DNA of 64,000 nucleotides from Escherichia coli (GTDB taxonomy: Bacteria > Pseudomonadota > Gammaproteobacteria > Enterobacterales > Enterobacteriaceae), in the NCBI RefSeq assembly GCF_048403405.1, contig NZ_CP183129.1. The stretch is one strand, 5' to 3'. Position numbers and translations under genes: made by a program. This document shows positions 1 to 64,000 of the stretch, one piece after another (positions within the stretch are counted from its first letter, which is position 1; every line of letters begins with the position of its first letter). Below the pieces are notes generated by a model. The model saw only the letters and a program-made list of their open reading frames with translations, ran no database searches and was not told the DNA's origin.

Positions 1-80
1 CGTCGGCTAGCCTGACGCTGCATGCGCCAGCGCCCCACTTCCGTTCTACTCCGCTTCATGTTAACTACTCTATGCAATAA
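1..80 (+). CDS. 3' end of an ORF running off the window start (possibly kch by synteny with cls)
   Basis: Frame 3 is open from position 3 to a TAA at 78-80; only 26 codons visible, so identity cannot be verified. Confidence 0.25.
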   Translation, partial: SASLTLHAPAPHFRSTPLHVNYSMQ

Positions 81-201
81 CAGAATGGTCATTATACCCC
101 CGCCCCCGACGCTGACCAGTGCTTTTCCCGCGTTTTTATTTGCCAGATGAATCCATATGCGTAAACTCATAACAATGCGCTTTCAAAAGGATTTCTAATC
201 T

Positions 202-2026
<1,825 letters not shown>

Positions 2027-2043
2027 ATAATCGCTTTCGGCGT

Positions 2044-2761
2044 AATAAATATCCTCCGGCATAGCCGGAGGTTTTTCAAATGCGCCTATAAGGCTCTCTT
2101 ACCAGCCGCGCCCTAACAGGCGCACACGATCTGACATTTGCATCCAACTTCGTTACTTACGGCCCGTAAACGGGCTGCCCGGATAGGGAATCGATAACTG
2201 CTCTCCCATTTTATCCTCTTCAAGCTGGTGCTTTATGTAATCCTGTATCTTCGCCGTGTTCTTACCCACCGTATCGACGTAGTACCCTCTGCACCAGAAC
2301 TCCCTGTTCCTGTATTTGAATTTCAAATCACCAAACTGCTCGTAAAGCATCAGACTGCTTTTCCCTTTCAGATATCCCATAAAGCCGGATACGCTCATTT
2401 TGGGCGGGATCTCCACAAGCATATGGATATGATCTGCACAGCATTCAGCTTCCAGAATCCGTACACTTTTCCACTCACACAGCTTTCTCAAAATACTGCC
2501 TATTGCTCTACGCTTCTCTCTGTAGAACACCTGTCTTCGGTATTTTGGCGCAAAAACTATGTGATATTTACAGTTCCATCGGGTGTGCGCTAAGCTCTTT
2601 TCGTTCCCCATTGGGACCCCCTTTTGATTTCTTGTTTGACACTTGCAGTTGCCAGACCGCAAGGTGTTTTAACAAATCAAAAGGGGTTTTAATAACTGGC
2701 TTAAAGCTGAAAGCTTTCCGGAACCCCCAGCCTAGCTGGGGGTTTTCTGTGCACAAAAAAG
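2044..2761 (-). mobile_element. IS200-family insertion sequence, copy 1 (about 718 bp, no terminal inverted repeats)
   Basis: Segment is identical to 37105..37822; encodes a Y1 HuH transposase; imperfect palindromes near both ends (cctccggcatagccggagg and cccccagcctagctggggg). Confidence 0.9.
2153..2611 (-). CDS. tnpA: IS200/IS605-family Y1 (HuH) transposase TnpA
   Basis: Translation MGNEKSLAHTRWNCKYHIVFAPKYRRQVF...; HuH motif (HIHML) and C-terminal tyrosine; start taken at the internal Met of the 169 aa ORF-track entry to give about 152 aa. Confidence 0.9.
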   Translation of the reverse strand: MGNEKSLAHTRWNCKYHIVFAPKYRRQVFYREKRRAIGSILRKLCEWKSVRILEAECCADHIHMLVEIPPKMSVSGFMGYLKGKSSLMLYEQFGDLKFKYRNREFWCRGYYVDTVGKNTAKIQDYIKHQLEEDKMGEQLSIPYPGSPFTGRK

Positions 2762-2786
2762 GGCTGACAACTGTCAGCCCTTATTT
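2761..2786 (-). terminator. oppF intrinsic terminator (hairpin gggctgacagttgtcagccc then T-run on minus strand)
   Basis: 9 bp perfect stem seen in sequence directly after the oppF stop; the T-run lies at the IS200 boundary. Confidence 0.6.
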
Positions 2787-2789
2787 TGT

Positions 2790-3794
2790 TTAAAGCGGAT
2801 CGACTTTCAGGCAAGAAACGGCGTGTCTGAAACTCCCCTCCAGCACAGGACGTGTTTTGGCACACTCCGGACCGGCAATCGGACAACGGGTACGGAAAAC
2901 ACAACCGGAAGGCGGGTTGATCGGCGACGGTAATTCCCCTTCCAGTAACTGGATGGTTTTGTTCTTCTCCAGATCCGGATCAGGTATGGGAACTGCCGAC
3001 ATCAATGCCCGGGTGTAAGGATGTAGTGGATTGTGGTAGACCTCATCATAGGTCCCCAGTTCTACCGCATGGCCGAGATACATCACCAGCACACGATCGG
3101 AAATGTGTTTTACCACGGCCAGGTCGTGAGCGATAAAAATTAATGACAATCCCATCTCGCGTTGCAGCTGCTGGAGCAAGTTGACCACCTGCGCCTGAAT
3201 TGACACGTCCAGCGCCGACACCGGCTCATCACAGATAATCAGCTTCGGTTCAAGAATAAGAGCACGAGCAATCCCGATACGCTGGCACTGCCCACCAGAG
3301 AACTCATGCGGATAGCGGTTAATCAGGTTAGGCAATAACCCGACTTTCAGCATCATCGCCTTCACGCGCTCGCGAACTTCCTGGCGTGACATTTTCGGAT
3401 GATAAGTACGCAGTGGTTCAGCGATGATCTCGCCGATGGTCATACGCGGGTTAAGCGATGCCAACGGATCCTGGAAAATCATCTGAATATCACTGCGAAC
3501 GGCACGCCATTCATCGGGCTTCATGCCCAGCAACTCTTTACCTAACCAGGCAACATGACCGTCGGTCGCCTTGACCAAACCGATGATGGCGCGAGCAAAG
3601 GTGGACTTACCGCATCCCGATTCCCCTACCACACCTAATGTTTCCCCTTCATACAGACGAAGAGTGACACCATCGACGGCTTTGAGCGTTTTCGGCGGTT
3701 GCCAGAACCACTGTTTGCCATCTTTGATTTCAAAGTGCACTTTCAGATCGGCGATTTCAAGGAGGACTTTTCTTCCTTCAGTTACAGCATTCAT
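2790..3794 (-). CDS. oppF: oligopeptide ABC transporter ATP-binding protein
   Basis: 334 aa; Walker A GESGCGKST, ABC signature LSGGQ; synteny with oppDCBA. Confidence 0.95.
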   Translation of the reverse strand: MNAVTEGRKVLLEIADLKVHFEIKDGKQWFWQPPKTLKAVDGVTLRLYEGETLGVVGESGCGKSTFARAIIGLVKATDGHVAWLGKELLGMKPDEWRAVRSDIQMIFQDPLASLNPRMTIGEIIAEPLRTYHPKMSRQEVRERVKAMMLKVGLLPNLINRYPHEFSGGQCQRIGIARALILEPKLIICDEPVSALDVSIQAQVVNLLQQLQREMGLSLIFIAHDLAVVKHISDRVLVMYLGHAVELGTYDEVYHNPLHPYTRALMSAVPIPDPDLEKNKTIQLLEGELPSPINPPSGCVFRTRCPIAGPECAKTRPVLEGSFRHAVSCLKVDPL

Positions 3795-4804
3795 AACAGT
3801 TCCTCCACCGGTTTAAAGCAAGCACGCAGACGGCCAGGCGTAAACTCTTCCAGCGGCGGTGCGCTACTACAAATTTCCATCGCATGTGGACAACGTGGCT
3901 GGAACGGGCAACCTTTCGGTAATCGCAGCAAGTTTGGCGGATTACCCGGGATGGTCAACATTGTTTCACCTTCCGCATCAAGACGCGGCACCGCGTTGAG
4001 CAAACCGATAGAATAAGGATGAACGGGTTGATAAAAGACATCGCGCGCATTGCCATATTCCATCGTGCGCCCGGCGTACATTACCAGCACTTTGTCGCAG
4101 ATCCCTGCCACCACGCCAAGATCGTGGGTGATCATAATGATGGCGGTATTAAATTCCCGCTTCAGTTCATTTAATAGCGTCATGATCTGTGCCTGTACGG
4201 TGACGTCCAGCGCAGTAGTGGGTTCATCCGCAATCAGCAGCTTAGGTCGACATAGCAATGCCATCGCAATCATGACTCGCTGACGCATGCCGCCAGAAAA
4301 TTCGTGCGGGTACATTTTCATGCGTTTACGCGCTTCCGGCATTTTTACCGCATCGAGCATCCGCACCGACTCTTCAAACGCCTCAGCTTTGCTCATGTTC
4401 TTATGCAGCATCAGCACTTCCATCAACTGCTCACCGACACGCATATAGGGATTCAACGAAGTCATTGGGTCCTGAAAAATCATTGAGATTTGTTCAGCGC
4501 GCAGTTTATTGAGTTCACGCTCTGGCAAATTGAGGATTTCACGCCCATTGAAGGTTGCCGATCCGCCAATACGTCCGTTGGCAGCCAACAGGCCCATCAA
4601 CGCAAATGCAGTTTGCGATTTACCCGAACCAGACTCACCTACAATGCCCAGCGTTTCTCCGGCACGTAGGGAAAAATTCAAATCATTGACCGCCGTGACG
4701 TCGCCGTCCGGGGTACTAAAGGTGACACGCAAATCTTTCACGTTCAGCAGTGCGTCAGCCTGTTGTTGTGCGAGCGGCACAGTTGCAGTTTCAATTACGC
4801 TCAT
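3791..4804 (-). CDS. oppD: oligopeptide ABC transporter ATP-binding protein
   Basis: 337 aa; Walker A GESGSGKSQ, FSGGMRQR signature; 4 nt overlap with oppF. Confidence 0.95.
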   Translation of the reverse strand: MSVIETATVPLAQQQADALLNVKDLRVTFSTPDGDVTAVNDLNFSLRAGETLGIVGESGSGKSQTAFALMGLLAANGRIGGSATFNGREILNLPERELNKLRAEQISMIFQDPMTSLNPYMRVGEQLMEVLMLHKNMSKAEAFEESVRMLDAVKMPEARKRMKMYPHEFSGGMRQRVMIAMALLCRPKLLIADEPTTALDVTVQAQIMTLLNELKREFNTAIIMITHDLGVVAGICDKVLVMYAGRTMEYGNARDVFYQPVHPYSIGLLNAVPRLDAEGETMLTIPGNPPNLLRLPKGCPFQPRCPHAMEICSSAPPLEEFTPGRLRACFKPVEELL

Positions 4805-4815
4805 GGCTGCACTCC

Positions 4816-5724
4816 TTAACGATCTTTCGGGTCGAGGGCATCACGCAAGCCATCGCCGATAAAGTTGAAACAAAACAGCGTCACCACGAGGAATCCCGCT
4901 GGGAACAACAGTAACCATGGAGAGACTTCCATCGAGTTCGCGCCATCACTCAGCAATGCACCCCAGCTGCTTAACGGCTCTTGCGTACCCAACCCCAGGA
5001 AGCTAAGGAAAGATTCAAAGAGGATCATGCTGGGCACCAGAAGTGATGCGTAGACCACCACCACACCGAGTACATTCGGCACAATGTGGCGAATAACAAT
5101 GCCCGACGTCGATACACCGCCAACTTGTGCCGCCTCAATAAACTCCTTGCGCTTCAGACTCAGGGTTTGCCCACGCACAATACGAGCCATATCCAGCCAG
5201 GAAACCATGCCTATCGCCACGAAAATCAGCAGGATGTTTTGACCGAAAAAGGTCACCAGCAAAATGACGAAGAACATGAATGGGAAGGAGTTGAGGATTT
5301 CCAGCAGACGCATCATTACCGAATCCACTTTACCGCCCAGATAACCGGAAAGCGAACCATAAAGTGTCCCGACGACCACAGCCACCAGTGCCGCAGCAAC
5401 ACCGACCATGAGTGAGATACGCCCGCCAATCGCAACGCGTACAAGCAGGTCGCGACCGGATGAGTCAGTACCAAAGTAGTGACCGGACTCCATATCCGGG
5501 GCGCTGGACATCATCGCCCAGTCAGTATCGTCATAGGCAAACTGCGAAAGCATCGGTGCCAGGATTACAAATAACGCGATCAGCACCAGCACTATCAGAC
5601 TGGCAACCGCCGCACGGTTATGCATAAAACGTCGACGTGCGTCCTGCCACAAGCTGCGCCCTTCGACCTCCAGCTTTTCACTGAAATTTTCCAGCGTCTC
5701 GCTGTTTTTCTTACTTAACATCAT
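4816..5724 (-). CDS. oppC: oligopeptide ABC transporter permease
   Basis: 302 aa multi-TM protein of the BPD permease type, synteny. Confidence 0.93.
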   Translation of the reverse strand: MMLSKKNSETLENFSEKLEVEGRSLWQDARRRFMHNRAAVASLIVLVLIALFVILAPMLSQFAYDDTDWAMMSSAPDMESGHYFGTDSSGRDLLVRVAIGGRISLMVGVAAALVAVVVGTLYGSLSGYLGGKVDSVMMRLLEILNSFPFMFFVILLVTFFGQNILLIFVAIGMVSWLDMARIVRGQTLSLKRKEFIEAAQVGGVSTSGIVIRHIVPNVLGVVVVYASLLVPSMILFESFLSFLGLGTQEPLSSWGALLSDGANSMEVSPWLLLFPAGFLVVTLFCFNFIGDGLRDALDPKDR

Positions 5725-5738
5725 CGCGAGCTCCAGTA

Positions 5739-6659
5739 TCAGTAACGGATTTTCGGGTCGATAACCGCATATAGCACATCGACAATGGCATTAAACAAAA
5801 TGGTTAACGCACCAACCAGAATGGTCAGACTTAACACTAAGGAATAGTCACGGTTCAATGCGCCATTAACGAACAATTGCCCAATCCCCGGTAAACCATA
5901 AATGGTTTCGATGACCATAGAACCGGTAATAATGCCGACAAATGCAGGGCCCATATAGGAGAGCACGGGTAACAGAGCTGGTTTTAATGCGTGGCGTAAA
6001 ATGATCCGCCGCATAGGTAACCCTTTCGCCCGGGCAGTACGAATAAAGTTGGAGTGTAAAACCTCAATCATAGAGCCACGGGTAATACGCGCAATACTGG
6101 CGATATAGGCGAGTGACAACGCCACCATCGGCAATATCATGAATTTAAGCGCCCCACCATTCCAGCCACCGCCCGGCAGCCAATGCAAAATGATCGCAAA
6201 TATCATGACTAATAATGGCGCAACCACAAAACTGGGGATAACAACCCCGGTCATTGCCAGCCCCATCACGGTATAGTCCCATTTGGTGTTTTGTTTTAAT
6301 GCGGCAATAACGCCAGCACTAACACCCAGTATTACCGCAAGGAAAAATGCTGCGGCTCCCAGTTTGGCAGAAACGGGAAAACTGGATGCAACCAGGTCGT
6401 TGACCGAATAATCTTTATATTTAAACGATGGACCGAAATCGCCATGCGCCAGTTGTTTCAGGTAGCTGAAATACTGTGTCATGATCGGATCATTTAGATG
6501 ATATTTCGCTTCGATATTGGCCATCACTTCTGGCGGTAAAGTACGTTCGCCGGTAAAAGGGCTTCCCGGCGCGAGGCGCATCATGAAGAACGAAATAGTA
6601 ATAAGAATAAATAGCGTCGGAATCGCTTCCAGACAGCGACGTAGAATAAATTTTAACAT
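5739..6659 (-). CDS. oppB: oligopeptide ABC transporter permease
   Basis: 306 aa multi-TM protein, synteny. Confidence 0.93.
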   Translation of the reverse strand: MLKFILRRCLEAIPTLFILITISFFMMRLAPGSPFTGERTLPPEVMANIEAKYHLNDPIMTQYFSYLKQLAHGDFGPSFKYKDYSVNDLVASSFPVSAKLGAAAFFLAVILGVSAGVIAALKQNTKWDYTVMGLAMTGVVIPSFVVAPLLVMIFAIILHWLPGGGWNGGALKFMILPMVALSLAYIASIARITRGSMIEVLHSNFIRTARAKGLPMRRIILRHALKPALLPVLSYMGPAFVGIITGSMVIETIYGLPGIGQLFVNGALNRDYSLVLSLTILVGALTILFNAIVDVLYAVIDPKIRY

Positions 6660-6744
6660 TGCCCTACCTTCTGGCCTGTGCCTTCTGTAATGCGATAAAA
6701 ATCAGACACCGTGGAGCAGGACACGCCTGCCCCACGTATTGCCA

Positions 6745-8376
6745 TTAGTGCTTCACAATGTACATATTCCGGGTGTAGGTATTATCCAGCGGATCTTTGC
6801 CGGTATAGCCACCAACCCACGGTTTCACCAGACGCGCATTCACGTAGTAATAAACAGGAACAATGGCCGAATCCTTATCCAGCTGTTGTTCTGCTTTAGT
6901 GTACAGAGCTGTGCGCTGCGCCTCGTCAGTCGCTTTCAGCGTTTCCGCCATAATGCTGTCAAAGGCCGGGCTCTTATAATGCGCGGTATTCATCGAGCTG
7001 TTCGACAGCATGGTGTTCAGGAAGGAAGTTGGTTCGTTGTAGTCTGCACACCAGCCTGCACGGGCCACATCAAAAGTGCCCTGGTGACGGGTGTCGAGGA
7101 ATGTTTTCCACTCCTGGTTAACCAGTTTGACGTTTACACCAATGTTTTTCTTCCACAATGAAGAGGCAGCAATCGCCAGCTTTTTATGCAGATCGGAGGT
7201 GTTATACAACAGGTTGATGGTTAACGGTTTGTCTGCGGTATAACCCGCTTCAGCCAGCAGTTTTTTCGCTTCTTCGTTACGTTTTTCCTGGCTCCAGCCA
7301 AACCATTCCGGCTGAGTCAATTTTGCGCCATCAGTATACGGTGGAGTGTAACTATAGGCGGGCATGTCGCCCTGCGCTTTCACTTTATTAACAATGATAT
7401 CGCGGTCCATACCCAGTTTCAGTGCGGTACGCACACGTACATCGTTAAATGGCGGTTTCTGGTTGTTAATTTCGTAATAATAAGTGCACAGGTATGGATC
7501 AACGTGAACTTCGTCCGGGATCTCTTTTTTCAGCTTCTGGAACAATTCGATCGGCATGTTGTTATAAGTCATGTCGATTTCACCACTACGGTAGCGATTG
7601 ACATCGGTAACTTCAGAAGCAATAGGCAAATAGGTTACCTGGTTAATAACGGTTTTCGCGTTGTTCCAGTAGGTCGGGCTGCGTTCAAGAACGATTCGTT
7701 CGTTTACGACCCAATCTTTTAAGGTATAGGCACCGTTGGTGACGATATTACCAGGCTGGGTCCATTTTTCGCCGAATTTCTCGATAGCGGCTTTTGGCAC
7801 CGGTGAAGTTGACGGGTGAACAAGTAATTTATAGAAGTACGGAACGGGTTCACTTAAGGTGACTTCTAATGTGTGATCATCAATAGCTTTCACGCCGAGA
7901 TCGGTAATCGGTTTTTTCCCTTCAAGAATTTCATCAATACCGGCGATATGCCCATATTGCAGATAACTGGCATACGGAGAAGCGGTGTTCGGATCAACAG
8001 AACGTTGCCAGCTATACACAAAGTCTTGGGCTGTGACTGGCGTGCCATCAGACCATTTCGCATCTTTACGCAAATGGAAGGTCCAGACTTTCGCGTCTTT
8101 ATTATCCCAGGATTCAGCGACGCCAGGTGCCGGATGGCCGTCAAGATCGCTGACCAGTAAGCCTTCAAACAGGTCTCGGCTGATATTAGACTCCGGAACA
8201 CCTTCAATTTTGTGCGGATCTAATGACTGAACTTCTGAACCATTGTTACGTACCAGCGTTTGTTTTTCCGCCAGTGTGACGCCTGCGGGTACATCAGCTG
8301 CCAGCGCGACATTCCCTGCCATAAGCGCAGCCAGAACGCCAGCTGCTACTAAACTTCTCTTGGTGATGTTGGTCAT
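6745..8376 (-). CDS. oppA: periplasmic oligopeptide-binding protein
   Basis: Start taken at MTNITKRSLVAAGVLAALMAGNVALA (signal peptide) inside the 567 aa ORF-track entry, giving 543 aa; family 5 solute-binding protein. Confidence 0.93.
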   Translation of the reverse strand: MTNITKRSLVAAGVLAALMAGNVALAADVPAGVTLAEKQTLVRNNGSEVQSLDPHKIEGVPESNISRDLFEGLLVSDLDGHPAPGVAESWDNKDAKVWTFHLRKDAKWSDGTPVTAQDFVYSWQRSVDPNTASPYASYLQYGHIAGIDEILEGKKPITDLGVKAIDDHTLEVTLSEPVPYFYKLLVHPSTSPVPKAAIEKFGEKWTQPGNIVTNGAYTLKDWVVNERIVLERSPTYWNNAKTVINQVTYLPIASEVTDVNRYRSGEIDMTYNNMPIELFQKLKKEIPDEVHVDPYLCTYYYEINNQKPPFNDVRVRTALKLGMDRDIIVNKVKAQGDMPAYSYTPPYTDGAKLTQPEWFGWSQEKRNEEAKKLLAEAGYTADKPLTINLLYNTSDLHKKLAIAASSLWKKNIGVNVKLVNQEWKTFLDTRHQGTFDVARAGWCADYNEPTSFLNTMLSNSSMNTAHYKSPAFDSIMAETLKATDEAQRTALYTKAEQQLDKDSAIVPVYYYVNARLVKPWVGGYTGKDPLDNTYTRNMYIVKH

Positions 8377-9113
8377 TGTTTTTTGGACTCCCTCATTATA
8401 ATTACTGGTATTAACCAGCATGTGTAATCCCGGATTGGGACCCTGCACAGGCTCGGAGACTTTCTGCTGTCAGGTTACTTTATCGTTACGTATTACTATC
8501 ACCGACTTTATTTATTCTGGTGATTCAGACGATCACCTTATGTCGATTCGTACTGTGTCTCCCCTGTCGAGACACATTATTCTTTCGCGACGCTCTTTAA
8601 TTGTTAATTATTCTCATTACCAATAAAGAATCGTCTGGCGGTTGCCCGGAAAGTACCAAATGCGCTTCTTACTCGCCAATACATTTTGCAAAATTGTTAA
8701 GCAATTCTCTTTTATTGACCGTATCAGAATCTATAGCTTGCATCCATGTCTTAACAAACATCTTTTAATTCAATCAAATAGAGATTGGTTAAGCATGTCT
8801 CTCTTTTCTGATTACAGTTCCAGTAGTGAAATGCACAATAATTTAACAATTGATTATTATTTAGCACTTTCCTCTACCAAAGGCAGTGGAATTACTAATA
8901 TCATTTCAATTATTCTTCAGCAAGCCCAGGATTATGATGTGGCGAAAATAACATGATGGTGAGGAGAAGCAGTTACGGAAATCCTTATAACTAACTGTAA
9001 TTTGAGAAGAATATTTTTACCTATTCCTTTTGCTTTTGATAACTGCACCGGAACAAAGTAAAAATAATGACGAAGTAAACGGAGCATGGCAGCTCCGTTT
9101 CATTTGAAAGGAA

Positions 9114-9761
9114 TTAATTAAGCAGGCCGGGGAAAATCCCCTTAATACCAGTAACGATAAATTCAATCCCCAATGCCATCAGCAATAGCCCCATAATACG
9201 CGTGATCACGTTGATGCCGGTTTGGCGTAAAACCCGTACCAGCCACGGTGCCATGCGGAACAATCCCCAGCAACATAAAGCGAACAATGCAATAGCCACA
9301 AAGAAACCAAACAGATAGCTAATGCTGTGATAACGCGTACCCCAGACGATGGTAGAACTGATCGCCCCTGGCCCCGCCATCAACGGCAACGCCAGTGGCA
9401 CCACACCAATGCTTTCACGTACCGCGGTTTCTGATTTTTCTTGCTTGTTCTGTTTATCCTCGCCAAGCTTGCCGCTGATCATCGACATCGCTATCGTCAC
9501 CACCAGGATGCCCCCGGCGATACGGAACGAATCAATTGATATACCAAAAAGTTGCAGAATCGTGTCGCCGAGAAAAAGCGAGATCCACAAGATAATGGCC
9601 ACAGACAGGTTGGCTGTAAGGTTAGTTTTGTTTCGCGCTGCCGCTGTCTGATAACTGGTCATGCTGATAAAGACGGGAATAATCCCTACCGGGTTGACCA
9701 GCGCAAATAACCCGATGAAAAATTTGAAGTAAACGGGAAAATCAAAAAGGGTCTGAATCAC
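9114..9761 (-). CDS. ychE: MarC-family inner membrane protein
   Basis: 215 aa, multiple TM helices, position between oppA and adhE. Confidence 0.85.
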   Translation of the reverse strand: MIQTLFDFPVYFKFFIGLFALVNPVGIIPVFISMTSYQTAAARNKTNLTANLSVAIILWISLFLGDTILQLFGISIDSFRIAGGILVVTIAMSMISGKLGEDKQNKQEKSETAVRESIGVVPLALPLMAGPGAISSTIVWGTRYHSISYLFGFFVAIALFALCCWGLFRMAPWLVRVLRQTGINVITRIMGLLLMALGIEFIVTGIKGIFPGLLN

Positions 9762-10237
9762 GGTTAGCTCCGAAGCAAAAGCCGGATAATGTTAGCCATA
9801 AATAAGGTTAAAAAGACGCGCTGACAATACGCCTTTTGACAGCATTTTTCACCTCCTAACTACTTAAAATTGCTATCATTCGTTATTGTTATCTGGTTGT
9901 GCAAAACATGATAATGTAGCCAACAAATCATACTACAATTTATTAACTGTTAGCTATAATGGCGAAAAGCGATGCTGAAAGGTGTCAGCTTTGCAAAAAT
10001 TTGATTTGGATCACGTAATCAGTACCCAGAAGTGAGTAATCTTGCTTACGCCACCTGGAAGTGACGCATTAGAGATAATAACTCTAATGTTTAAACTCTT
10101 TTAGTAAATCACAGTGAGTGTGAGCGCGAGTAAGCTTTTGATTTTCATCGGTTAAGCAAATCATCACCGCACTGACTATACTCTCGTATTCGAGCAGATG
10201 ATTTACTAAAAAAGTTTAACATTATCAGGAGAGCATT

Positions 10238-12913
10238 ATGGCTGTTACTAATGTCGCTGAACTTAACGCACTCGTAGAGCGTGTAAAAAAAGCCCAGCGT
10301 GAATATGCCAGTTTCACTCAAGAGCAAGTAGACAAAATCTTCCGCGCCGCCGCTCTGGCTGCTGCAGATGCTCGAATCCCACTCGCGAAAATGGCCGTTG
10401 CCGAATCCGGCATGGGTATCGTCGAAGATAAAGTGATCAAAAACCACTTTGCTTCTGAATATATCTACAACGCCTATAAAGATGAAAAAACCTGTGGTGT
10501 TCTGTCTGAAGACGACACTTTTGGTACCATCACTATCGCTGAACCAATCGGTATTATTTGCGGTATCGTTCCGACCACTAACCCGACTTCAACTGCTATC
10601 TTCAAATCGCTGATCAGCCTGAAGACCCGTAACGCCATTATCTTCTCCCCGCACCCGCGTGCAAAAGATGCAACCAACAAAGCAGCTGATATCGTTCTGC
10701 AGGCTGCTATCGCTGCCGGTGCTCCGAAAGATCTGATCGGCTGGATCGATCAACCTTCTGTTGAACTGTCTAACGCACTGATGCACCACCCAGACATCAA
10801 CCTGATCCTCGCGACTGGTGGTCCGGGCATGGTTAAAGCCGCATACAGCTCCGGTAAACCAGCTATCGGCGTAGGCGCGGGCAACACTCCAGTTGTTATC
10901 GATGAAACTGCTGATATCAAACGTGCAGTTGCATCTGTACTGATGTCCAAAACCTTCGACAACGGCGTAATCTGTGCTTCTGAACAGTCTGTTGTTGTTG
11001 TTGACTCTGTTTATGACGCAGTACGTGAACGTTTCGCAACCCACGGCGGCTATCTGTTGCAGGGTAAAGAGCTGAAAGCTGTTCAGGACGTTATCCTGAA
11101 AAACGGTGAGCTGAACGCGGCTATCGTTGGTCAGCCAGCCTATAAAATTGCTGAACTGGCAGGCTTCTCTGTACCAGAAAACACCAAGATTCTGATCGGT
11201 GAAGTGACCGTTGTTGATGAAAGCGAACCGTTCGCACATGAAAAACTGTCCCCGACTCTGGCAATGTACCGCGCTAAAGATTTCGAAGACGCGGTAGAAA
11301 AAGCAGAGAAACTGGTTGCTATGGGCGGTATCGGTCATACCTCTTGCCTGTACACTGACCAGGATAACCAACCGGCTCGCGTTTCTTACTTCGGTCAGAA
11401 AATGAAAACGGCTCGTATCCTGATTAACACCCCGGCTTCTCAGGGTGGTATCGGTGACCTGTATAACTTCAAACTCGCACCTTCCCTGACTCTGGGTTGT
11501 GGTTCCTGGGGTGGTAACTCCATCTCTGAAAACGTTGGTCCGAAACACCTGATCAACAAGAAAACCGTTGCTAAGCGAGCTGAAAACATGTTGTGGCACA
11601 AACTTCCGAAATCTATCTACTTCCGCCGTGGCTCCCTGCCAATCGCGCTGGATGAAGTGATTACTGATGGCCACAAACGTGCGCTCATCGTGACTGACCG
11701 CTTCCTGTTCAACAATGGTTATGCTGATCAGATCACTTCCGTACTGAAAGCAGCAGGCGTTGAAACTGAAGTCTTCTTCGAAGTAGAAGCTGACCCGACC
11801 CTGAGCATCGTTCGTAAAGGTGCAGAACTGGCAAACTCCTTCAAACCAGACGTGATTATCGCGCTGGGTGGTGGTTCCCCGATGGACGCCGCGAAGATCA
11901 TGTGGGTCATGTACGAACATCCGGAAACTCACTTCGAAGAACTGGCGCTGCGCTTTATGGATATCCGTAAACGTATCTACAAGTTCCCGAAAATGGGCGT
12001 GAAAGCGAAAATGATCGCTGTCACCACCACTTCTGGTACAGGTTCTGAAGTCACTCCGTTTGCGGTTGTAACTGACGACGCTACTGGTCAGAAATATCCG
12101 CTGGCAGACTATGCGCTGACCCCGGATATGGCGATTGTCGATGCCAACCTGGTTATGGACATGCCGAAGTCCCTGTGTGCTTTCGGTGGTCTGGACGCAG
12201 TAACTCACGCCATGGAAGCTTATGTTTCTGTACTGGCATCTGAGTTCTCTGATGGTCAGGCTCTGCAGGCGCTGAAACTGCTGAAAGAATATCTGCCAGC
12301 GTCCTACCACGAAGGATCTAAAAATCCGGTAGCGCGTGAACGTGTTCACAGTGCAGCAACTATCGCGGGTATCGCGTTTGCGAACGCCTTCCTGGGTGTA
12401 TGTCACTCAATGGCGCACAAACTGGGTTCCCAGTTCCATATTCCGCACGGTCTGGCAAACGCCCTGCTGATTTGTAACGTTATTCGCTACAACGCGAACG
12501 ACAACCCGACCAAGCAGACTGCATTCAGCCAGTATGACCGTCCGCAAGCTCGCCGTCGTTATGCTGAAATTGCTGACCACCTGGGTCTGAGCGCACCGGG
12601 CGACCGTACTGCTGCTAAGATCGAGAAACTGCTGGCATGGCTGGAAACGCTGAAAGCTGAACTGGGTATTCCGAAATCTATCCGTGAAGCTGGCGTTCAG
12701 GAAGCAGACTTCCTGGCGAATGTGGATAAACTGTCTGAAGATGCATTCGATGACCAGTGCACCGGCGCTAACCCGCGTTACCCACTGATCTCCGAGCTGA
12801 AACAGATTCTGCTGGATACCTACTACGGTCGTGATTATGTAGAAGGTGAAACTGCAGCGAAAAAAGAAGCCGCTCCGGCTAAAGCTGAGAAAAAAGCGAA
12901 GAAATCCGCTTAA
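10238..12913 (+). CDS. adhE: bifunctional acetaldehyde-CoA/alcohol dehydrogenase
   Basis: 891 aa; N-terminal aldehyde dehydrogenase domain and C-terminal iron-type alcohol dehydrogenase domain; C-terminal lysine-rich tail. Confidence 0.97.
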
Positions 12914-12937
12914 TCAGTAGCGCTGTCTGGCAACATA

Positions 12938-12965
12938 AACGGTCCCTTCTGGGGCCGTTTTTTTG
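12938..12965 (+). terminator. adhE intrinsic terminator
   Basis: aaacggtcccttctggggccgttttttt hairpin plus T-run 25 nt after the stop. Confidence 0.6.
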
Positions 12966-13215
12966 TTTTACCCAAAGCAACTTTCCCATAAACCGACAGC
13001 ATTTGCCTTCATCATATTTACGGCGATGTATAACGCCTACACACAGCGATATTGTACTTTACAGGTCACAAGTCAACGTCACTGTAAAAGCGCTCTGTGA
13101 GGGGTATAGTGGCGTTAAAGAACTGTCGAGAAGGGTATATACACCGGATGAAGTGAGTAAAACGAACTGACAGGATAAAAGCGCCCTGCTCACCCTGTCA
13201 GTAAAGAAATTCTTA

Positions 13216-13833
13216 TTAATCGTGGCGATGCCTTTCCTGAATAGCCGTTAATGAACCGACTTCTAACGCCTCTTTATAGTGTTTACGGCATACAGAAACG
13301 TAGCGTTCATTACCACCAATAACCACCTGCTCACCTTCGTTATAAGGTCTGCCTGCTTGATCAAGACGCAGCACCATGCTTGCTTTGCGGCCACAAAAAC
13401 AGATGGTTTTTAATTCAACCAGTTTGTCGGACCATGCCAGTAAGTATTGGCTGCCAATAAATAACTCACCTCGAAAATCGGTACGTAAACCATAACAAAG
13501 TACGGGTATATCGAGTTGATCGACAACCTCCGATAATTCATATACTTGTTGTCTGGTTAAAAACTGGCATTCATCAACCAGTACGCAATGAATTGCCTGC
13601 TGTTCATGTTCCGCACGAATCTCATCAAATAATGATGAATTTTGGTTAAATAATTTTGCAGGCGATGACAAACCTATACGCGAGCTGACTTTCCCGGCAC
13701 CAAAGCGATCATCAATTTCTGCCGTATATACGACAGTGCGCATGCCGCGTTCCTGGTAATTGTATGAAGATTGCAACAATGCTGTAGACTTACCCGCATT
13801 CATTGCGGAATAGTAGAAATATAGCTGTGCCAT
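13216..13833 (-). CDS. tdk: thymidine kinase
   Basis: 205 aa, [21 protein letters not shown]-loop, C-terminal zinc-ribbon cysteines. Confidence 0.95.
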
Positions 13834-14436
13834 CAGCCACAGGCCCTCAATGATATGAATTAAAGTTGGCTGGAGTTTATCATAATTCGTCAGTTTTTCA
13901 GCTCAACAGTATGCACAGAAGTGGTATATGCGTTCTCCCTTACGAAGCCTTGCATAATCCTTCTGAGCTATCATTACAACTGCCTCGCTTGTTATAAGCG
14001 GGTAAATGACTGCTGGTAACTATTCACAATCTTTAACCTGTTGCGCAAGTAATAGCCCTCTGTTGACCTCCAGGAGATAGTGCAATACTAAGTCCCTGCT
14101 CTTATTGCGACTGTTCTACTTTTCATCATTCGCTTAATAGGGAATTCTCGTAAACACGACTAATACAGAAGACTGAAAGGTCGTCAGCCTACGATAATCT
14201 CCCCATAAAATGTGACATGAATCAGGAAGTTTTAACCTCACGTGCTGCGAAATCATCGGCGCAAATAGGGCTATATGCCGCGTCTTTTCTGGCTAATTTT
14301 ATGAAAAGATATTTATTGGCGGCACAAAATAAAGAACAATTTTGAATTCCTTACATTCCTGGCTATTGCACAACTGAATTTAAGGCTCTATTATTACCTC
14401 AACAAACCACCCCAATATAAGTTTGAGATTACTACA

Positions 14437-14850
14437 ATGAGCGAAGCACTTAAAATTCTGAACAACATCCGTACTCTTCGTGCGCAGGCAAGAGAATGTA
14501 CACTTGAAACGCTGGAAGAAATGCTGGAAAAATTAGAAGTTGTTGTTAACGAACGTCGCGAAGAAGAAAGCGCGGCTGCTGCTGAAGTTGAAGAGCGCAC
14601 TCGTAAACTGCAGCAATATCGCGAAATGCTGATCGCTGACGGTATTGACCCGAACGAACTGCTGAATAGCCTTGCTGCCGTTAAATCTGGCACCAAAGCT
14701 AAACGTGCTCAGCGTCCGGCAAAATATAGCTACGTTGACGAAAACGGCGAAACTAAAACCTGGACTGGTCAGGGCCGTACTCCAGCTGTAATCAAAAAAG
14801 CAATGGATGAGCAAGGTAAATCCCTCGACGATTTCCTGATCAAGCAATAA
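14437..14850 (+). CDS. hns: nucleoid-associated protein H-NS
   Basis: 137 aa, [20 protein letters not shown]..., C-terminal [12 protein letters not shown]-binding motif. Confidence 0.97.
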
Positions 14851-14873
14851 TCTTTTGTAGATTGCACTTGCTT

Positions 14874-14903
14874 AAAAATCCCGCCATCGGCGGGATTTTT
14901 TAT
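14874..14903 (+). terminator. hns intrinsic terminator
   Basis: aaaaatcccgccatcggcgggatttttt hairpin plus T-run. Confidence 0.7.
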
Positions 14904-14940
14904 TGTCCGGTTTAAGACAATTTAATAAGAATAAGCTATA

Positions 14941-14970
14941 AAAAAACGGCGTCGATTGCTCAACGCCGTT
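14941..14970 (-). terminator. galU intrinsic terminator
   Basis: On the minus strand, hairpin cggcgttgagcaatcgacgccg followed by a T-run, directly after the galU stop. Confidence 0.6.
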
Positions 14971-14994
14971 TCGTGGATAACACCGATACGGATG

Positions 14995-15903
14995 TTACTT
15001 CTTAATGCCCATCTCTTCTTCAAGCCAGGCTTTAAATTCCGTGCCAAGGGTGTTATGACGAATACCGTATTCAACGAAGGCCTGCATGTAACCTAATTTA
15101 TTACCGCAGTCATGGCTCTTCCCTTTCATATGATAGGCTTCCACCGTTTCTTTTTCGATCAGCATATCAATTGCGTCGGTGAGCTGAATTTCATCACCAG
15201 CTCCCGGAGGAGTTTTTGCCAGCAACGGCCAAATATCCGCGCTAAGTACGTAACGACCCACAATAGCGAGATTAGACGGCGCAACATCCGCTTTCGGTTT
15301 TTCTACCACACCAACCATCGGTACGCTTTCACCCGGCGCTAATTCAACGCCTTTGCAATCCACAACGCCATATGCGGTAACATCAGCAACCGGTTCAACC
15401 ATGATCTGGCTATGACCCGTTTCATCAAAGCAGCGGATCATCTCTGCCAGGTTATCCTGTGACAAATCGGATTCATATTCATCCAGAATAACGTCAGGCA
15501 AAATAACAGCCACAGGTTCATCACCCACTACCGGGTGAGCACACAATACCGCATGTCCCAGGCCTTTCGCCAGCCCCTGACGAACTTGCATAATAGTCAC
15601 GTGCGGCGGACAAATAGACTGCACTTCATCAAGCAGTTGACGTTTTACACGTTTTTCCAGCATTGCTTCCAGTTCAAAACTGGTATCAAAGTGGTTTTCA
15701 ATCGAGTTTTTAGATGAGTGAGTAACCAGCACAATTTCAGTAATGCCAGCCGCAATACATTCATTCACGACGTATTGAATTAATGGCTTATCGACAAGTG
15801 GCAGCATCTCTTTCGGGATGGCTTTCGTCGCCGGCAACATCCTGGTTCCTAATCCCGCAACGGGGATAACGGCTTTTTTGACTTTCGTATTAATGGCAGC
15901 CAT
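14995..15903 (-). CDS. galU: UTP--glucose-1-phosphate uridylyltransferase
   Basis: 302 aa, N-terminal [26 protein letters not shown] nucleotidyltransferase motif. Confidence 0.96.
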
Positions 15904-16104
15904 TTAAATTCTCCTGGACTGTTCGTGTTTTGAACGTGTTCATATTTCTGTATCGCATCCCAGTATATCAGCACCCCGAAGGGGCTAAGTTCTGAAAAGG
16001 AGGCGAGTTAGCATAATTAAGACAATTACTTATACGAATGGCGACGATAGTAACACCAGCCGACATTAGCAGGTAATGCAAATTTAGCCCGCGTTATCGT
16101 TTGC

Positions 16105-17118
16105 TCATTCTGCAGACAACATCAAGCGAAGCCGACCACCGGTTCCCCATATTTGGCATTGCCAGGCATCGCATCGCTGGCTCAATTGATTCAAATAAGC
16201 GTTACCTAAAGTGCCTAACGGAACACCATTACTGATTTGCACCTGGTGTTCGCCAGTATTTAATGTCGCATTCAGACCCGCAGAAACCAGAATGAGATTT
16301 TTCAGTTCGCGATGATAATAGCCAACTAATAGCGGAAACTGCCCCGGTAGATTGGCCTGACGGAGTAAATGGTTTACCTGCTTCAATAACGCGCCCAACT
16401 CTGGCAACCGTTGATTTTGATGTGCAAGCTGTTCCTGTAATAATCCGTTAAACAATGCGCGTAATAACAAGGCAGCAAGTACGCCATTATGTCCAGCTCG
16501 GGTGACATCAAGGCAATAAAATGCCAGATCGTTTTCCGAAAGTGCGGCAATATCAAGCACCAGGCCGGGTTTGTCCGCGGCAACCAATTGACGATAATTA
16601 ACCCGGCAATGGGAAATCACCTGCTGAACCGGCGGTTGCAATTCCTGTAATAATTTCGCCGCTGCGGCAGGGTTATCAACCATTGCATCCCAGTCGCGAA
16701 AAAGCCTCTCCTCTTCCTCAACGCGGGAATTAAACATGCTGGGATAGAGACAGGCAAAAACCATCTCGCGCAAGCGATTCAGATCTTTAACTGGTTTCAG
16801 CAAAACATCTTCAACGCCCAGACGTAACGCTTTGGCAATATCTGCCATATTTTCAGTGGCAGATATCACCAGAACAGGTGTCTGGTCGCCTCTGTTACGT
16901 ATATGCTCCAGCAGTTTAAGCCCGTTCATTCGTGGCATCGCGATATCACATATCATCAGGTCTGGAGTGAAACCTCCCAGCAACTCAAGGGCATCCACCC
17001 CATCAGCCGCCAGTACCGTTGTCGCTCCCAATGAGGAAAACCACGAATCCAGAAGCGAGCGAAATACCTGCTCATCTTCAACAATGAGAATCTGTTTTCC
17101 GACCAATGGCTGCGTCAT
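16105..17118 (-). CDS. rssB: response regulator RssB (RpoS proteolysis adaptor)
   Basis: 337 aa; N-terminal receiver domain (ILIVEDEQ...D) with C-terminal PP2C-like domain. Confidence 0.93.
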   Translation of the reverse strand: MTQPLVGKQILIVEDEQVFRSLLDSWFSSLGATTVLAADGVDALELLGGFTPDLMICDIAMPRMNGLKLLEHIRNRGDQTPVLVISATENMADIAKALRLGVEDVLLKPVKDLNRLREMVFACLYPSMFNSRVEEEERLFRDWDAMVDNPAAAAKLLQELQPPVQQVISHCRVNYRQLVAADKPGLVLDIAALSENDLAFYCLDVTRAGHNGVLAALLLRALFNGLLQEQLAHQNQRLPELGALLKQVNHLLRQANLPGQFPLLVGYYHRELKNLILVSAGLNATLNTGEHQVQISNGVPLGTLGNAYLNQLSQRCDAWQCQIWGTGGRLRLMLSAE

Positions 17119-17209
17119 GTTCTCTCCCCTGACTGGCTTTACTCAATAGTGGCATGCTATTGCCACCTGCGCCTGTCAGAATTAACTTAAGTGTAGATAA
17201 AAATTCTGG

Positions 17210-18115
17210 TCAAATGTTGGTGCGTACCAACGGCAAAAGTTCATCCATTTTCTTTTCCACTGCCAGCTGCCCAGCCGCAATGGCAGCGTGCGCGCGATGG
17301 AAATCAAGCGTAGATATTTGCGGGCAAACAGGTTGAATCAGAATATCGGGCGGATCACCTGCCATGCGGTTCCTTTTAAGGCGGTTCTCCAGCACCTGGA
17401 TAGAAGTGGTCATAATCTCTGTTGCCGTTGGCGCTGTCACCGCCCGACGTGTCGTTATGCTGCCCAACCTTTCTTTCAGACGCGCATGCCACGGCAGAGA
17501 ATCACCATTCTCGCTATTTTCTTCACTAACATTAAAGGAGAGCAGATCTTGTTGCATCAAATGAGCATCGTGCTGCAGGTCGACCGCTATCACAATATCA
17601 GCACCCAATGCACGCGTGAGCGAAATAGGAATTGGGTTAACTACAGCGCCATCAACCAGCCAGTAGCCGTTATGCGCAACGGGTGCCATTAGTCCTGGAA
17701 TACTGCATGATGCACGAATAGCAAGATGGAGATCGCCTTCAGTAAACCATAATTCGCGCCCAGTACTTAAATTGGTGGCAACAGCCGCGAAGCGACGGGA
17801 ACAATTTTCGATCTCTGTTTCCGGCATTATTTCGCGATATTGATTGAAGACACGCTCGCCGCGCAGTAACCCACCGCGCTGCCAGGAGAGATCCATCAGG
17901 CGTAAAACATCCCAATAACTGAAAGAGGTCACCCAATCTTCCAGCGCAGATAGTCGATCGCATGCATAGGCAGCGCCCACCAGCGAACCAATTGAACATC
18001 CTGCAACGATATCAATTTCAATACCCACTTTTTTTAGCGCATTAATAACGCCAATATGCGACCAACCTCTCGCCGCGCCAGATCCCAGCGCCAGCCCTAT
18101 TTTTATCTTTCTCAT
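17210..18115 (-). CDS. rssA: patatin-like phospholipase
   Basis: 301 aa, GSGAARG oxyanion motif and GCSIGS nucleophile motif. Confidence 0.9.
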   Translation of the reverse strand: MRKIKIGLALGSGAARGWSHIGVINALKKVGIEIDIVAGCSIGSLVGAAYACDRLSALEDWVTSFSYWDVLRLMDLSWQRGGLLRGERVFNQYREIMPETEIENCSRRFAAVATNLSTGRELWFTEGDLHLAIRASCSIPGLMAPVAHNGYWLVDGAVVNPIPISLTRALGADIVIAVDLQHDAHLMQQDLLSFNVSEENSENGDSLPWHARLKERLGSITTRRAVTAPTATEIMTTSIQVLENRLKRNRMAGDPPDILIQPVCPQISTLDFHRAHAAIAAGQLAVEKKMDELLPLVRTNI

Positions 18116-18227
18116 TATTCCCGCAAGATTCCCCTGGAATGCAATCGTAGCAACATCGCTACTGCTCGGTTAACATAGTGCTACTCAGGCGGTTAATACG
18201 CCGTTATTGTTTCCAGGGAGATTATTT

Positions 18228-18686
18228 GTGTCTCAGCTTTGTCCCTGTGGTAGTGCTGTCGAGTATAGCCTATGTTGCCACCCTTATGTGTCTGGTGAAA
18301 AGGTTGCACCTGATCCAGAACATCTCATGCGTTCGCGTTACTGCGCTTTTGTGATGAAAGACGCAGATTATTTAATAAAGACCTGGCATCCATCTTGTGG
18401 AGCGGCGGCGTTACGTGCCGAATTGATTGCCGGATTTGCGCATACTGAATGGTTAGGATTGACCGTATTTGAACATTGTTGGCAGGACGTCGACAATATC
18501 GGATTTGTCAGTTTTGTTGCGCGATATACCGAAGGTGGCAAAACAGGTGCAATCATTGAACGTTCGCGATTTTTGAAAGAAAACGGTCAATGGTACTATA
18601 TTGACGGTACACGTCCGCAGTTTGGCCGCAACGATCCCTGCCCTTGTGGTTCAGGTAAAAAATTTAAAAAGTGCTGCGGCCAATAA
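18228..18686 (+). CDS. ychJ: SEC-C metal-binding domain protein YchJ
   Basis: GTG start giving (M)SQLCPCGS...; two CPCGS SEC-C motifs at N- and C-termini; the ORF-track entry begins 21 nt upstream. Confidence 0.85.
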
Positions 18687-18735
18687 TGGTTGACGGTACG
18701 GTTTAGCAAACACTCTCAACAAGGTTTTTCCAGCA

Positions 18736-19578
18736 ATGCATTCACTCCAACGTAAAGTTCTGCGTACTATTTGTCCGGACCAAAAAGGTCTGATCGCACG
18801 TATTACCAATATTTGCTACAAGCACGAGTTAAATATCGTGCAGAACAATGAATTTGTTGATCACCGTACCGGGCGCTTTTTTATGCGCACGGAACTGGAA
18901 GGAATTTTTAATGATTCCACCCTGCTGGCGGATCTCGATAGCGCATTGCCAGAAGGCTCCGTACGTGAGCTGAATCCTGCCGGTCGTCGCCGGATAGTGA
19001 TTCTGGTCACTAAAGAGGCGCATTGCCTCGGCGATTTGTTGATGAAAGCCAATTATGGCGGCCTGGATGTCGAAATCGCGGCAGTTATTGGTAACCACGA
19101 TACTTTACGTTCTCTGGTTGAGCGTTTTGATATTCCATTTGAGCTGGTAAGCCATGAAGGGTTAAGCCGCAACGAGCACGATCAAAAGATGGCGGATGCC
19201 ATTGATGCTTATCAACCTGACTATGTGGTACTGGCGAAGTATATGCGGGTATTAACGCCGGAATTTGTGGCACGCTTCCCGAATAAGATCATCAATATTC
19301 ACCATTCATTCCTGCCAGCGTTTATCGGCGCACGTCCTTATCACCAGGCCTATGAACGTGGCGTGAAGATTATTGGCGCAACCGCTCACTATGTGAATGA
19401 CAATCTGGACGAAGGTCCAATCATCATGCAGGACGTTATTCATGTCGATCATACCTACACAGCTGAAGATATGATGCGCGCAGGTCGTGACGTCGAGAAA
19501 AACGTCTTAAGTCGCGCACTCTACAAAGTACTGGCGCAGCGCGTCTTTGTTTACGGTAATCGGACGATTATTCTTTAA
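18736..19578 (+). CDS. purU: formyltetrahydrofolate deformylase
   Basis: 280 aa, N-terminal ACT domain plus formyltransferase domain (HHSFLP). Confidence 0.95.
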   Translation: MHSLQRKVLRTICPDQKGLIARITNICYKHELNIVQNNEFVDHRTGRFFMRTELEGIFNDSTLLADLDSALPEGSVRELNPAGRRRIVILVTKEAHCLGDLLMKANYGGLDVEIAAVIGNHDTLRSLVERFDIPFELVSHEGLSRNEHDQKMADAIDAYQPDYVVLAKYMRVLTPEFVARFPNKIINIHHSFLPAFIGARPYHQAYERGVKIIGATAHYVNDNLDEGPIIMQDVIHVDHTYTAEDMMRAGRDVEKNVLSRALYKVLAQRVFVYGNRTIIL

Positions 19579-19659
19579 TCGCCAGCAAAAATAACTGGTT
19601 ACCTTTAATCCGTTACGGATGAAAATTACGCAACCAGTTCATTTTTCTCAACGTAACAC

Positions 19660-19687
19660 TTTACAGCGGCGCGTCATTTGATATGAT
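19660..19687 (+). promoter_or_regulatory. tyrT promoter (-35 tttaca, 16 bp spacer, -10 tatgat, GC-rich discriminator gcgccccgc)
   Basis: Hexamers read directly in sequence about 50 nt upstream of the first tRNA-Tyr. Confidence 0.75.
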
Positions 19688-19737
19688 GCGCCCCGCTTCC
19701 CGATAAGGGAGCAGGCCAGTAAAAAGCATTACCCCGT

Positions 19738-19822
<85 letters not shown>

Positions 19823-19856
19823 TCTCAAGCATTACCTCAAAATTTGAATTACCCTT

Positions 19857-19941
<85 letters not shown>

Positions 19942-20160
19942 TCACTTTCAAAAGTCCCTGAACTCTCAAACGAATCCGTAATTAAATATTCTGCCCAAGC
20001 GGGGAAGGATGAGAAGCTTCGACCAAGGTTCGACTCGAGCGCCAGCGAGAGAGCGTTGCCGCAGGCAACGACCCGAAGGGCGAAGCGCGCAGCGCTGAGT
20101 AATCCTTCCCCCACCACCATCACTTCCTGTAAATACTCAAAACCTGTTACTCCGAGCTAA
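19942..20160 (+). ncRNA. rtT: rtT-like tRNA-operon distal repeat region (contains tpr)
   Basis: Contains a second copy of the tRNA 3'-end-like motif aatccttcccccaccaccatcac (about 20100..20122) and repeated attctgcccaa; extent approximate. Confidence 0.45.
20009..20098 (+). CDS. tpr: protamine-like small basic protein
   Basis: 29-codon [32 protein letters not shown] inside the rtT repeat; arginine-rich. Confidence 0.5.
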
Positions 20161-20303
20161 TTCTGCCCAATGGCACCGCGTTTACCGGACCTACAATATC
20201 CTCCCCTGAAGTTCGGATAAGCGAAGCGCATCCGACAACTCACCCCGTACCGTGCCCATAAAAAAACCCCGCCGAAGCGGGGTCTATGCAAACTAAAATT
20301 CGC

Positions 20304-20981
20304 TTAGTGACGAGCGCGCACCAGCTGATACTTACGTGTCAAATACTCCACCGGTACGCTCCAGATGTGCACCAGACGTGAGAACGGGAACAGCAAGAAT
20401 AACGTCATCCCCAGCACCAGGTGCAGACGGAAGATAAACGCCACACCATCAAGGTGTTGAGAAGCGCCACCGTGGAAGGTCACTACCGACTGCGCCCAGC
20501 CAACCAGTTTCATCATCTCGCTACCGTCCATATGCTGGGCTGAGAACGGAATGGTCAGCAAGCCCAGCGCGCACTGGATAACGAGCAGCGACAGGATCAG
20601 GATATCCGCTCCGGTAGTCGTTGCACGCACGCGTGGGCTGAACAGACGACGTTTCAGCAACAGCACGCCGCCAATCAGACACAGCACGCCGCTGGCACCA
20701 CCAGCAAACATCGCCATTTTTTGTTTCACTTCAATCGGCAGCCAGGCTTCATACATCCAGTGCGGCGTCAGCATACCGAAGAAGTGACCGACAAAAATCC
20801 CCAGAATACCGATATGGAACAGGTTCGACGCCAGGTTCATCCCTTTGCGATCCAGCATCTGGCTGGACGCCGCGCGCCAGGTGTACTGCCCGTAGTCATA
20901 ACGCAGCCAGCTACCAATCAGGAAGACCGCCCCGGCTATGTACGGGTAGATATCAAAGAAGAACATATTCAGGAATTGCAT
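20304..20981 (-). CDS. narI: respiratory nitrate reductase gamma subunit (cytochrome b)
   Basis: 225 aa, 5 TM helices, heme-ligand histidines. Confidence 0.95.
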
Positions 20982-21691
20982 TAGTGCTGTCCTCCGGTGG
21001 TGATATTCAGATATTGCGGCGCGACGGCACCAGCAAAGCGACGCTGATGAGCAGTGATTGCTGAATCACCGCAGCCTTTGTCAGCAAAAAACTTAACCTG
21101 CTCTTCTTCCCAGACGGCATCCAGCGCCTGCGGCGTATCGTCGCGCGCTTCGTCGGCAATTTTTTCCGCCACTTTGTCGCTGTCGATTGCGGTATTCGCC
21201 AGTTTCAGCAGCAGATCAAACAGCACGGCATAACGGCTTTCACGCTGTTGCAGACGCGCACTCAGCAATGCCAGAATCGGCGCAATATCTTTCAAACCCT
21301 CCACGGCTTCGATTTGCGGCAGCTGCGCCAGGTACTCCAGATACAGCGGCAGATGGTCGGGCAATTCGCGGCTGTTTAACTGCAAGCCGTGCTGCTCGTA
21401 CTGTGCCAGCAGGTCAACCATTGCCTGACCACGGTCGCGGGATTCCCCGTGAACATGTTCAAACAGCAACAGCGACGTGGCACGACCACGGTCGAACAGT
21501 TCGCTGTACTGCGCCTGAGCATCGAGCGGATCCATCGCCGTTAAATCGCGCAGGAAAATGCCCAGCGCATGGGCATCTTCTTTCGACAGATTTTTCGACG
21601 CGGCAATCGCCTCAAACATCTCTTGTTGATGCTGCCATAAGGCAGCATCCGGATATTCAAGGAGACGCGATACAATCACGAGTTCGATCAT
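20981..21691 (-). CDS. narJ: nitrate reductase assembly chaperone
   Basis: 236 aa; overlaps narI and narH starts and stops. Confidence 0.95.
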
Positions 21692-23226
21692 GGGTGCGGC
21701 TCCGTTTTGCTCGTTACGTCAATGGCATCGATACGGCGGCTGTTGAACAGATTGAATTTGGTATCTGAACCGTGGCAGCCATCACCAAAGGTAAAGCCGC
21801 AGCCATTTTTCTCCGGGAAGGCTTCCCGCGCCAATTCACGATGACTGCTCGGGACCACAAAGCGATCTTCGTAGTTAGCAATCGCCAGATAACGGTACAT
21901 CTCCTGTGCCTGGGCTTCGGTCAGACCGACCTCTTCCAGCGCACGGGTATCGACTTTACCGTCAACGGTTTCAGCACGTTTGTAATGACGCATCGCCAGC
22001 ATACGTTTCAGCGCGCGCAGTACTGGTTTGGTATCACCGGCGGTCAGCAGATTCGCCAGATACTGTACCGGAATACGCAGACTTTCGACGTCTGGCAGAA
22101 TGCCATTGCTGCCCAGTTCACCCGCATCTGCCGCAGACTGAATCGGCGACAGAGGCGGCACGTACCAGACCATCGGCAGTGTGCGATATTCCGGATGCAG
22201 CGGCAGCGCCAGTTTCCATTCCATCGCCATTTTATAAACCGGCGACTGCTGTGCGGCTTCAATAACGCTCAGCGGAATACCGTCTTTAATTGCCTGCTCG
22301 ATGACTTTCGGATCGTTCGGATCGAGGAACACCTCCAGCTGACGCTGGTAGAGATCTTTCTCGTTCTCGGTGCTGGCTGCACGTTCAATGGCGTCCGCAT
22401 CGTACAGCAGCACGCCGAGATAACGGATACGACCGACACAGGTTTCAGAGCACACCGTCGGCTGACCGGCTTCAATACGCGGATAGCAGAAGATGCACTT
22501 CTCAGACTTACCGCTCTTCCAGTTGAAGTAGATTTTTTTGTACGGGCATCCGGTGATGCACATACGCCAGCCACGGCATTTATCCTGGTCGATCAGGACG
22601 ATGCCATCTTCTTCACGCTTGTAAATCGCACCGCTCGGGCAGGTCGCCACACATGCCGGGTTCAGGCAGTGTTCGCACAGGCGCGGCAAATACATCATGA
22701 AGGTGTTTTCGAACTGGCTATACATCGCCTTCTGGATGTTGTCGAAGTTCTTGTCTTTCGCCAGCTTGTCAAACTCACCGCCCAGGTCATCTTCCCAGTT
22801 CGGCCCTTTTTCGATTTTCGCCATCCGTTCGCCGGTAATCAGCGAACGCGGACGGGCAATCGGCTGCGATTTGCTGCCTTCCGGCGCGGTATGCAGGTTC
22901 TGATAATCAAAATCGAACGGCTCGTAATAATCGTCGATACCCGGCAGATGCGGGTTAGCAAAGATTTTACCCAGCAGCATGGCGCGGTTACCCATGCGCG
23001 GCTGCAGTTTGCCGTTGATTTTACGAATCCAGCCGCCTTTGTATTTTTCCTGGTTTTCCCAGTCAGTCGGGAAGCCCTGGCCCGGCTTGGTTTCCACGTT
23101 GTTGAACCACGCGTATTCCACGCCTTCGCGGCTGGTCCAGACGTTTTTACAGGTAACTGAACAGGTGTGGCAGCCGATGCACTTATCGAGATTCAGCACC
23201 ATGCCGACTTGTGAACGAATTTTCAT
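21688..23226 (-). CDS. narH: respiratory nitrate reductase beta subunit (Fe-S)
   Basis: 512 aa with four Cys clusters (CxxCxxCxxxC type). Confidence 0.96.
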   Translation of the reverse strand: MKIRSQVGMVLNLDKCIGCHTCSVTCKNVWTSREGVEYAWFNNVETKPGQGFPTDWENQEKYKGGWIRKINGKLQPRMGNRAMLLGKIFANPHLPGIDDYYEPFDFDYQNLHTAPEGSKSQPIARPRSLITGERMAKIEKGPNWEDDLGGEFDKLAKDKNFDNIQKAMYSQFENTFMMYLPRLCEHCLNPACVATCPSGAIYKREEDGIVLIDQDKCRGWRMCITGCPYKKIYFNWKSGKSEKCIFCYPRIEAGQPTVCSETCVGRIRYLGVLLYDADAIERAASTENEKDLYQRQLEVFLDPNDPKVIEQAIKDGIPLSVIEAAQQSPVYKMAMEWKLALPLHPEYRTLPMVWYVPPLSPIQSAADAGELGSNGILPDVESLRIPVQYLANLLTAGDTKPVLRALKRMLAMRHYKRAETVDGKVDTRALEEVGLTEAQAQEMYRYLAIANYEDRFVVPSSHRELAREAFPEKNGCGFTFGDGCHGSDTKFNLFNSRRIDAIDVTSKTEPHP

Positions 23227-26200
23227 TTTACGCTCTCCTGTACCTGGTCATTGCCTTCGCCATCTAACCAGTCAATGTTCTTCATCTTACGCACTACAAC
23301 AAACTCATCGCGGTTAGAACCTACGGTGCCGTAGTAGTTAAAGCCGTATGCCAGATGGGCATAGCCGCCAATCATATGCGTCGGTTTCGGCGTGATACGG
23401 GTGACCGAGTTATGGATACCACCACGCTGTTGGGTAATTTCCGAACCCGGCAGGTTAACGATACGTTCCTGCGCGTGGTACATCATGGTCATCCCTGCCG
23501 GAACACGCTGGCTGACAACCGCACGGGCAGTCAGAGCACCGTTGCTGTTGAAGACTTCAATCCAGTCGTTATCGGCAATGCCCAGATCTTTGGCATCGGC
23601 TTCACTCAGCCAGACCACCGGACCACCGCGACCTAAAGTCAGCATCAGCAGGTTGTCGCTGTAGGTGGAGTGGATACCCCACTTCTGGTGCGGCGTCAGG
23701 AAGTTGAGCGCTTTTTCCGGGTTGCCGTTGGATTTCTGGCCTATCACTTCTTTCACCGAACGGGTGTCGATCGGCGGACGATAAACCAGCAGGCTTTCAC
23801 CGAAATCACGCATCCACTGGTGATCCTGATACAGCTGCTGACGGCCAGAGAGCGTACGCCACGGGATCAGCTCGTGAACGTTGGTGTAACCGGCGTTGTA
23901 AGAAACGTGTTCATCTTCAAGGCCAGACCAGGTCGGGCTGGAGATGATTTTGCGCGGCTGTGCCTGAATATCGCGGAAGCGAATCTTCTCGTCTTCTTTA
24001 TTCAGCGCCAGATGCGTATGGTCACGACCGGTAAACTCGCTCAGGGCAGCCCAGGCTTTCACGGCTACCTGACCGTTGGTTTCCGGTGCCAGCGTCAGGA
24101 TCATCTCTGCCGCATCAATGGCGGTGTTCAGCATCGGCTGACCTTTCGCCGGACCTTCCGCTTTGGTGTAGTTGAGCTTACGCAGCAGATCCATCTCGCT
24201 CTGGGTGTTCCAGGCAATCCCTTTACCGCCATTACCGATTTTCTCCATCAGCGGGCCGATAGAGGTAAAGCGTTCGTAAGTTGCCGGATAATCGCGCTCT
24301 ACGACCATAATGTGCGGTGCAGTTTTACCTGGGATCAGGTCGCATTCGCCTTTTTTCCAGTCTTTCACATCCAGCGGCTGCGCCAGTTCAGCGGCAGAGT
24401 CGTGCTGGATAGGCAGCGTGACGATGTCAGTTTCTTTACCCAGATGACCAACGCACACTTCGGAGAATTTCTTCGCGATGGCTTTGTAGATTTCCCAGTC
24501 GCTTTTCGCTTCCCAGGCCGGATCGACCGCCGCAGACAGCGGGTGAATAAACGGATGCATATCCGAAGTATTCATGTCGTCTTTTTCGTACCAGGTCGCC
24601 GTCGGCAAAATGATGTCGGAATAGAGACAGGTGCTCGACAGACGGAAGTCCAGCGTCACCACCAGATCCAGCTTGCCTTCCAGACCGTTGTCCTGCCAGT
24701 CCACTTCTTCCGGCTTCACGCCGCCCTGCTGCCCCAGGTCTTTGCCCTGGATACCGTGCTCCGTCCCCAGCAGGTACTTGAGCATAAACTCATGACCTTT
24801 ACCGGAAGAACCGAGCAGGTTAGAACGCCAGATGAACAGGTTACGCGGGTGGTTTTTACCGTTTTCCGGCTGTTCTGCCGCAAAACGGATAGAACCCTCT
24901 TTCAGGGATTTCACGGTGTAATCCACCGGATTCATGCCCGCTTTTTCCGCTTCGCGAGCGATAGTTAGCGGGTTAGTGCCTAACTGCGGCGCAGACGGCA
25001 GCCAGCCCATACGTTCTGCACGGACGTTAAAGTCGATCAGATGTCCGGTATAACGGGATTTATCCGCCATCGGCGACAACAACTCTTCTGCGGTCACGGT
25101 TTCATAACGCCACTGGCTGGAGTGGTTATAGAAGTACGAGGTGCTGTTCATGTGACGCGCCGGACGCTGCCAGTCAAGAGCAAACGCCAGCGGCTGCCAG
25201 CCAGTTTGCGGACGCAGTTTTTCCTGACCTACATAGTGCGCCCAGCCACCACCGCTCTGACCGACACAGCCGCAGAAAATCAGCATGTTGATCAGACCAC
25301 GATAGTTCATATCGAGGTGATACCAGTGGTTCAGCCCCGCACCGACGATAATCATCGAACGACCGTGCGTTTTATCCGCGTTATCGGCAAATTCACGGGC
25401 GATGCGAATAATCTGGCTGCGAGAAACGCCGGTAATCTGCTCGGCCCACGCAGGGGTGTAAGCTTTCACGTCGTCATAACTGGTTGCACAATTAACGTCG
25501 TTCAGGCCACGTTCCAGACCGTAGTTTGCCAGCGTCAGATCATAAACGGTGGTCACCAGGGCGGTGCTGCCATCAGCCAGTTGCAGGCGTTTCACCGGCA
25601 GCTTGTGCAGCAGCACGTTTTCCAGTTCCACTTTGTTGAAGTGTTCCGTGCCGTCGCCACCAAAGTACGGGAAGCCCACCTCAGCGATCTCATCCTGGCT
25701 ACCCAGCAGACTCAGTTGCAGCTCGGTTTCTTCGCCAGTTTTGCCGTCGCGCTGCTCAAGATTCCATTTGCCCTTCTCGCCCCAGCGGAAGCCAATAGAA
25801 CCGTTCGGCGCAACCATTTCGCCATTGGTATTAAAGGCGACAGTTTTCCATTCCGGATTGTTTTCCTGGCCCAGCGCATCCACCAGATCGGCAGCGCGCA
25901 GCATACGACCTGCGGCGTAGTAACCGTCGCGTTCTTCCAGCATCACCAGCATCGGCATGTCGGTGTAGCGACGCACATAGTCGGTGAAATACTGGCTTGG
26001 GTTGTCGAGGTGGAATTCACGCAGCATTACGTGGCCCATCGCCAGCGCCATTGCCGCATCGGTGCCCTGTTTCGGTGCCAGCCACAGATCGCACAGTTTG
26101 GCGATTTCAGCGTAGTCTGGTGTGACGGCAACAGTTTTGGTGCCTTTGTAACGCACTTCAGTAAAGAAGTGAGCATCCGGGGTACGCGTCTGCGGCACGT

Positions 26201-26966
26201 TTGAACCCCAGGCGATGATGTAGCTGGAGTTGTACCAGTCAGCAGATTCCGGTACGTCAGTTTGCTCGCCCCAGGTTTGCGGAGACGCAGGAGGCAGGTC
26301 GCAGTACCAGTCGTAGAAGCTTAAGCAAGTACCGCCAAGCAGCGAGAGATAGCGCGCCCCCGATGCGTAAGAAACCATCGACATTGCCGGAATTGGCGAG
26401 AAACCAGCGACACGGTCCGGGCCGTAGTTTTTGATGGTGTAAACGTTAGATGCGGCGATCAGTTCGTTCACTTCCTGCCAGGAAGAACGAACAAAACCAC
26501 CGCGTCCACGCGCCTGCTTAAAGCTTTTCGCTTTATCGGCGTCTTCAATGATAGAAGCCCATGCCTCAACCGGATCGCTATGCAGCGCCTTCGCTTCACG
26601 CCACATTTTCATCAGGCGTTTGCGCATCATCGGGTATTTCAGGCGGTTGGCACTGTAAAGATACCAGGAGTAGCTGGCACCGCGCGGGCAGCCGCGAGGT
26701 TCATGGTTTGGCAGATCCGGACGGGTACGCGGATAGTCAGTCTGCTGGGTTTCCCAGGTGACCAGACCGTTTTTGACGTAGATTTTCCAGCTGCAGGAGC
26801 CGGTGCAGTTTACCCCGTGGGTAGAGCGGACGATTTTGTCATGCTGCCAACGCTGGCGATATCCATCCTCCCAGTCGCGGTTGGTATTGAGAAGCTGGCC
26901 ATGCCCATCGGCAAAGGTTTCACCCTTCTGTTTGAAGTAGCGAAACCGGTCCAGGAATTTACTCAT
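23223..26966 (-). CDS. narG: respiratory nitrate reductase alpha subunit (molybdopterin)
   Basis: 1247 aa; N-terminal HGVNCTGSCSW Fe-S motif, molybdopterin oxidoreductase domains. Confidence 0.97.
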   Translation of the reverse strand: MSKFLDRFRYFKQKGETFADGHGQLLNTNRDWEDGYRQRWQHDKIVRSTHGVNCTGSCSWKIYVKNGLVTWETQQTDYPRTRPDLPNHEPRGCPRGASYSWYLYSANRLKYPMMRKRLMKMWREAKALHSDPVEAWASIIEDADKAKSFKQARGRGGFVRSSWQEVNELIAASNVYTIKNYGPDRVAGFSPIPAMSMVSYASGARYLSLLGGTCLSFYDWYCDLPPASPQTWGEQTDVPESADWYNSSYIIAWGSNVPQTRTPDAHFFTEVRYKGTKTVAVTPDYAEIAKLCDLWLAPKQGTDAAMALAMGHVMLREFHLDNPSQYFTDYVRRYTDMPMLVMLEERDGYYAAGRMLRAADLVDALGQENNPEWKTVAFNTNGEMVAPNGSIGFRWGEKGKWNLEQRDGKTGEETELQLSLLGSQDEIAEVGFPYFGGDGTEHFNKVELENVLLHKLPVKRLQLADGSTALVTTVYDLTLANYGLERGLNDVNCATSYDDVKAYTPAWAEQITGVSRSQIIRIAREFADNADKTHGRSMIIVGAGLNHWYHLDMNYRGLINMLIFCGCVGQSGGGWAHYVGQEKLRPQTGWQPLAFALDWQRPARHMNSTSYFYNHSSQWRYETVTAEELLSPMADKSRYTGHLIDFNVRAERMGWLPSAPQLGTNPLTIAREAEKAGMNPVDYTVKSLKEGSIRFAAEQPENGKNHPRNLFIWRSNLLGSSGKGHEFMLKYLLGTEHGIQGKDLGQQGGVKPEEVDWQDNGLEGKLDLVVTLDFRLSSTCLYSDIILPTATWYEKDDMNTSDMHPFIHPLSAAVDPAWEAKSDWEIYKAIAKKFSEVCVGHLGKETDIVTLPIQHDSAAELAQPLDVKDWKKGECDLIPGKTAPHIMVVERDYPATYERFTSIGPLMEKIGNGGKGIAWNTQSEMDLLRKLNYTKAEGPAKGQPMLNTAIDAAEMILTLAPETNGQVAVKAWAALSEFTGRDHTHLALNKEDEKIRFRDIQAQPRKIISSPTWSGLEDEHVSYNAGYTNVHELIPWRTLSGRQQLYQDHQWMRDFGESLLVYRPPIDTRSVKEVIGQKSNGNPEKALNFLTPHQKWGIHSTYSDNLLMLTLGRGGPVVWLSEADAKDLGIADNDWIEVFNSNGALTARAVVSQRVPAGMTMMYHAQERIVNLPGSEITQQRGGIHNSVTRITPKPTHMIGGYAHLAYGFNYYGTVGSNRDEFVVVRKMKNIDWLDGEGNDQVQESVK

Positions 26967-27057
26967 CGGTTTTCTCCTGTGGGAGCCTGTCGGCCCTCTG
27001 ATAAATCGACATTGCTAATGTTTAAGGGCAAGGTAACGCTCTGAAACAGCGTGGGAA

Positions 27058-27071
27058 TTGATAACGATCAA
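27058..27071 (-). promoter_or_regulatory. FNR box upstream of narG (ttgat-N4-atcaa)
   Basis: Perfect FNR consensus about 92 nt upstream of the narG start codon; NarL-type heptamers (tacccct, tacccat) further upstream at about 27102 and 27215. Confidence 0.7.
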
Positions 27072-27310
27072 GAGTGATGGGGATGAAAAATAAAGTAAAT
27101 TCCTAAGATACCCCTTTAGGATAATTAACAGCCACCACATAACAGACTGTAAATTAAGACGTTTTATACCTGTAGTTATTTAAACTATTAAGATTTTTAT
27201 GCAGATGGGTATTAAGGAGTATTCCCCATGGGTAACATATTAATGGCTCTTAATGAAATCCGGCGAAATAAGCCACTCACACATAAGTATGTTGTAACTA
27301 AAAGACAGAT

Positions 27311-27336
27311 AAAAAAAGCGCGACATCATGCCGCGC
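27311..27336 (-). terminator. narK intrinsic terminator
   Basis: Minus strand hairpin gcgcggcatgatgtcgcgc followed by TTTTTTT, 25 nt after the narK stop. Confidence 0.7.
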
Positions 27337-27359
27337 AAAGGATAATCAAATATTAAGAT

Positions 27360-28751
27360 TTATTTTTTAGAATGCCGACCATATACCGCCCAGGTAATCA
27401 CTACGCAGGCGATATAGAAAATCAAAAATACTTTCATTGCGCCGACTGGAGAACCCGTTAATGCCAGCGAGCTACCGAACGCTTTCGGGATAAAGAAGCC
27501 ACCAATCGCGCCAATCGCAGAGATGAAACCCAGCGCCGCCGCCGTGTCGGTTGCCGCTTCACGCATCGCACGTTCGTCAGAACCCCCTTCTGCTTTCACG
27601 CGATCCATTGTCAGTTTACGGAAGATCACGGAAATCATCTGGAAAGTGGAACCACTACCCAGCCCAGCTGTCAGGAACAGCGCCAGGAAGACTGCGAAGA
27701 ACGCCATGAAGCTTCCGCCCTGCCCGTCAGTCGGTAAGGTCAGGAACAGCAGGCCGCTGAAAATCGCCATCAGGATAAAGTTCACCAGTGTAACACGAGT
27801 TCCGCCCAGACGGTCAGATAATGCACCACCTGCAGAACGCGCCAGCGCACCAATAAACGGCCCGAAGAAAGCGTATTGCAGAATCTGAACATCCGGGAAC
27901 TGCGTTTTTGACAGCATCGCAAAGCCCGCGGAGAAGCCGATGAAGGAGCCGAAGGTTGCCAGATACAGCAGGCTCATAATCCACAGATGACCCCGTTTGA
28001 GTACCGGCAACTGCTCCTTGATGGAGGCTTTCGAGGTAGCAAGATCGTTCATGCCAAACCACGCCGCAATGGTGAAGATGGCAAGGAACGGCACCCATAC
28101 CCAGGACGCATTCGCCAGATACAGCTCACTCCCATCCGGCTGTTTGACACCCTGGCTACCAAATACTGCGAAAATCGACAGTGATACCACCAGCGGAGCA
28201 ACCAACTGCATGACGCTGACGCCCATGTTGCCCAGACCACCATTCAGGCCCAGCGCGCCACCCTGCTTCTGTTTCGGAAAGAAGAAGCTGATGTTTGCCA
28301 TACTGGATGCGAAGTTCGCGCCAGCAAAGCCGCACAGCAGAGAGATGATGATGAAGACGCTATAAGGCGTGGAGGTATCCTGCACGGCAAAACCCAGCCA
28401 GACGCAAGGAATAATCAGAATACCGGTGCTGAACGCCGTCCAGCGACGACCACCGAAGATAGGAACCATAAAGGAGTATGGAACACGTAATAACGCGCCA
28501 GAAACCGAAGGCAGCGCAGTCAACATAAATAGCTGATCTGTCGTAAAATTAAAACCAACTTTTGGTAAGTTCACCGCAACAGCGCTGAACAACATCCATA
28601 CGCAAAACGCCAGCAGCAGACAGGGAACGGAAATCCACAGGTTGCGGCTGGCAATACGTTGACCGCGTTGTTGCCAGAACGCAGGATCTTCCGGTCGCCA
28701 ATCTGTAATGACAGCTCCAGTAGCCCTTTCGGGGGCGGATGAGTGACTCAT
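27360..28751 (-). CDS. narK: nitrate/nitrite antiporter (MFS)
   Basis: 12-TM MFS protein; start taken at MSHSSAPERATG (third Met of the 465 aa ORF-track entry). Confidence 0.95.
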   Translation of the reverse strand: MSHSSAPERATGAVITDWRPEDPAFWQQRGQRIASRNLWISVPCLLLAFCVWMLFSAVAVNLPKVGFNFTTDQLFMLTALPSVSGALLRVPYSFMVPIFGGRRWTAFSTGILIIPCVWLGFAVQDTSTPYSVFIIISLLCGFAGANFASSMANISFFFPKQKQGGALGLNGGLGNMGVSVMQLVAPLVVSLSIFAVFGSQGVKQPDGSELYLANASWVWVPFLAIFTIAAWFGMNDLATSKASIKEQLPVLKRGHLWIMSLLYLATFGSFIGFSAGFAMLSKTQFPDVQILQYAFFGPFIGALARSAGGALSDRLGGTRVTLVNFILMAIFSGLLFLTLPTDGQGGSFMAFFAVFLALFLTAGLGSGSTFQMISVIFRKLTMDRVKAEGGSDERAMREAATDTAAALGFISAIGAIGGFFIPKAFGSSLALTGSPVGAMKVFLIFYIACVVITWAVYGRHSKK

Positions 28752-28810
28752 AGACACCTCTGATACTCGTTTCGATGTCTGCCACCTTAGTGTCTGTAGC
28801 TAAAGGCAAT

Positions 28811-28824
28811 TTGATGTAAATCAA
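28811..28824 (-). promoter_or_regulatory. FNR box upstream of narK (ttgat-N4-atcaa)
   Basis: Perfect consensus about 60 nt upstream of the narK start, in the narK/narX divergent region; a weaker second box near 28849. Confidence 0.65.
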
Positions 28825-29089
28825 ACGATAAGATAACTTTATCTATCATTGATATTTATCATTACCCATAGTGAGTACAGTGATTTCATAAAAATTATGA
28901 GATTTTTCACGGTGCTGTAGAATCCCTACCCTTACCGATGTAAAGCGACTAACCACACGGCAAATAAGGAGTAACTCTTTCCGGGTATGGGTATACTTCA
29001 GCCAATAGCCGAGAATACTGCCATTCCAGAATGTATCGTCACATTCATTAAGGTTATTGCTCATTTAAAGCCTGAAGGAAGAGGTTTAC

Positions 29090-30886
29090 ATGCTTAAACG
29101 TTGTCTCTCTCCGCTCACCCTGGTTAATCAGGTTGCGCTTATTGTGTTGCTTTCTACTGCTATTGGACTGGCAGGGATGGCAGTTTCTGGCTGGCTGGTG
29201 CAAGGCGTTCAGGGCAGCGCCCATGCGATCAACAAAGCGGGATCGCTGCGCATGCAAAGTTACCGTCTGTTGGCAGCAGTGCCATTAAGCGAGAAAGACA
29301 AGCCCTTAATTAAAGAAATGGAACAAACGGCATTTAGCGCCGAGTTAACCCGAGCAGCAGAACGAGACGGACAACTGGCGCAATTACAGGGTTTACAAGA
29401 TTACTGGCGTAATGAACTGATCCCTACGCTGATGCGTGCACAAAACCGCGAAACGGTGTCAGCGGATGTCAGCCAGTTTGTTGCCGGGCTTGATCAGCTG
29501 GTGTCTGGTTTTGACCGCACCACGGAAATGCGTATTGAGACAGTGGTGCTGGTCCATCGGGTAATGGCGGTATTTATGGCACTTTTACTGGTGTTCACTA
29601 TTATCTGGTTGCGGGCGCGATTGCTACAACCGTGGCGGCAACTGCTGGCAATGGCGAGTGCCGTCAGCCATCGCGATTTTACCCAACGCGCGAACATCAG
29701 CGGGCGCAACGAAATGGCGATGCTTGGAACTGCGTTGAACAATATGTCTGCAGAACTGGCCGAAAGTTATGCCATACTTGAGCAGCGGGTTCAGGAGAAA
29801 ACCGCCGGGCTGGAGCATAAAAATCAGATCCTCTCTTTTTTATGGCAGGCCAACCGCCGATTGCATTCCCGCGCCCCGCTGTGTGAACGCCTGTCACCTG
29901 TACTCAACGGCTTACAGAATTTGACCCTGCTACGTGATATTGAACTGCGGGTGTATGACACTGATGATGAAGAGAATCATCAGGAGTTTACCTGCCAGCC
30001 AGATATGACTTGTGATGATAAAGGCTGCCAGCTCTGCCCGCGCGGCGTATTACCCGTTGGCGATCGCGGCACAACCCTGAAGTGGCGGCTGGCTGACTCT
30101 CATACGCAGTACGGTATTTTGCTGGCGACCCTGCCGCAGGGGCGTCATCTTAGCCATGATCAACAACAACTGGTGGATACCCTGGTTGAACAACTCACCG
30201 CCACGCTGGCGTTGGATCGCCATCAGGAACGTCAGCAACAGTTGATCGTGATGGAAGAGCGTGCCACCATTGCGCGCGAACTGCATGATTCTATTGCCCA
30301 ATCTCTCTCTTGCATGAAGATGCAGGTGAGTTGTTTACAGATGCAGGGCGATGCGCTGCCAGAAAGCAGTCGCGAACTGTTAAGTCAGATCCGTAACGAA
30401 CTGAATGCATCCTGGGCGCAGTTGCGTGAATTGCTCACCACATTCCGTTTGCAGCTCACCGAGCCTGGATTACGTCCGGCGCTGGAGGCGAGTTGCGAAG
30501 AGTACAGCGCCAAATTTGGCTTCCCGGTGAAGCTGAATTATCAATTGCCGCCTCGTCTGGTGCCTTCGCATCAGGCAATCCACTTGTTGCAAATTGCCCG
30601 TGAGGCATTAAGTAACGCCCTCAAACATTCGCAAGCGAGTGAAGTCGTGGTGACGGTGGCGCAAAACGATAATCAGGTCAAACTGACCGTCCAGGATAAC
30701 GGCTGCGGCGTGCCTGAAAATGCCATCCGCAGCAATCACTACGGCATGATAATAATGCGCGACCGTGCGCAAAGTTTACGAGGCGATTGCCGCGTCCGCC
30801 GTCGTGAATCAGGTGGCACCGAAGTGGTGGTCACCTTTATTCCCGAAAAAACTTTCACAGACGTCCAAGGAGATACCCATGAGTAA
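29090..30886 (+). CDS. narX: nitrate/nitrite sensor histidine kinase
   Basis: 598 aa; two TM helices, [14 protein letters not shown]-box, C-terminal ATPase domain. Confidence 0.96.
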
Positions 30887-31529
30887 TCAGGAACCGGCTA
30901 CTATCCTGCTGATCGACGATCACCCGATGCTGCGAACTGGCGTAAAACAGCTTATCAGTATGGCACCAGATATCACCGTGGTTGGCGAAGCGAGTAATGG
31001 CGAACAGGGTATTGAACTGGCGGAATCTCTTGATCCCGATTTGATCCTGTTAGATCTCAATATGCCCGGCATGAACGGTCTGGAAACGCTGGATAAACTG
31101 CGCGAAAAGTCCCTCTCCGGGCGCATTGTGGTATTCAGCGTTTCTAACCATGAAGAAGATGTGGTCACCGCACTGAAACGCGGCGCGGATGGCTATCTGT
31201 TAAAAGATATGGAACCGGAAGATCTGCTGAAAGCGTTACATCAGGCAGCTGCTGGCGAAATGGTATTAAGCGAAGCATTAACGCCTGTTCTGGCCGCCAG
31301 CTTGCGTGCTAACCGTGCCACTACTGAGCGCGATGTTAACCAGTTAACCCCACGCGAGCGCGATATTCTCAAGCTGATTGCCCAGGGTTTGCCGAACAAG
31401 ATGATTGCCCGCCGCCTGGACATCACCGAAAGCACAGTAAAAGTGCACGTCAAGCACATGCTGAAGAAAATGAAGCTCAAGTCTCGCGTGGAAGCAGCGG
31501 TATGGGTGCATCAGGAGCGCATTTTCTGA
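30879..31529 (+). CDS. narL: nitrate/nitrite response regulator (LuxR/FixJ type)
   Basis: Start at ATG giving [18 protein letters not shown] (216 aa), overlapping the narX stop; the ORF-track entry begins upstream inside narX. Confidence 0.95.
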
Positions 31530-32960
31530 TTACGGTTCCCAGCGCAGTTCGTCGTTTGACAATGCATCGAACGGTTCGACAAGCGTTAGCGTGATCTCAT
31601 TGGAGGAGACACGCTGCCCCTGGTTATCTTCCACCACCACCGACAATCGCCAGTGATTGCTCGCCCCTTCCCCGTTCTGCCAGTCAGGCATGATCAGCGT
31701 CCAGCCCTCCACGCTGTTGGCTTGTGCGCCCGGCGTCAAACTTAATATCTGCGTATCGCCCTGCCAAATCAGTTGCCGAATACCGTAACGACTGCGGATT
31801 TGTAATTTCAGCGGCACTGTTTCGCCAGGTTTTAGATCCCACGGAGGTGTCGCCAGAAACACCGTTAACGTTTTTCGCTGTCGGTACTCAAGAGTCGGTA
31901 GATTATTTCGCTGCGGATTGTCATAGCGACTACCACGTAACGACTGACTTTCGGCAACCTCGCCCGCAGAAAGTTGTTTTTTGAGCGGTACACCAAAGCG
32001 GTAATTAAGATTCAGCCCGAGGTTATTTTGATTTTCGCCACTTTCACCCTGTTTATGCTGGGCCGTCACAGTGACTAATGGCACTGGGGTGTAATTTAAT
32101 CCCAGACTCAACGCGACGGGATTGTGATAACCCGTACCAGAGTTAAACAAATCAACACGATCACCAAAATACTGTTCTACGCTGACACTGGTATTGAGGT
32201 GTTGATAGAACGGCATGCGCATCCGGGCTGTCAGGTCGTACCCGCGCGCCATCCGTTGTTCCTGCGTGGCTGTCTGTTCGTGCCATGCAGCAAACGGCTG
32301 GTAAAAGTTTGCCGATAGTCGCAAATATTCGCCCCACGCTTCGGCACCAAAGCCCGCTCGCTGAAGATTTTCGTCCAGCAAGTAGTCATAAAAAGTGTTA
32401 TAACCCACCAGCCAGCTGCCGCGCGCCCAGCGTTGCCCAACGCCCACATTGCTCACCAACCCATCATCCTGCTGAGTAAGCCCCAGCTGGCTCCAGGTGA
32501 GATAACGATCATTATCTTGTAACGGCACAAACCAGCTTCCACGACTGCCGGTGAAATGTCCTTCGTTATCCAGTTTGACGTCAACACTGGCATTTCCCCA
32601 CGGTGATAGCCAGGACTCTACGTGCTGATTAACCTGTTGACTAAGCGCATCGCGGACTTTTCCCAATGCGAAAGCTTTTGCCTGCTCGCCAGTATCCAGC
32701 CCGTTATCATTCATACTGGTTTCGCCGAAATCTTTCACAATTTCAGCAAAGTGTTTTTCCCCATCATGATTTTCAGGTGCCATGCCTAAATCCGGCAGAC
32801 CATCATTGTTATTATCAAAGGGATTTGCCGCTTTTTGCTCGAAGGTAGATTGTGCGTTAGCTGTACCGCCTGCCGCCAGCAAGAGTAAATAAAACGGAAT
32901 AATGCGAGGAACGAAACGGCTCAAAACGTCGGTAACTTCCGGTAAAAAATGAAAAACCAT
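31530..32960 (-). CDS. ychO: invasin/intimin-like outer membrane protein YchO
   Basis: 476 aa ORF with N-terminal signal peptide and intimin/invasin-like beta domain; exact start not resolved. Confidence 0.8.
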   Translation of the reverse strand: MVFHFLPEVTDVLSRFVPRIIPFYLLLLAAGGTANAQSTFEQKAANPFDNNNDGLPDLGMAPENHDGEKHFAEIVKDFGETSMNDNGLDTGEQAKAFALGKVRDALSQQVNQHVESWLSPWGNASVDVKLDNEGHFTGSRGSWFVPLQDNDRYLTWSQLGLTQQDDGLVSNVGVGQRWARGSWLVGYNTFYDYLLDENLQRAGFGAEAWGEYLRLSANFYQPFAAWHEQTATQEQRMARGYDLTARMRMPFYQHLNTSVSVEQYFGDRVDLFNSGTGYHNPVALSLGLNYTPVPLVTVTAQHKQGESGENQNNLGLNLNYRFGVPLKKQLSAGEVAESQSLRGSRYDNPQRNNLPTLEYRQRKTLTVFLATPPWDLKPGETVPLKLQIRSRYGIRQLIWQGDTQILSLTPGAQANSVEGWTLIMPDWQNGEGASNHWRLSVVVEDNQGQRVSSNEITLTLVEPFDALSNDELRWEP

Positions 32961-32988
32961 AGCCCTAAAGAATAACGATTACTGGCAA

Positions 32989-33092
<104 letters not shown>

Positions 33093-33109
33093 GAATACAG
33101 GAGTAAATA

Positions 33110-33463
33110 ATGCAAAAAATCGTGATCGTTGCCAATGGCGCACCTTACGGGAGCGAATCCTTGTTTAACAGCTTGCGGCTGGCCATTGCGTTACGAGAGC
33201 AGGAGAACAATCTGGATCTGCGTCTGTTCCTGATGTCTGATGCGGTCACAGCCGGGTTGCGCGGGCAAAAACCAGGGGAAGGCTACAACATTCAGCAAAT
33301 GCTGGAGATCCTTACCGCTCAGAATGTACCGGTGAAATTGTGCAAAACCTGTACCGACGGGCGCGGGATTAGCACACTTCCTCTGATTGATGGGGTGGAA
33401 ATCGGTACTCTTGTGGAACTGGCGCAATGGACGCTGTCAGCCGATAAAGTGCTCACATTTTAA
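33110..33463 (+). CDS. ychN: DsrE/DsrF-like protein YchN
   Basis: 117 aa MQKIVIVANGAPYGSE... Confidence 0.88.
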   Translation: MQKIVIVANGAPYGSESLFNSLRLAIALREQENNLDLRLFLMSDAVTAGLRGQKPGEGYNIQQMLEILTAQNVPVKLCKTCTDGRGISTLPLIDGVEIGTLVELAQWTLSADKVLTF

Positions 33464-33506
33464 TGTTTGAGGGGGCGTCTGACGCCCCACTATGAGGGAA
33501 GTTTAC

Positions 33507-34202
33507 TCAGGCGAATCCCGGCCGTAACACACCATCCGGATAATTCTCCGCCAGCAGTTTTTTTACCGATACCAGCAAATCATTCAGCCCATCGTCCTGC
33601 ATTCCCAGTTTGATAAGCTCCTGTTCCAGTGAAAACAGGTATTGTGCGTTGGTTCCCAGTGGACCGCTCGCCGCTGCAATCAACGGCGCGATGACCTGAG
33701 CGCGAGTGTCAGATTCATATTCTGGATGTCGCGGGTCCATAATAAACACAATGGCGTTTACTGTGCGTCCATCATCAAGATCAAGCTGACACCAGGTTGG
33801 CAGATAACAGCCGGTAATCATCTCGCGCTTCCACAACAGGGTTAGTTCCTGCTCCAGCGTCTCTTCTGGCAGTCGATAGGCGACGCCTGTGGTGCGTCCG
33901 CCCTCTTTCAGTGCAAGCATCCGTCCCGGCTGGTGCGCAGTCCCACGCCCGGCGGTCAGGCGCAGGCAAAACGCGCGATGCCATCCAACCAGTGTACCGG
34001 TGCACGACTCGGTAAACTCCAGTGCCGGATTCCACATCAACGATCCATAACCGAAGATCCACACCGGTCCCTCATCAGGTCGACAAGCCAGCGTCGCCGC
34101 CAGCGAAGCCGCCCGTTGCTCTGCTGACCATAAGAGTGATTCTTCAATGGCACCAAATGCCGTTTTACAATCGGCATTCATCAAGAAATCACGCGTTATC
34201 AC
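33507..34202 (-). CDS. chaC: gamma-glutamylcyclotransferase ChaC
   Basis: GTG start giving (M)ITRDFLMNADCK..., 231 aa; the ORF-track entry is 12 codons longer; YGSLMW motif. Confidence 0.85.
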   Translation of the reverse strand: MITRDFLMNADCKTAFGAIEESLLWSAEQRAASLAATLACRPDEGPVWIFGYGSLMWNPALEFTESCTGTLVGWHRAFCLRLTAGRGTAHQPGRMLALKEGGRTTGVAYRLPEETLEQELTLLWKREMITGCYLPTWCQLDLDDGRTVNAIVFIMDPRHPEYESDTRAQVIAPLIAAASGPLGTNAQYLFSLEQELIKLGMQDDGLNDLLVSVKKLLAENYPDGVLRPGFA

Positions 34203-34359
34203 CTTACACCTCCGCCACTGCATACTTCCCTGCGACAACTTTTTGGTGTCTTCCGGACATTTTTACTGCTCATTTTGAAACCACTAACGGGACAATATGC
34301 AATCCACGGACCACTTGCAAGGCAACACCGCACGAATAGCTTTAACTAAGCTACCGGTT

Positions 34360-34590
34360 TTACGATTTTTTATGCCATTTATCATCATCCCCTTTGGCAT
34401 ATTCATGCTTCACAGCAGCCCAGGCCACTTTATGCGAGGTTTCTTCGCGACTGGCGTCATCACGCCGATCTTCTTTATCTTTATATTGCTCCCATGCGCT
34501 GTTAAACGCTTCTTTATAGATATCCTGAGCATGAGACGGTAGCACGTGCTTTACGCTTTCCGGCAGATCGCTTTTCGTTTTATACGGCAT
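34360..34590 (-). CDS. chaB: cation transport regulator ChaB
   Basis: 76 aa MPYKTKSDLPESVKHVLPSHAQDIYKEAFNSAW... Confidence 0.9.
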   Translation of the reverse strand: MPYKTKSDLPESVKHVLPSHAQDIYKEAFNSAWEQYKDKEDRRDDASREETSHKVAWAAVKHEYAKGDDDKWHKKS

Positions 34591-34859
34591 CGTTGACTCC
34601 TTTTACAAAGTTGAACATTAAGTGTGGTCAACAATATCCACTCTTGCCAAAACATAAGAATTTTCATGTCAGACTCTTCTTAAGAAACGCTAAAACAAAC
34701 ATTGTCTAAACGCATTGCTTATTTTTATGGCCCGATGAGTAAAAAATCGACAGCGGGGTAAAAATTCGTAAAATGTTACCGATATCCAGACACTTTCTGT
34801 TATTTTTCCTACCTATTTTTTACATTTTCGATAAATTCATCTGCAAAGGGATAACCATA

Positions 34860-35960
34860 ATGTCAAATGCTCAAGAGGCGGTAAAAACCCGCCACAAGGA
34901 GACTTCGCTTATTTTCCCGGTTCTGGCGCTGGTAGTGCTGTTCCTGTGGGGAAGCAGCCAGACACTACCAGTGGTCATTGGCATCAATCTTCTTGCTCTT
35001 ATTGGTATTTTAAGTAGCGCCTTTAGTGTTGTCCGTCATGCGGACGTATTAGCCCATCGCCTGGGAGAACCTTACGGTTCGCTTATTCTTAGCCTTTCAG
35101 TGGTTATTCTTGAAGTCAGTTTGATTTCAGCTTTAATGGCAACCGGCGACGCCGCGCCAACGCTAATGCGTGATACGCTCTATTCAATCATTATGATTGT
35201 TACCGGTGGGCTGGTTGGCTTTTCATTATTGTTGGGCGGACGCAAGTTTGCCACCCAATATATGAATCTGTTTGGTATCAAGCAGTATTTAATTGCGTTG
35301 TTCCCCCTGGCGATAATCGTACTGGTATTTCCAATGGCTCTGCCTGCGGCGAATTTTTCAACCGGTCAGGCGTTACTGGTAGCATTAATTTCTGCGGCAA
35401 TGTATGGCGTATTTTTGCTGATCCAGACCAAAACGCATCAAAGTTTATTTGTCTACGAGCACGAAGATGACAGTGATGATGACGACCCGCACCACGGTAA
35501 ACCGTCTGCCCATAGCAGCCTTTGGCATGCTATCTGGTTGATTGTCCATCTGATTGCCGTTATTGCAGTCACCAAAATGAACGCCAGCCCGCTGGAGACA
35601 TTGCTCGACAGCATGAATGCCCCTGTCGCCTTTACTGGCTTCCTGGTGGCTCTGTTGATTCTGTCGCCGGAAGGTTTAGGTGCGTTAAAAGCAGTGTTGA
35701 ACAACCAGGTCCAGCGCGCGATGAATCTGTTCTTTGGTTCAGTGTTAGCAACCATTTCGCTTACCGTACCTGTCGTCACGCTAATTGCCTTTATGACGGG
35801 TAACGAATTGCAGTTTGCACTTGGTGCGCCAGAAATGGTAGTGATGGTGGCCTCTTTAGTGCTGTGCCATATCTCCTTCTCCACCGGACGTACTAACGTG
35901 CTCAATGGCGCAGCGCATCTGGCACTGTTTGCCGCCTATTTGATGACGATATTTGCCTGA
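34860..35960 (+). CDS. chaA: Ca2+/H+ (Na+/H+) antiporter
   Basis: Start at MSNAQEAVKTRHKE (366 aa) inside the 395 aa ORF-track entry; CaCA-family multi-TM protein. Confidence 0.93.
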   Translation: MSNAQEAVKTRHKETSLIFPVLALVVLFLWGSSQTLPVVIGINLLALIGILSSAFSVVRHADVLAHRLGEPYGSLILSLSVVILEVSLISALMATGDAAPTLMRDTLYSIIMIVTGGLVGFSLLLGGRKFATQYMNLFGIKQYLIALFPLAIIVLVFPMALPAANFSTGQALLVALISAAMYGVFLLIQTKTHQSLFVYEHEDDSDDDDPHHGKPSAHSSLWHAIWLIVHLIAVIAVTKMNASPLETLLDSMNAPVAFTGFLVALLILSPEGLGALKAVLNNQVQRAMNLFFGSVLATISLTVPVVTLIAFMTGNELQFALGAPEMVVMVASLVLCHISFSTGRTNVLNGAAHLALFAAYLMTIFA

Positions 35961-36249
35961 CAGTTATATCTCCTCCGATGACAGAAATCGGGGGAGATAA
36001 TATAAATTCCTGCTTATTGTATTTCTTCATACTACCTGAACAGGTTGTTAATCAGAATTGCGAGCCTGTACCAGAACCTGCACGAAACCACTGCAACAGC
36101 TGTTGAAAAGCCGGAATGTACTCTTTATTGCAAACATTTCAGGGATGAAGTGAAGATGAATTGAGACGTAGTATCCACACCAAGCCGGCGTTATCCGGTG
36201 AGGCGCAATGTTGCGGGGGCTTTATCCCTGGTGGCATTGGTTGCTGGAA

Positions 36250-36317
36250 AGAGAAAACCCCCGCACGTTGAGAGGTAAAACCTGACAACAGAACGGGGGC
36301 TAATCTTGAACCATCAA
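36250..36317 (-). ncRNA. rdl: predicted Rdl antisense RNA, copy A (coordinates approximate)
   Basis: Minus-strand promoter ttgtaa-N17-tattct (-10 at 36325..36330), stem cccccg/cggggg plus T-rich tract about 67 nt downstream; antisense to the ldr leader. Confidence 0.4.
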
Positions 36318-36365
36318 CAATTCAAGAATAGCCGCAAAATGTTGTCATTACAACAAGGCGGCTAT

Positions 36366-36473
36366 ATGACGCTCGCGCAGTTTGCCATGATTTTCTGGCA
36401 CGACCTGGCAGCACCGATCCTGGCGGGAATTATTACCGCAGCGATTGTCAGCTGGTGGCGTAACCGGAAGTAA
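36366..36473 (+). CDS. ldr: Ldr type I toxin (35 aa membrane peptide)
   Basis: MTLAQFAMIFWHDLAAPILAGIITAAIVSWWRNRK; followed by hairpin ggccgcaggtgtaacagcctgcggcc plus TTTTTT (36523..36554). Confidence 0.9.
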   Translation: MTLAQFAMIFWHDLAAPILAGIITAAIVSWWRNRK

Positions 36474-36784
36474 GGTGAAAACGGGCGTCAGGCTGCCGTG
36501 ATGGCAATATGCGCCCGAAACCGGCCGCAGGTGTAACAGCCTGCGGCCTTTTTTGTCTTTATCTCTTCCACAAGTAAATATTGGCAACCCGAGCTGGAAG
36601 CATCATCCAGAGCACTCATGAAACGACTGTAACAGCTGTTGAAAAACCGGAATGCACTCTTCATTGCATACATTTCAGGGATGAAGTGAAGATGAATTGA
36701 GTCGTAGTATCCACACCAAGCCGGCGTTATCCGGTGAGGCGCAATGTTGCGGGGGCTCTATCCCTGGTGGCATTGGTTGCTGGA

Positions 36785-36852
36785 AAGAGAAAACCCCCGC
36801 ACGTTGAGAGGTATAACCTGACAACAGAACGGGGGCTAATCTTGAACCAGAA
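36785..36852 (-). ncRNA. rdl: predicted Rdl antisense RNA, copy B (coordinates approximate)
   Basis: Same promoter and terminator-like elements as copy A, shifted by 535 bp. Confidence 0.4.
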
Positions 36853-36900
36853 CAATTCAAGAATAGCCGCAAAATGTTGTCATTACAACAAGGCGGCTAT

Positions 36901-37008
36901 ATGACGCTCACGCAGTTTGCCATGACTTTCTGGCACGACCTGGCAGCACCGATCCTGGCGGGAATTATTACCGCAGCGATTGTCAGCTGGTGGCGTAACC
37001 GGAAGTAA
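36901..37008 (+). CDS. ldr: Ldr type I toxin (35 aa), second copy
   Basis: MTLTQFAMTFWHDLAAPILAGIITAAIVSWWRNRK (two substitutions relative to copy A); terminator hairpin 37058..37089. Confidence 0.9.
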   Translation: MTLTQFAMTFWHDLAAPILAGIITAAIVSWWRNRK

Positions 37009-37104
37009 GGTGAAAACGGGCGTCAGGCTGCCGTGATGGCAATATGCGCCCGAAACCGGCCGCAGGAGTAACAGCCTGCGGCCTTTTTTGTATCCGGCCC
37101 CATG

Positions 37105-37822
37105 AATAAATATCCTCCGGCATAGCCGGAGGTTTTTCAAATGCGCCTATAAGGCTCTCTTACCAGCCGCGCCCTAACAGGCGCACACGATCTGACATTT
37201 GCATCCAACTTCGTTACTTACGGCCCGTAAACGGGCTGCCCGGATAGGGAATCGATAACTGCTCTCCCATTTTATCCTCTTCAAGCTGGTGCTTTATGTA
37301 ATCCTGTATCTTCGCCGTGTTCTTACCCACCGTATCGACGTAGTACCCTCTGCACCAGAACTCCCTGTTCCTGTATTTGAATTTCAAATCACCAAACTGC
37401 TCGTAAAGCATCAGACTGCTTTTCCCTTTCAGATATCCCATAAAGCCGGATACGCTCATTTTGGGCGGGATCTCCACAAGCATATGGATATGATCTGCAC
37501 AGCATTCAGCTTCCAGAATCCGTACACTTTTCCACTCACACAGCTTTCTCAAAATACTGCCTATTGCTCTACGCTTCTCTCTGTAGAACACCTGTCTTCG
37601 GTATTTTGGCGCAAAAACTATGTGATATTTACAGTTCCATCGGGTGTGCGCTAAGCTCTTTTCGTTCCCCATTGGGACCCCCTTTTGATTTCTTGTTTGA
37701 CACTTGCAGTTGCCAGACCGCAAGGTGTTTTAACAAATCAAAAGGGGTTTTAATAACTGGCTTAAAGCTGAAAGCTTTCCGGAACCCCCAGCCTAGCTGG
37801 GGGTTTTCTGTGCACAAAAAAG
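37105..37822 (-). mobile_element. IS200-family insertion sequence, copy 2
   Basis: Identical to 2044..2761 over the full length; flanks differ (ldr terminator on one side, kdsA terminator on the other). Confidence 0.9.
37214..37672 (-). CDS. tnpA: IS200/IS605-family Y1 (HuH) transposase TnpA
   Basis: Same protein as 2153..2611. Confidence 0.9.
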   Translation of the reverse strand: MGNEKSLAHTRWNCKYHIVFAPKYRRQVFYREKRRAIGSILRKLCEWKSVRILEAECCADHIHMLVEIPPKMSVSGFMGYLKGKSSLMLYEQFGDLKFKYRNREFWCRGYYVDTVGKNTAKIQDYIKHQLEEDKMGEQLSIPYPGSPFTGRK

Positions 37823-37847
37823 CCTTAACGCAGAACGCTAAGGCTTT
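37822..37847 (-). terminator. kdsA intrinsic terminator
   Basis: Minus strand hairpin gccttagcgttctgcgttaaggc then T-run; the T-run lies at the IS200 boundary. Confidence 0.55.
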
Positions 37848-37866
37848 AGTTTTCAAGCAAAAAAGT

Positions 37867-38730
<864 letters not shown>

Positions 38731-38756
38731 TTAATCTTGAGTAAAATGTCGATTAA

Positions 38757-39566
38757 TTAATGCAGCACAATATGTTTATGCGCGATGTTATTTATTTGCG
38801 CACGGATCATTTCGCTGATCGGGTCTTCCGGACACTGTTCAACGAAATAACTTAAATCGTTCAACGCAACGTGTTCGCAATCCAGTTGCGCATAAATCAA
38901 CCCGCGATCGCGAATTTCATAGGGATCTTCCGGGTTGAATTGTAATAAAGCTTCGCTGGTGCGTAACGCCAGCTCCATCTGATTTTCTTCCATCAACGAA
39001 GCTTTGAGTGTATCCAGCAATTTGCGGATTACCTCAATGTTATCAGCTTCATCAAGGTCTTCATAAAACAGTTCCGCCGACGGGCTGATATTTCCCTTTA
39101 ACCATACATCCAGCATATGTTCGCTTAACGATTCACCGTTAAAAGGATTAATCAGCCAAATTTCGCCATCCGGACATTCAATGCGCAATATCAGCTGCGT
39201 CGGGAAAATCACCGGCAATAGCGGCAAATCGAGACGATTCGCGACCCATAATAAAACGGCACCTAATGATACCGCACTGCCCTGTCGATTCTTTAACACC
39301 TGGTCCAGCCATAATGCATCGGAAAGGCGATAAACGCCGCGTGAGGCTTTAAATCCCCAGTCGCCGTAAAACAGCGCGATCAGTTTTTCCAACTGCTCTT
39401 CTAAAGGCAGAAGCTGGCTGATTTCTTCCTTCGCCAGACTAACGAGACGCTCCAGTTCGTCGTAAACATCTTGCGAGGGAAAATCGCGGCGGATTGCTTC
39501 GCAAGCCAGGATCATGCCTTCGCACAATGGCGCTTTATTAAATTCGAAATCAGCTAACGATCTCAT
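38757..39566 (-). CDS. ychA: transglutaminase-like/TPR protein YchA (SirB1)
   Basis: 269 aa, synteny between kdsA and ychQ. Confidence 0.85.
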   Translation of the reverse strand: MRSLADFEFNKAPLCEGMILACEAIRRDFPSQDVYDELERLVSLAKEEISQLLPLEEQLEKLIALFYGDWGFKASRGVYRLSDALWLDQVLKNRQGSAVSLGAVLLWVANRLDLPLLPVIFPTQLILRIECPDGEIWLINPFNGESLSEHMLDVWLKGNISPSAELFYEDLDEADNIEVIRKLLDTLKASLMEENQMELALRTSEALLQFNPEDPYEIRDRGLIYAQLDCEHVALNDLSYFVEQCPEDPISEMIRAQINNIAHKHIVLH

Positions 39567-39569
39567 GAC

Positions 39570-39962
39570 TTACCCCAGTAACGGTACTTTTGTGGTGGCG
39601 AGTTTAATGATGATGTACAGCACCACCAACGCCAGCGGGAAGGCAATAATGCGCGCCTGCTGACTGTGCATACGACGATAATCGAATGCAATAAAACCCA
39701 AAACGATATAAATGATAACTCCAAACAGCTTTTCAGTCAGCCACTGTGCCTGCCCGGAAAATGGCAGGATGTGCGCTTTAGCCATCAACGCAATGCCGCT
39801 TAACAATAACACCGTATCGACAACCGGCGGCACAATGCGCGTCCAACGAGCAAATGCCTGTGGATGCTTCTGATAACGTAGCCAGAAACGTAAGGTTAAT
39901 AGCCCTACAGAAAGCGCAATGCTAATGAGATGAACGCTAAGCAGTGTAGAAAAACTTGTCAT
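39570..39962 (-). CDS. ychQ: small inner membrane protein YchQ (SirB2)
   Basis: 130 aa, four TM helices. Confidence 0.85.
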   Translation of the reverse strand: MTSFSTLLSVHLISIALSVGLLTLRFWLRYQKHPQAFARWTRIVPPVVDTVLLLSGIALMAKAHILPFSGQAQWLTEKLFGVIIYIVLGFIAFDYRRMHSQQARIIAFPLALVVLYIIIKLATTKVPLLG

Positions 39963-40792
39963 TGATAATAGCGGCCGAGCGTTACGCGCTCGTTATCACC
40001 ATAGTCCCGACAGGTTTCGACGTCATGATATCCCGCGTGGATAAATGCCTGTCGCACCGCTTCGCCCTGCTGCCAACCATGTTCCAGAAGCAGAAAGCCG
40101 CCGGATACCAGCGCGTTACGCGACTGTTCGATGATATGCACAATGTCTGCCATTCCACTGTCTGCCGCAACCAGCGCAGTGAGCGGCTCAAAGCGAACAT
40201 CGCCTTGTTGAAGATGTGGGTCCTGCTCGTCAATATACGGCGGATTACTGACAATCATCGCAAACTGCTGCCCGGCTAGCGCGCTAAACCAGTCGCTTTG
40301 CAGAATATGGATGTTTTTGATCGCCAGATTCTGGGCATTACGTTGCGCCAGGGCGACAGCATCGGGCATACGATCTACAGCGGTAATTTCGCAGTCCGGG
40401 CGCTCGCTAGCCAGCGCCAGCGCAATCGCCCCGGTACCCGTCCCGAGATCGAGAATACGGCAAGGTTGTTCAGGCAACCGCGCCAGTGCCTGCTCCACCA
40501 GACACTCCGTATCCGGGCGCGGAATTAAGGTCGCTGGCGAAACAAATAACGGCAACGACCAGAATTCTCGCACCCCGGTTAAATGAGCAATGGGTTCACC
40601 ATCGCGACGACGTGTCAGTAGCGCATCAAGTTGCTGACATTGTTCGTCAGTCAGCTGCGTTTCACCAAAGGCGAGAATAAAAGTACGCCCTCTGCCGGTA
40701 ACATGCTCCAGCAGGATTTCAGCATCACGCCGCGGGCTTTCGCTCGCCTGAAGTTGGCTTATTGCTTCACGTAACCAGTGTTGATATTCCAT
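39959..40792 (-). CDS. prmC: release factor glutamine N5-methyltransferase
   Basis: 277 aa, SAM-binding DLGTGTGAIA and NPPY catalytic motif. Confidence 0.95.
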   Translation of the reverse strand: MEYQHWLREAISQLQASESPRRDAEILLEHVTGRGRTFILAFGETQLTDEQCQQLDALLTRRRDGEPIAHLTGVREFWSLPLFVSPATLIPRPDTECLVEQALARLPEQPCRILDLGTGTGAIALALASERPDCEITAVDRMPDAVALAQRNAQNLAIKNIHILQSDWFSALAGQQFAMIVSNPPYIDEQDPHLQQGDVRFEPLTALVAADSGMADIVHIIEQSRNALVSGGFLLLEHGWQQGEAVRQAFIHAGYHDVETCRDYGDNERVTLGRYYQ

Positions 40793-41874
40793 TATTCCTG
40801 CTCGGACAACGCCGCCAGTTGGTCGGCCTGATGTTCCTGGATAATCGGTTCAATCAGCATATCCAGCTTACCTTCCATCACTTCATCCAGGCGGTAGAGC
40901 GTCAGGTTGATGCGGTGATCGGTAACGCGCCCCTGCGGGAAGTTGTAAGTACGGTTACGGTCGCTGCGATCGCCACTCCCCAGCAGGTTACGACGGGTAG
41001 ACGCTTCGGCCTGTTGCCGTTTTGCCATTTCTGCAGCGTGGATGCGAGCACCGAGTACAGAAAGTGCTTTAGCTTTGTTTTTATGTTGTGAACGTTCGTC
41101 CTGACATTCAACAACAATCCCAGTCGGCAAGTGAGTAATACGAATTGCCGAATCGGTGGTGTTAACGTGCTGACCACCCGCCCCTGACGAGCGGAAAGTA
41201 TCAATGCGTAAATCTGCCGGGTTGATGTCCGGCAGTTCTGCGTCAGGCAGTTCTGGCATTACCGCAACGGTACAAGCAGAAGTATGAATACGCCCCTGCG
41301 ATTCCGTAGCAGGAACACGTTGCACGCGATGACCGCCAGATTCGAATTTCAAACGACCATATACACCATCACCGCTAATTTTGGCGATGATCTCTTTATA
41401 GCCACCATGTTCACCCTCGCTGGCGCTCATGATTTCTACACGCCAGCGGCGGGCTTCGGCGTAACGGCTGTACATACGGAACAGATCGCCAGCGAAGAGC
41501 GCCGCTTCGTCGCCGCCGGTTCCGGCACGGACTTCGAGGAAGGCGTTACGTTCGTCATCAGGATCTTTTGGTAGTAACAGAACCTGTAATTGCTGTTCCA
41601 GTTGCTCGCTTTTTTCTTTAGCTTCGCGCAGTTCATCCTGCGCCATCTCACGCATTTCAGGATCGTCGAGCATCATCTGTGCGGTTTCGATATCTTCCTG
41701 AACCTGTTGCCAGTCGGTAAAACAGCGCGAAACATCACTTAACTGCGCATATTCGCGTGATAATGCGCGAAAACGTTCCTGGTCGGCGATAGTTTGCGCG
41801 TCACCCAGCAACGCCTGAACTTCTTCATGGCGTTCATGCAGGGCTTCCAGTTTGGCAACGATAGAAGGCTTCAT
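40792..41874 (-). CDS. prfA: peptide chain release factor 1
   Basis: 360 aa; GGQ motif ([11 protein letters not shown]) and PxT-type region. Confidence 0.97.
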
Positions 41875-41915
41875 AGGCGTAAATGCACCCTGTAAAAAAA
41901 GAAAATGATGTACTG

Positions 41916-43172
41916 CTACTCCAGCCCGAGGCCGTCGCGCAGAATATTCAGGCGTTCGTTATCCCCGTCACGGGCGGCCTGTTGAAGTGATTTCGTTGGC
42001 GCATGGATCAGGCGGTTAGTCAGTTTCCATGCCAGATCCTGCATAATGGCTTGCGCGTCGCCGCCCTGCTCAAGGGCCGCTAACGCTTTGGCGGTTAACT
42101 CATCGCGAACTTGCTCTGCCTGGCTGCGATACTCGCGAATGGTTTCGCTGGCGCTTTGTGCACGCAGCCACGCCATAAATTCGCTGGTTTCCTGGGCGAC
42201 AATAGTTTCCGCCTCAACTGCTGCGGCTTTACGCTGCGCCAGGTTATGCGAAATGATGCTTTGCAGATCGTCAACGCTATAAAGATAAGCATTCGCCAGT
42301 TTACCTACTTCCGGCTCAACATCGCGCGGAACTGCAATATCCACCAACAGCATCGGTTGGTTACGACGACTTTTTAATGCGCGCTCCACCATGCCTTTCC
42401 CGATAATCGGTAACGGGCTGGCGGTGGAACTAATGATGATATCGGCTTCGCGCAGACGCTCGTCGATATCGCTCAGGGCAATAACTTCCGCGCCGACTTC
42501 ATCTGCCAGAATTTGGGCACGTTCGCGAGTGCGGTTGGCGATAATCATCTTCTGTACTTTGTGTTCGCGCAGATGACGCGCCACCAGCTCGATGGTTTCG
42601 CCCGCACCCACCAGCAGTACCGTCACCGTAGAGAGCGATTCAAAGATCTGCCGCGCCAGCGTACAAGCCGCAAAAGCGACAGACACAGCACTGGCACCGA
42701 TATCTGTTTCAGTGCGAACGCGTTTCGCTACAGAGAAAGATTTCTGGAACATGCGTTCCAGTTCGCTGGCCTTCATATGACCTTTTTGCGAATCAGCAAA
42801 GGCTTTTTTTACCTGACCGAGGATCTGCGGCTCCCCCAGAACCAGTGAATCCAGGCCGCTGGCAACACGCATCAGATGGCTAACCGCGTCGTTATCCTGA
42901 TGCCAGTAGAGGCTTTTACGCAGGTCTTCTTCATTAAGATTGTGATAATCGCAAAGCCAGCGGATTAACGCCTCTTGCAGGTTATCCTGCTCTTCAACGC
43001 TAAGATAAAGTTCCGTGCGATTGCACGTCGACAGCACCACGCCGCCCTGCACCATCGGCTGCGCAAGCAGGCTGTCAAGCGCCTGATCGAGCTTATCCGG
43101 CGAAAACGATACACGTTCTCGCAGCGATACAGGTGCCGTTTTATGGTTAATACCGAGCGCTAAAAGGGTCAT
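41916..43172 (-). CDS. hemA: glutamyl-tRNA reductase
   Basis: Start at [19 protein letters not shown] (418 aa) inside the 484 aa ORF-track entry; NADP-binding GAGETIE. Confidence 0.95.
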
Positions 43173-43316
43173 GTCTGCGGGAAATAATACCAACGTTGAT
43201 AGGGTTAGTCTGCTTGCATCATACAGGATGCGTAAGATCAATAAAAGAGAGCGCCCCCTTTTGGAGTAATTGCCGAAAGCCGTTAGATTCTGGCAATTAA
43301 GACAACTTGAACATAG

Positions 43317-44008
<692 letters not shown>

Positions 44009-44009
<1 letters not shown>

Positions 44010-44860
44010 TGCGGACACAGTGGCCCTCTCCGGCAAAACTTAATCTGTTTTTATACATTACCGGTCAGCGTGCGGATGGTTACCACACGCTGCAAACGCT
44101 GTTTCAGTTTCTTGATTACGGCGACACCATCAGCATTGAGCTTCGTGACGATGGGGATATTCGTCTGTTAACGCCCGTTGAAGGCGTGGAACATGAAGAT
44201 AACCTGATCGTTCGCGCAGCACGGTTGTTGATGAAAACTGCGGCAGACAGCGGGCGTCTTCCGACGGGAAGCGGTGCGGATATCAGCATTGACAAGCGTT
44301 TGCCGATGGGCGGCGGTCTCGGCGGTGGTTCTTCCAATGCCGCGACGGTTCTGGTGGCGTTAAATTATCTCTGGCAATGCGGACTAAGCATGGATGAGCT
44401 GGCGGAAATGGGGCTGACGCTGGGCGCAGATGTTCCTGTCTTTGTTCGGGGGCATGCCGCGTTTGCCGAAGGCGTTGGTGAAATACTAACGCCGGTGGAT
44501 CCGCCAGAGAAGTGGTATCTGGTGGCGCACCCTGGTGTAAGTATTCCGACACCGGTGATTTTTAAAGATCCTGAACTCCCGCGCAATACGCCAAAAAGGT
44601 CAATAGAAACGTTGCTAAAATGTGAATTCAGCAATGATTGCGAGGTTATCGCAAGAAAACGTTTTCGCGAGGTTGATGCGGTGCTTTCCTGGCTGTTAGA
44701 ATACGCCCCGTCGCGCCTGACTGGGACAGGGGCCTGTGTCTTTGCTGAATTTGATACAGAGTCTGAAGCCCGCCAGGTGCTAGAGCAAGCCCCGGAATGG
44801 CTCAATGGCTTTGTGGCGAAAGGCGTTAATCTTTCCCCATTGCACAGAGCCATGCTTTAA
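44009..44860 (+). CDS. ispE: 4-diphosphocytidyl-2-C-methyl-D-erythritol kinase
   Basis: 283 aa GHMP kinase, [14 protein letters not shown] motif. Confidence 0.95.
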
Positions 44861-44884
44861 GCCGGGCAAGCTGAGTTTCGGTGA

Positions 44885-45958
<1,074 letters not shown>

Positions 45959-46082
45959 TCGAACCCGGCTCAAAGACCCGCTGCGGCGGGTTTTTTTGTC
46001 TGTAATATCCATTTGTATGACCTATGCCTCCTTCACCTGCCATTTAGTTGACAGATGATGCGCTCACGGATGAAACATTATT

Positions 46083-47762
46083 GTGAACAAAATATTTTCC
46101 TCACATGTGATGCCTTTCCGCGCTCTGATCGACGCTTGCTGGAAAGAAAAATATACTGCCGCACGGTTTACCCGTGACCTGATTGCCGGGATAACCGTCG
46201 GGATTATTGCTATCCCGCTGGCAATGGCGTTGGCTATTGGTAGTGGTGTGGCACCCCAGTACGGTTTATATACCGCAGCTGTTGCGGGGATTGTCATTGC
46301 TCTGACGGGTGGGTCACGCTTTAGCGTTTCCGGTCCGACTGCGGCATTTGTGGTAATTCTCTATCCCGTTTCGCAACAGTTTGGACTGGCAGGACTGCTG
46401 GTCGCGACACTCATGTCAGGTGTCTTTTTGATCCTGATGGGGCTGGCACGTTTTGGACGCTTGATTGAATATATTCCGGTTTCCGTGACCTTAGGTTTCA
46501 CCTCGGGTATCGGGATCACCATCGGTACCATGCAGATTAAAGATTTTCTCGGTCTGCAAATGGCCCATGTCCCGGAGCATTATCTACAAAAAGTCGGCGC
46601 ATTATTTATGGCGTTGCCGACCATTAATGTGGGTGATGCTGCCATTGGCATTGTGACGCTTGGCATTCTGGTTTTCTGGCCGCGTCTGGGCATTCGTTTG
46701 CCTGGTCACCTTCCGGCCTTGCTGGCTGGTTGCGCGGTGATGGGGATTGTTAACCTGCTCGGCGGGCATGTTGCTACCATCGGATCGCAATTCCACTACG
46801 TTCTGGCAGATGGTTCTCAGGGTAACGGTATTCCGCAACTGCTGCCGCAACTGGTACTACCGTGGGACCTGCCCAATTCAGAATTTACCCTCACCTGGGA
46901 TTCTATTCGCACACTGCTGCCTGCGGCATTCTCAATGGCAATGCTCGGCGCAATCGAATCTCTGCTCTGCGCCGTGGTACTGGATGGTATGACCGGAACG
47001 AAACACAAAGCGAACAGCGAACTGGTTGGACAGGGACTGGGGAATATCATCGCCCCGTTCTTTGGTGGTATTACCGCTACAGCTGCCATCGCGCGTTCTG
47101 CCGCTAACGTCCGTGCCGGGGCAACTTCCCCTATCTCGGCGGTGATCCACTCTATTCTGGTTATTCTTGCCCTGCTGGTACTGGCACCGCTGCTCTCCTG
47201 GCTGCCGCTTTCCGCCATGGCTGCCCTGCTGTTGATGGTGGCGTGGAACATGAGTGAAGCGCACAAAGTGGTCGACTTGCTGCGTCATGCGCCGAAAGAT
47301 GACATCATCGTCATGCTGCTGTGCATGTCGCTGACTGTGCTGTTTGATATGGTTATTGCCATCAGCGTGGGGATCGTGCTGGCATCGCTACTGTTTATGC
47401 GTCGTATCGCACGTATGACTCGCCTGGCACCGGTAGTCGTAGACGTTCCAGACGATGTTCTGGTTCTGCGCGTTATTGGTCCGCTGTTTTTTGCTGCCGC
47501 TGAAGGCTTGTTCACGGACCTGGAGTCACGTCTTGAAGGCAAACGGATTGTGATTCTGAAGTGGGATGCCGTTCCGGTACTTGATGCTGGTGGTCTTGAT
47601 GCGTTCCAGCGTTTTGTGAAGCGTCTGCCCGAAGGATGTGAACTGCGCGTGTGCAACCTGGAATTCCAGCCACTGCGCACTATGGCTCGCGCAGGCATTC
47701 AACCGATCCCGGGCCGCCTTGCTTTCTTCCCGAATCGTCGCGCGGCGATGGCGGATTTATAA
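46083..47762 (+). CDS. dauA: SulP-family C4-dicarboxylate transporter with STAS domain
   Basis: 559 aa, multi-TM core plus C-terminal STAS domain. Confidence 0.9.
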
Positions 47763-47816
47763 GTACGAGATTGACCAGTCAGCGCAAACTGACTGGTCAG
47801 CAAACTGCATTATTTG

Positions 47817-48095
47817 TTAGCTATGACGGCGATTATCGCTACGGCGGCAACGTTTGTCATAGTGGCGAACCCACCAGTAACGGTCGCACACCTGTTCATG
47901 CCCGCCAACACGGGCACCCGCCAGCCAGAGAATGGCACCGACGAAAATACTTAGCACTGCACCATGTGCGAAATACTGGGGCATATTAAACTGTGGTAAC
48001 TGGTTGAGGATTGAATACCCCACGCCGACCACCATTACCACCAGACCCAACCCCATGAGCACGTTACCGAGTAACGAAGCGTTTTTGCGTTTCAT
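47817..48095 (-). CDS. ychH: small membrane protein YchH
   Basis: 92 aa, two TM helices, synteny. Confidence 0.8.
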   Translation of the reverse strand: MKRKNASLLGNVLMGLGLVVMVVGVGYSILNQLPQFNMPQYFAHGAVLSIFVGAILWLAGARVGGHEQVCDRYWWVRHYDKRCRRSDNRRHS

Positions 48096-48372
48096 ATGTC
48101 ACCTCCGGAACTTTCTGGGTTGTAACAGGGAATACCCCTCTTCCTTATGTGTAAAGTATAGACAACACCCTGTGGGTTATGTGCGGGCGTGATCACAATT
48201 ACAACCCTTATTTCAACAAAACTTTACAAATAAACGCCTGAACACCTTGACTTTCTAATAGTCCACTCAGGCAATTATTGCGTTATCTGCATTTGATACG
48301 CAGTTTTTTGTCAAGCGGGGCCGCAACCAGTAAACTACGCGCCAGTTATGTACACACTCAGGACAAAAAAAC

Positions 48373-48957
48373 GTGACGATTAAATTGATTGTCGGCCTGG
48401 CGAACCCCGGCGCTGAATACGCCGCAACGCGACATAATGCTGGTGCCTGGTTCGTTGACTTACTGGCAGAGCGATTGCGCGCTCCGCTGCGCGAAGAGGC
48501 TAAATTCTTTGGTTATACTTCGCGAGTCACCCTTGGAGGCGAAGATGTCCGCCTGTTAGTCCCGACTACATTTATGAATCTCAGCGGCAAAGCCGTTGCG
48601 GCGATGGCCAGTTTTTTCCGCATTAATCCGGACGAAATTCTGGTGGCCCACGACGAACTGGATCTGCCTCCTGGCGTCGCCAAATTTAAGTTGGGCGGTG
48701 GCCATGGTGGTCACAATGGACTGAAAGACATCATCAGTAAATTGGGTAATAACCCTAACTTTCACCGTTTACGCATCGGAATCGGTCATCCGGGCGATAA
48801 AAATAAAGTTGTTGGTTTTGTATTAGGCAAACCGCCTGTTAGTGAACAGAAGTTAATTGATGAAGCCATCGACGAAGCGGCGCGTTGTACTGAAATGTGG
48901 TTTACAGATGGCTTGACCAAAGCAACGAACCGATTGCACGCCTTTAAAGCGCAATAA
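48373..48957 (+). CDS. pth: peptidyl-tRNA hydrolase
   Basis: 194 aa from a GTG start, (M)[26 protein letters not shown]. Confidence 0.95.
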
Positions 48958-49073
48958 GTCGTTGTCTGCGGCATTTTTGCCGAGTGCCGTGTATAATAGG
49001 CAAAGTTATTTCCATTTCTGCAATCTGTTAGCAATAACAGGTTGATTATTAAGATATTAAGGTGATTTAAATC

Positions 49074-50165
49074 ATGGGATTCAAATGCGGTATCGTCGGT
49101 TTGCCCAACGTCGGGAAATCTACCCTGTTCAACGCGCTGACCAAAGCCGGTATTGAAGCGGCCAACTTTCCATTCTGCACCATCGAGCCGAACACAGGCG
49201 TCGTACCAATGCCTGACCCTCGCCTGGATCAACTGGCTGAAATCGTAAAACCGCAGCGTACGCTTCCCACGACCATGGAATTTGTCGATATCGCCGGTCT
49301 GGTAAAAGGCGCATCGAAAGGCGAAGGTCTGGGTAACCAGTTCCTGACCAACATCCGTGAAACCGAAGCGATCGGTCACGTTGTTCGCTGCTTTGAAAAT
49401 GACAACATCATTCACGTTTCCGGCAAAGTTAACCCGGCTGATGATATTGAAGTTATCAACACCGAACTGGCGCTGGCGGACCTCGACACCTGCGAACGTG
49501 CGATTCATCGCGTACAGAAGAAAGCCAAAGGTGGCGATAAAGACGCGAAAGCTGAGCTGGCGGTCCTGGAAAAATGCCTGCCCCAGCTGGAAAACGCAGG
49601 TATGCTGCGCGCGCTGGATTTAAGCGCTGAAGAGAAAGCGGCTATTCGTTACCTGAGCTTCCTGACGCTGAAACCAACAATGTACATCGCCAACGTCAAC
49701 GAAGACGGTTTTGAAAACAACCCGTATCTTGACCAGGTGCGTGAAATCGCGGCGAAAGAAGGTTCTGTTGTGGTTCCGGTTTGTGCTGCTGTTGAAGCAG
49801 ACATTGCCGAACTGGACGACGAAGAACGTGACGAGTTTATGCAGGAGCTTGGGCTGGAAGAGCCGGGCCTGAACCGTGTGATCCGTGCCGGTTATAAGCT
49901 GCTGAACCTGCAAACTTACTTCACCGCTGGGGTGAAAGAAGTACGTGCATGGACCATTCCGGTTGGTGCAACCGCGCCGCAGGCCGCTGGCAAAATCCAT
50001 ACTGATTTTGAAAAAGGCTTTATCCGTGCACAAACTATTTCGTTCGAAGATTTCATCACTTACAAAGGTGAACAAGGCGCGAAAGAAGCAGGCAAAATGC
50101 GTGCAGAAGGCAAAGATTACATCGTTAAAGATGGCGATGTAATGAACTTCCTGTTCAATGTCTAA
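49074..50165 (+). CDS. ychF: ribosome-binding ATPase YchF (Obg family)
   Basis: 363 aa, G1 motif [10 protein letters not shown]-terminal TGS domain. Confidence 0.96.
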
Positions 50166-50220
50166 TTAATTTGTTGTCTCATGAGGTTTCGCTAAATCTC
50201 ATGAAGAGCGCAAAAGTATA

Positions 50221-50254
50221 TAAAATCCACGCAATTGCGTGGATTTTTCATTTT
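50221..50254 (+). terminator. ychF intrinsic terminator
   Basis: aaaatccacgcaattgcgtggatttttcatttt, perfect 9 bp stem plus T-run. Confidence 0.75.
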
Positions 50255-51009
50255 ACCGAGTCCTAACCATTCTTATAACATCCTACACTTTTGTGCTTAT
50301 TGCCTATAGTGAACCACCAGAATAATTAAAGACATAAGTGTTCAGATGAGGGATATCTCATTAGCAATGAGATAACGTAAGTTTGTGTTCCACTGCACAT
50401 CAGACACCTTTTACAGCTGATCAATATTGATCACGCTCCAATATGCTGGCGAGAAAAGGACTTGCCTGAAGGGCAATATCCAGCAGATAAAGCCCCCGAA
50501 TAACGTGATTACGTGCGATCCTGGCAAGATGAAAATGATAACCAGTAGCACGATAATAACGATAAGCCAGAAAATCCATTGATCAAAAATGAATATCGAT
50601 GTTTTTTGCTTTTTCTTATTAGTAATGCAAAAATGGCTCATATTGTTTTTGTTATGCAGATACATCAAGCGAAAATCCCATAACTAATTAGGATTATTAC
50701 CAAAAATATTCACCAAATTATTTAACCGCTGTTTGTTGTAATGTTTTTGTCATATTCATAGTAACGAATTGGAATAAGTAACGACAACTTAGGGAATAAC
50801 TCGATCTAAACTCACCTTTGTAAGGAGGATGTTAAATATATATTAATTCCTGTGTTCCTGATTTTGCCCGGTAATAGAGAATTATTCTCAGAGCAGCTCA
50901 TCATGATTGCACCATACAAATATCATGATGATAAGAGGATATTATTCATTGACTTAAACAAAATGACAAAATCCATAGACCCATAGCCTGGGTACTATAT
51001 AGGAGTGGT

Positions 51010-53895
51010 ATGGGCATCAAACAACACAATGGGAATACCAAAGCCGATCGTCTCGCTGAATTAAAAATCCGTTCGCCCTCCATTCAACTGATAAAATATG
51101 GCGCTATTGGTTTGAATGCAATTATCTTTTCCCCCCTGCTGATAGCTGCTGATTTAGGAAGTCAAAATGGCACCACTATTACTATTAGTGATGGTGACAG
51201 AATTACAGGAGATACCGCCGATCCATCAGGAAACCTCTATGGTGTAATGACCCCAGCAGGAAACACGCCTGGCAATATCAACCTGGGTAATGATGTCACC
51301 GTCAATGTCAACGACGCCTCTGGATATGCAAAGGGAATCGTTATTCAGGGCAAGAACAGCTCCCTGACAGCTAACCGACTTACAGTAGATGTTGTTAGTC
51401 AAACCTCTGCCATCGGCATTAATTTAATTGGTGACTATACCCATGCTGACTTAGGCACAGGCAGCACCATTAAGAGTAACGATGACGGCATCATTATTGG
51501 ACATAGCTCAACACTAACAGCCACTCAATTCACCATTGAAAACTCGAACGGTATAGGCCTAACCATCAATGACTATGGCACCAGTGTCGATCTTGGAAGC
51601 GGAAGTAAAATCAAGACCGATGGAAGTACAGGTGTTTATATCGGTGGTCTCAACGGCAATAACGCCAATGGTGCTGCGCGTTTTACGGCGACAGACCTGA
51701 CAATCGATGTTCAGGGCTACAGCGCCATGGGAATAAACGTACAGAAAAACTCTGTTGTCGATCTCGGAACAAACAGTACCATTAAAACCAATGGCGATAA
51801 TGCGCACGGCCTCTGGAGCTTTGGCCAGGTGAGCGCGAATGCACTCACTGTTGATGTAACTGGATCCGCGGCCAATGGCGTCGAAGTTCGTGGTGGTACA
51901 ACCACTATCGGTGCTGATAGCCATATTTCTTCCGCGCAGGGCGGTGGCCTCGTAACCAGTGGTTCAGACGCGACAATCAATTTTTCTGGCACGGCAGCGC
52001 AACGAAACAGCATCTTTTCCAGCGGTTCTTATGGTGCCTCAGCCCAGACGGCAACGGCTGTTGTCAACATGCAAAATACCGATATTACGGTTGATCGTAA
52101 TGGCAGTCTGGCGCTGGGTTTGTGGGCGCTCAGCGGCGGTAGAATAACCGGAGACAGTTTGGCTATCACCGGCGCGGCAGGAGCCAGGGGGATTTATGCC
52201 ATGACCAACAGCCAGATCGATCTCACGAGCGATCTGGTCATTGATATGAGTACACCCGACCAGATGGCCATTGCAACGCAACATGACGATGGTTATGCCG
52301 CCAGCCGCATCAACGCCTCGGGTCGTATGCTTATCAACGGTAGCGTTCTTTCCAAAGGTGGGCTAATCAATCTGGATATGCACCCTGGGTCGGTTTGGAC
52401 AGGTTCTTCCCTCAGCGATAATGTCAATGGCGGGAAACTGGACGTTGCAATGAATAACAGCGTCTGGAACGTAACAAGTAATTCTAATCTCGACACGCTG
52501 GCGCTGAGCCATTCAACTGTCGATTTTGCCAGCCACACGTCAACTGCCGGCACATTTACCACATTAAACGTAGAGAACCTGAGCGGTAACAGTACCTTTA
52601 TTATGCGTGCTGATGTTGTTGGCGAGGGTAATGGCGTTAATAATAAAGGGGATTTATTGAATATCAGCGGGAGTAGTGCTGGTAATCACGTATTGGCTAT
52701 CCGTAACCAGGGCAGCGAGGCCACAACGGGAAATGAAGTTCTGACAGTGGTAAAAACCACTGACGGCGCGGCCTCGTTCAGCGCGTCTTCTCAGGTTGAG
52801 TTGGGAGGATATCTGTATGATGTGCGTAAAAATGGCACTAACTGGGAGCTCTACGCTTCCGGGACAATTCCGGAGCCGACTCCAAATCCTGAGCCCACAC
52901 CAGCTCCCGCTCAGCCTCCCATAGTCAACCCCGATCCTACGCCTGAACCCGATCCTACGCCTAACCCCGCTCCCACGCCTAAACCCACCACGACTGCAGA
53001 TGCTGGCGGCAATTATCTCAATGTCGGTTACTTATTGAACTATGTTGAAAACCGTACGCTGATGCAACGGATGGGTGACCTGCGAAATCAGAGTAAAGAC
53101 GGTAATATCTGGTTGCGCAGTTATGGGGGAAGCCTGGACTCCTTTGCCAGTGGCAAACTGAGCGGCTTTGACATGGGTTACAGCGGTATCCAGTTTGGTG
53201 GGGATAAACGTCTCTCTGATGAAATGCCGTTGTATGTCGGTCTGTATATTGGCTCAACACATGCATCGCCGGACTATAGCGGAGGCGACGGTACCGCACG
53301 TTCAGACTACATGGGAATGTACGCCAGTTACATGGCACACAACGGTTTTTACAGCGATCTCGTAGTAAAAGCATCGCGCCAGAAAAATAGTTTCCACGTA
53401 CTGGACAGTCAGAACAACGGCGTTAACGCCAACGGCACTGCGAATGGAATGAGTATCTCCCTGGAAGCCGGGCAGAGGCTCAACCTGTCCCCTACTGGTT
53501 ATGGGTTCTATATAGAGCCGCAAACCCAGCTCACATACAGCCACCAGAATGAGATGGCTATGAAGGCGAGTAATGGCCTCAATATACATCTGAATCACTA
53601 CGAATCGCTGCTGGGGCGTGCCAGCATGATACTGGGGTATGACATCACCGCAGGCAACAGCCAGCTGAATGTCTATGTGAAGACTGGCGCTATCCGCGAG
53701 TTTTCAGGGGATACCGAATATCTGTTGAACAACTCCCGGGAGAAGTACAGTTTCAAAGGTAATGGCTGGAATAATGGCGTGGGAGTCAGTGCACAGTATA
53801 ACAAACAGCACACATTCTATCTCGAAGCGGATTACACGCAGGGTAACCTCTTTGATCAGAAGCAAGTCAACGGAGGATATCGCTTCAGCTTTTAA
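51010..53895 (+). CDS. ycgV: AIDA-I-type autotransporter adhesin (ycgV-like)
   Basis: 961 aa; N-terminal signal region, repetitive Gly/Thr/Asn-rich passenger, Pro-Thr-rich linker, C-terminal beta-barrel ending ...NGGYRFSF. Confidence 0.9.
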   Translation: MGIKQHNGNTKADRLAELKIRSPSIQLIKYGAIGLNAIIFSPLLIAADLGSQNGTTITISDGDRITGDTADPSGNLYGVMTPAGNTPGNINLGNDVTVNVNDASGYAKGIVIQGKNSSLTANRLTVDVVSQTSAIGINLIGDYTHADLGTGSTIKSNDDGIIIGHSSTLTATQFTIENSNGIGLTINDYGTSVDLGSGSKIKTDGSTGVYIGGLNGNNANGAARFTATDLTIDVQGYSAMGINVQKNSVVDLGTNSTIKTNGDNAHGLWSFGQVSANALTVDVTGSAANGVEVRGGTTTIGADSHISSAQGGGLVTSGSDATINFSGTAAQRNSIFSSGSYGASAQTATAVVNMQNTDITVDRNGSLALGLWALSGGRITGDSLAITGAAGARGIYAMTNSQIDLTSDLVIDMSTPDQMAIATQHDDGYAASRINASGRMLINGSVLSKGGLINLDMHPGSVWTGSSLSDNVNGGKLDVAMNNSVWNVTSNSNLDTLALSHSTVDFASHTSTAGTFTTLNVENLSGNSTFIMRADVVGEGNGVNNKGDLLNISGSSAGNHVLAIRNQGSEATTGNEVLTVVKTTDGAASFSASSQVELGGYLYDVRKNGTNWELYASGTIPEPTPNPEPTPAPAQPPIVNPDPTPEPDPTPNPAPTPKPTTTADAGGNYLNVGYLLNYVENRTLMQRMGDLRNQSKDGNIWLRSYGGSLDSFASGKLSGFDMGYSGIQFGGDKRLSDEMPLYVGLYIGSTHASPDYSGGDGTARSDYMGMYASYMAHNGFYSDLVVKASRQKNSFHVLDSQNNGVNANGTANGMSISLEAGQRLNLSPTGYGFYIEPQTQLTYSHQNEMAMKASNGLNIHLNHYESLLGRASMILGYDITAGNSQLNVYVKTGAIREFSGDTEYLLNNSREKYSFKGNGWNNGVGVSAQYNKQHTFYLEADYTQGNLFDQKQVNGGYRFSF

Positions 53896-53994
53896 GTGCG
53901 GGATAGACAAGCCCTTAAACGATGCTGAAAAATGTTAGCGTGCGCCGGAATGAAATACAGATCTCTCTGATGTATCAGAAATCGTTTCTGTCTT

Positions 53995-55923
53995 TCATAC
54001 CCGGCGCTTAAACTGCCCTGCATCAATGCCATGTTGCTTCATTTTCCGCCACAGCGTAGTGCGGCCGATTCCAAGTAAAGCCGACATTTCCTGAATGCGA
54101 CCGCCTGTGACCTGGGCTGCGTTAATAATTGCCTCTTTTTCAACTTCCGCAAATGACAGACTGGTGGAAAGGCGGGTGGCGCTGACATCATCTGTCGCCT
54201 GCTCGGTAAACAGATGTTCAGGTAAATCACTGACGCGAATGCGCCCGTTATCACTACTCAGAGCAAGATTCTCGATGACGCTGTAAAGTTCAAAATCGTT
54301 GCCAGGCCATGCACAGGAAACCAGGCGAGCGAGGGCATCGTCATCAATTTTCAGCCGCGTAGAGAAGCGTTTTTCAAGACTGTGTAATTTGTTATTCACC
54401 AGCGCCGGAATGCTGCCACGCCGCATACGCAGAGGCGGGATGGTAATTTCAAATGCATGCAGCGCGTAATACAGCTGGCGACTAAAGCGATTTTGTTCCA
54501 CCAGCATTGCGAGGTCCGCGGTCGTTGTGGCAATCACTTTGACATCAATGGGTATTAAACGCCGCGCATCCAGTCGCGTGATAACACCCTGCTTGATAAC
54601 CTGAAGCAAAGCAGACTGTAACTCCACCGCCAGATATTCAATCTTTTCAAGAAACAGCGTGCCGCCGTGCGCCAGTTCCAGCCGACTCAGACGGCCATTT
54701 TCATTATCCGTGCGATCGCCACCAATAAATTCTTCCGCCAGCGCCGCATCACCATATAACTCACAATTGACGGCAATATAAGGCCCCGCTGCACGCTCGC
54801 TTTCATTATGAATTGCCTGACTTAGCAGTGCCTTGCCCACGCCCTCCTCTCCACAAAGCAGGACAGGAAAGCTACTGCGCGCCGCCTGGCGACCAAAATG
54901 AATCAAGCGGCGGGTTTGCGGATCCTCTTGTGGCATATGAGCGAAAGTATGGCTGACTTTTCCTAATTGACTGGTCATTAACTGCCGCATCTGTTCCACA
55001 GGATGGAGCAACAAAATAAAGCTGGTTCCCTGCGTTTCTATTATCGGTTTAAGGGTTATCACCGCATCAATAAACTGATGCTGACTTTCAAAGGTTGCTT
55101 CTACGTGTTTGAGCGGATGTGCCTGTTTTATTGCTTGTTGCAATACGGCGGGTAACGTTAAGAGTTCAGTGATTGCCCTTCCCTGACTTGCCGTCGCGTC
55201 AAGGCGCAAGACCCGCGCCGCCTGGGCGTTGATAAATTGCAAATTACCCTGCTCGTCCCAGCTAATCACCCCATCATCCATACTTTCTAACAGGGCATTA
55301 AGTTGATTTAAATGACGGTTAGTTTCAGCGAGCAAACTGTCCGTCAGCAGTAAATTACCGACCTCTCGGGCGATTGCCAACGTCAACGGCAAATCAGCTG
55401 CGGTAGTTTGCTCAACCGGACACGCCAGCGCTATTGTTCCCGTCAATCGGCCCTTGCTGTCAAACAACGGCGTTGCACAAAAGGCCCAGTTCCAGAGTGC
55501 CTGTTTGAAATGTTGATCGGCCATCGTTTTCACGGCCTGACCAGAGATAGCCGCTAACGATAGCGCACAAGTACCAATAATTCCCTCGGCGCAATACGTG
55601 CCGTCATTGAATCCCAGTGCACTTAGCTGCTGCAAGGTTTGCGGATCGCCATTACGGCTGAGAATGCAGGCGGTTTCATCGAGGATAAACAGCGCACACT
55701 CTCGCGGTGCCATATATTCCCAGGCATCTTCCAGCGCAGCCTGCCCGAGCGTCAGCATCGCTTTCTTACGCCGATAAATAGACGCAAATGTCACGCCCTG
55801 GGCCTGGTGTGGTACGTTCCATGTCTCCCGTTTCATCAGCTTAATGCATCGCTCCCAGGAGGTTGCAATTAAGGGAGATATGTCCCGACCATCGTTGTTA
55901 AAAGCGCTACTCATATCCCGCAT
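53995..55923 (-). CDS. dhaR: sigma-54-family (AAA+) transcriptional activator of the dha operon
   Basis: 642 aa; GAF/PAS N-terminus, AAA+ core (GEEGVGK), C-terminal HTH. Confidence 0.93.
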   Translation of the reverse strand: MRDMSSAFNNDGRDISPLIATSWERCIKLMKRETWNVPHQAQGVTFASIYRRKKAMLTLGQAALEDAWEYMAPRECALFILDETACILSRNGDPQTLQQLSALGFNDGTYCAEGIIGTCALSLAAISGQAVKTMADQHFKQALWNWAFCATPLFDSKGRLTGTIALACPVEQTTAADLPLTLAIAREVGNLLLTDSLLAETNRHLNQLNALLESMDDGVISWDEQGNLQFINAQAARVLRLDATASQGRAITELLTLPAVLQQAIKQAHPLKHVEATFESQHQFIDAVITLKPIIETQGTSFILLLHPVEQMRQLMTSQLGKVSHTFAHMPQEDPQTRRLIHFGRQAARSSFPVLLCGEEGVGKALLSQAIHNESERAAGPYIAVNCELYGDAALAEEFIGGDRTDNENGRLSRLELAHGGTLFLEKIEYLAVELQSALLQVIKQGVITRLDARRLIPIDVKVIATTTADLAMLVEQNRFSRQLYYALHAFEITIPPLRMRRGSIPALVNNKLHSLEKRFSTRLKIDDDALARLVSCAWPGNDFELYSVIENLALSSDNGRIRVSDLPEHLFTEQATDDVSATRLSTSLSFAEVEKEAIINAAQVTGGRIQEMSALLGIGRTTLWRKMKQHGIDAGQFKRRV

Positions 55924-56141
55924 CCCTTATGACAAAAGGTGTTCCGGCTCGCAATTTTAAGTATTAATACACGTAAAAGTTTCAATATGGAACATTCATT
56001 AAAGAATATGTTTCACTATGAAACATAATTTGGGCTAATTTTCTTTTCCCTTGCCTGATGCACAATGGATTCATCGGCAGTCAGTGGTCGCCGTGTCGTT
56101 GAACATCATCCATGCCCTACCGTAATTGCTGGAGCAAAATA

Positions 56142-57212
56142 ATGAAAAAATTGATCAATGATGTGCAAGACGTACTGGACGAACAACTGGCAGGACTAGC
56201 GAAAGCGCATCCATCGCTGATACTGCACCAGGATCCGGTGTATGTCACCCGAGCTGATGCCCCCGTTGCAGGTAAAGTCGCCCTGCTGTCGGGTGGCGGC
56301 AGCGGACACGAGCCGATGCATTGTGGTTATATCGGTCAGGGGATGCTTTCGGGGGCCTGTCCGGGCGAAATTTTCACCTCACCGACGCCCGATAAAATCT
56401 TTGAATGCGCCATGCAAATTGATGGCGGCGAAGGTGTACTGTTGATTATCAAAAATTACACCGGCGATATTCTTAACTTCGAAACAGCAACCGAGTTACT
56501 GCACGATAGCGGCGTAAAAGTGACCACTGTGGTCATTGATGACGACGTTGCAGTAAAAGACAGTCTTTATACCGCCGGGCGGCGCGGCGTTGCCATCACC
56601 GTATTAATTGAAAAACTCGTAGGCGCAGCGGCGGAGCGTGGCGACTCACTGGACGCCTGTGCGGAACTGGGGCGTAAGTTGAATAATCAAGGCCACTCAA
56701 TAGGTATTGCTCTCGGTGCCTGTACCGTTCCTGCCGCGGGCAAACCTTCTTTTACCCTGGCGGACAATGAGATGGAGTTTGGCGTCGGCATTCATGGTGA
56801 GCCAGGTATTGACCGCCGTCCCTTCTCTTCCCTTGATCAAACCGTCGATGAAATGTTCGACACCCTGCTGGAAAATGGCTCATACCATCGCACTTTGCGT
56901 TTCTGGGATTATCAACAAGGCAGCTGGCAGGAAGAACCACAAACCAAACAACCGCTCCAGTCTGGCGATCGGGTGATTGCGCTGGTTAACAATCTTGGCG
57001 CAACTCCGCTTTCTGAGCTATACGGCGTCTATAACCGCCTGACCACACGTTGCCAACAAGCGGGATTGACTATCGAGCGTAATTTAATTGGCGCGTACTG
57101 TACCTCACTGGATATGACCGGTTTCTCAATCACCTTACTGAAAGTTGATGACGAAACGCTGGCACTCTGGGACGCCCCGGTCCACACCCCGGCCCTTAAC
57201 TGGGGTAAATAA
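56142..57212 (+). CDS. dhaK: dihydroxyacetone kinase, DhaK subunit
   Basis: Start at MKKLINDVQDV (356 aa) inside the 366 aa ORF-track entry; Dak1 domain. Confidence 0.95.
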   Translation: MKKLINDVQDVLDEQLAGLAKAHPSLILHQDPVYVTRADAPVAGKVALLSGGGSGHEPMHCGYIGQGMLSGACPGEIFTSPTPDKIFECAMQIDGGEGVLLIIKNYTGDILNFETATELLHDSGVKVTTVVIDDDVAVKDSLYTAGRRGVAITVLIEKLVGAAAERGDSLDACAELGRKLNNQGHSIGIALGACTVPAAGKPSFTLADNEMEFGVGIHGEPGIDRRPFSSLDQTVDEMFDTLLENGSYHRTLRFWDYQQGSWQEEPQTKQPLQSGDRVIALVNNLGATPLSELYGVYNRLTTRCQQAGLTIERNLIGAYCTSLDMTGFSITLLKVDDETLALWDAPVHTPALNWGK

Positions 57213-57222
57213 GGAGAAAGCA

Positions 57223-57855
57223 ATGTCACTGAGCAGAACTCAAATTGTTAACTGGCTCACTCGTTGTGGCGATATTTTCAACACCGAGAGCGAGTATCTT
57301 ACCGGACTGGATCGCGAAATTGGCGACGCTGACCACGGGCTAAATATGAACCGAGGCTTTAGCAAAGTGGTGGAAAAACTCCCTGCTATCGCAGATAAAG
57401 ATATCGGTTTCATTCTCAAGAATACCGGTATGACGCTACTTTCCAGCGTCGGTGGTGCCAGTGGTCCGCTTTTCGGTACCTTCTTTATCCGCGCCGCACA
57501 GGCGACCCAGGCACGGCAAAGCCTGACGCTGGAAGAGCTTTATCAGATGTTCCGCGATGGCGCGGACGGCGTAATCAGTCGCGGTAAAGCCGAACCTGGC
57601 GATAAAACCATGTGTGATGTGTGGGTGCCGGTGGTGGAATCGTTACGTCAGTCCAGCGAGCAAAATCTCTCTGTTCCGGCGGCGCTCGAAGCTGCCAGTA
57701 GCATCGCCGAGTCCGCTGCACAAAGTACGATTACGATGCAAGCCCGCAAAGGCCGCGCCAGTTATCTCGGTGAACGCAGTATTGGTCACCAGGACCCCGG
57801 TGCGACCTCGGTGATGTTTATGATGCAAATGTTGGCGTTAGCCGCAAAAGAGTAA
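57223..57855 (+). CDS. dhaL: dihydroxyacetone kinase, ADP-binding DhaL subunit
   Basis: Start at MSLSRTQIVNWL (210 aa); the ORF-track entry is extended upstream into dhaK; Dak2 domain. Confidence 0.95.
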   Translation: MSLSRTQIVNWLTRCGDIFNTESEYLTGLDREIGDADHGLNMNRGFSKVVEKLPAIADKDIGFILKNTGMTLLSSVGGASGPLFGTFFIRAAQATQARQSLTLEELYQMFRDGADGVISRGKAEPGDKTMCDVWVPVVESLRQSSEQNLSVPAALEAASSIAESAAQSTITMQARKGRASYLGERSIGHQDPGATSVMFMMQMLALAAKE

Positions 57856-57865
57856 GGAATTGGTG

Positions 57866-59284
57866 ATGGTAAACCTGGTCATAGTTTCACATAGCAGCCG
57901 ACTGGGAGAAGGTGTCGGTGAACTAGCCCGTCAGATGTTAATGAGTGATAGTTGTAAAATCGCCATTGCCGCGGGAATTGACGATCCACAAAATCCCATT
58001 GGTACCGATGCCGTCAAAGTGATGGAGGCCATCGAATCTGTTGCCGATACCGACCATGTGCTGGTCATGATGGATATAGGAAGCGCATTATTGAGTGCTG
58101 AAACTGCGCTGGAATTGCTGGCTCCCGAGATCGCCGCAAAAGTACGTTTGTGTGCTGCGCCGTTGGTCGAAGGTACACTGGCAGCAACGGTCAGCGCGGC
58201 CTCGGGGGCGGAGATCGACAAAGTTATCTTTGACGCCATGCATGCGCTGGAAGCCAAACGTGAACAACTGGGTTTACCCTCCTCCAACACTGAAATCTCT
58301 GACACATGTCCTCCGTACGATGAAGAAGCCCGTTCTCTGGCGGTGGTCATAAAAAACCGTAACGGCCTGCATGTACGTCCGGCCTCCCGGCTGGTTTATA
58401 CCTTATCGACATTTAATGCCGATATGTTGCTGGAGAAAAACGGCAAATGCGTCACACCGGAGAGTATTAACCAGATTGCGTTACTACAAGTTCGCTATAA
58501 CGATACGCTGCGCCTGATTGCGAAAGGGCCAGAAGCTGAAGAGGCACTGATCGCTTTCCGTCAGCTGGCTGAAGATAACTTTGGTGAAACGGAGGAAGTT
58601 GCTCCACCTATTCTGCGTCCCGTTCCGCCTGTTTCGGGTAAAGCCTTTTATTATCAACCGGTTTTATGTACGGTACAGGCAAAATCAACCCTGACCGTGG
58701 ATGAAGAACAAGAACGATTACGCCAGGCCATTGACTTCACGTTATTAGATCTGATGACGTTAACAGCGAAAGCAGAAGCCAGCGGGCTTGACGATATTGC
58801 CGCAATCTTTTCTGGTCACCATACACTGTTAGATGATCCGGAACTGCTGGCGGCGGCAAGCGAACTCCTTCAGCATGAACATTGCACGGCAGAATATGCC
58901 TGGCAGCAAGTTCTTAAAGAACTTAGCCAGCAATACCAGCAACTGGATGATGAATATCTACAGGCTCGCTATATTGATGTGGACGATCTTCTGCATCGCA
59001 CCCTGGTCCACCTGACCCAAACGAAAGAAGAACTCCCGCAGTTTAACTCGCCAACTATTCTACTGGCGGAGAACATCTATCCCTCCACAATACTGCAACT
59101 GGATCCGGCGGTTGTAAAAGGTATCTGCCTTAGCGCCGGAAGTCCGCTATCCCACAGCGCCCTGATCGCCCGTGAACTGGGGATTGGCTGGATTTGCCAG
59201 CAGGGTGAGAAACTGTATGCGATACAACCAGAAGAAACGCTAACGCTGGACGTTAAAACGCAACGTTTCAGCCGTCAGGGTTAA
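57866..59284 (+). CDS. dhaM: dihydroxyacetone kinase phosphotransfer subunit (EIIA-HPr-EI-like)
   Basis: Start at MVNLVIVSHSS (472 aa); multi-domain PTS-like protein. Confidence 0.93.
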   Translation: MVNLVIVSHSSRLGEGVGELARQMLMSDSCKIAIAAGIDDPQNPIGTDAVKVMEAIESVADTDHVLVMMDIGSALLSAETALELLAPEIAAKVRLCAAPLVEGTLAATVSAASGAEIDKVIFDAMHALEAKREQLGLPSSNTEISDTCPPYDEEARSLAVVIKNRNGLHVRPASRLVYTLSTFNADMLLEKNGKCVTPESINQIALLQVRYNDTLRLIAKGPEAEEALIAFRQLAEDNFGETEEVAPPILRPVPPVSGKAFYYQPVLCTVQAKSTLTVDEEQERLRQAIDFTLLDLMTLTAKAEASGLDDIAAIFSGHHTLLDDPELLAAASELLQHEHCTAEYAWQQVLKELSQQYQQLDDEYLQARYIDVDDLLHRTLVHLTQTKEELPQFNSPTILLAENIYPSTILQLDPAVVKGICLSAGSPLSHSALIARELGIGWICQQGEKLYAIQPEETLTLDVKTQRFSRQG

Positions 59285-59293
59285 ACCACCGTT

Positions 59294-59327
59294 CGGATGG
59301 CATCGTTCTGATGCCATCCGGCTATTT
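59294..59327 (+). terminator. dhaM terminator-like hairpin
   Basis: cggatggcatcgttctgatgccatccg, 11 bp stem, weak T tract after it. Confidence 0.55.
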
Positions 59328-59604
59328 ACTCTGCACGGATGATTTTTAACTACCTGTTATATTTTTCACCAAATCATGATGATTTTTTCTGCGCTAATCG
59401 CGAACCCAACGCCGCTGGCTGGCTAACAAACAGACGTTATTTGATCACTCTATTTCGCCGTTATTTATCCCTTTAATTCCCTTTTCTAAAATGCCTGACC
59501 GTTCGCAGAATGAGATTTCGATCATGCAGCTAGTGCGATCCTGAACTAAGGTTTTCTGATACTTGAATACCGTTTTATTCGGTTTCGCCAAAGGAGAATG
59601 ATTG

Positions 59605-61302
59605 ATGAAATCCCCCGCAGCTTCTCGCCCGCTAAAAATGGCGTTAATTCCAGCCTGCATTTTTTTGTGTTTCGCTGCGCTATCGGTGCAGGCAGAAGAA
59701 ACACCGGTAACGCCACAGCCGCCTGATATTTTATTAGGGCCGCTGTTTAATGATGTGCAAAACGCCAAACTTTTTCCGGACCAAAAAACCTTTGCCGATG
59801 CCGTGCCGAACAGCGATCCGCTGATGATCCTTGCTGATTATCGGATGCAGCAAAACCAGAGCGGATTTGATCTGCGCCATTTCGTTAACGTCAATTTCAC
59901 CCTGCCGAAAGAGGGCGAGAAATATGTTCCGCCAGAGGGGCAATCACTACGCGAACATATTGACGGACTTTGGCCGGTATTAACGCGTTCTACCGAAAAT
60001 ACCGAAAAATGGGATTCTCTGTTACCGCTGCCGGAACCTTATGTCGTGCCGGGCGGACGTTTTCGCGAGGTATATTACTGGGACAGTTACTTCACCATGT
60101 TAGGACTTGCCGAAAGCGGTCACTGGGATAAAGTCGCGGATATGGTGGCCAATTTTGCTCATGAAATAGACACTTACGGTCATATTCCCAACGGCAACCG
60201 CAGTTACTATTTAAGTCGCTCGCAGCCGCCCTTCTTTGCCCTGATGGTAGAGTTACTGGCGCAGCATGAAGGTGATGCCGCGTTGAAGCAATACCTGCCG
60301 CAAATGCAAAAAGAATATGCTTACTGGATGGACGGTGTTGAAAACCTGCAAGCCGGACAACAGGAAAAACGCGTTGTAAAACTTCAGGATGGTACCCTTC
60401 TCAACCGCTACTGGGACGATCGCGATACGCCACGACCAGAGTCATGGGTGGAAGATATTGCCACCGCCAAAAGCAATCCGAATCGACCTGCCACTGAAAT
60501 TTACCGCGACCTGCGCTCTGCCGCTGCGTCTGGCTGGGATTTCAGCTCGCGCTGGATGGACAACCCGCAGCAGTTAAATACCTTACGCACCACCAGCATC
60601 GTACCGGTCGATCTGAACAGCCTGATGTTTAAAATGGAAAAAATCCTCGCCCGCGCCAGCAAAGCTGCCGGAGATAACGCGATGGCAAACCAGTACGAAA
60701 CGCTGGCGAATGCCCGTCAAAAAGGGATCGAAAAATACCTGTGGAACGATCAACAAGGCTGGTATGCCGATTACGACCTGAAAAGTCATAAAGTGCGCAA
60801 TCAGTTAACCGCGGCCGCCCTGTTCCCGCTGTACGTCAATGCGGCAGCGAAAGATCGCGCCAGCAAAATGGCGACGGCGACGAAAACACATCTGCTGCAA
60901 CCAGGCGGCCTGAACACCACGTCGGTGAAAAGTGGGCAACAATGGGATGCGCCAAACGGCTGGGCACCGTTGCAGTGGGTCGCGACAGAAGGGTTACAAA
61001 ACTACGGGCAAAAAGAGGTGGCGATGGACATTAGCTGGCACTTCCTGACCAATGTTCAGCACACCTATGACCGGGAGAAAAAGCTGGTGGAAAAATATGA
61101 TGTCAGCACCACCGGAACAGGGGGCGGCGGTGGCGAATATCCATTACAGGATGGCTTTGGCTGGACCAATGGCGTGACGCTGAAAATGCTGGATTTGATC
61201 TGCCCGAAAGAGCAACCGTGTGACAATGTTCCGGCGACGCGTCCACTCAGTGAATCAACAACACAGCCGCTAAAACAAAAAGAGGCGGAACCTACGCCTT
61301 AA
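59605..61302 (+). CDS. treA: periplasmic trehalase
   Basis: 565 aa from the second Met (MKSPAASRP...), signal peptide, glycoside hydrolase family 37 motifs. Confidence 0.95.
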
Positions 61303-61316
61303 CTTTACTGTATATC

Positions 61317-61360
61317 GAGCAATGCCATTACGTGCATAAAATTGGCATTGCTCTTTCTTC
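61317..61360 (+). terminator. treA intrinsic terminator
   Basis: gagcaatgcca...tggcattgctc stem followed by tttcttc. Confidence 0.6.
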
Positions 61361-61638
61361 ATCACGAAATACCAAATACCACTCTTTCTACGGTCTATGC
61401 CTTTATTTTCTTTTATTAGAGAAGATTTTAATTTTATTTTATCAACTTGTTAATCATTACACCTCTATTTATATTTTCCCCCACTCCCCATTCTCCCTGA
61501 CAATTTTCTTGTGGAACAAAGTGTTATTTAAGAAACAAGCAAATCATTCTGTCTCTTTAGACAAATTTTGACATCAAACATGATCTTTTTCGCTATATGT
61601 GTAAGTATATATCGGTTTTAATTATCAGGATATTACTT

Positions 61639-62661
61639 ATGTCACTAACCAGACGGAGGTTTACACAGATTCTTGCGTCGACATTGTTCCTGCATCATCT
61701 GCCGTCCTTTGCACTATCAGTCAAATTCTGGGCCTCACTGACGCTTCCCGAAGCCCAAAACATTACACGCATCGTCAGCGCAGGCGCGCCCGCCGATTTA
61801 CTATTGCTGGCTGTCGCGCCAGAAAAAATGGTCGGTTTTTCCTCTTTTGATTTTGCCCGTCAGGCATTAATTCCATTGCCAAAGCACATTCGCCAGTTCC
61901 CCAGGCTGGGACGACTCGCCGGGCGCGCCAGCACACTCTCGCTGGAAGGGCTTATGGCGTTACATCCCGATTTGGTCGTTGATTGCGGCAATACGGATGA
62001 AACCTGGATCTCCCAGGCACGGCAGGTTAGCGAACAGACACAAATACCCTGGTTATTGCTTAACGGGAAACTGGAACAATCAGCAGAACAGTTAACAACG
62101 CTTGGCAAAACGTTAGGCGAAGAGCACCGCACCGCAGAACAAGCCAATCTCGCCAGCCGCTTCGTTGGTGAAGCTCAGGCATTCGCCACCTCACCCGCCG
62201 CTAACCTCAGCTTTTATGCTGCGCGCGGTCCTCGAGGGCTGGAAACGGGCTTACAGGGTTCGTTGCATACCGAGGCGGCGGAATTATTAGGTTTGCACAA
62301 CGTCGCGCAAATAGCCGATCGCCACGGTCTGACACAGGTTTCCATGGAAAATCTCCTGCGCTGGCAGCCGGATATTATTCTGGTTCAGGAGGCCGTTACT
62401 GCAGATTTTATTCGTCGTGATCCTCTCTGGCAGGGCGTGAAAGCGGTTGCGGAACAACGCATCTTATTTTTAAGTGGCCTGCCCTTTGGCTGGCTGGATG
62501 CCCCGCCGGGAATCAACCGTCTTCTGGGATTACGCAGACTTCACGCCTGGCTGGATCCCGCCATCAATCGCCAGTTTAAAAGTGACATGCAGCATTACGC
62601 CCAACTGTTCTGGCATTGCCTATTAAGTGACGCCGACTATCAAAAATTGGTGGCGAGCTAA
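61639..62661 (+). CDS. ABC transporter periplasmic substrate-binding protein (iron-siderophore/hemin/B12 class)
   Basis: Start at MSLTRRRFTQILASTL (arginine-rich, Tat-like signal) inside the 354 aa ORF-track entry; composition and operon context of class III binding proteins. Confidence 0.75.
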   Translation: MSLTRRRFTQILASTLFLHHLPSFALSVKFWASLTLPEAQNITRIVSAGAPADLLLLAVAPEKMVGFSSFDFARQALIPLPKHIRQFPRLGRLAGRASTLSLEGLMALHPDLVVDCGNTDETWISQARQVSEQTQIPWLLLNGKLEQSAEQLTTLGKTLGEEHRTAEQANLASRFVGEAQAFATSPAANLSFYAARGPRGLETGLQGSLHTEAAELLGLHNVAQIADRHGLTQVSMENLLRWQPDIILVQEAVTADFIRRDPLWQGVKAVAEQRILFLSGLPFGWLDAPPGINRLLGLRRLHAWLDPAINRQFKSDMQHYAQLFWHCLLSDADYQKLVAS

Positions 62662-63641
62662 TGAGAACCGTAAACGGATGTATTTTGCTGCTGGCAGCTA
62701 TCAGTATCACTTTTGCCGCCGTAAGTGGGGCTTATCATCTCGATATACAGCAACTGCTGGCGCTCATTCTTCGTCAAGAAAATGTTCCTGTGCAGGAACA
62801 AATTGTCTTCTGGCAAATCCGCGTGCCGCGTATTCTTGCTGCGCTGTTTCTGGGCGCGGCGCTGGCAGGGGCCGGAACCACCTATCAGGGAATGTTCCGT
62901 AATCCCTTAGTGTCACCGGATATTTTAGGCGTCTCCGCCGGTGCCGGACTTGGTGCCTGCGCGGCAATCCTGTGGGGATTATCCATTGTTTACATCCAGC
63001 TGTACGCATTTTGCGGCGGGCTGATGGTGGTCGCGGGCGTCTGGTTGATTACGCGTCGGGTGACCCGCCACGATCCGATCTTAACCCTGGTGCTGGTAGG
63101 CATTGCGTTAGGAACGTTGTGCGGAGCGGGGATATCGCTAATAAAAACGCTGGCCGATCCTTACACCCAGTTACCGTCAATTACCTTCTGGTTGCTGGGG
63201 GGGCTGTCCACCGTGACCTTACGCGATCTCTGCTATGCTGCACCGATCATTCTCATAGGCTCCTTGCCCCTGTTTTTTCTCCGCTGGCGTATGAATTTAC
63301 TCACGCTTTCCGACGACGAAGCCCGTTCGCTGGGACTGAACGTGACACGTCTGCGCTTTGGATTAATTGTCTGCGCCACACTAATCACCGCCAGCACGGT
63401 AGCAATAGCGGGCATAATTGGTTGGGTCGGCCTGGTCGTTCCGCACATTGCCCGCTTGTTGACCGGTCATAACCATCAGCAGCTGTTGCCCATGGCAATG
63501 TGTACTGGCGCGATTCTGCTCCTGCTTACCGATACGCTGGCACGCAGCATTGGAACAACAGAAATCCCACTTGGCATTCTGACCGCTTTTGTTGGTGCAC
63601 CGTTTTTCCTGTTTTTGTTGTTACGCGGAGGTCGCCAGTGA
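62661..63641 (+). CDS. ABC transporter permease, FecCD/BtuC family
   Basis: 326 aa multi-TM protein, start overlaps the binding-protein stop. Confidence 0.8.
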   Translation: MRTVNGCILLLAAISITFAAVSGAYHLDIQQLLALILRQENVPVQEQIVFWQIRVPRILAALFLGAALAGAGTTYQGMFRNPLVSPDILGVSAGAGLGACAAILWGLSIVYIQLYAFCGGLMVVAGVWLITRRVTRHDPILTLVLVGIALGTLCGAGISLIKTLADPYTQLPSITFWLLGGLSTVTLRDLCYAAPIILIGSLPLFFLRWRMNLLTLSDDEARSLGLNVTRLRFGLIVCATLITASTVAIAGIIGWVGLVVPHIARLLTGHNHQQLLPMAMCTGAILLLLTDTLARSIGTTEIPLGILTAFVGAPFFLFLLLRGGRQ

Positions 63642-64000
63642 CTTTGCTTGCCGTCCGTCATGCGTCTCTGGGTTACTCCCGCCATCCGGTGCTACGCGAC
63701 GTGTCCTTCACCCTGTCGCAAGGAACAATTTGTTGTCTGTTAGGAGCCAATGGTTGCGGCAAAACCACACTCATGCGCTCCATTCTTGGCGTTATACCGT
63801 TATTAAAAGGCGAGATCTTACTGGATAGCCTCCCTGTGCAGACACTCAGCCATCGCCAGCGCGCGCAGGCTATTGCCTGGGTGCCGCAGGCGCACGACGG
63901 CATTTTTGCTTTTAGTGTGCTGGATATGGTGTTGATGGGCCTGGCCCCCACCATAGGCGCTTTTTCCGTTCCCGGTAAGCAAGAACGCCTGAAAGCAACG
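63638..64000 (+). CDS. ABC transporter ATP-binding protein (5' part; runs off the window end)
   Basis: GTG start overlapping the permease stop; Walker A GANGCGKTT; open to the end of the window. Confidence 0.8.
   Translation, partial: MTLLAVRHASLGYSRHPVLRDVSFTLSQGTICCLLGANGCGKTTLMRSILGVIPLLKGEILLDSLPVQTLSHRQRAQAIAWVPQAHDGIFAFSVLDMVLMGLAPTIGAFSVPGKQERLKAT

What the first reader, a model, noticed from the sequence alone, without database searches (positions are those of the whole stretch)
36250..36317. Predicted cis-antisense Rdl RNA with its own promoter and terminator (copy B at about 36785..36852)
On the minus strand, a ttgtaa-N17-tattct promoter lies about 40 nt upstream of the ldr start codon. 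About 67 nt downstream there is a cccccg/cggggg stem followed by ttttctcttt. Size and position (antisense to the ldr 5' leader) match the roughly 66 nt Rdl antitoxin RNAs. The elements are conserved in both repeat units.
Basis: inference. Interest (0 to 1): 0.4.

Follow-up and report, generated by a model that had tools for sequence, protein, structure and literature searches.

The report
Two known Rdl antitoxin RNA genes
The interval and its twin 535 bases away are two ordinary copies of the well-known E. coli rdl gene, a roughly 66-base antisense RNA that keeps the small Ldr membrane toxin from being made; it is correctly identified but not new.

Summary

- **Identity.** The Rfam rdlD model (RF01813) matches the minus strand full length at 36252-36317 (83.6 bits) and 36788-36853 (87.0 bits), against a gathering score of 50.
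- **Promoter and terminator.** The 29-base promoter string occurs exactly twice in the window, with 0 expected by chance.
- **Context.** The window is E. coli chromosome: chaA, LDR unit A, LDR unit B, IS200C, kdsA. Unit A matches K-12 LDR-C (rdlC) at 96.9% and unit B matches K-12 LDR-A (rdlA) at 98.2%. The middle K-12 unit is absent.
- **Distribution.** The rdl-plus-promoter segment is found in 5422 of 5426 complete E. coli genomes.
- **Position of the RNA.** Each RNA is antisense to bases -115 to -48 of the ldr leader and does not cover the ldr ribosome-binding site, so repression must be indirect.
- **Mechanism.** Published reviews call the mechanism unresolved and cite an unconfirmed leader reading frame, ldrX. 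My analysis shows the ldr ribosome-binding site is predicted to sit in a hairpin. A positionally conserved UUG preceded by a G-run lies inside the Rdl footprint. This fits a Sok/mok-like coupling model but is inference only.

Interest is low.

The parts
36251..36318 (-). rdl copy A RNA, orthologue of K-12 rdlC. The 5' end at G36318 is set by homology; the 3' end lies in the U-tract at about 36250-36252.
   Evidence: Rfam RF01813 hit at 36252-36317, 83.6 bits. Aligned to K-12 rdlA/B/C. Fold -27.7 kcal/mol, z = -4.6.
36325..36353 (-). rdl copy A promoter: -35 TTGTAA (36353->36348), 17-nt spacer, -10 TATTCT (36330->36325).
   Evidence: Read directly. The pattern occurs only twice in the window, 0 expected. 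Identical in the five units aligned, and both hexamers are unchanged in all 13 LDR units aligned. A weak consensus match (8/12), not called by the generic scan.
36248..36299 (-). rdl copy A compound stem-loop and intrinsic terminator: CCCCCG/CGGGGG outer stem, GUUG/CAAC and AGGU/ACCU inner stems, then UUUUCUCUUU.
   Evidence: structure line of the Rfam alignment.
36787..36853 (-). rdl copy B RNA, orthologue of K-12 rdlA; differs from it by 1 nt, in the apical loop.
   Evidence: Rfam RF01813 hit at 36788-36853, 87.0 bits; alignment; fold z = -5.4.
36860..36888 (-). rdl copy B promoter: -35 36888->36883, -10 36865->36860.
   Evidence: a 29-mer identical to copy A.
36784..36835 (-). rdl copy B stem-loop and terminator with its U-tract.
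36366..36473 (+). ldr copy A, the 35-aa toxin MTLAQFAMIFWHDLAAPILAGIITAAIVSWWRNRK, identical to K-12 LdrA and LdrC. This is the target gene of rdl A.
   Evidence: ORF list; RefSeq annotation of an identical locus; translation.
36901..37008 (+). ldr copy B, the 35-aa toxin MTLTQFAMTFWHDLAAPILAGIITAAIVSWWRNRK. This is the target gene of rdl B.
   Evidence: Pfam Ldr_toxin PF13940, E = 7.7e-25.
36328..36365 (+). Predicted hairpin in the ldr A mRNA (AUAGCCGC...GCGGCUAU) that buries the ldr ribosome-binding site and ends at the AUG. The rdl promoter lies on its opposite strand. The copy B equivalent is at 36863-36900.
   Evidence: Minimum-free-energy folds; consensus fold of 11 units, in which all stem pairs are invariant or show a single G-C to G-U change. 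Prediction only.
36306..36308 (+). UUG at -60, preceded by GGGGG (36295-36299), inside the Rdl A footprint. It is a candidate leader (ldrX-like) start. In copy A it is in frame with ldr; in copy B (36842-36844) its reading frame stops at the AUGA that overlaps the ldr start.
   Evidence: Inference; no expression data.
36014..37091 (+). Two tandem LDR units, A at about 36014-36549 and B at about 36550-37091. Each carries ldr, rdl and an ldr terminator (36523-36548 and 37058-37083).
   Evidence: Direct repeats with spacing 536/535; terminators; unit identities to K-12 LDR-C and LDR-A.

Best explanation
These are two functional copies of the E. coli rdl gene, the RNA antitoxin of the Ldr/Rdl type I toxin-antitoxin system. 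They lie in a two-unit LDR array between chaA and kdsA.

Each copy is transcribed from its own weak sigma-70 promoter on the minus strand. Transcription stops at an intrinsic terminator that is also the body of the RNA, giving an RNA of about 66-68 nt with a 16-nt single-stranded 5' tail and one long compound hairpin.

Because it is encoded opposite the ldr leader, the RNA is perfectly complementary to bases -115 to -48 of the ldr mRNA. Pairing prevents synthesis of the 35-aa Ldr membrane toxin.

What is shown here:
- identity, strand, position and intact signals of both copies;
- a cognate intact ldr gene next to each.

What rests on the literature, for RdlD only:
- the RNA is expressed and counteracts LdrD toxicity;
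- the RdlD/ldrD duplex forms in vivo and is cut by RNase III.

What I infer:
- The ldr ribosome-binding site is closed by a local hairpin just downstream of the Rdl footprint.
- Ribosomes must enter at an upstream start inside the footprint, the conserved GGGGG-N6-UUG at -60, and translate through that hairpin to open it.
- Rdl blocks that entry, in the way Sok blocks mok.
For: - Rfam RF01813 hits are full length, on the minus strand, at 83.6 and 87.0 bits against a gathering score of 50.
- The RNAs are near-identical to the annotated K-12 rdlA/B/C, promoter and terminator included.
- Whole units are 96.9% identical to LDR-C and 98.2% to LDR-A.
- The promoter 29-mer occurs twice, with 0 expected.
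- The terminator scan is positive and the folds are stable.
- Every ldr-motif match with enough flank, in other Escherichia genomes and in one contig labelled Bacillus sp., has an rdlD hit on the opposite strand just upstream of the ldr start.
- The rdl promoter / ribosome-site hairpin segment is 91.5% identical between the ABC-type and D-type units, against 67.6% for the toxin coding sequence.
- The segment is present in 5422 of 5426 complete E. coli genomes.
- Literature: RdlD co-expression suppresses LdrD toxicity, and RdlD overlaps the 5' UTR rather than the ribosome-binding site (PMC4147584). An RdlD/ldrD dsRNA of about 21 nt is captured in vivo, and both RNAs are slightly stabilised in rnc mutants (PMC7373196).
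- For the inferred step: the ribosome-site hairpin appears in single-sequence and consensus folds. The UUG at -59/-60 is present in all 12 units.
Against: - No transcript data exist for this strain.
- The promoter matches the consensus at only 8 of 12 positions and fails the generic scan.
- All stem pairs of Rdl and of the ldr leader hairpins are invariant across the available units. There is no compensatory change (0 of 56 pairs), so comparative data neither support nor refute the structures.
- The frame of the UUG-initiated ORF relative to ldr is not conserved. It ends at AUGA in 4 units and is in frame with ldr in 8. That is awkward for a single coupling mechanism.
- Reviews state the mechanism is unknown or that the ldrX model is unconfirmed (PMC8309996, PMC4147584).
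Confidence: 0.93

Rival explanations
1. Rdl acts mainly by mRNA destruction. The 66-bp Rdl/ldr duplex is a substrate for RNase III, and cleavage in the leader inactivates or destabilises the ldr mRNA. Translation block is secondary.
For: A p19-captured dsRNA of about 21 nt lies within the rdlD/ldrD overlap. Full-length ldrD and rdlD are slightly more abundant and longer-lived in rnc mutants, and a short ldrD species appears only in rnc mutants (PMC7373196, read).
Against: The effects on level and half-life were described as slight. Reviews list the mode of action as inhibition of protein synthesis (PMC4147584). Cleavage 48-115 nt upstream of the AUG would not by itself remove the coding region.
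Confidence: 0.2
2. Rdl represses without any leader ORF. Binding to the leader changes ldr mRNA folding, or blocks a ribosome standby site, so that the hairpin over the ribosome-binding site stays closed, as in tisB/IstR-1.
For: The ldr leader is predicted to be unusually structured (z = -5.4 and -5.1). The ribosome-binding site is paired. The 25-codon ATG(-158) ORF is frameshifted in K-12 LDR-C and in L005a, and the UUG(-60) ORF has no fixed frame, so no leader peptide is conserved.
Against: No direct evidence. The UUG with its upstream G-run is conserved in position in all 12 units. The AUGA stop/start overlap is present in all 12 complete units; only the truncated L009 contig reads ATGC.
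Confidence: 0.25
3. The conserved sequence serves only the plus strand, as a structural element of the ldr 5' UTR. The minus strand is silent in this strain, and the promoter-like and terminator-like elements are by-products.
For: The reverse complement of a hairpin is also a hairpin. The promoter is weak (8/12). The -10 and -35 coincide with the plus-strand ribosome-site hairpin, which could explain their conservation.
Against: The sequences are nearly identical to K-12 loci annotated as rdl ncRNA genes. RdlD has been detected on Northern blots and as in vivo dsRNA (PMC7373196; PMC4147584 citing Kawano 2002). The U-tract following the stem exists only on the minus strand.
Confidence: 0.03

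Closest known systems
E. coli K-12 rdlC / rdlA (b4424, b4420), Rfam RF01813 rdlD family; Ldr/Rdl type I toxin-antitoxin system
   Same: Same locus between chaA and kdsA. Same strand relationship to ldr, same promoter hexamers, same stems and U-tract, and the same 35-aa toxin family. Copy A's Ldr is identical to LdrA/LdrC.
   Different: There are two units rather than three. Copy A has a 1-nt insertion and other changes in the 5' tail (GTTGATGG). Copy B has one loop change (GUUAUACC against GUUGUACC), and its Ldr carries A4T and I9T relative to LdrA. An IS200C lies next to the array. These variants are shared at 100% identity with many sequenced E. coli.
hok/mok/Sok of plasmid R1
   Same: A cis-encoded, short antisense RNA complementary to the toxin mRNA leader rather than to the toxin's own ribosome-binding site. 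Repression through an upstream overlapping reading frame has been proposed for it (PMC4147584).
   Different: There is no sequence relationship. No conserved leader peptide or fixed reading frame was found here. The 3'-end processing and fold-back inhibition known for hok have not been shown for ldr.
Sib/Ibs and other duplicated chromosomal type I systems
   Same: Tandemly duplicated toxin-antisense units. The variation between paralogues sits in single-stranded recognition regions, here the 5' tail and the apical loop.
   Different: Sib RNAs overlap the whole ibs coding region, whereas Rdl overlaps only the 5' leader.

Membership tests
Rdl antitoxin RNA (Rfam RF01813 rdlD) | Sequence-plus-structure match to the family covariance model at or above the gathering score (50 bits) | tested here: met
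   83.6 bits (36252-36317, minus) and 87.0 bits (36788-36853, minus), both covering model positions 1-66 of 66.
Rdl antitoxin RNA (Rfam RF01813 rdlD) | Encoded antisense to the 5' untranslated leader of an ldr toxin gene, without overlapping its ribosome-binding site or start codon | tested here: met
   The RNAs end 48 nt upstream of the ldr ATGs at 36366 and 36901. K-12 has the same geometry. In the other Escherichia loci an rdlD hit also lies on the opposite strand just upstream of ldr.
Rdl antitoxin RNA (Rfam RF01813 rdlD) | Own promoter and Rho-independent terminator giving an RNA of about 66 nt | tested here: met
   Met at the sequence level only. TTGTAA-N17-TATTCT is identical to K-12. 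A stem plus U-tract was called by the terminator scan. Distance from start to U-tract is 66-68 nt.
Rdl antitoxin RNA (Rfam RF01813 rdlD) | Expressed as an unstable small RNA that suppresses Ldr toxicity | not testable with these tools
   Known for RdlD from the literature (PMC4147584, PMC7373196). No expression data are available for this strain or for these copies.
Rdl antitoxin RNA (Rfam RF01813 rdlD) | Secondary structure supported by compensatory base changes | tested here: inconclusive
   All stem positions are invariant in 13 Rdl sequences. In the ldr leader, 0 of 56 pairs show a change on both sides. Invariance says nothing for or against the structure.
LDR (long direct repeat) unit / Ldr toxin (Pfam PF13940) | Repeat unit of about 535 bp carrying a 35-aa hydrophobic peptide with the Ldr signature | tested here: met
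   Repeat spacing is 536/535 nt. Pfam Ldr_toxin E = 7.7e-25 over residues 1-35 of 35. RefSeq names it an Ldr family toxin. NCBIfam has no model for it.
hok/mok/Sok-type translational coupling (ldrX model) | A leader reading frame whose start lies under the antisense RNA and which overlaps the toxin start | tested here: inconclusive
   A UUG at -59/-60 with an upstream G-run lies inside the Rdl footprint in all 12 units. Its frame ends at AUGA in 4 units and is fused in frame to ldr in 8, copy A included. I could not retrieve the original definition of ldrX.

The most novel reading that the evidence does not exclude
The positionally conserved GGGGG-N6-UUG at -60, inside the Rdl footprint, may be the real ribosome entry site for ldr expression. 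Ribosomes starting there would unwind the hairpin that buries the ldr ribosome-binding site.

In some units (copy B, K-12 A/B/C) they would stop at the AUGA and reinitiate. In others (copy A here, and all LdrD-type units) they would read straight into ldr and make a 55-aa N-terminally extended toxin. A single-base indel in the Rdl 5'-tail region would then switch a unit between the two modes.
Probability: 0.15. Interest if true: 0.4.

Novelty: already known. Interest (0 to 1): 0.08.

Why it matters
It matters mostly as an annotation point. The RefSeq record of an identical locus (strain 7/2) annotates the two ldr toxin genes but no rdl RNA, so the antitoxin half of the module goes unannotated there.

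Biologically the locus is ordinary, since nearly every E. coli has it. The one open question it touches is how Rdl represses a ribosome-binding site that it does not cover. Reviews in 2014 and 2021 still call this unresolved. The comparative observations made here narrow the experiments needed but do not answer it:
- the ribosome-binding site sits in a predicted hairpin;
- a conserved UUG lies under the Rdl footprint;
- no leader peptide is conserved.

Tried and rejected
- **Generic sigma-70 scan.** It found no promoter in 35900-37300, because the rdl promoter matches only 8 of 12 positions. I kept the promoter on the strength of its identity to K-12 and its invariance across units.
- **NCBIfam scan of both Ldr peptides.** No family was found. 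Pfam was used instead.
- **Search for diverged homologues.** A back-translated M-x-FWHDLAAP pattern run over 100,044 species genomes gave only 6 loci, all Escherichia-type. That is too little divergence for covariation. The stems are invariant, so no structural test was possible.
- **The 25-codon ORF at ATG -158 (36208-36285) as ldrX.** Rejected as a conserved peptide because it is frameshifted in K-12 LDR-C and in L005a. It also ends 80 nt before the ldr start.
- **The long GTG(-167) ORF of copy B and K-12 A.** Rejected as a general feature. A TAA in the Rdl-loop position interrupts it in copy A and in K-12 B and C.
- **Primary sources.** I could not retrieve Kawano 2012, Fozo 2008 or the original ldrX definition. 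Kawano 2002 and Gerdes & Wagner 2007 were not looked up. Literature statements therefore come from secondary reviews.
- **Literature search for rdlA/B/C expression.** It returned mostly unrelated Streptomyces and insect 'Rdl' papers.

Full report
**What is at the coordinates.**

Read on the minus strand, 36360-36240 is ...cgccTTGTAAtgacaacattttgcggcTATTCTtgaattGTTGATGGTTCAAGATTAGCCCCCGTTCTGTTGTCAGGTTTTACCTCTCAACGTGCGGGGGTTTTCTCTTTcc....

- The stem is present: CCCCCG 36299->36294 pairs with CGGGGG 36263->36258, followed by the tail UUUUCUCUUU at 36257->36248.
- The same elements recur 535-536 nt downstream. There the -35 is at 36888->36883, the -10 at 36865->36860, the stem at 36835->36830 / 36799->36794, and the tail at 36793->36784.
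- The 29-nt promoter string occurs exactly twice in the 64-kb window, with 0.00 expected from shuffles.
- The terminator scan called both minus-strand sites.
- The 66-68 nt RNAs fold to -27 to -28 kcal/mol with z-scores of -4.5 to -5.4, and none of 200 shuffles did as well.
- One caveat: the promoter matches the consensus at only 8 of 12 positions and fails the generic sigma-70 scan.

A gathering-threshold scan of the whole window against Rfam 15 gave two rdlD (RF01813) hits. Both are on the minus strand and both cover model positions 1-66 of 66. They lie at 36252-36317 (83.6 bits, E = 3.9e-16) and 36788-36853 (87.0 bits, E = 5e-17), against a gathering score of 50.

**Genomic identity.**

- The 1.3-kb region is 100% identical to many complete E. 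coli chromosomes. In strain 7/2 the annotated gene order is chaB, chaA, ldr, ldr, IS200C tnpA, kdsA.
- K-12 MG1655 has three units at the same site, annotated ldrA/rdlA, ldrB/rdlB and ldrC/rdlC.
- Whole-unit alignment shows that window unit A is 96.9% identical to K-12 LDR-C, and unit B is 98.2% identical to K-12 LDR-A. Both are about 71% identical to LDR-D. The window therefore lacks the middle K-12 unit.
- The promoter, the body of the RNA and the terminator are identical to K-12 except in two places: the first 8 or so bases of the RNA and one apical-loop base.
- Homology with the annotated K-12 5' ends puts the starts at G36318 (copy A, which has a 1-nt insertion) and G36853 (copy B).
- The RefSeq record examined (strain 7/2) annotates the two ldr genes but no rdl RNA.
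- The 131-nt rdl-plus-promoter segment is present in 5422 of 5426 complete E. coli genomes, with a median of 2 places per genome and a maximum of 9.

**The partner gene.**

- Each rdl lies 48 nt upstream of, and antisense to, an intact 35-aa ORF (36366-36473 and 36901-37008).
- Copy A's peptide is identical to K-12 LdrA and LdrC.
- Copy B's peptide matches Pfam Ldr_toxin PF13940 at E = 7.7e-25 over its full length.
- Each unit ends in a strong plus-strand terminator (36523-36548 and 37058-37083).

**Comparative data.**

- A back-translated M-x-FWHDLAAP pattern was scanned over one genome from each of 100,044 species. It returned six loci, all Escherichia or Escherichia-like.
- Every match with enough flanking DNA has an rdlD hit on the opposite strand just upstream of ldr, at 77.6-90.4 bits.
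- Across 13 Rdl sequences, every stem position is invariant. All variation sits in the 5' tail, the internal bulge and the apical loop. That pattern fits target-recognition elements that differ between paralogues. It also means there is no covariation test of the structure.
- Between ABC-type and D-type units, the segment carrying the rdl promoter is 91.5% identical and the 5' leader core is 90.3% identical. The Rdl-complementary segment is 78.9% identical, and the toxin coding sequence only 67.6%. The non-coding leader is under stronger constraint than the peptide.

**How it probably works.**

The literature available to me says the following.

- RdlD co-expression suppresses LdrD toxicity.
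- RdlD overlaps the 5' UTR, not the ribosome-binding site.
- A leader frame, ldrX, was proposed by analogy with mok/hok, but 'further work is needed' (PMC4147584).
- A 2021 review says the mechanism 'is currently unknown' (PMC8309996), while another 2021 review presents the ldrX model as fact (PMC8167048).
- The RdlD/ldrD duplex is captured in vivo as an RNase III product of about 21 nt. Both RNAs are slightly stabilised in rnc mutants (PMC7373196).

My own analysis adds four points.

- **The leader is highly structured.** I inferred the ldr transcription start at about -184, from the TAGTAT/TAGAAT -10 and the onset of conservation. From there the leader folds with z = -5.4 and -5.1.
- **The ribosome-binding site is predicted to be closed.** The ldr ribosome-binding site and the bases up to the AUG pair in a hairpin (36328-36365, AUAGCCGC...GCGGCUAU). 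Its stems are invariant in 11 units. The rdl -10 and -35 lie on the opposite strand of this hairpin, which helps explain why both are frozen.
- **A candidate start lies under Rdl.** A UUG at -59/-60, preceded by GGGGG with a 6-nt spacer, lies inside the Rdl footprint in all 12 units. A ribosome starting there would translate through the hairpin.
- **The reading frame is not conserved.** In copy B and K-12 A/B/C the frame stops at the AUGA that overlaps the ldr start. In copy A, L006 and all D-type units it is in frame with ldr, which predicts a 55-aa extended peptide.

The other leader ORFs do not hold up. The ATG(-158) 25-codon ORF is frameshifted in K-12 LDR-C and in L005a. The long GTG(-167) ORF is interrupted by a stop codon in copy A and in K-12 B and C.

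So a Sok/mok-like block of an upstream entry site is the best-fitting model, but it remains inference. A standby-site or refolding model, and RNase III-driven decay, remain live rivals.

**Verdict.**

The feature is already known and almost universal in E. coli, so interest is low. The only residual value is the missing rdl annotation in the RefSeq record examined (strain 7/2) and a sharper set of experiments for the unresolved repression mechanism.

Noticed in passing
window 37105-37822 and 2044-2761: Two 718-bp segments that are 100% identical, each carrying an IS200C element. Rfam STnc490 hits lie at 37682-37805 and 2621-2744, and the tnpA ORF lies at about 37214-37672 on the minus strand. 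Compared with K-12, the copy next to the LDR array is an insertion of about 705 bp (37111-37815) between the unit B terminator and kdsA.
   Followed up: partly
window 36014-37091: The LDR array has two units where K-12 has three. Unit A matches LDR-C and unit B matches LDR-A, so the middle unit is missing. Across complete E. coli genomes the number of places matching rdl plus promoter ranges from 1 to 9.
   Followed up: partly
window 36306-36473 (+), around 36314: Copy A has a 1-nt insertion in the segment complementary to the Rdl 5' tail. This puts the TTG at 36306 in frame with ldr and creates a 55-codon open frame, MNHQQFKNSRKMLSLQQGGY + Ldr. E. coli E69 (L006) has the same variant, and all LdrD-type units have the same in-frame relationship through a different indel.
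   Followed up: partly
window 36198-36250 (+) and copy B 36734-36786: The leader core of about 80 nt upstream of the Rdl footprint (GGTGAGGCGCAATGTTGCGGGGGCT...GGTTGCTGGA) is almost invariant between the ABC-type and D-type units. It is more conserved than the toxin coding sequence. It contains a GCGGGGG that could compete with the downstream ACGGGGGC for pairing with CCCCCGC.
   Followed up: partly
L009 (NZ_JABWSY010000055.1, 503 nt): A short, low-coverage contig labelled Bacillus sp. carries an E. coli-type ldrD/rdlD unit (rdlD hit at 90.4 bits). It is most likely contamination of that assembly. Its ldr second codon reads CCG instead of ACG.
   Followed up: no
window 19738-20119 (+): Two tRNA hits of 82 nt each, followed by an RtT RNA element (137 bits). 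This is likely the E. coli tyrT-tyrV-rtT locus, which fits the chromosomal neighbourhood.
   Followed up: no
window 37114-37132: A perfect 8-bp GC-rich hairpin (CCTCCGGCATAGCCGGAGG) scores as a terminator on both strands. It lies just inside the IS200C end nearest the LDR array.
   Followed up: no

Follow-up and report, generated by a model that had tools for sequence, protein, structure and literature searches.

Two identical copies of the insertion sequence IS200C lie in the 64-kb stretch of Escherichia coli DNA analysed here (the window), and the observations as a whole are very probably best explained by an ordinary element that is old at the kdsA terminator and young at the oppF terminator, with the neighboring array of LDR (ldr/rdl) units being independent of it. 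The gene order around the older copy is chaA (34860-35960, +), two LDR units, the IS and kdsA (37867-38721, -), and the IS is an entire copy of IS200C (IS200/IS605 family), with a single Y1 HUH transposase gene, tnpA (Table 1). An earlier, sequence-only reading of the window had called the interval an IS200 element. This is confirmed by the tnpA product, which scores 147.7 bits against model NF033573 (cut-off 55, E = 1.9e-43), and by RefSeq, where PGAP names the transposase of both window copies in strain MS 69-1 'IS200/IS605-like element IS200C family transposase' (WP_000526135.1). IS200C is annotated at ldr-kdsA in hundreds of RefSeq genomes; this is an ordinary, already known insertion polymorphism.

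The window and MS 69-1 (NZ_CP146675.1, 2926803-2990802) differ by a single mismatch over the full 64 kb. The mismatch falls at position 11109, inside adhE, with A in the window and C in the RefSeq record. Elsewhere, the window contains tRNA-Tyr genes in tandem with RtT RNA after them (19738-20119; RF00391, 137 bits), an arrangement also seen at tyrTV of K-12, and, downstream of treA, an iron ABC transporter cluster consisting of a substrate-binding protein, a FecCD-family permease and an ATPase (62441-64000).

Pairwise alignment within the window showed that 2044-2761 and 37105-37822, which lie in direct orientation, are identical over all 718 positions, as the sequence-only reading had stated, and that the identity breaks off sharply at either end. 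The limits of the element itself were set by empty alleles from other strains. At oppF-yciU, strain TUM14771 reads ...GGCGT/AAAAAAG/GGCTGAC..., and at ldr-kdsA, strain N3 reads ...CCCCATG/AAAAAAG/CCTTAAC.... Occupied and empty alleles are exactly 711 bp apart at both sites, with no duplicated bases beyond a placement ambiguity of 1-2 nt. Thus, the element measures 711 bp, and the comparison of occupied with empty alleles reveals no target-site duplication at either site; at ldr-kdsA, comparison with the empty allele also reveals no loss of flanking DNA. The final 7 bp of the 718-bp interval (AAAAAAG, 37816-37822) are host DNA that is coincidentally alike at the two sites. On the tnpA strand, these bases make up the T-run and the final base of the stem in the kdsA terminator and, at the other site, in the oppF terminator. 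On the opposite side, a terminator scan placed the end of the second ldr terminator approximately 14-15 bp before the right end of the IS, in agreement with the distance of about 14 bp given earlier.

Table 1. Coordinates of the IS200C copies, their parts and the flanking features in the 64-kb window.
Feature	Position	Strand	Description
IS200C copy 1	2044..2754	-	tnpA 2153-2611; directly 3' of oppF terminator
LDR unit 1	36022..36556	+	ldr 36366-36473 (+), rdl 36252-36317 (-); nearest K-12 ldrC
LDR unit 2	36557..37091	+	ldr 36901-37008 (+), rdl 36788-36853 (-); nearest K-12 ldrA
Terminator of second ldr unit	37058..37091	+	Stem 37058-37083, then T-run; intact
IS200C copy 2	37105..37815	-	Right end 37105, left end 37815; between second ldr terminator and kdsA terminator
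Right-end subterminal hairpin	37114..37132	-	CCTCCGGC-TAT-GCCGGAGG; ssDNA fold -10 kcal/mol, z = -3.56; 9 nt from IS end
tnpA	37214..37672	-	152-aa Y1 HUH transposase; NF033573 transpos_IS200; WP_000526135.1
tnpA 5'UTR long stem-loop	37679..37747	-	Buries AAGGGGG ribosome-binding region; RNA fold -40 kcal/mol, z = -4.81
Left-end subterminal hairpin	37785..37803	-	CCCCCAGC-TAG-GCTGGGGG; ssDNA fold -11.7 kcal/mol, z = -2.66
kdsA intrinsic terminator	37816..37847	-	Hairpin + TTTTTT at 37816-37821; insertion target, intact

Perfect identity over 718 bp could also be produced by an assembly artefact, by a segmental duplication, or by gene conversion of older, diverged copies, given that IS copies within a genome can be homogenised. 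Such an origin is extremely unlikely. The identity stops at the IS ends plus the 7 bp of alike target sequence, clean empty alleles exist elsewhere for both sites, and both copies are found in four independent complete assemblies. Conversion is further opposed by the empty oppF-yciU site in the nearest relatives, which points to a gain.

The layout of the element agrees with the published description of IS200. The translation of tnpA contains the residues H61-I-H63 and Y125. Subterminal hairpins fold as ssDNA at both ends of the element, whereas a comparison of the two ends identified no terminal inverted repeats. The right-end hairpin was picked up on both strands by the terminator scan, and the left-end hairpin corresponds to the internal terminator reported at nt 12-34 of IS200 (PMC4513863). 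Both copies match the Rfam family STnc490 (RF01405) over the full model length (1-124) with 146.1 bits, against a gathering score of 56. These matches (37682-37805 and 2621-2744) are on the - strand, which is the tnpA-sense strand, and cover the left-end terminator hairpin and the 5'UTR stem-loop; the STnc490/art200 RNA has been described as antisense to tnpA (PMC4513863). The GC skew of the window + strand is -0.033 and tnpA is on the - strand in both copies. Thus, tnpA is co-directional with replication and the top strand of each copy is on the lagging-strand template, as the family rule prescribes (PMC5027513).

The sequence-only reading took the identity of the two copies as a sign that the copy next to kdsA had transposed recently. 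This part did not hold up. Of 5,426 complete E. coli genomes queried with the occupied junction, 259 carry the ldr-kdsA insertion, and these include alleles whose flanks have diverged. The orthologous IS in strain U1 differs from that of the window by 1 substitution and the one in ETEC4079 by 4 substitutions, and over their 8-kb flanks these strains share 99.6% and 98.9% identity, respectively, with the window. Because the substitutions in the IS are roughly parallel to the divergence of the flanks, the ldr-kdsA insertion appears to have aged along with its surroundings. The U1 substitution, read on the + strand of the window, affects the third nucleotide counted from the right end (T>A; AAAAAATATCC in place of AATAAATATCC) and alters terminal bases at the expected place of right-end cleavage. 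The insertion is also present in strain 266917_2, which belongs to ST38 (PMC6963479). In this strain, the orthologous tnpA is annotated as frameshifted, which would reflect decay of this copy or else an error in sequencing.

The oppF-yciU site has a very different distribution. It is occupied in 7 genomes (4621, MS 69-1, TUM1226, OX030728 and three ST2747 assemblies) and empty in 5,410. The empty genomes include the nearest relatives TUM14771 and GN02461, both of which are 100% identical to the window over the ldr-kdsA region. As judged from these alignments, the ldr-kdsA copy is an old insertion and the oppF-yciU copy is a recent one. Identity itself is weak evidence of recency here, because 711-bp IS200C copies of identical sequence occur in many strains and sit at unrelated loci in unrelated strains. 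The best IS200C copy has at least 99% identity in 1,301 records.

The MS 69-1 genome has approximately 19 IS200C copies, and genomes of the lineage bearing the ldr-kdsA insertion have approximately 12-25 IS200C places each, both figures being BLAST place counts and not a full inventory. Among all IS200C-positive E. coli genomes, the median is 1 place and the maximum is 35; an average of 2.9 IS200 copies in E. coli is quoted in the literature (PMC4513863). These counts suggest a lineage-specific expansion of an element that is usually termed dormant. A lineage including ST38 and MS 69-1 carries the old ldr-kdsA insertion, and the oppF copy is very probably a much younger daughter of one among the identical IS200C copies. 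Any of them could have served as the donor, because the genome has about 19 copies and identical IS200C sequences are widespread.

We also examined the LDR array next to the older copy. The window has two units, against three (ldrA, ldrB and ldrC) in E. coli K-12 MG1655. This difference, which the sequence-only reading had pointed out, is supported by direct sequence comparison. The units repeat with a period of 535 bp, and each contains an ORF for a 35-aa Ldr protein with an antisense Rdl RNA upstream of it (rdlD, RF01813; 83.6 and 87 bits, against 50 in Rfam). The Ldr protein of unit 1 is identical to K-12 LdrA/LdrC. At the nucleotide level, unit 1 has 18 differences from K-12 ldrC, which is next to chaA, and unit 2 has 9 differences from ldrA, which is next to kdsA, versus 20 from ldrB. 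The length of the chaA-kdsA interval varies with the number of units: 657 bp with one unit in APEC E18006, 1192 bp with two units in N3, JNE21-009 and FAHZZU6014, 1726 bp with three units in K-12, and 1903 bp in the window, with two units plus the IS. Two units are also present in O157:H7 F6321 and three in O111:H8 8B.

Across complete genomes, the number of units was counted via an 80-nt spacer that is found solely between units. The spacer occurs in 4,085 genomes at 6,556 chromosomal places, and 1,341 genomes are without it. On the assumption that arrays of more than three units are rare, arithmetic on these totals gives approximately 1,340 genomes with one or no unit, 1,600 with two and 2,470 with three, so that the two-unit array accounts for about 30% of complete genomes. 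In a 60-row sample of the spacer query, one spacer was present in 22 genomes and two in 38. Two other queries were of limited use for this purpose. The ~52% coverage class of an 8-kb query was ruled out as a class of arrays with at least three units, since F6321 belongs to it and has two. The LDR half of a 140-bp query for the empty ldr-kdsA junction also matches the upstream unit, so the 5,148 genomes that it matched at 80% coverage or more are not a count of empty sites; the empty state was judged instead from real sequences together with the occupied-junction query.

The difference from K-12 had led the sequence-only reading to propose that the insertion may be linked to the loss of a unit. 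A recent insertion at ldr-kdsA that accompanied or caused the loss of one unit from a K-12-like three-unit array would account for the two units seen here against three in K-12, and also for the two units in 258 of the 259 IS-bearing alleles. We consider it highly improbable, and the proposed link is refuted by relatives that have no IS at this site and yet share the two-unit array and its junction, the very outcome that the sequence-only reading had named as contrary to it. In N3 and JNE21-009, which are IS-free, the units are only 1-3 nt off those of the window, their Ldr proteins are the same, and the junction CCCCATG/AAAAAAG is uninterrupted. ST2747 is 99.0-99.5% identical to the window over 35 kb and has the same two Ldr proteins and the uninterrupted junction, with no IS at ldr-kdsA in that 35-kb comparison. 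Moreover, the two-unit state is found in about 1,600 genomes, the IS lies outside the repeat, past its terminator, and the insertion is common to 259 genomes with diverged flanks. The milder option offered in the same reading, mere strain variation in repeat number, is the one that stands: only 258 of the roughly 1,600 two-unit genomes have the IS. Thus, an array of two units is a common allele that existed beforehand, and the IS landed next to it independently. The array itself would stem from unequal exchange among the 535-bp repeats.

The kdsA terminator also varies among strains. In the window (37816-37850), it has a perfect stem, AAAGCCTTAGCG...CGTTAAGGCTTT, versus the weaker K-12 allele, GTCTTAACGC...GCTAATACTTT. 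The stronger-stem allele is present in the IS-bearing lineage and in the IS-free N3, JNE21-009 and ST2747, where the junction at the terminator reads ...GGCTTTTTT/CATGGGG. The strength of the stem might influence the quality of this terminator as a target.

Both window copies are located directly behind terminators, and this placement extends to other loci. We added eight IS200C loci taken from other genomes to the two in the window; the resulting 10 loci represent nine independent sites, located downstream of oppF, kdsA, pqqU, a prophage lom gene, fdnI, soxR, pheP, wzzB and a hypothetical gene of ST131. At all nine sites, the left end of the element is directly 3' of a G+C-rich hairpin and a T-rich run, and the gene is co-oriented with tnpA. 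The 5' flank ends in TT at all 10 loci, and in TTTT or longer at most of them. In the ST38 strain 28Eco12, nine of ten IS200C copies were reported in T-rich regions and the tenth in a prophage (PMC6963479). A preprint describes terminator-like sequences as enriched immediately upstream of insertion sequences, most strongly for IS200/IS605.

The oppF terminator appears to have been used as a target more than once. In ST2747 (L019, NZ_CP007394.1), it is occupied by another IS200 variant (WP_000502112.1) whose insertion nucleotide and orientation are identical. This variant differs from the window copy at 27 of 711 nt, spread along its length, and at 4 aa, whereas a single position differs in approximately 4.3 kb of flank. 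The comparison indicates a probable independent strike on the same site. ST2747 is also without approximately 1.6 kb (window 5398-7002) spanning oppB and oppC, and its annotation has an enlarged 'oppA' directly followed by oppD.

A single origin is probable for the 259 occupied ldr-kdsA alleles, but oppF shows that one nucleotide can be struck twice. As a variant of the main explanation, the 259 alleles could represent several independent strikes on a hot-spot terminator, perhaps spread by recombination. This would be in line with the two IS200 variants at oppF, with the finding that all examined sites are terminators, and with the ETEC4079 copy, whose 4 differences could mark another subfamily. 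We regard it as unlikely, though with a real chance of being correct, because the number of IS substitutions (0, 1 and 4) climbs as flank identity falls (100%, 99.6% and 98.9%), as in vertical descent, and because the position and the two-unit array are the same in every occupied allele examined.

How the element comes to lie behind terminators can be considered in light of its family. TnpA binds the subterminal hairpins of the top strand, and cleavage is guided by a tetranucleotide immediately 5' of the foot of each hairpin. Insertion of the left end takes place 3' of a specific short target, with a preference for the lagging-strand template (PMC6006769, PMC5027513). By this 'peel-and-paste' route, as known for the family, the top strand would leave as a single-stranded circle, and the circle would integrate 3' of a short T-rich target in the lagging-strand template while this is single-stranded. 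In IS200C, GAAAA stands in front of both hairpins, T-rich sequence flanks the left end and the right-hand terminus reads ...TATT, which by analogy with IS608 makes pairing between an A-rich guide and a T-rich site plausible. The GAAAA just 5' of each subterminal hairpin would be the likely guide for the T-rich cleavage sites. If an A-rich guide favors T-rich sites, terminator hairpins with their T-runs would be preferred for landing.

It is quite possible, if not quite probable, that IS200C actively homes to intrinsic terminators (a hairpin plus T-run on the lagging-strand template) via the A-rich guide adjacent to its hairpins. Under active homing, the transposase would recognise the host hairpin and T-run as a structure similar to the right end of IS200C itself. 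Adjacency to terminators could also partly mean the survival of harmless, transcriptionally insulated insertions and not targeting. If active homing is true, terminators would be recurrent hot spots that receive strikes at the same nucleotide, as at oppF, and the ST38/MS 69-1 lineage would exemplify, in nature, an element that is still active despite its reputation for near-dormancy.

For the locus itself, these results have little consequence: the element, its family and its regulation are already known, and arrays of two LDR units are common. Their use is as markers and as a caution. The ldr-kdsA insertion can serve to recognise an ST38-related lineage, and the one at oppF-yciU a very small subclade comprising four genomes. 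As a clock, the identity of IS copies taken by itself is poor, and here it failed to tell which copy is recent. Placement behind terminators, together with one site that was apparently struck twice, offers a testable handle on IS200 target choice. The preference for terminators has so far been reported just as a statistical enrichment, in the preprint cited above.

The features described here can be compared with several known systems. The LDR units resemble K-12 LDR-A, LDR-B and LDR-C in their 535-bp length, 35-aa Ldr ORF, Rdl antisense RNA and location between chaA and kdsA, and differ in that the window has two units and is without an ldrB-like middle unit. With other Y1 HUH elements, the IS shares the H61-x-H63 and Y125 residues, the insertion of the left end 3' of a short specific target and the top strand as lagging-strand template. 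It differs from relatives with TTAC or TTGAT targets in having no tnpB and in using a T-rich target that ends in TT after a hairpin. Salmonella IS200 has the same left-end terminator hairpin at about nt 12-34 and the same 5'UTR stem-loop sequestering the ribosome-binding site, consistent with the 146-bit RF01405 match. The Salmonella element is 707 bp long, versus 711 bp for the E. coli subtype found here, and art200 is described as antisense, whereas the Rfam match in the window is on the tnpA-sense strand. With IS200C of E. coli, no material difference is apparent: RefSeq, on whose label the name rests, assigns WP_000526135.1 to IS200C at the same ldr-kdsA locus, and the window element has the same 711-bp length, lone tnpA, subterminal hairpins, lack of inverted repeats and of target duplication, and insertion into T-rich sequence.

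Follow-up and report, generated by a model that had tools for sequence, protein, structure and literature searches.

An open reading frame (ORF) of 85 codons occupies the minus strand between ychF and the autotransporter gene ycgV in the stretch of Escherichia coli DNA analyzed here (64,000 nucleotides, hereafter the window). The genes around it are those of the E. coli chromosome, in the order dauA, ychH, pth, ychF, an 844-bp spacer, ycgV and dhaR. The initial annotation had described this ORF and its AT-rich surroundings, and both are present as described: the ORF spans 50411..50668, and the G+C content is 35.2% in the spacer and 37.2% in the ORF, compared to 50.1% in the window. In the ORF listing of the window the 85 codons are counted from a TTG at 50668. 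The second codon is an ATG (50665), which gives an 84 aa product, and codon numbers below are counted from this ATG. The features of the region are as follows:

49074-50165, plus strand: ychF
50222..50247, both strands: bidirectional ychF terminator, a hairpin whose 11-bp palindrome is perfect and is followed by a T-run on either strand
50411..50668, minus strand: the ORF, translated as MYLHNKNNMSHFCITNKKKQKTSIFIFDQWIFWLIVIIVLLVIIFILPGSHVITLFGGFICWILPFRQVLFSPAYWSVINIDQL
50411-50413, minus strand: stop codon (TAA) of the ORF
50446..50520: 75-bp segment, codons 49-73, including a second, weaker hydrophobic stretch
50462..50464, minus strand: codon 68, CAA (Gln) here and TAA in most non-deleted strains; the change is at 50464
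50462..50476, minus strand: small hairpin TTGCC-CTTCA-GGCAA inside the ORF, followed by a T-rich run
50525..50665, minus strand: first 47 codons, a Lys-rich N-terminus and the hydrophobic helix
50525..50578, minus strand: 18 uninterrupted hydrophobic residues, WIFWLIVIIVLLVIIFIL
50529-50557, plus strand: opposite-strand promoter-like match inside the ORF, 9/12; matches of this kind are no more frequent in the region than chance predicts
about 50552..50852, no strand: equivalent of K-12 promoter island 1255333_301, converted via the ycgV and ychF positions in NC_000913.3
50676-50679, minus strand: GGGA, the only Shine-Dalgarno-like element, ~10 nt upstream of the ATG
50941..50969, minus strand: best sigma-70-like match, TTGTCA-17-AATAAT, 10/12, a consensus match only
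51010-53895, plus strand: ycgV autotransporter gene, divergent from the ORF

The length of the ORF is ordinary. In dinucleotide shuffles of the spacer, an ORF of 85 codons or more appears in 12%, one of 67 or more in 38% and one of 59 or more in 57%. Long frames were also observed antisense to annotated genes of the window. A 240-codon ORF on the minus strand (48786-49508) runs opposite the last part of pth and the beginning of ychF, and several ORFs of ~90-150 codons lie antisense to dauA, pth, ychF and ycgV; all of these are typical non-genic frames. ORF length alone is, therefore, of little weight in this window.

The spacer was found in ~4,100 of 5,426 complete E. coli genomes and is missing from about a quarter of them; it is gained and lost together with ycgV. 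In genomes without the spacer, ychF is followed almost directly by dhaR, or by an integrase and an IS element. Since the spacer co-occurs with ycgV and both are replaced in other genomes, the two form an accessory unit.

In K-12 the ycgV/ychF spacer is one of 78 'promoter islands' (1255333_301 in U00096.2) described by Shavkunov, Ozoline and co-workers (PMC3661553). Promoter islands are AT-rich, contain dense promoter-like sites and bind RNA polymerase and H-NS while yielding little full-length RNA. They adjoin horizontally acquired genes, and the island in question is linked to a gene predicted to be foreign; H-NS binding to it was reported in every study compared (PMC3661553). The remark of the initial annotation that the region looks like promoter DNA agrees with this published picture of the K-12 spacer, a promoter island to which H-NS binds. 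The equivalent of the island in the window spans ORF codons 1-38 and 190 nt upstream. The AT-rich spacer and the linkage to an accessory gene are the same in both cases. The published island, however, is described as a DNA platform for RNA polymerase and H-NS, with no word on the ORF, and the K-12 spacer is without the 75 bp that the allele of this strain carries. In a genomic SELEX paper on minor sigma factors, too, one of the listed sites falls in this spacer (PMC5493296). Our sigma-70 scan of the region found 2 sites against 4.0 expected by shuffling; the sites are not above the shuffle expectation, and the reported promoter density was not reproduced by this method, which is cruder than the published one.

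The best sigma-70-like match lies upstream of the ORF and on its strand. The hairpin of the ychF terminator should, as predicted, end transcripts arriving from either direction, including one from the minus-strand ORF. A minus-strand transcript that carries the ORF, with the candidate promoter at 50941..50969 and the terminator downstream, is conceivable. The initial annotation had seen no convincing ribosome-binding site. The signal is indeed weak but not absent: the predicted energy of GGGA against the anti-Shine-Dalgarno sequence is -4.0 kcal/mol, equal to that of pth; among random 25-mers this value ranks near the 25th percentile, little better than their median. In the predicted fold, GGGA pairs within a small hairpin (AAUCCUA/UGGGAUU). 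On the plus strand, a near-perfect Shine-Dalgarno sequence, TAAGGAGG, at 50821-50828 abuts the ATG of a 5-codon mini-ORF, MLNIY, with spacing too short for a normal start. The mini-ORF stops at 50844-50846, ~180 nt upstream of ycgV, and K-12 has GGGGGA at the position of the Shine-Dalgarno sequence.

Hydrophobic helix of the ORF

One clear transmembrane stretch had been noted in the predicted protein, and it is present: the maximum Kyte-Doolittle 19-residue mean of the ORF is 3.26. The Lys-rich segment ahead of the helix contains 5 Lys/Arg in residues 1-29 (5-6 before the helix), which is the correct positive-inside pattern. The second hydrophobic stretch, C-terminal to the helix, is weaker.

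The run of 18 hydrophobic residues was compared with expectations from composition and with the rest of the window. None of 2,000 spacer shuffles reached such a run (mean 7.8), and it was reached in 5e-5 of shuffles that preserve the local T-rich composition. No frame of the 64-kb window, of the six read, has a longer one, those of true membrane proteins included. Runs of at least 13 residues were found elsewhere only inside long ORFs, and other non-genic frames of the 64 kb have a maximum of 12. The predicted transmembrane helix exceeds chance, and random AT-rich DNA does not explain it. Furthermore, T occupies codon position 2 in 16 of the 18 helix codons, compared to 5 and 6 codons at positions 1 and 3. 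This codon-like periodicity of T, together with the statistically exceptional helix, suggests that the stretch is not random AT-rich DNA but what is left of a membrane-protein gene, or else a coding sequence in the making.

Alleles, substitutions and homologues

Alleles of the ORF were counted with allele-specific 42-mers among the 5,426 complete E. coli genomes, and the main length forms were explained by alignment of 16 distinct spacer haplotypes. The initial annotation had named conservation of the reading frame as a test of the ORF, and the frame is not conserved: the open full-length CAA allele occurs in about 273 genomes, i.e., only ~6.6% of region-bearing E. coli genomes keep the 85-codon frame. 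The allele with the TAA stop at codon 68, which encodes a 67 aa product, was found in about 1,843 of the 5,426 genomes, and the junction of a 75-bp in-frame deletion, with a product of 59 aa, in about 2,008. The version of the ORF in this window is a minority allele.

The segment removed by the deletion, 50446..50520, is missing from K-12-like strains and lies between short GCCAG repeats. We considered the in-frame nature of the deletion as a sign of selection and rejected it, because slippage at GCCAG repeats preserves the frame in one of three cases. Predicted proteins in public data have lengths of 84, 81, 77, 67 and 59 aa, the 77- and 81-aa forms being frameshifted, and further predicted forms end in unrelated sequence. 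One genome is without positions 50390-50644, nearly the whole ORF, yet keeps ycgV. In a second genome 1 nt is missing after codon 6, perhaps through an error of sequencing. Each of the 16 distinct haplotypes of the first alignment has the ATG and codons 1-47 intact, as do the three major alleles; codons 1-47 are the only part of the ORF that the three major alleles have in common.

The nonsense change at codon 68 is also a change in the small hairpin at 50462..50476. In the common hairpin allele (TTACC...GGTAA) both arms are altered together and pairing is kept, one of the two changes being CAA to TAA. Predicted energies are -10.1 kcal/mol for the G..C combination, -10.4 for A..T, -8.1 for G..T and -7.1 for A..C. 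The covariation concerns one pair, so the linkage may be due to chance. In K-12 the hairpin is lost through the 75-bp deletion.

Substitutions in codons 1-47 were analyzed separately. Variant codons were nonsynonymous in 11 cases and synonymous in 1, and the changes were distributed over codon positions 1, 2 and 3 as 7:5:1, with no third-position bias. The raw ratio is ~2.4 (25.7 synonymous and 115.3 nonsynonymous sites), a value that rests on a single synonymous change. Within the helix only second-position changes are able to break hydrophobicity; they make up ~3-4 of 8-9 changes, which is not below the neutral one third. Four residues, Leu, Pro, His and Ser, were seen at codon 34, which lies in the helix. 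The SNP density of codons 1-47 is 0.071, and that of the flanking spacer is 0.073 and 0.102. By comparison, ychF in these strains has, over its final 300 nt, 0 nonsynonymous and 17 synonymous changes, all at third positions, and the first 300 nt of ycgV contain 9 nonsynonymous and 6 synonymous changes. The most divergent '84-aa' variant was left out of the ychF/ycgV comparison, since its ychF is split into two called genes, which we took as a sign of sequencing errors. It is still included in the SNP and codon counts, the 11:1 count among them, to which it adds mainly C-terminal singletons. The haplotype sample consists of 2-3 deep groups, with ~3,800 genomes sharing one N-terminal form, and the selection tests, therefore, have little to modest power. 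The 11:1 count is not significantly different from neutrality. By our binomial estimate (p of roughly 3e-4 at a dN/dS of ~0.15), what it rules out is only purifying selection as strong as that typical of E. coli genes.

Searches for homologues revealed the ORF in E. coli and Shigella only. In a word-indexed search of 5.8 billion proteins (clusters), all credible matches were E. coli/Shigella variants, and a full HMMER search against 1.84 billion representatives produced only such variants plus low-complexity noise. A peptide-pattern scan of 100,044 species genomes (one per species) detected just two contigs, JAEWQO010000123.1 (a MAG of 'Actinomycetes bacterium') and NZ_JARVKW010000136.1 ('Streptomyces sp. 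DH24'). Both are 95-98% identical to the pth-ychF-ycgV locus and are evidently E. coli contamination. Plasmid records searched for a donor of the spacer gave matches to E. coli only, mostly chromosome-sized or large. No family match was found in Pfam, NCBIfam, PADLOC or PHROG, where matches were sub-threshold only and typical of a hydrophobic helix. In Rfam, searched with a permissive threshold, no family reached the cut-off; apart from noise, there were two sub-threshold Leu_leader matches on opposite strands, and these are the ychF terminator hairpin.

The ORF is not annotated by PGAP in any of the sampled RefSeq genomes, which were spread over the identity range; the sole annotation under the spacer in this sample is an IS1 transposase in one strain. 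Nothing is annotated in the spacer in the curated K-12 MG1655 record (NC_000913.3), where the equivalent ORF would be at 1256297-1476 on the plus strand, with 59 aa. Matches in the protein database indicate that some pipelines call the ORF a 'membrane protein'. Its sequence is not in the PIRT-Seq supplements. It was also not found in the supplementary tables of the PMC11188072 catalogue, which is weak evidence.

Interpretation of the reading frame

The initial annotation had left the choice between a small membrane protein and a chance ORF. Our data disfavor a protein maintained by selection, since the frame is a minority one and almost all substitutions are nonsynonymous; 'pure chance' is also not quite right, given the exceptional helix. 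A genuine E. coli-specific small inner-membrane protein would have a core of ~47 residues, a Lys-rich cytoplasmic N-terminus and one helix, followed by a dispensable tail, and would be transcribed divergently from ycgV, probably only upon relief of H-NS silencing. The exceptional helix with its codon periodicity, the charges that obey the positive-inside rule, and a core and ATG intact in the three major alleles agree with such a protein, and a dispensable tail would tolerate the observed truncations. The promoter-like site and the terminator are on the correct strand, the Shine-Dalgarno energy equals that of pth, some pipelines apply the 'membrane protein' label, and Enterobacteriaceae are reported to have many hydrophobic microproteins in their intergenic regions (PMC11188072). 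The small membrane proteins that have been validated in E. coli (single helix, ~50 aa or fewer, identified by tagging and ribosome profiling) likewise combine a charged N-terminus with a strongly hydrophobic helix. They are, however, part of the K-12 reference annotation, from which our ORF is absent, while the ORF is polymorphic in frame and is not conserved beyond E. coli/Shigella. The core has accumulated 11 nonsynonymous changes against 1 synonymous, at the SNP density of its flanks, and second-position changes in the helix are not avoided, as Pro, His and Ser at codon 34 demonstrate. Truncating alleles are at high frequency, a deletion of the whole ORF and an early frameshift were seen, and PGAP is also without an annotation for it; its absence from the PMC11188072 supplementary tables counts weakly in the same direction. 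On balance, we regard a genuine small inner-membrane protein as doubtful. A variant of this idea, a very young membrane microprotein restricted to E. coli, which would have arisen from, or been captured in, the T-rich DNA of the H-NS-silenced island, would be expressed when silencing is lifted and would segregate as 84-, 67- and 59-aa alleles with one helix each, appears unlikely.

Type I toxins (Hok, Ldr, Ibs, ShoB, ZorO, DinQ and others) are small hydrophobic intergenic peptides of narrow lineages that are often unannotated. By this likeness the ORF could be the toxin of an unrecognized type I toxin-antitoxin-like module, with translation blocked by mRNA structure or by an antisense RNA: it is small, very hydrophobic, unannotated, lineage-specific and intergenic, its Shine-Dalgarno-like element is predicted to be sequestered in a hairpin, and an opposite-strand promoter-like site lies within it at 50529-50557. 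That site, however, is a 9/12 match in a region where such matches do not exceed chance. At 59-84 aa the product is longer than most type I toxins and has no sequence relationship to them or to defense models; the ORF is single-copy, with no tandem repeats, no Rfam family reached threshold, no antisense RNA was identified, and the peptide is not conserved, purifying selection on it not being seen. We consider the toxin reading very improbable. A pure chance ORF, with no coding history, in which non-coding DNA that is AT-rich and T-skewed would have yielded the open frame and the hydrophobic stretch alike, agrees with an ORF length within the shuffle expectation and with evolution that looks neutral. 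It agrees, too, with the abundance of hydrophobic small ORFs in Enterobacteriaceae spacers, which is attributed to AT-richness and most of which turn over quickly (PMC11188072). It does not account for the 18-residue run, reached in none of the spacer shuffles and hardly ever in those of local composition, for a maximum of 12 in other non-genic frames of the 64 kb, or for T at the second position of nearly every helix codon, and is accordingly given little probability.

Given that the ORF is found only in E. coli/Shigella, that most strains have a truncated form and that its evolution resembles that of non-coding DNA, it is most likely no working gene. We think it likely that it is a lineage-restricted orphan frame, not maintained as a protein-coding gene, that drifts in the silenced, acquired regulatory DNA of ycgV as a relic or a proto-gene. 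The AT-rich spacer would have arrived with the accessory ycgV gene and, judging from the literature, most plausibly carries its silenced regulatory region. Within the spacer the ORF would drift, its tail being lost to a nonsense mutation, to slippage that removed codons in frame, to frameshifts and to deletions of larger size, while codons 1-47 would gather mostly amino-acid-changing substitutions at the density of the surrounding non-coding DNA. The helix stretch may once have coded for a membrane segment, as the relic of a donor gene, or may be a T-rich 'proto-gene'. The latter recalls the 'TM-first' model of de novo genes from T-rich DNA (Vakirlis et al. 2020, cited in PMC11188072). Under either the relic or the proto-gene view there is nothing in favor of a current protein function.

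A close published parallel to the ORF is in 'The Cryptic Bacterial Microproteome' (PMC11188072), which also deals with short, hydrophobic, lineage-specific ORFs of AT-rich spacers with transmembrane potential and high turnover among strains. The core set of that work was selected for signatures of purifying selection, which our ORF is without, and the 84 aa allele exceeds the 70-codon limit of the catalogue. Unless translation is demonstrated, the ORF should be regarded as a non-gene; it is ordinary in kind. If it is indeed an unselected, drifting frame, then a clean 85-codon 'membrane protein' ORF in AT-rich DNA can be a frame under no selection, and its status is settled quickly by population data from thousands of genomes, and not by length and hydrophobicity. 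As a very young microprotein ('proto-gene') it would offer a natural polymorphism series for bacterial gene birth or death. If it were a protein, it would be a membrane microprotein specific to one lineage, occurring naturally in three common lengths beside a silenced adhesin gene, of interest for research on small proteins and de novo genes, and no established view would change.

Variation in ycgV and at the spacer junctions

The ycgV gene is itself often degraded. It carries the annotation of an incomplete pseudogene in strain FORC_044, and other assemblies have it split or shortened, the called products being 284, 378 or 602 residues long, compared to 955-961. Such degradation would be expected of an adhesin gene that is accessory, silenced and only weakly selected.

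Variable content begins at the 3′ end of ychF (window ~50150-50250), which acts as a junction. In strain S21EC, ychF is directly followed by a tyrosine integrase and an element of the IS3 family. Strain HH45, without ycgV, has ychF, a 126-nt pseudogene fragment and dhaR, and in one metagenome contig homology stops at window position 50153 and is followed by a gene with TerB domains. In EECO1006, whose spacer is otherwise 100% identical, an IS1 element with a 9-bp target duplication at 50809-50817 has inserted 144 nt upstream of the ORF ATG, on the ycgV side of the ORF, and separates both genes from parts of the shared spacer.

Follow-up and report, generated by a model that had tools for sequence, protein, structure and literature searches.

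YcgV of Escherichia coli is an already named and partly characterised adhesin. According to two reviews, forced expression of ycgV in K-12 promotes adhesion and biofilm formation (PMC3796261, PMC9289746), and the second of these places the protein in phylogenetic group 4 together with Ag43, AIDA-I and TibA. The autochaperone domain of YcgV forms a cluster of its own (PMC5767081), and its C-terminal unit, once equipped with a signal peptide, displays cargo on the cell surface (PMC13101318). The ycgV/ychF spacer of K-12 is a promoter island that is bound by H-NS in all compiled ChIP-chip datasets (PMC3661553, Table 1, code 'A'). YbdO represses ycgV in avian pathogenic E. coli, with a virulence phenotype, and bound a 126-bp ycgV promoter probe in EMSA (PMC11681634).

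Here we describe the ycgV locus of a 64,000-nucleotide stretch of E. coli DNA, referred to as the window, in which an original prediction had placed a large AIDA-type autotransporter behind an AT-rich upstream region. We consider it very likely that the gene is a classical (type Va) autotransporter adhesin with an upstream region that is H-NS-bound in K-12. As both the intact gene and its AT-rich, H-NS-bound upstream region were already known, the observation is correct but ordinary; nothing new was found, and its significance is small beyond correct annotation. The descriptive gains are the exact domain boundaries of this allele, the frequencies of spacer and upstream indels in complete genomes, and the boundaries of the cassette in which the gene resides.

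Identity and genomic context of the gene

51010..53895, plus strand: ycgV coding sequence, 961 aa, intact, start codon ATG
51001-51005, plus strand: Shine-Dalgarno sequence AGGAG, upstream of the ycgV ATG
50222..50247, no strand assigned: hairpin terminator of ychF, an 11-bp stem with a T run after it (found on both strands by a terminator scan)
50254..51009, plus strand: AT-rich (35% GC) ycgV upstream region, counterpart of the K-12 H-NS-bound 'promoter island'

The predicted protein of 961 aa was recovered as an open reading frame on the plus strand at 51010-53895, with the start codon that RefSeq uses in an identical strain. At the DNA level ycgV is 100% identical to that of strain TUM14771 and ~97% identical to that of K-12, and the gene order pth-ychF-ycgV-dhaR-dhaK, including the orientation of the flanking genes, is as in these two strains. 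Identity and chromosomal position together identify the frame as the E. coli ycgV orthologue, a protein whose 90%-identity cluster comprises 13,508 member sequences. The GC content of the frame (49.9%) is close to that of the window (50.1%), and no other credible open reading frame was found in 50166-51009 or 53896-53994.

Together with its own upstream region, the gene makes up a cassette of 3.7 kb (50254..54001). The ychF terminator marks the left edge of this cassette, which reaches to the 3' end of dhaR on the other side, and the alignment with a ycgV-less genome breaks off at 50253. Approximately 600 complete genomes are without the cassette, retaining just the 88 bp that directly follow ychF; in the one such genome examined, S103EC, a ~27-kb integrase/retron island takes its place. 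The ychF-dhaR interval is therefore a variable site that can carry a defence island instead of ycgV. Homologues in Citrobacter and Morganella are located at unrelated loci, with AT-rich DNA upstream of them (37% and 26% GC, respectively). The locus thus combines AT-rich regulatory DNA with a patchy distribution, as for an H-NS-silenced, horizontally acquired gene.

Many lineages lack ycgV or carry it as a pseudogene. The gene is thus dispensable, and one may ask whether it is cryptic and decaying, having stayed intact in this strain by accident while selection is relaxed, with practically no expression and with loss as its eventual fate. Several independent inactivations point in this direction, including a 10-bp frameshift deletion at 51145-51154 in O157:H7, an internal stop in KD602, an IS3 insertion in CX21 and a truncation in NCCP 15739, as does the loss of the cassette from ~600 genomes. 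The 78 synonymous and 59 non-synonymous polymorphisms counted in ycgV among nine strains were also read as fitting weak constraint; strain HS-02 was excluded from these counts for its many 1-4-bp indels along the gene, which are likely sequencing or assembly noise. However, at least 80% of the locus is kept in 3930 of 5426 complete genomes, most sampled copies of the gene are annotated as intact, and full-length homologues of 46-83% identity with conserved domain boundaries occur across the Enterobacterales. Published scans moreover report positive selection on ycgV, not pure decay (PMC9110714), and the regulated repression by YbdO comes with a reported virulence phenotype (PMC11681634). Ongoing decay is a possible but unlikely account of this gene, and an intact, regulated adhesin gene remains the preferred reading.

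Domain organization of YcgV

51010..51150, plus strand: putative extended signal peptide, aa 1-47, with a charged N-extension of ~29 aa, the core GAIGLNAIIFSPLLIAA and predicted cleavage after IAA
51151..52857, plus strand: passenger domain, aa 48-616, all-beta with a beta-helix type fold (AlphaFold2, Foldseek)
52489..52854, plus strand: pertactin-type C-terminal passenger (autochaperone) domain, aa 494-615 (PF03212, E=1.5e-37)
52870..52992, plus strand: Pro/Thr-rich spacer, aa 621-661, PEPTPNPEPTPAPAQPPIVNPDPTPEPDPTPNPAPTPKPTT, joining the passenger to the helix predicted to span the pore
52930..52986, plus strand: 18-bp tandem repeat of 3.2 copies encoding the hexapeptide PDPTPx (Tandem Repeats Finder, period 18, 87% matches)
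52990..53073, plus strand: alpha-helical segment, aa 661-688 (AlphaFold2/DSSP helices 661-667, 669-680 and 684-688)
53104..53889, plus strand: outer-membrane beta-barrel translocator, aa 699-960 (PF03797, AlphaFold2, Foldseek)

The AlphaFold2 model of YcgV (pLDDT 85.9) consists of a beta-helix, a disordered spacer, a helix and a barrel, and Pfam, NCBIfam, PDB sequence matches and the model agree on this layout. At the N-terminus, where pLDDT is below 50 over aa 1-44, the family shares a hydrophobic core (aa 31-47) and an IAA/D site, preceded by a long N-extension; the AA-D/x-GSQ junction and the long extension are kept in the Citrobacter, Morganella, Leminorella and Pragia homologues. The Pfam ESPR model PF13018 has no match in YcgV and matches only the distant homologues P0086 and P0087. 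SignalP 6.0 assigns K-12 YcgV a probability below 0.5, and foreign signal peptides were supplied to the protein in the display study (PMC13101318), so that we infer, rather than observe, export by the native signal.

The passenger is modelled as short strands throughout, with pLDDT mostly above 90, and Foldseek matches it to pertactin (1dab, E=1.2e-11); the PDB sequence match to pertactin spans aa 478-616. The passenger had been described as repetitive and rich in Gly, Thr and Asn. These residues are indeed abundant over aa 50-615 (13.8%, 11.0% and 9.5%), but the description omitted Ser, at 11.5%. Repetition is present as four degenerate units of ~50 aa within aa 105-320, whose pairwise local alignments give z-scores of 4.6-8.6 against shuffles, but not at the DNA level, where Tandem Repeats Finder detected no repeat within the passenger. 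A residue-offset periodicity test was weak (maximum z 2.8) because the units differ in length.

The spacer that follows is predicted to be disordered, with pLDDT below 50 over aa 620-655; Pro accounts for 38% and Thr for 18% of the residues in aa 616-665. The linker string PEPTPNPEPTPAPAQPPIVNPDPTPEPDPTPNPAPTPKPTT of the original prediction is present, but its coordinates (~52868..52995) were off by 2-3 nt. According to the model, in which pLDDT is ~89-90 over this region, the helix of aa 661-688 is the true autotransporter 'linker', predicted to lie inside the barrel pore; it aligns with pre-cleavage beta-domain constructs of EspP, which include the helix, and of BrkA (PDB, Foldseek). A C-terminal beta-barrel had been predicted and was confirmed by domain search, with PF03797 covering aa 700-941 (E=1.4e-37) and NCBIfam TIGR01414 covering aa 513-961 (E=3e-107), and by PDB matches, AlphaFold2 and Foldseek. 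The absence of a C-terminal beta domain, named at the outset as the finding that would count against an autotransporter, is thus excluded by the same PF03797 match. Foldseek TM values for the barrel, normalised to the target, are 0.89-0.90 for BrkA, 0.87 for Hbp, 0.84 for EspP and 0.72 for AIDA-I, with NalP also among the matches. The protein ends in ...YRFSF, which is near-invariant in the family.

The strongest PDB sequence matches, Vag8 (E=1.4e-24) and BrkA (E=1.4e-22), together with the position of BrkA as the top Foldseek barrel, raise the question of whether the passenger has a main role other than adhesion, conferring serum resistance like BrkA or binding complement C1 inhibitor like Vag8. 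We find this highly improbable, as the Vag8 and BrkA matches cover the barrel and helix (aa 654-961) and not the functional passenger, for which the sole matches are to the generic beta-helix and autochaperone region of pertactin, and the published K-12 phenotypes are adhesion and biofilm formation (PMC3796261, PMC9289746). An adhesin is accordingly the function that we retain for the passenger.

Upstream region and its regulation

50884..51009, plus strand: equivalent of the 126-bp 'ycgV promoter' probe, with primer sites at 50884-50903 (2 mismatches) and 50990-51009 (0 mismatches)
50446..50520, no strand assigned: 75-bp segment that is deleted in K-12-type alleles, with a CTGGC direct repeat at its bounds (pairwise and 10-strain alignments)

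The ychF-ycgV intergenic region (50166..51009) is 844 bp long with 35.2% GC, and the part singled out by the original prediction (50255..51009) comprises 755 bp with 35.4% GC; the lowest 300-bp windows upstream of ycgV reach 31%. The prediction of an AT-rich upstream region of the H-NS type is supported by 35% GC against 50% in the window and by the H-NS binding of the K-12 counterpart (PMC3661553). That the whole region is a transcribed 'leader', as it had been called, is unproven. In the searchable literature we found no report of ycgV derepression in an hns mutant. The H-NS high-affinity motif TCGATAAATT, with up to two mismatches, does not occur in 50260-51009, but a scan that finds 73 sites in the window where 66 are expected is uninformative. 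A sigma-70 consensus scan of 50100-51100 returned two promoter-like sites against 4.0 expected by shuffling, which locates no promoter and does not independently support a dense cluster of promoters. The DNA upstream of the Citrobacter farmeri homologue is ~69% identical over 50671-50777 and 50858-51009.

An Rfam scan of 49900-54100 at permissive E-values gave only sub-threshold matches. Leu_leader, on or adjoining the ychF terminator hairpin (31 bits, where the gathering score is 50), was treated as spurious, and so was a mir-454 match (E=0.31).

The suggestion that 50166..51009 encodes a small minus-strand membrane protein, from an 85-aa frame at 50411..50668 or a 52-aa frame at 50421..50579, is barely credible: the longer frame does have hydrophobic, transmembrane-like stretches and, as its sole indel among 10 strains, the in-frame 75 bp, and the shorter one is annotated by PGAP as a hypothetical protein in strain E200086 only, but the substitution pattern (6 synonymous to 16 non-synonymous changes in the longer frame, with 8:14 and 5:18 in two shifted frames, and 3 to 14 in the shorter one) and the premature stop that shortens the longer frame in five of the 10 strains led us to reject both as genes. 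The K-12-type deletion removes a third of the longer frame in two more of these strains, no upstream gene is annotated in K-12, in TUM14771 or under 60 sampled upstream-region matches, and Phe/Ile/Leu/Lys-rich frames arise by chance in AT-rich DNA. The region is best regarded as regulatory DNA of ycgV.

Length variation in the spacer and upstream region

Linker length had been expected to vary between strains, and the strain comparison bore this out as a common dimorphism of plus or minus 18 bp and a second 18-bp deletion site in the spacer, seen in one strain. One 18-bp unit is missing from K-12-type alleles; the pairwise alignment puts this deletion at 52948-52965, the 10-strain alignment puts it at 52952-52969, and its exact place within the repeat is arbitrary. 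Among 3942 E. coli records, ~1275 carry the long allele and 2667 the short one, and the 59 sampled E. coli genomes have only two spacer lengths, so the spacer is not hypervariable within E. coli. Across genera its length ranges from 17 to 130 aa, and in the family as a whole the spacer is hypervariable in both length and sequence. The presence or absence of the upstream 75-bp segment is likewise a common dimorphism: in a spread sample, the intergenic region measures ~840-845 bp in 27 entries, 768 bp in 24 and 790 bp in one.

These two common, unlinked dimorphisms, the upstream 75 bp and the 6 aa of the spacer, could be selected tuning devices and not neutral slippage products, a proposal that we rate as distinctly unlikely. 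If it were true, the 75-bp segment would set the tightness of ycgV silencing and the 6-aa unit would set the reach of the passenger past LPS or capsule.

Proposed mechanism

The following route can be proposed from the domain layout and from what is established for autotransporters in general. The 47-aa extended signal peptide would direct YcgV across the inner membrane through Sec. The barrel at the C-terminus (aa 699-960) would be inserted into the outer membrane by BAM, with the helix of aa 661-688 filling its pore. The passenger (aa 48-616) would then be threaded out and fold into a beta-helix from its pertactin-type autochaperone end, and the disordered Pro/Thr spacer (aa 621-661) would keep it away from the barrel. 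H-NS binding in K-12 and YbdO repression in avian pathogenic E. coli suggest that ycgV expression is probably low under laboratory conditions.

Comparison with known autotransporters

The closest solved relatives of YcgV are BrkA, Vag8 and pertactin (P.69) of Bordetella. The BrkA and Vag8 barrels align with aa 654-961 in the PDB sequence matches, yet structural alignments to these relatives, which belong to other organisms and have reported functions other than that of YcgV, show only 15-26% identity. No specific sequence match covers the first two-thirds of the YcgV passenger, counted from its N-terminus. Pertactin, too, bears Pro-rich repeats, close to where its passenger ends.

The self-associating autotransporters AIDA-I, Ag43 and TibA share with YcgV the type Va architecture and a beta-helix passenger. 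However, the transport unit of AIDA-I (4mee) resembles YcgV less closely in structure (TM 0.72, 13% identity) and is not among the PDB sequence matches at E<=0.001, and the NCBIfam model 'AIDA-I family autotransporter adhesin YfaL/EhaC' reaches 16.2 bits, far short of its cut-off of 1459 (E=0.0016), which places YcgV outside that family. No glycosyltransferase gene adjoins ycgV, whose neighbours are ychF and dhaR, and thus no heptosyltransferase of the aah/tibC type, which glycosylates passenger repeats. The designation 'AIDA-type' is therefore apt only in the broad sense of group 4 (PMC9289746), but AIDA-I-type models do not describe the protein, the closest solved relatives of which are BrkA, Vag8 and pertactin. 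MisL of Salmonella gives a weak NCBIfam match (E=2.6e-16 over aa 291-655; 58.7 against a cut-off of 1297), and by sequence comparison MisL and YfaL/EhaC are classed as paralogous families and not as YcgV orthologues.

The counterpart in K-12 (b1202) has the same ychF/dhaR locus, start codon, domain order and N-terminal sequence, at ~97% DNA identity. The allele described here differs from it by one extra spacer hexapeptide (PDPTPN), which gives 961 aa against 955, by 75 extra upstream bp and by 91 point differences over 3.7 kb.

Gene identity

We compared the locus 50166..53895 by megablast with 5,426 complete Escherichia coli genomes. Strain TUM14771 is 100% identical to it and K-12 MG1655 approximately 97% identical, and ycgV is the annotation beneath the match in the listed records. 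The RefSeq start codon of ycgV in TUM14771 is identical to that of the window ORF, and K-12, with a YcgV protein of 955 aa and a ychF-ycgV spacer of 768 bp, has the gene order of the window: ychH (minus strand), pth and ychF upstream, dhaR (minus strand) and dhaK downstream. The ORF is therefore the previously known gene ycgV, whose regulatory region has also been catalogued before, and the original prediction for 51010..53895 was correct in observation and interpretation. All testable defining features of a YcgV orthologue and a type Va autotransporter are present; the signal peptide is a predicted one.

Nucleotide features of the ycgV locus
50222-50247, ychF hairpin terminator (terminator scan)
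50411-50668, minus strand, 85-aa ORF with a transmembrane-like look
50421-50579, minus strand, 52-aa ORF overlapping the 85-aa ORF, annotated (as a hypothetical protein) in RefSeq genome E200086 only
51001-51005, Shine-Dalgarno AGGAG upstream of ycgV
51010..53895, plus strand, ycgV ORF (961 aa)
52870..52992, plus strand, Pro/Thr string (aa 621-661)
52930..52986, 18-bp repeat, 3.2 copies (Tandem Repeats Finder)

Domain architecture

The expected C-terminal beta domain was recovered by domain search, and the AlphaFold2 model (input alignment of 63 sequences, mean pLDDT 85.9) places it behind a long all-beta passenger.

Protein features of YcgV
aa 1-44, disordered N-terminus (AlphaFold2)
aa 48-616, all-beta passenger (AlphaFold2, pLDDT mostly >90)
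aa 494-615, Pertactin PF03212 (Pfam, E=1.5e-37)
aa 513-961, TIGR01414 (E=3e-107)
aa 620-655, disordered stretch (AlphaFold2, pLDDT <50)
aa 661-688, helices (AlphaFold2)
aa 699-960, barrel (AlphaFold2)
aa 700-941, Autotransporter beta-domain PF03797 (Pfam, E=1.4e-37)

In PDB sequence searches the barrels of Vag8, BrkA, EspP and Hbp match aa 654-961 and the C-terminal part of pertactin matches aa 478-616. Foldseek TM-scores against the PDB, normalised to the target, are 0.89-0.90 for BrkA, 0.87 for Hbp, 0.84 for EspP and 0.72 for the AIDA-I transport unit, and pertactin (1dab) also matches the passenger model. The Pro/Thr-rich linker proposed at about 52868..52995 coincides with the string at 52870..52992; given the modelled layout and these domain and structure matches, it is best regarded as a disordered spacer. 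The autochaperone end of the passenger precedes it, and the alpha-helical segment that follows would be the real pore-spanning linker.

The passenger was described as repetitive and Gly/Thr/Asn-rich. Its composition (aa 50-615: G 13.8%, S 11.5%, T 11.0%, N 9.5%) bears this out with serine added, but its repeats are degenerate: units of ~50 aa (LTAxxLTVDV...IGIN...DLGxGSxIKxN) at aa 105-320 align mutually with z-scores of 4.6-8.6 versus shuffles, and Tandem Repeats Finder detected no DNA-level tandem repeat in the passenger-coding part of ycgV.

The N-terminus comprises a charged extension of ~29 aa, then GAIGLNAIIFSPLLIAA and a conserved AA-D-x-GSQ junction. This long layout is shared with homologues of Citrobacter, Leminorella, Morganella and Pragia, which argues for an extended signal peptide with predicted cleavage after Ala47. 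Pantoea homologues have a shorter layout, and the Pfam ESPR domain is present in the most distant YcgV homologues. According to a 2026 display-toolkit paper, SignalP 6.0 did not confidently call a signal peptide in YcgV, and the C-terminal unit put cargo on the surface once given foreign signal peptides (PMC13101318).

Within the barrel-coding part, 53249..53265 (plus strand, sense to ycgV, towards the dhaR end) matches the sigma-54 motif TTGGCTCAACACATGCA exactly. The motif inside K-12 ycgV was reported as the intragenic sigma-54 ChIP-seq site IS15 (PMC4591121).

Spacer length variation

The spacer had been proposed as a hotspot for length variation between strains. The K-12 spacer has one unit (PDPTPN) fewer than the window allele, and among 10 aligned strains this 18-bp deletion recurs; strain MLI121 has its 18-bp gap elsewhere (52873-52890, PEPTPN), so slippage has occurred at two or more places in the spacer. 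Among 59 full-length matches to 52750..53110, taken as a spread sample, there are two lengths only, 361 nt (19 rows) and 343 nt (40 rows); extrapolation through identity bands, which track length, puts the long allele in ~1275 and the short allele in ~2667 of 3942 records. In E. coli the spacer is thus dimorphic, with both lengths common, rather than hypervariable. Its counterparts in other genera measure 17 to 130 aa, with unrelated repeat types (PEPEPE, PADEQ, DPADNGAVTPV, SSVTPDPD) between conserved flanks, NWELY..SG and ITTTADA.

Upstream region and regulation

The 844-bp intergenic region (50166..51009) has 35.2% GC, with minima of 31%, compared with 50.1% for the window, in agreement with the AT richness first described; its role as a transcribed leader is putative. 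Forms of ~840-845 bp and 768 bp are about equally common in our sample, which also held a single form of 790 bp and a single IS1 insertion. A CTGGC direct repeat flanks the 75 bp (50446-50520) that K-12-type alleles are missing. The K-12 spacer is among 78 "promoter islands" and is coded "A", bound by H-NS in all compiled ChIP-chip studies (Panyukov and Ozoline, PMC3661553); the 301-bp island corresponds to approximately 50550-50850, assuming an older K-12 coordinate version. We found no description in the searchable literature of ycgV being derepressed in an hns mutant, and the suggested H-NS silencing is therefore well motivated but putative. In an avian pathogenic strain, YbdO represses ycgV and shifts a 126-bp probe (PMC11681634), located at 50884-51009 in the window.

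Genomic SELEX places a constitutive minor-sigma promoter, given in that paper's section on heat-shock sigma, at coordinate 1255834 in the K-12 spacer (PMC5493296), by approximate mapping near 50275, ~110 bp beyond the stop codon of ychF. Neither minus-strand ORF bears a coding signature: synonymous to non-synonymous changes (6:16 for 85 aa, 3:14 for 52 aa) are no better than in shifted frames, and half of the strains truncate the 85-aa ORF with a premature stop.

The ycgV cassette and its variable site

At least 80% of the locus is present in 3930 of the 5426 genomes, and ~600 genomes, with a common ycgV-less junction, keep just the first 88 bp after ychF. Homology between one such genome, S103EC, and the window ends at 50253 and restarts at 54002, 7 nt inside the dhaR 3' end. 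Exactly in place of 50254..54001, S103EC carries ~27.6 kb (NZ_CP076693.1 1345166-1372797) with two tyrosine recombinases, IS elements (IS3/IS91 remnants), a retron Ec67-family reverse transcriptase/endonuclease and an ABC-three-component defence system. From these absences, breakpoints and the island swap, ycgV and its AT-rich upstream DNA behave as a 3.7-kb cassette, and the ychF-dhaR interval is a variable chromosomal site. Plasmid-classed records account for 8 or 9 of the places matching the locus in the E. coli collection.

Inactivation of ycgV is repeated among strains. A 10-bp deletion (51145..51154) at the predicted signal-peptide cleavage site makes it a frameshifted pseudogene in the O157:H7 (BB24-1) lineage, KD602 has an internal stop, CX21 an IS3 insertion, and NCCP 15739 a truncated gene with loss of dhaR. 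Nine strains hold 78 synonymous and 59 non-synonymous polymorphisms, and ycgV is on the positive-selection lists of published scans (PMC9110714).

Comparison with related autotransporters

Homologues in Citrobacter farmeri (82% identity to YcgV, upstream DNA 37% GC) and Morganella morganii (59%, upstream DNA 26% GC) occupy unrelated loci, likewise behind AT-rich DNA; in Citrobacter, this upstream DNA aligns with 50671-50777 and 50858-51009 of the window at ~69% identity. The protein identical to the C. farmeri homologue is encoded on a metagenome contig (ENA ERZ27238311:k111_11080, 169..8024), where its neighbours are a gene of the IalB family and another autotransporter, from which the gene caller makes two products, one with ESPR and one with AC_1/Pertactin/barrel; autotransporter genes may therefore be clustered there.

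YcgV had been called an AIDA-type autotransporter. PF03797, TIGR01414 and the modelled barrel establish the autotransporter, while the AIDA-I-specific features that we tested are missing: the protein falls short of the NCBIfam AIDA-family score, no glycosyltransferase gene is adjacent, and the AIDA-I barrel is no close match (TM 0.72 versus 0.89-0.90 for BrkA). The term is valid only as the literature broadly uses it, with YcgV placed in phylogenetic group 4 alongside Ag43, AIDA-I and TibA (PMC9289746).

Follow-up and report, generated by a model that had tools for sequence, protein, structure and literature searches.

In Haemophilus influenzae, the MolBC-A system (HI1470/HI1471/HI1472) imports molybdate, and molybdate represses its expression via an unidentified factor (PMC4031551). 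Its binding protein, MolA, binds molybdate weakly (~100 uM, in the value that PMC3928620 cites from elsewhere), so that some doubt attaches to what this family as a whole really transports. The locus that we analysed in Escherichia coli has been described under another name: the "prrA-modD-yc73-fepC cluster", which is O-island 55, or S-loop 83, of O157:H7, is the same locus, with the same gene content and the same position between treA and ymgE (PMC1890555). A 2026 genome comparison found the region in extraintestinal-pathogenic and adherent-invasive E. coli (PMC12928451), and both papers propose a putative role in iron uptake, counting the locus among iron-uptake virulence genes on annotation alone.

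In the window (the whole stretch of 64,000 nucleotides that was analysed) the upstream neighbour of the operon, outside it, is treA, which encodes the periplasmic trehalase (59605..61302, plus strand, as are all genes given here). TreA of the orthologous locus L001 is 98.9% identical over 565 aa, at 59605-61299, and RefSeq annotates treA at the equivalent place in other strains. Between treA and the operon lies a gap of 336 bp (61303-61638), which the sequence-only reading had rightly called AT-rich, although it had put the length at 290 bp; GC content around the gap is 0.37-0.38 in 400-nt windows, and 0.32 in the same gap of L001. Just 3' of treA, a terminator-like hairpin on the plus strand (61317..61353; 11-bp stem, 15-nt loop, then CUUUCUUC) has a predicted folding energy of -18.6 kcal/mol (z = -4.4; 0 of 200 shuffles fold as well) and, judging from its sequence and fold, separates treA from the downstream operon.

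The first gene of the operon encodes a binding protein of 340 aa with the Peripla_BP_2 fold (61639..62661; ATG at 61639, TAA at 62659-62661), and is preceded by the Shine-Dalgarno motif AGGA (61627..61630, plus strand), read from the sequence 8 nt before the ATG and kept as cAGGA in an alignment of upstream regions. It is followed by a FecCD-type (type II) ABC permease of 326 aa (62661..63641; ATG at 62661, TGA at 63639-63641) and by an ABC ATPase (63638..64000; GTG at 63638), of which the first 121 of 252 codons, including the Walker A motif GANGCGKT (63743-63766), lie in the window and the rest beyond its end. The genes for binding protein and permease overlap by 1 nt (TAATG), those for permease and ATPase by 4 nt (GTGA), and RefSeq annotates the same three CDS with identical overlaps in other strains; the translational coupling that had been noted for the three genes is therefore borne out, and all three reading frames are open. 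The sequence-only reading had also expected further operon genes past the window, a receptor among them, and these do exist in RefSeq-annotated strains, where the full order is binding protein, permease, ATPase, SAM methyltransferase, ModD and TonB-dependent receptor. The window genes are the promoter-proximal half of this six-gene operon.

The binding protein begins MSLTRRRFTQ..., with the motif T-R-R-R-F-T-Q followed by ILASTLFLHHLPSFA, and its first 27 codons (61639..61719, plus strand) are predicted to encode a twin-arginine signal peptide, with cleavage predicted after ...SFALS from the -3/-1 rule. The arginines R5 and R6 do not vary among 15 orthologues, in agreement with the Tat-like RRRF signal noted earlier, and residues 1-26 have a pLDDT below 50 in the AF2 model. 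Since no NCBIfam family of any kind, a Tat-signal model included, matched the first 67 residues, the predicted assignment rests on motif and conservation.

Is the operon a recent arrival in E. coli? Of 5426 complete E. coli genomes, 2148 (~40%) carry it and 3172 have ycgY instead; K-12 is one of the latter, with ycgY and ymgE adjoining treA, as the sequence-only reading had stated, and the operon absent. The locus is thus strain-variable, as had been suggested, but the second half of that suggestion, an insertion, does not hold, since outgroups carry the operon: in Citrobacter the six genes directly follow treA and lie exactly between treA and ymgE, and in genomes labelled Enterobacter, Raoultella or Klebsiella they likewise stand directly 3' of treA. 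In E. albertii a homologue of ycgY and the operon, again after treA, are both present, and relative to E. albertii the K-12 arrangement maps as a deletion. By this synteny K-12 has lost the operon. The GC content of the operon genes (0.50-0.55) equals that of the flanks (0.51-0.52), contrary to what an insertion would have led one to expect, and no integrase, transposase or tRNA is annotated by RefSeq at the operon borders; outgroup synteny, flank-like GC and the lack of annotated mobility genes all argue against a horizontally acquired island. Wording in the literature had hinted that a uropathogenic pathogenicity island might hold another, divergent copy, but a sensitive blastn search with modD and the receptor gene turned up a single locus type among the 5426 genomes, with all matches at 95% identity or more. 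Carriers among the listed strains include O25b:H4-ST131, enteroaggregative 042 and O157:H7.

The loss of the operon from 58% of the complete genomes also raises the question of whether what E. coli retains is a remnant that is decaying and no longer serves a function. IS elements have inserted in some carriers, AST85 has an internal deletion, in one Shiga-toxin-producing strain the methyltransferase gene is interrupted by a stop codon, and the protein database holds truncated or fused products, all of which would fit decay. However, in 2138 genomes matches of no less than 95% identity cover 80% or more of the queried segment, the order of the six genes, their reading frames and the operator described below are retained over more than 10 genera, and in the window itself the three frames and their coupled overlaps are intact, so that we regard a remnant as very improbable.

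As to the kind of transporter, the binding protein belongs to PF01497 (Peripla_BP_2; E 1.1e-15, residues 94-278), and its AF2 model has two lobes and a long connecting helix, with all top Foldseek matches in the same class. The nearest structure is the uncharacterised 4pag and the next is MolA (3psa; TM 0.67/0.70, 20% identity); MolA also appears in the profile search with the binding protein, at E 4.9e-13 although with only ~110 residues aligned. On these model-based comparisons no characterised protein is closer in structure to the binding protein than MolA, distant as it is. For the permease the best solved relative is MolB (HI1471) of H. influenzae (E 5.9e-65, 222.8 bits), ahead of FhuB (175 bits), HmuU (168) and BtuC (146), and the full-length ATPase orthologue in L001 has its best importer ATPase match in MolC (HI1470; 1.2e-35). 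Full-length matches of the permease to the BtuC, FecD, FecC and FhuB models of NCBIfam all fall under the cut-offs. Family matches and the Walker A motif thus uphold the earlier identification of a FecCD-type permease with an ABC ATPase, and the profile searches that had been proposed gave PF01497 for the binding protein, BtuC/FecD/FhuB-type models for the permease and ABC for the ATPase; by sequence family, the system is a type II (FecCD/BtuCD-type) ABC importer with a Peripla_BP_2 binding protein. A binding protein from outside the metal-chelate families had been named as evidence against the first reading, and here the outcome is divided: the fold is that of metal-chelate binding proteins, yet MolA, the closest member to have been characterised, takes a bare oxyanion as its ligand.

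The sequence-only reading had guessed at a siderophore, hemin or B12 importer, and the RefSeq name of the binding protein, "iron ABC transporter substrate-binding protein", points the same way, as do its Peripla_BP_2 fold, the description of the cluster as a possible iron-uptake system in the two papers cited at the outset, and the receptor, which matches only generic TonB-siderophore and TonB-hemin subfamily models (1e-36). Uptake of an iron chelate (siderophore, ferric citrate or heme) induced by iron starvation is what the database labels imply. Against it, the iron, heme and siderophore models all score far under their curated cut-offs: the binding protein reaches 31.8 bits against a cut-off of 320 on the ferric-citrate (FecB-type) model, 19.3 against 298.65 on the IsdE model and 22.3 against 205 on that for the enterobactin binding protein, and the receptor 126.7 against 223.5 and 124.5 against 316.85. 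Among characterised permeases MolB comes closest, ahead of FhuB, HmuU and FecCD. No word in the whole window lies within 3 mismatches of the Fur box GATAATGATAATCATTATC, and within the gap no match does better than 6 mismatches in 19 positions, a result equalled by 115 of 500 shuffles. Two Fur-like words in the gap (ttgttaatcattac and gcaaatcattct) were considered and rejected, being kept within Escherichia only and scoring no better than shuffles in the formal scan. The sole conserved upstream element besides a TTGAC motif is a predicted ModE operator (see below), the operon contains ModD, and homologues of the system lie beside modABC. An iron system is therefore unlikely, and the "iron" label in RefSeq, as far as the profile scores indicate, derives from superfamily membership only, which is also all that the siderophore/hemin/B12 guess had drawn on.

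Three further genes lie beyond the window. ModD, the fifth gene of the operon, scores 502.8 bits on TIGR01334, against a cut-off of 178.85; it is a paralogue of quinolinate phosphoribosyltransferase that keeps most of that enzyme's active-site residues. For the methyltransferase, NCBIfam and PDB searches gave only weak, sub-threshold matches, the best being to CpaM, a corrinoid-protein-associated family (3e-11). The TonB-dependent receptor encoded by the last gene is named PrrA in the literature. One may consider, from these genes, the import of a corrinoid or another organic cofactor, which the methyltransferase and ModD would remodel: the top NCBIfam match of the permease is BtuC (8e-72), the methyltransferase leans towards CpaM, ModD retains its phosphoribosyltransferase residues, and BtuB/BtuFCD likewise pairs a TonB receptor with a type II importer. 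Nevertheless, none of the scores comes near its cut-off (BtuC 242.6 against 461 bits, BtuB 80 against 599.7, CpaM 43.1 against 180), an Rfam search of 61000-64000 with E-values up to 1 found neither a cobalamin riboswitch nor any other RNA family, and import of a corrinoid would leave both the conserved ModE operator and the adjacency of homologues to modABC without an explanation. We consider it highly unlikely.

A further indication of the substrate comes from the region in front of the binding-protein gene. Candidate ModE sites were scored against the consensus ATCGNTATATA-N6-TATATANCGAT, in the form in which PMC545781 quotes it, with a maximum of 17. A palindromic sequence at 61591..61614, CGCTATATg-tgtaag-TATATATCG, which ends 24 nt before the start codon, scores 15.5-16.0 and is a predicted ModE operator; the modA and moaA sites of K-12, which are known from experiment, score 14.5 each, background maxima are 11.5-12.0, and the runner-up in the window reaches 12.0. 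The pattern TATAT-N7-TAYAT occurs once in the 64 kb, at this predicted operator, where 0.18 occurrences are expected. The distance from the start of the 28-mer to the start codon is 50 nt here, as compared with 45 nt at modA, which is repressed, and 201 nt at moaA, which is activated. An in-frame ATG at 61597, upstream of the binding-protein start, falls within the operator; the list of open reading frames gives it as the start, but it is not the start of the protein, because 15 of 15 aligned orthologues begin at the methionine at 61639.

The predicted operator is conserved well beyond E. coli. The single best site per ~21-kb locus lies 42-60 nt 5' of the binding-protein ATG in most Enterobacterales and Shewanella loci, and when 18 upstream regions, drawn from over 10 genera, are aligned, only the ModE box and a TTGAC motif are conserved. 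In 1.48 Mb of orthologous loci, 40 sites scoring at least 14 are upstream of the binding-protein gene and 10 are elsewhere. Eight of these ten, from gamma-, beta- and alphaproteobacteria, stand before the gene of a linked TonB receptor, and two of the eight are perfect (17/17); the other two of the ten precede modA and a moeA-like gene, respectively. Thus a receptor gene that is separated from the transporter genes has the same ModE-like box in front of it. In addition, homologues with ~40% identity adjoin modABC in five alphaproteobacterial loci, and in a Lysobacteraceae locus homologues lie beside a ModE-like gene.

The conserved TTGAC motif forms part of a -35-like hexamer, TTGACA (61568..61573, plus strand), 17 nt upstream of the ModE box; its TTGA core is invariant or nearly so in the 18 upstream regions, the flanks of which do not align. 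Since a simple consensus promoter scan gave no canonical -10 at 16-18 nt from TTGACA, it is a putative promoter element. The operator is predicted to overlap the promoter and the transcription start, and ModE binding would therefore block transcription, as it does at modABC; both the binding and the direction of regulation are proposed from the sequence.

Taken together, the kinship with MolB, MolC and MolA, the ModE box, ModD and the adjacency to modABC all point to molybdenum rather than to the siderophore, hemin or B12 of the first guess, for which neither a Fur box nor a riboswitch could be found. We propose that the operon is a ModE-repressed, TonB-dependent acquisition system for molybdenum (or tungsten), to which we give a probability of roughly 0.7; the cargo in particular is deduced from homology, the operator, ModD and gene neighbourhood. 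When molybdate is sufficient, molybdate-bound ModE would occupy the palindromic operator at 61591-61614, and when molybdate is low ModE would leave it and the operon would be expressed. PrrA would then carry molybdenum in some form (or tungsten) across the outer membrane to the periplasm, where the binding protein, exported by the twin-arginine route, would take up the substrate and deliver it by docking on the type II ABC transporter, which resembles MolB/MolC and would pump it to the cytoplasm. ModD and the SAM methyltransferase might handle or act on the cargo.

The usual cargo of TonB-dependent receptors, and of type II importers, is a large chelate and not a free oxyanion. Here the cargo might be a molybdenum complex and not free molybdate, such as a "molybdophore" (Mo-catecholate), a Mo-chelate of the host or microbiota, or a salvaged pterin or Mo-cofactor-like molecule, with ModD, which keeps most quinolinate-binding residues, and the methyltransferase stripping or recycling its organic ligand in the cytoplasm. 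This we put forward as a tentative and rather doubtful refinement. A different possibility is that the ModE box is real and the cargo is not molybdenum but a substance required under molybdenum shortage, for instance vanadate, or that the system is mainly one for tungstate. MolA binds tungstate besides molybdate (PMC4031551), and the binding protein is just distantly related to MolA. ModE controls non-transport genes too. Neighbours such as modABC and a moeA-like gene, together with ModD, nevertheless fit the handling of molybdenum more simply. E. coli is not known to have any vanadium-dependent or obligately tungsten-dependent enzyme, and we think a non-molybdenum cargo improbable.

If a molybdenum (or tungsten) system is indeed what the operon encodes, it would add a new substrate class to TonB-dependent transport. 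No TonB-dependent outer-membrane route for molybdenum was found in the literature searched, and a 2024 review of the substrates of TonB-dependent transporters does not mention molybdenum. Nor did any of the papers found there link the cluster to ModE or molybdenum. Should the cargo be a molybdenum chelate, this would be the first defined TonB-dependent pathway for one, and ModD would gain a function after three decades without; the E. coli operon would in any case offer a tractable setting in which to learn that function. ModE may also be the factor behind the molybdate repression of MolBC-A-type transporters (PMC4031551).

There are possible consequences for the strains that carry the locus as well. 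Molybdoenzyme-dependent anaerobic respiration drives blooms of Enterobacteriaceae in the inflamed gut, and tungstate, which poisons these enzymes, has reportedly been used against such blooms experimentally. A second, energised route of entry for molybdenum or tungsten, present in some strains, could alter both fitness and sensitivity to tungstate.

Of the described systems, MolBC-A, a low-affinity importer of molybdate and tungstate, is the most similar. It is of the same type II, BtuCD-like class, MolB is the best solved relative of the permease, MolC is among the best relatives of the ATPase, and MolA is, among characterised proteins, the structure nearest to the binding protein. In both systems modD adjoins the transporter genes, HI1473 lying by molABC (PMC3928620) and ModD within the E. 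coli operon, and repression by molybdate, which is reported for MolBC-A (PMC4031551), is here predicted via the ModE box. In contrast to MolBC-A, the E. coli operon adds the genes for a TonB-dependent receptor and a SAM methyltransferase, and its binding protein has a predicted twin-arginine signal and, at ~20% identity to MolA, belongs to a distinct subfamily with the motif PFGWLDAPPGINRLLG. With the high-affinity ModABC of K-12 the operon shares the operator consensus, a similar distance from operator to start (45 nt at modA, 50 nt here) and, as predicted, the logic of repression by ModE-molybdate and derepression in molybdenum starvation. However, ModABC is an unrelated type I importer with a class II binding protein, it has no outer-membrane receptor gene, and it is core in E. 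coli, whereas this operon occurs in ~40% of genomes. Finally, FecABCDE, FhuACDB, FepA-FepBDGC and Chu/Hmu have the same layout of receptor, Peripla_BP_2 binding protein, FecCD permease and ATPase. The E. coli operon differs from these Fur-regulated iron systems in having no Fur box, equivalog scores far below the cut-offs and a predicted ModE operator, and where they have genes for siderophore processing or biosynthesis, it has ModD and the methyltransferase.

The treA gene ends at a stop codon at 61302 on the plus strand, as judged from its ORF and its match to TreA of E. coli strain GTEN_97, and is followed on the same strand by a strong hairpin at 61317-61353 (RNA fold -18.6 kcal/mol, z = -4.4) that looks like the treA terminator. 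Next come three plus-strand genes: a binding protein with the N-terminus MSLTRRRF... (61639-62661), a permease (62661-63641) joined to it by a TAATG overlap, and an ATPase that starts at GTG 63638, in a GTGA overlap with the permease gene, and is cut off by the window edge at 64000. The sequence-only reading had described three coupled genes after treA, which is borne out by the ORFs and by the RefSeq annotation of other strains, where the three CDS and their overlaps are identical. The sole correction to the observed features concerns the AT-rich gap after treA, which measures 336 bp rather than about 290 bp; its GC is 0.37-0.38 in 400-nt windows, and that of the equivalent gap in GTEN_97 is 0.32. 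An in-frame ATG at 61597, which falls within the predicted ModE operator, was rejected as the start of the binding protein, since 15 of 15 aligned orthologues start at the 61639 Met. A 79-aa ORF listed in the gap at 61332-61571 overlaps the regulatory region and is probably not a gene, since its DNA did not align with that of E. albertii.

The entire operon can be followed in GTEN_97 (L001; L-numbers denote fetched loci), where it lies between treA and ymgE in the order binding protein, permease, ATPase, class I SAM methyltransferase, ModD and TonB-dependent receptor. Family membership of the predicted ModD is secure (TIGR01334, 502.8 bits vs a cut-off of 178.85); in the family-model scan the methyltransferase and the receptor matched no specific family. 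A megablast search of 5426 complete E. coli genomes with 61303-64000 gave 2148 that carry the segment, its copies being nearly all chromosomal and single. In O157:H7 the locus is O-island 55 / S-loop 83 (ECs1693-1699, Z1961-Z1966; PMC1890555), and a "prrA-modD-yc73-fepC cluster" has been proposed to have an iron-uptake role (PMC1890555) or "possibly" to mediate iron uptake (PMC12928451, 2026). Since a sensitive blastn search with modD and the receptor gene revealed only one locus type in E. coli, every match having at least 95% identity, the published cluster is the locus in the window. The gene cluster is thus already known and named, and hence is not new. What appears to be new, within the literature searched, is that the operon is placed in the ModE regulon and linked to molybdenum; this link may already be on record in the ModE-site survey of 2003 or in regulon databases.

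Readings of the locus as an iron or a cobalamin uptake system draw on superfamily-level similarity only, and neither is backed by an equivalog-level score. The gap matches no Rfam family; it lacks a Fur box, which speaks against iron, and it lacks a riboswitch, which speaks against cobalamin. It does hold a predicted ModE operator at 61591-61614, a palindrome (CGCTATATg-tgtaag-TATATATCG). Measured by the consensus that PMC545781 quotes for E. coli ModE, ATCGNTATATA-N6-TATATANCGAT, this site scores 15.5/17. A score of 16.0/17 is reached by two further sequences of E. coli type, that of the Shiga-toxin-producing strain STEC799 and that of a contig 99% identical to E. coli; the classical K-12 sites of modA and moaA score 14.5 each, and background maxima are 12.0 in the window and 11.5 in the K-12 treA region. 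The core TATAT-N7-TAYAT occurs once in the 64 kb, where 0.18 occurrences are expected by chance. The 28-mer starts 50 nt before the binding-protein ATG, similar to the ModE-repressed modA promoter (45 nt) and unlike the ModE-activated moaA (201 nt).

From species-representative genomes we fetched 80 loci, 1.48 Mb in total, that encode proteins related to the binding protein. In most Enterobacterales and Shewanella loci the best site of the ~21-kb locus is found 42-60 nt before the binding-protein ATG. When 18 upstream regions from more than 10 genera were aligned, conservation was confined to the ModE box and, ~17 nt further upstream, a TTGAC(A) motif, and the remainder could not be aligned; the operator's sequence and its conservation, like the gene content and the homologies, are direct observations. 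Sites scoring at least 14 numbered 40 in the 300 nt that precede the binding-protein gene, and 10 elsewhere. Eight of these 10 lie directly before a linked TonB-receptor gene, in Serratia (L032), two Shewanella species (L034 and L040, each a perfect 17/17), Caulobacterales (L044), two Hyphomonadaceae (L074 and L075), Lautropia (L050) and a Rhizobiales isolate (L060). Of the other two, one precedes modA and one a moeA-like gene, and no strong site stood before any other kind of gene in the 1.48 Mb. This specificity is the main evidence that transporter genes and receptor gene both belong to a predicted ModE regulon.

Some loci deserve separate mention. In L057 a ModE box of 15.5/17 (4665-4692) separates a moeA-like gene (4766-6091) from a divergent 441-aa ORF (3337-4662), in a region adjoining modA and a binding-protein homologue. 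In Affinibrenneria salicis two loci of one scaffold (L026 and L027, 146827-167849 and 907280-928302) share six genes with identical coordinates and identities, reflecting either a genuine duplication or a fault in the assembly; their ModE box is unusually distant, 278 nt upstream. In Rhizobiales loci (e.g. L042, L052, L056, L064, L077) the enterobacterial box is replaced, ~56-62 nt before the binding-protein gene, by a different yet related palindrome, CGAGATATT-N6-AATATCTCG, which may be a local Mo-box variant.

The operon had been suspected to be a strain-variable insertion. Strain-variable it is, given 2148 carriers among 5426 genomes, but insertion is contradicted by outgroups that hold the operon after treA. 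K-12 has a 622-bp ycgY segment where carriers have the 6.7-kb operon; homology stops exactly at the treA stop and restarts 24 bp before the receptor stop codon. The ycgY segment was found in 3172 of the 5426 genomes, so that the two states together account for nearly all of them, i.e. a two-state polymorphism. Five Citrobacter species have the operon directly 3' of treA, followed by ymgE-ycgR-emtA-ldcA, and Enterobacter-, Raoultella- and Klebsiella-labelled genomes have it between treA and emtA-ldcA. E. albertii (L008 8411-10000) has treA, a ycgY homologue on the minus strand (8521-8958, 62% identical), a further ~1 kb that is AT-rich, the operon and ymgE, an arrangement onto which both E. coli states map as alternative deletions. 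The extra ~1 kb has a GC of 0.38 and apparently a further minus-strand ORF. The six operon genes have a GC of 0.50-0.55 vs 0.51-0.52 in the flanks, and no mobility genes are annotated at the operon borders. Outgroup synteny, the E. albertii arrangement, flank-like GC and the lack of border mobility genes thus argue that the operon is ancestral at the treA site and was lost from K-12-type strains.

Disrupted copies also occur. In a third state of the locus an internal deletion spares only the 5' end of the binding-protein gene and the 3' end of the receptor gene (AST85, L004 6334-7095; genome match H52), and IS1 and ISEc35 insertions break the operon in some strains (genome matches H1, strain 4621, and H39); strain 4621 is 100% identical to the window over 61303-64000. 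In STEC799 (L002 8316-10000, 13103-13915) treA carries a frameshift and an internal stop codon interrupts the methyltransferase gene, the remaining operon being intact; this may explain why the O157 Sakai table (PMC1890555) shows ECs1695 and ECs1696, both hypothetical, between the genes for ModD and the ATPase. Fusions in the protein database, namely a 386-aa binding protein with the ModD C-terminal domain on 23 contigs, a binding protein-FecCD and a trehalase-binding protein fusion (P0010, P0082, P0095), suggest recurrent in-frame deletions or frameshifts at the locus. A 2.5-kb contig labelled MAG: Collinsella sp., an actinobacterium (L006), matches the binding-protein and permease genes of E. 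coli at 99% identity, ModE box included, and almost certainly represents E. coli DNA that was mis-binned.

The best solved relative of the permease is H. influenzae MolB (HI1471; 5.9e-65, 222.8 bits), with FhuB, HmuU and BtuC well behind, and the ATPase matches MolC. For the binding protein (PF01497) the nearest structure is the uncharacterised 4pag from Sulfurospirillum deleyianum, and the nearest characterised protein is MolA (3psa/3psh; profile search E 4.9e-13), to which Foldseek also led from an AlphaFold model of mean pLDDT 85.8 (E 2.8e-16, TM 0.67/0.70, 20% identity). Binding-protein homologues (~40% identity) adjoin modABC in five alphaproteobacterial loci, a Lysobacteraceae locus has a ModE-like gene 3' of the methyltransferase gene, and Shewanella keeps the operon without ModD. 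Compared with M. tuberculosis quinolinate phosphoribosyltransferase at its active-site residues (1QPN), ModD keeps equivalents of R139, K140, H161, R162, E201 and D222, and has K for R105 and F for K172.

The most economical reading is that this is a molybdenum-starvation operon. ModE-molybdate, which we infer to bind the operator, would repress it while molybdate is plentiful; derepression would yield an energised outer-membrane receptor, a twin-arginine-exported binding protein and a MolBC-like importer, and ModD and the methyltransferase would act in the cytoplasm. The presumed cargo is the weakest point, because MolA has low affinity for molybdate, the binding protein is far removed from it in sequence, larger molecules are the usual cargo of TonB receptors and type II importers, and two of the operon's enzymes lack an assigned role; the substrate may therefore be a molybdenum chelate or tungstate. 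If true, the molybdenum reading implies a TonB-dependent route for molybdenum, which appears new within the literature searched; it would correct a widespread annotation and is readily testable.

In H. influenzae, MolBC-A is a molybdate importer whose MolA component takes both molybdate and tungstate as ligands, and molybdate represses molB via "an unknown factor" (PMC4031551). There modD (HI1473) adjoins molABC (PMC3928620). The E. coli operon, in which modD likewise stands with the transporter genes, would be an importer of the MolBC-A type to which a receptor, ModD and a methyltransferase are added under a predicted ModE operator.
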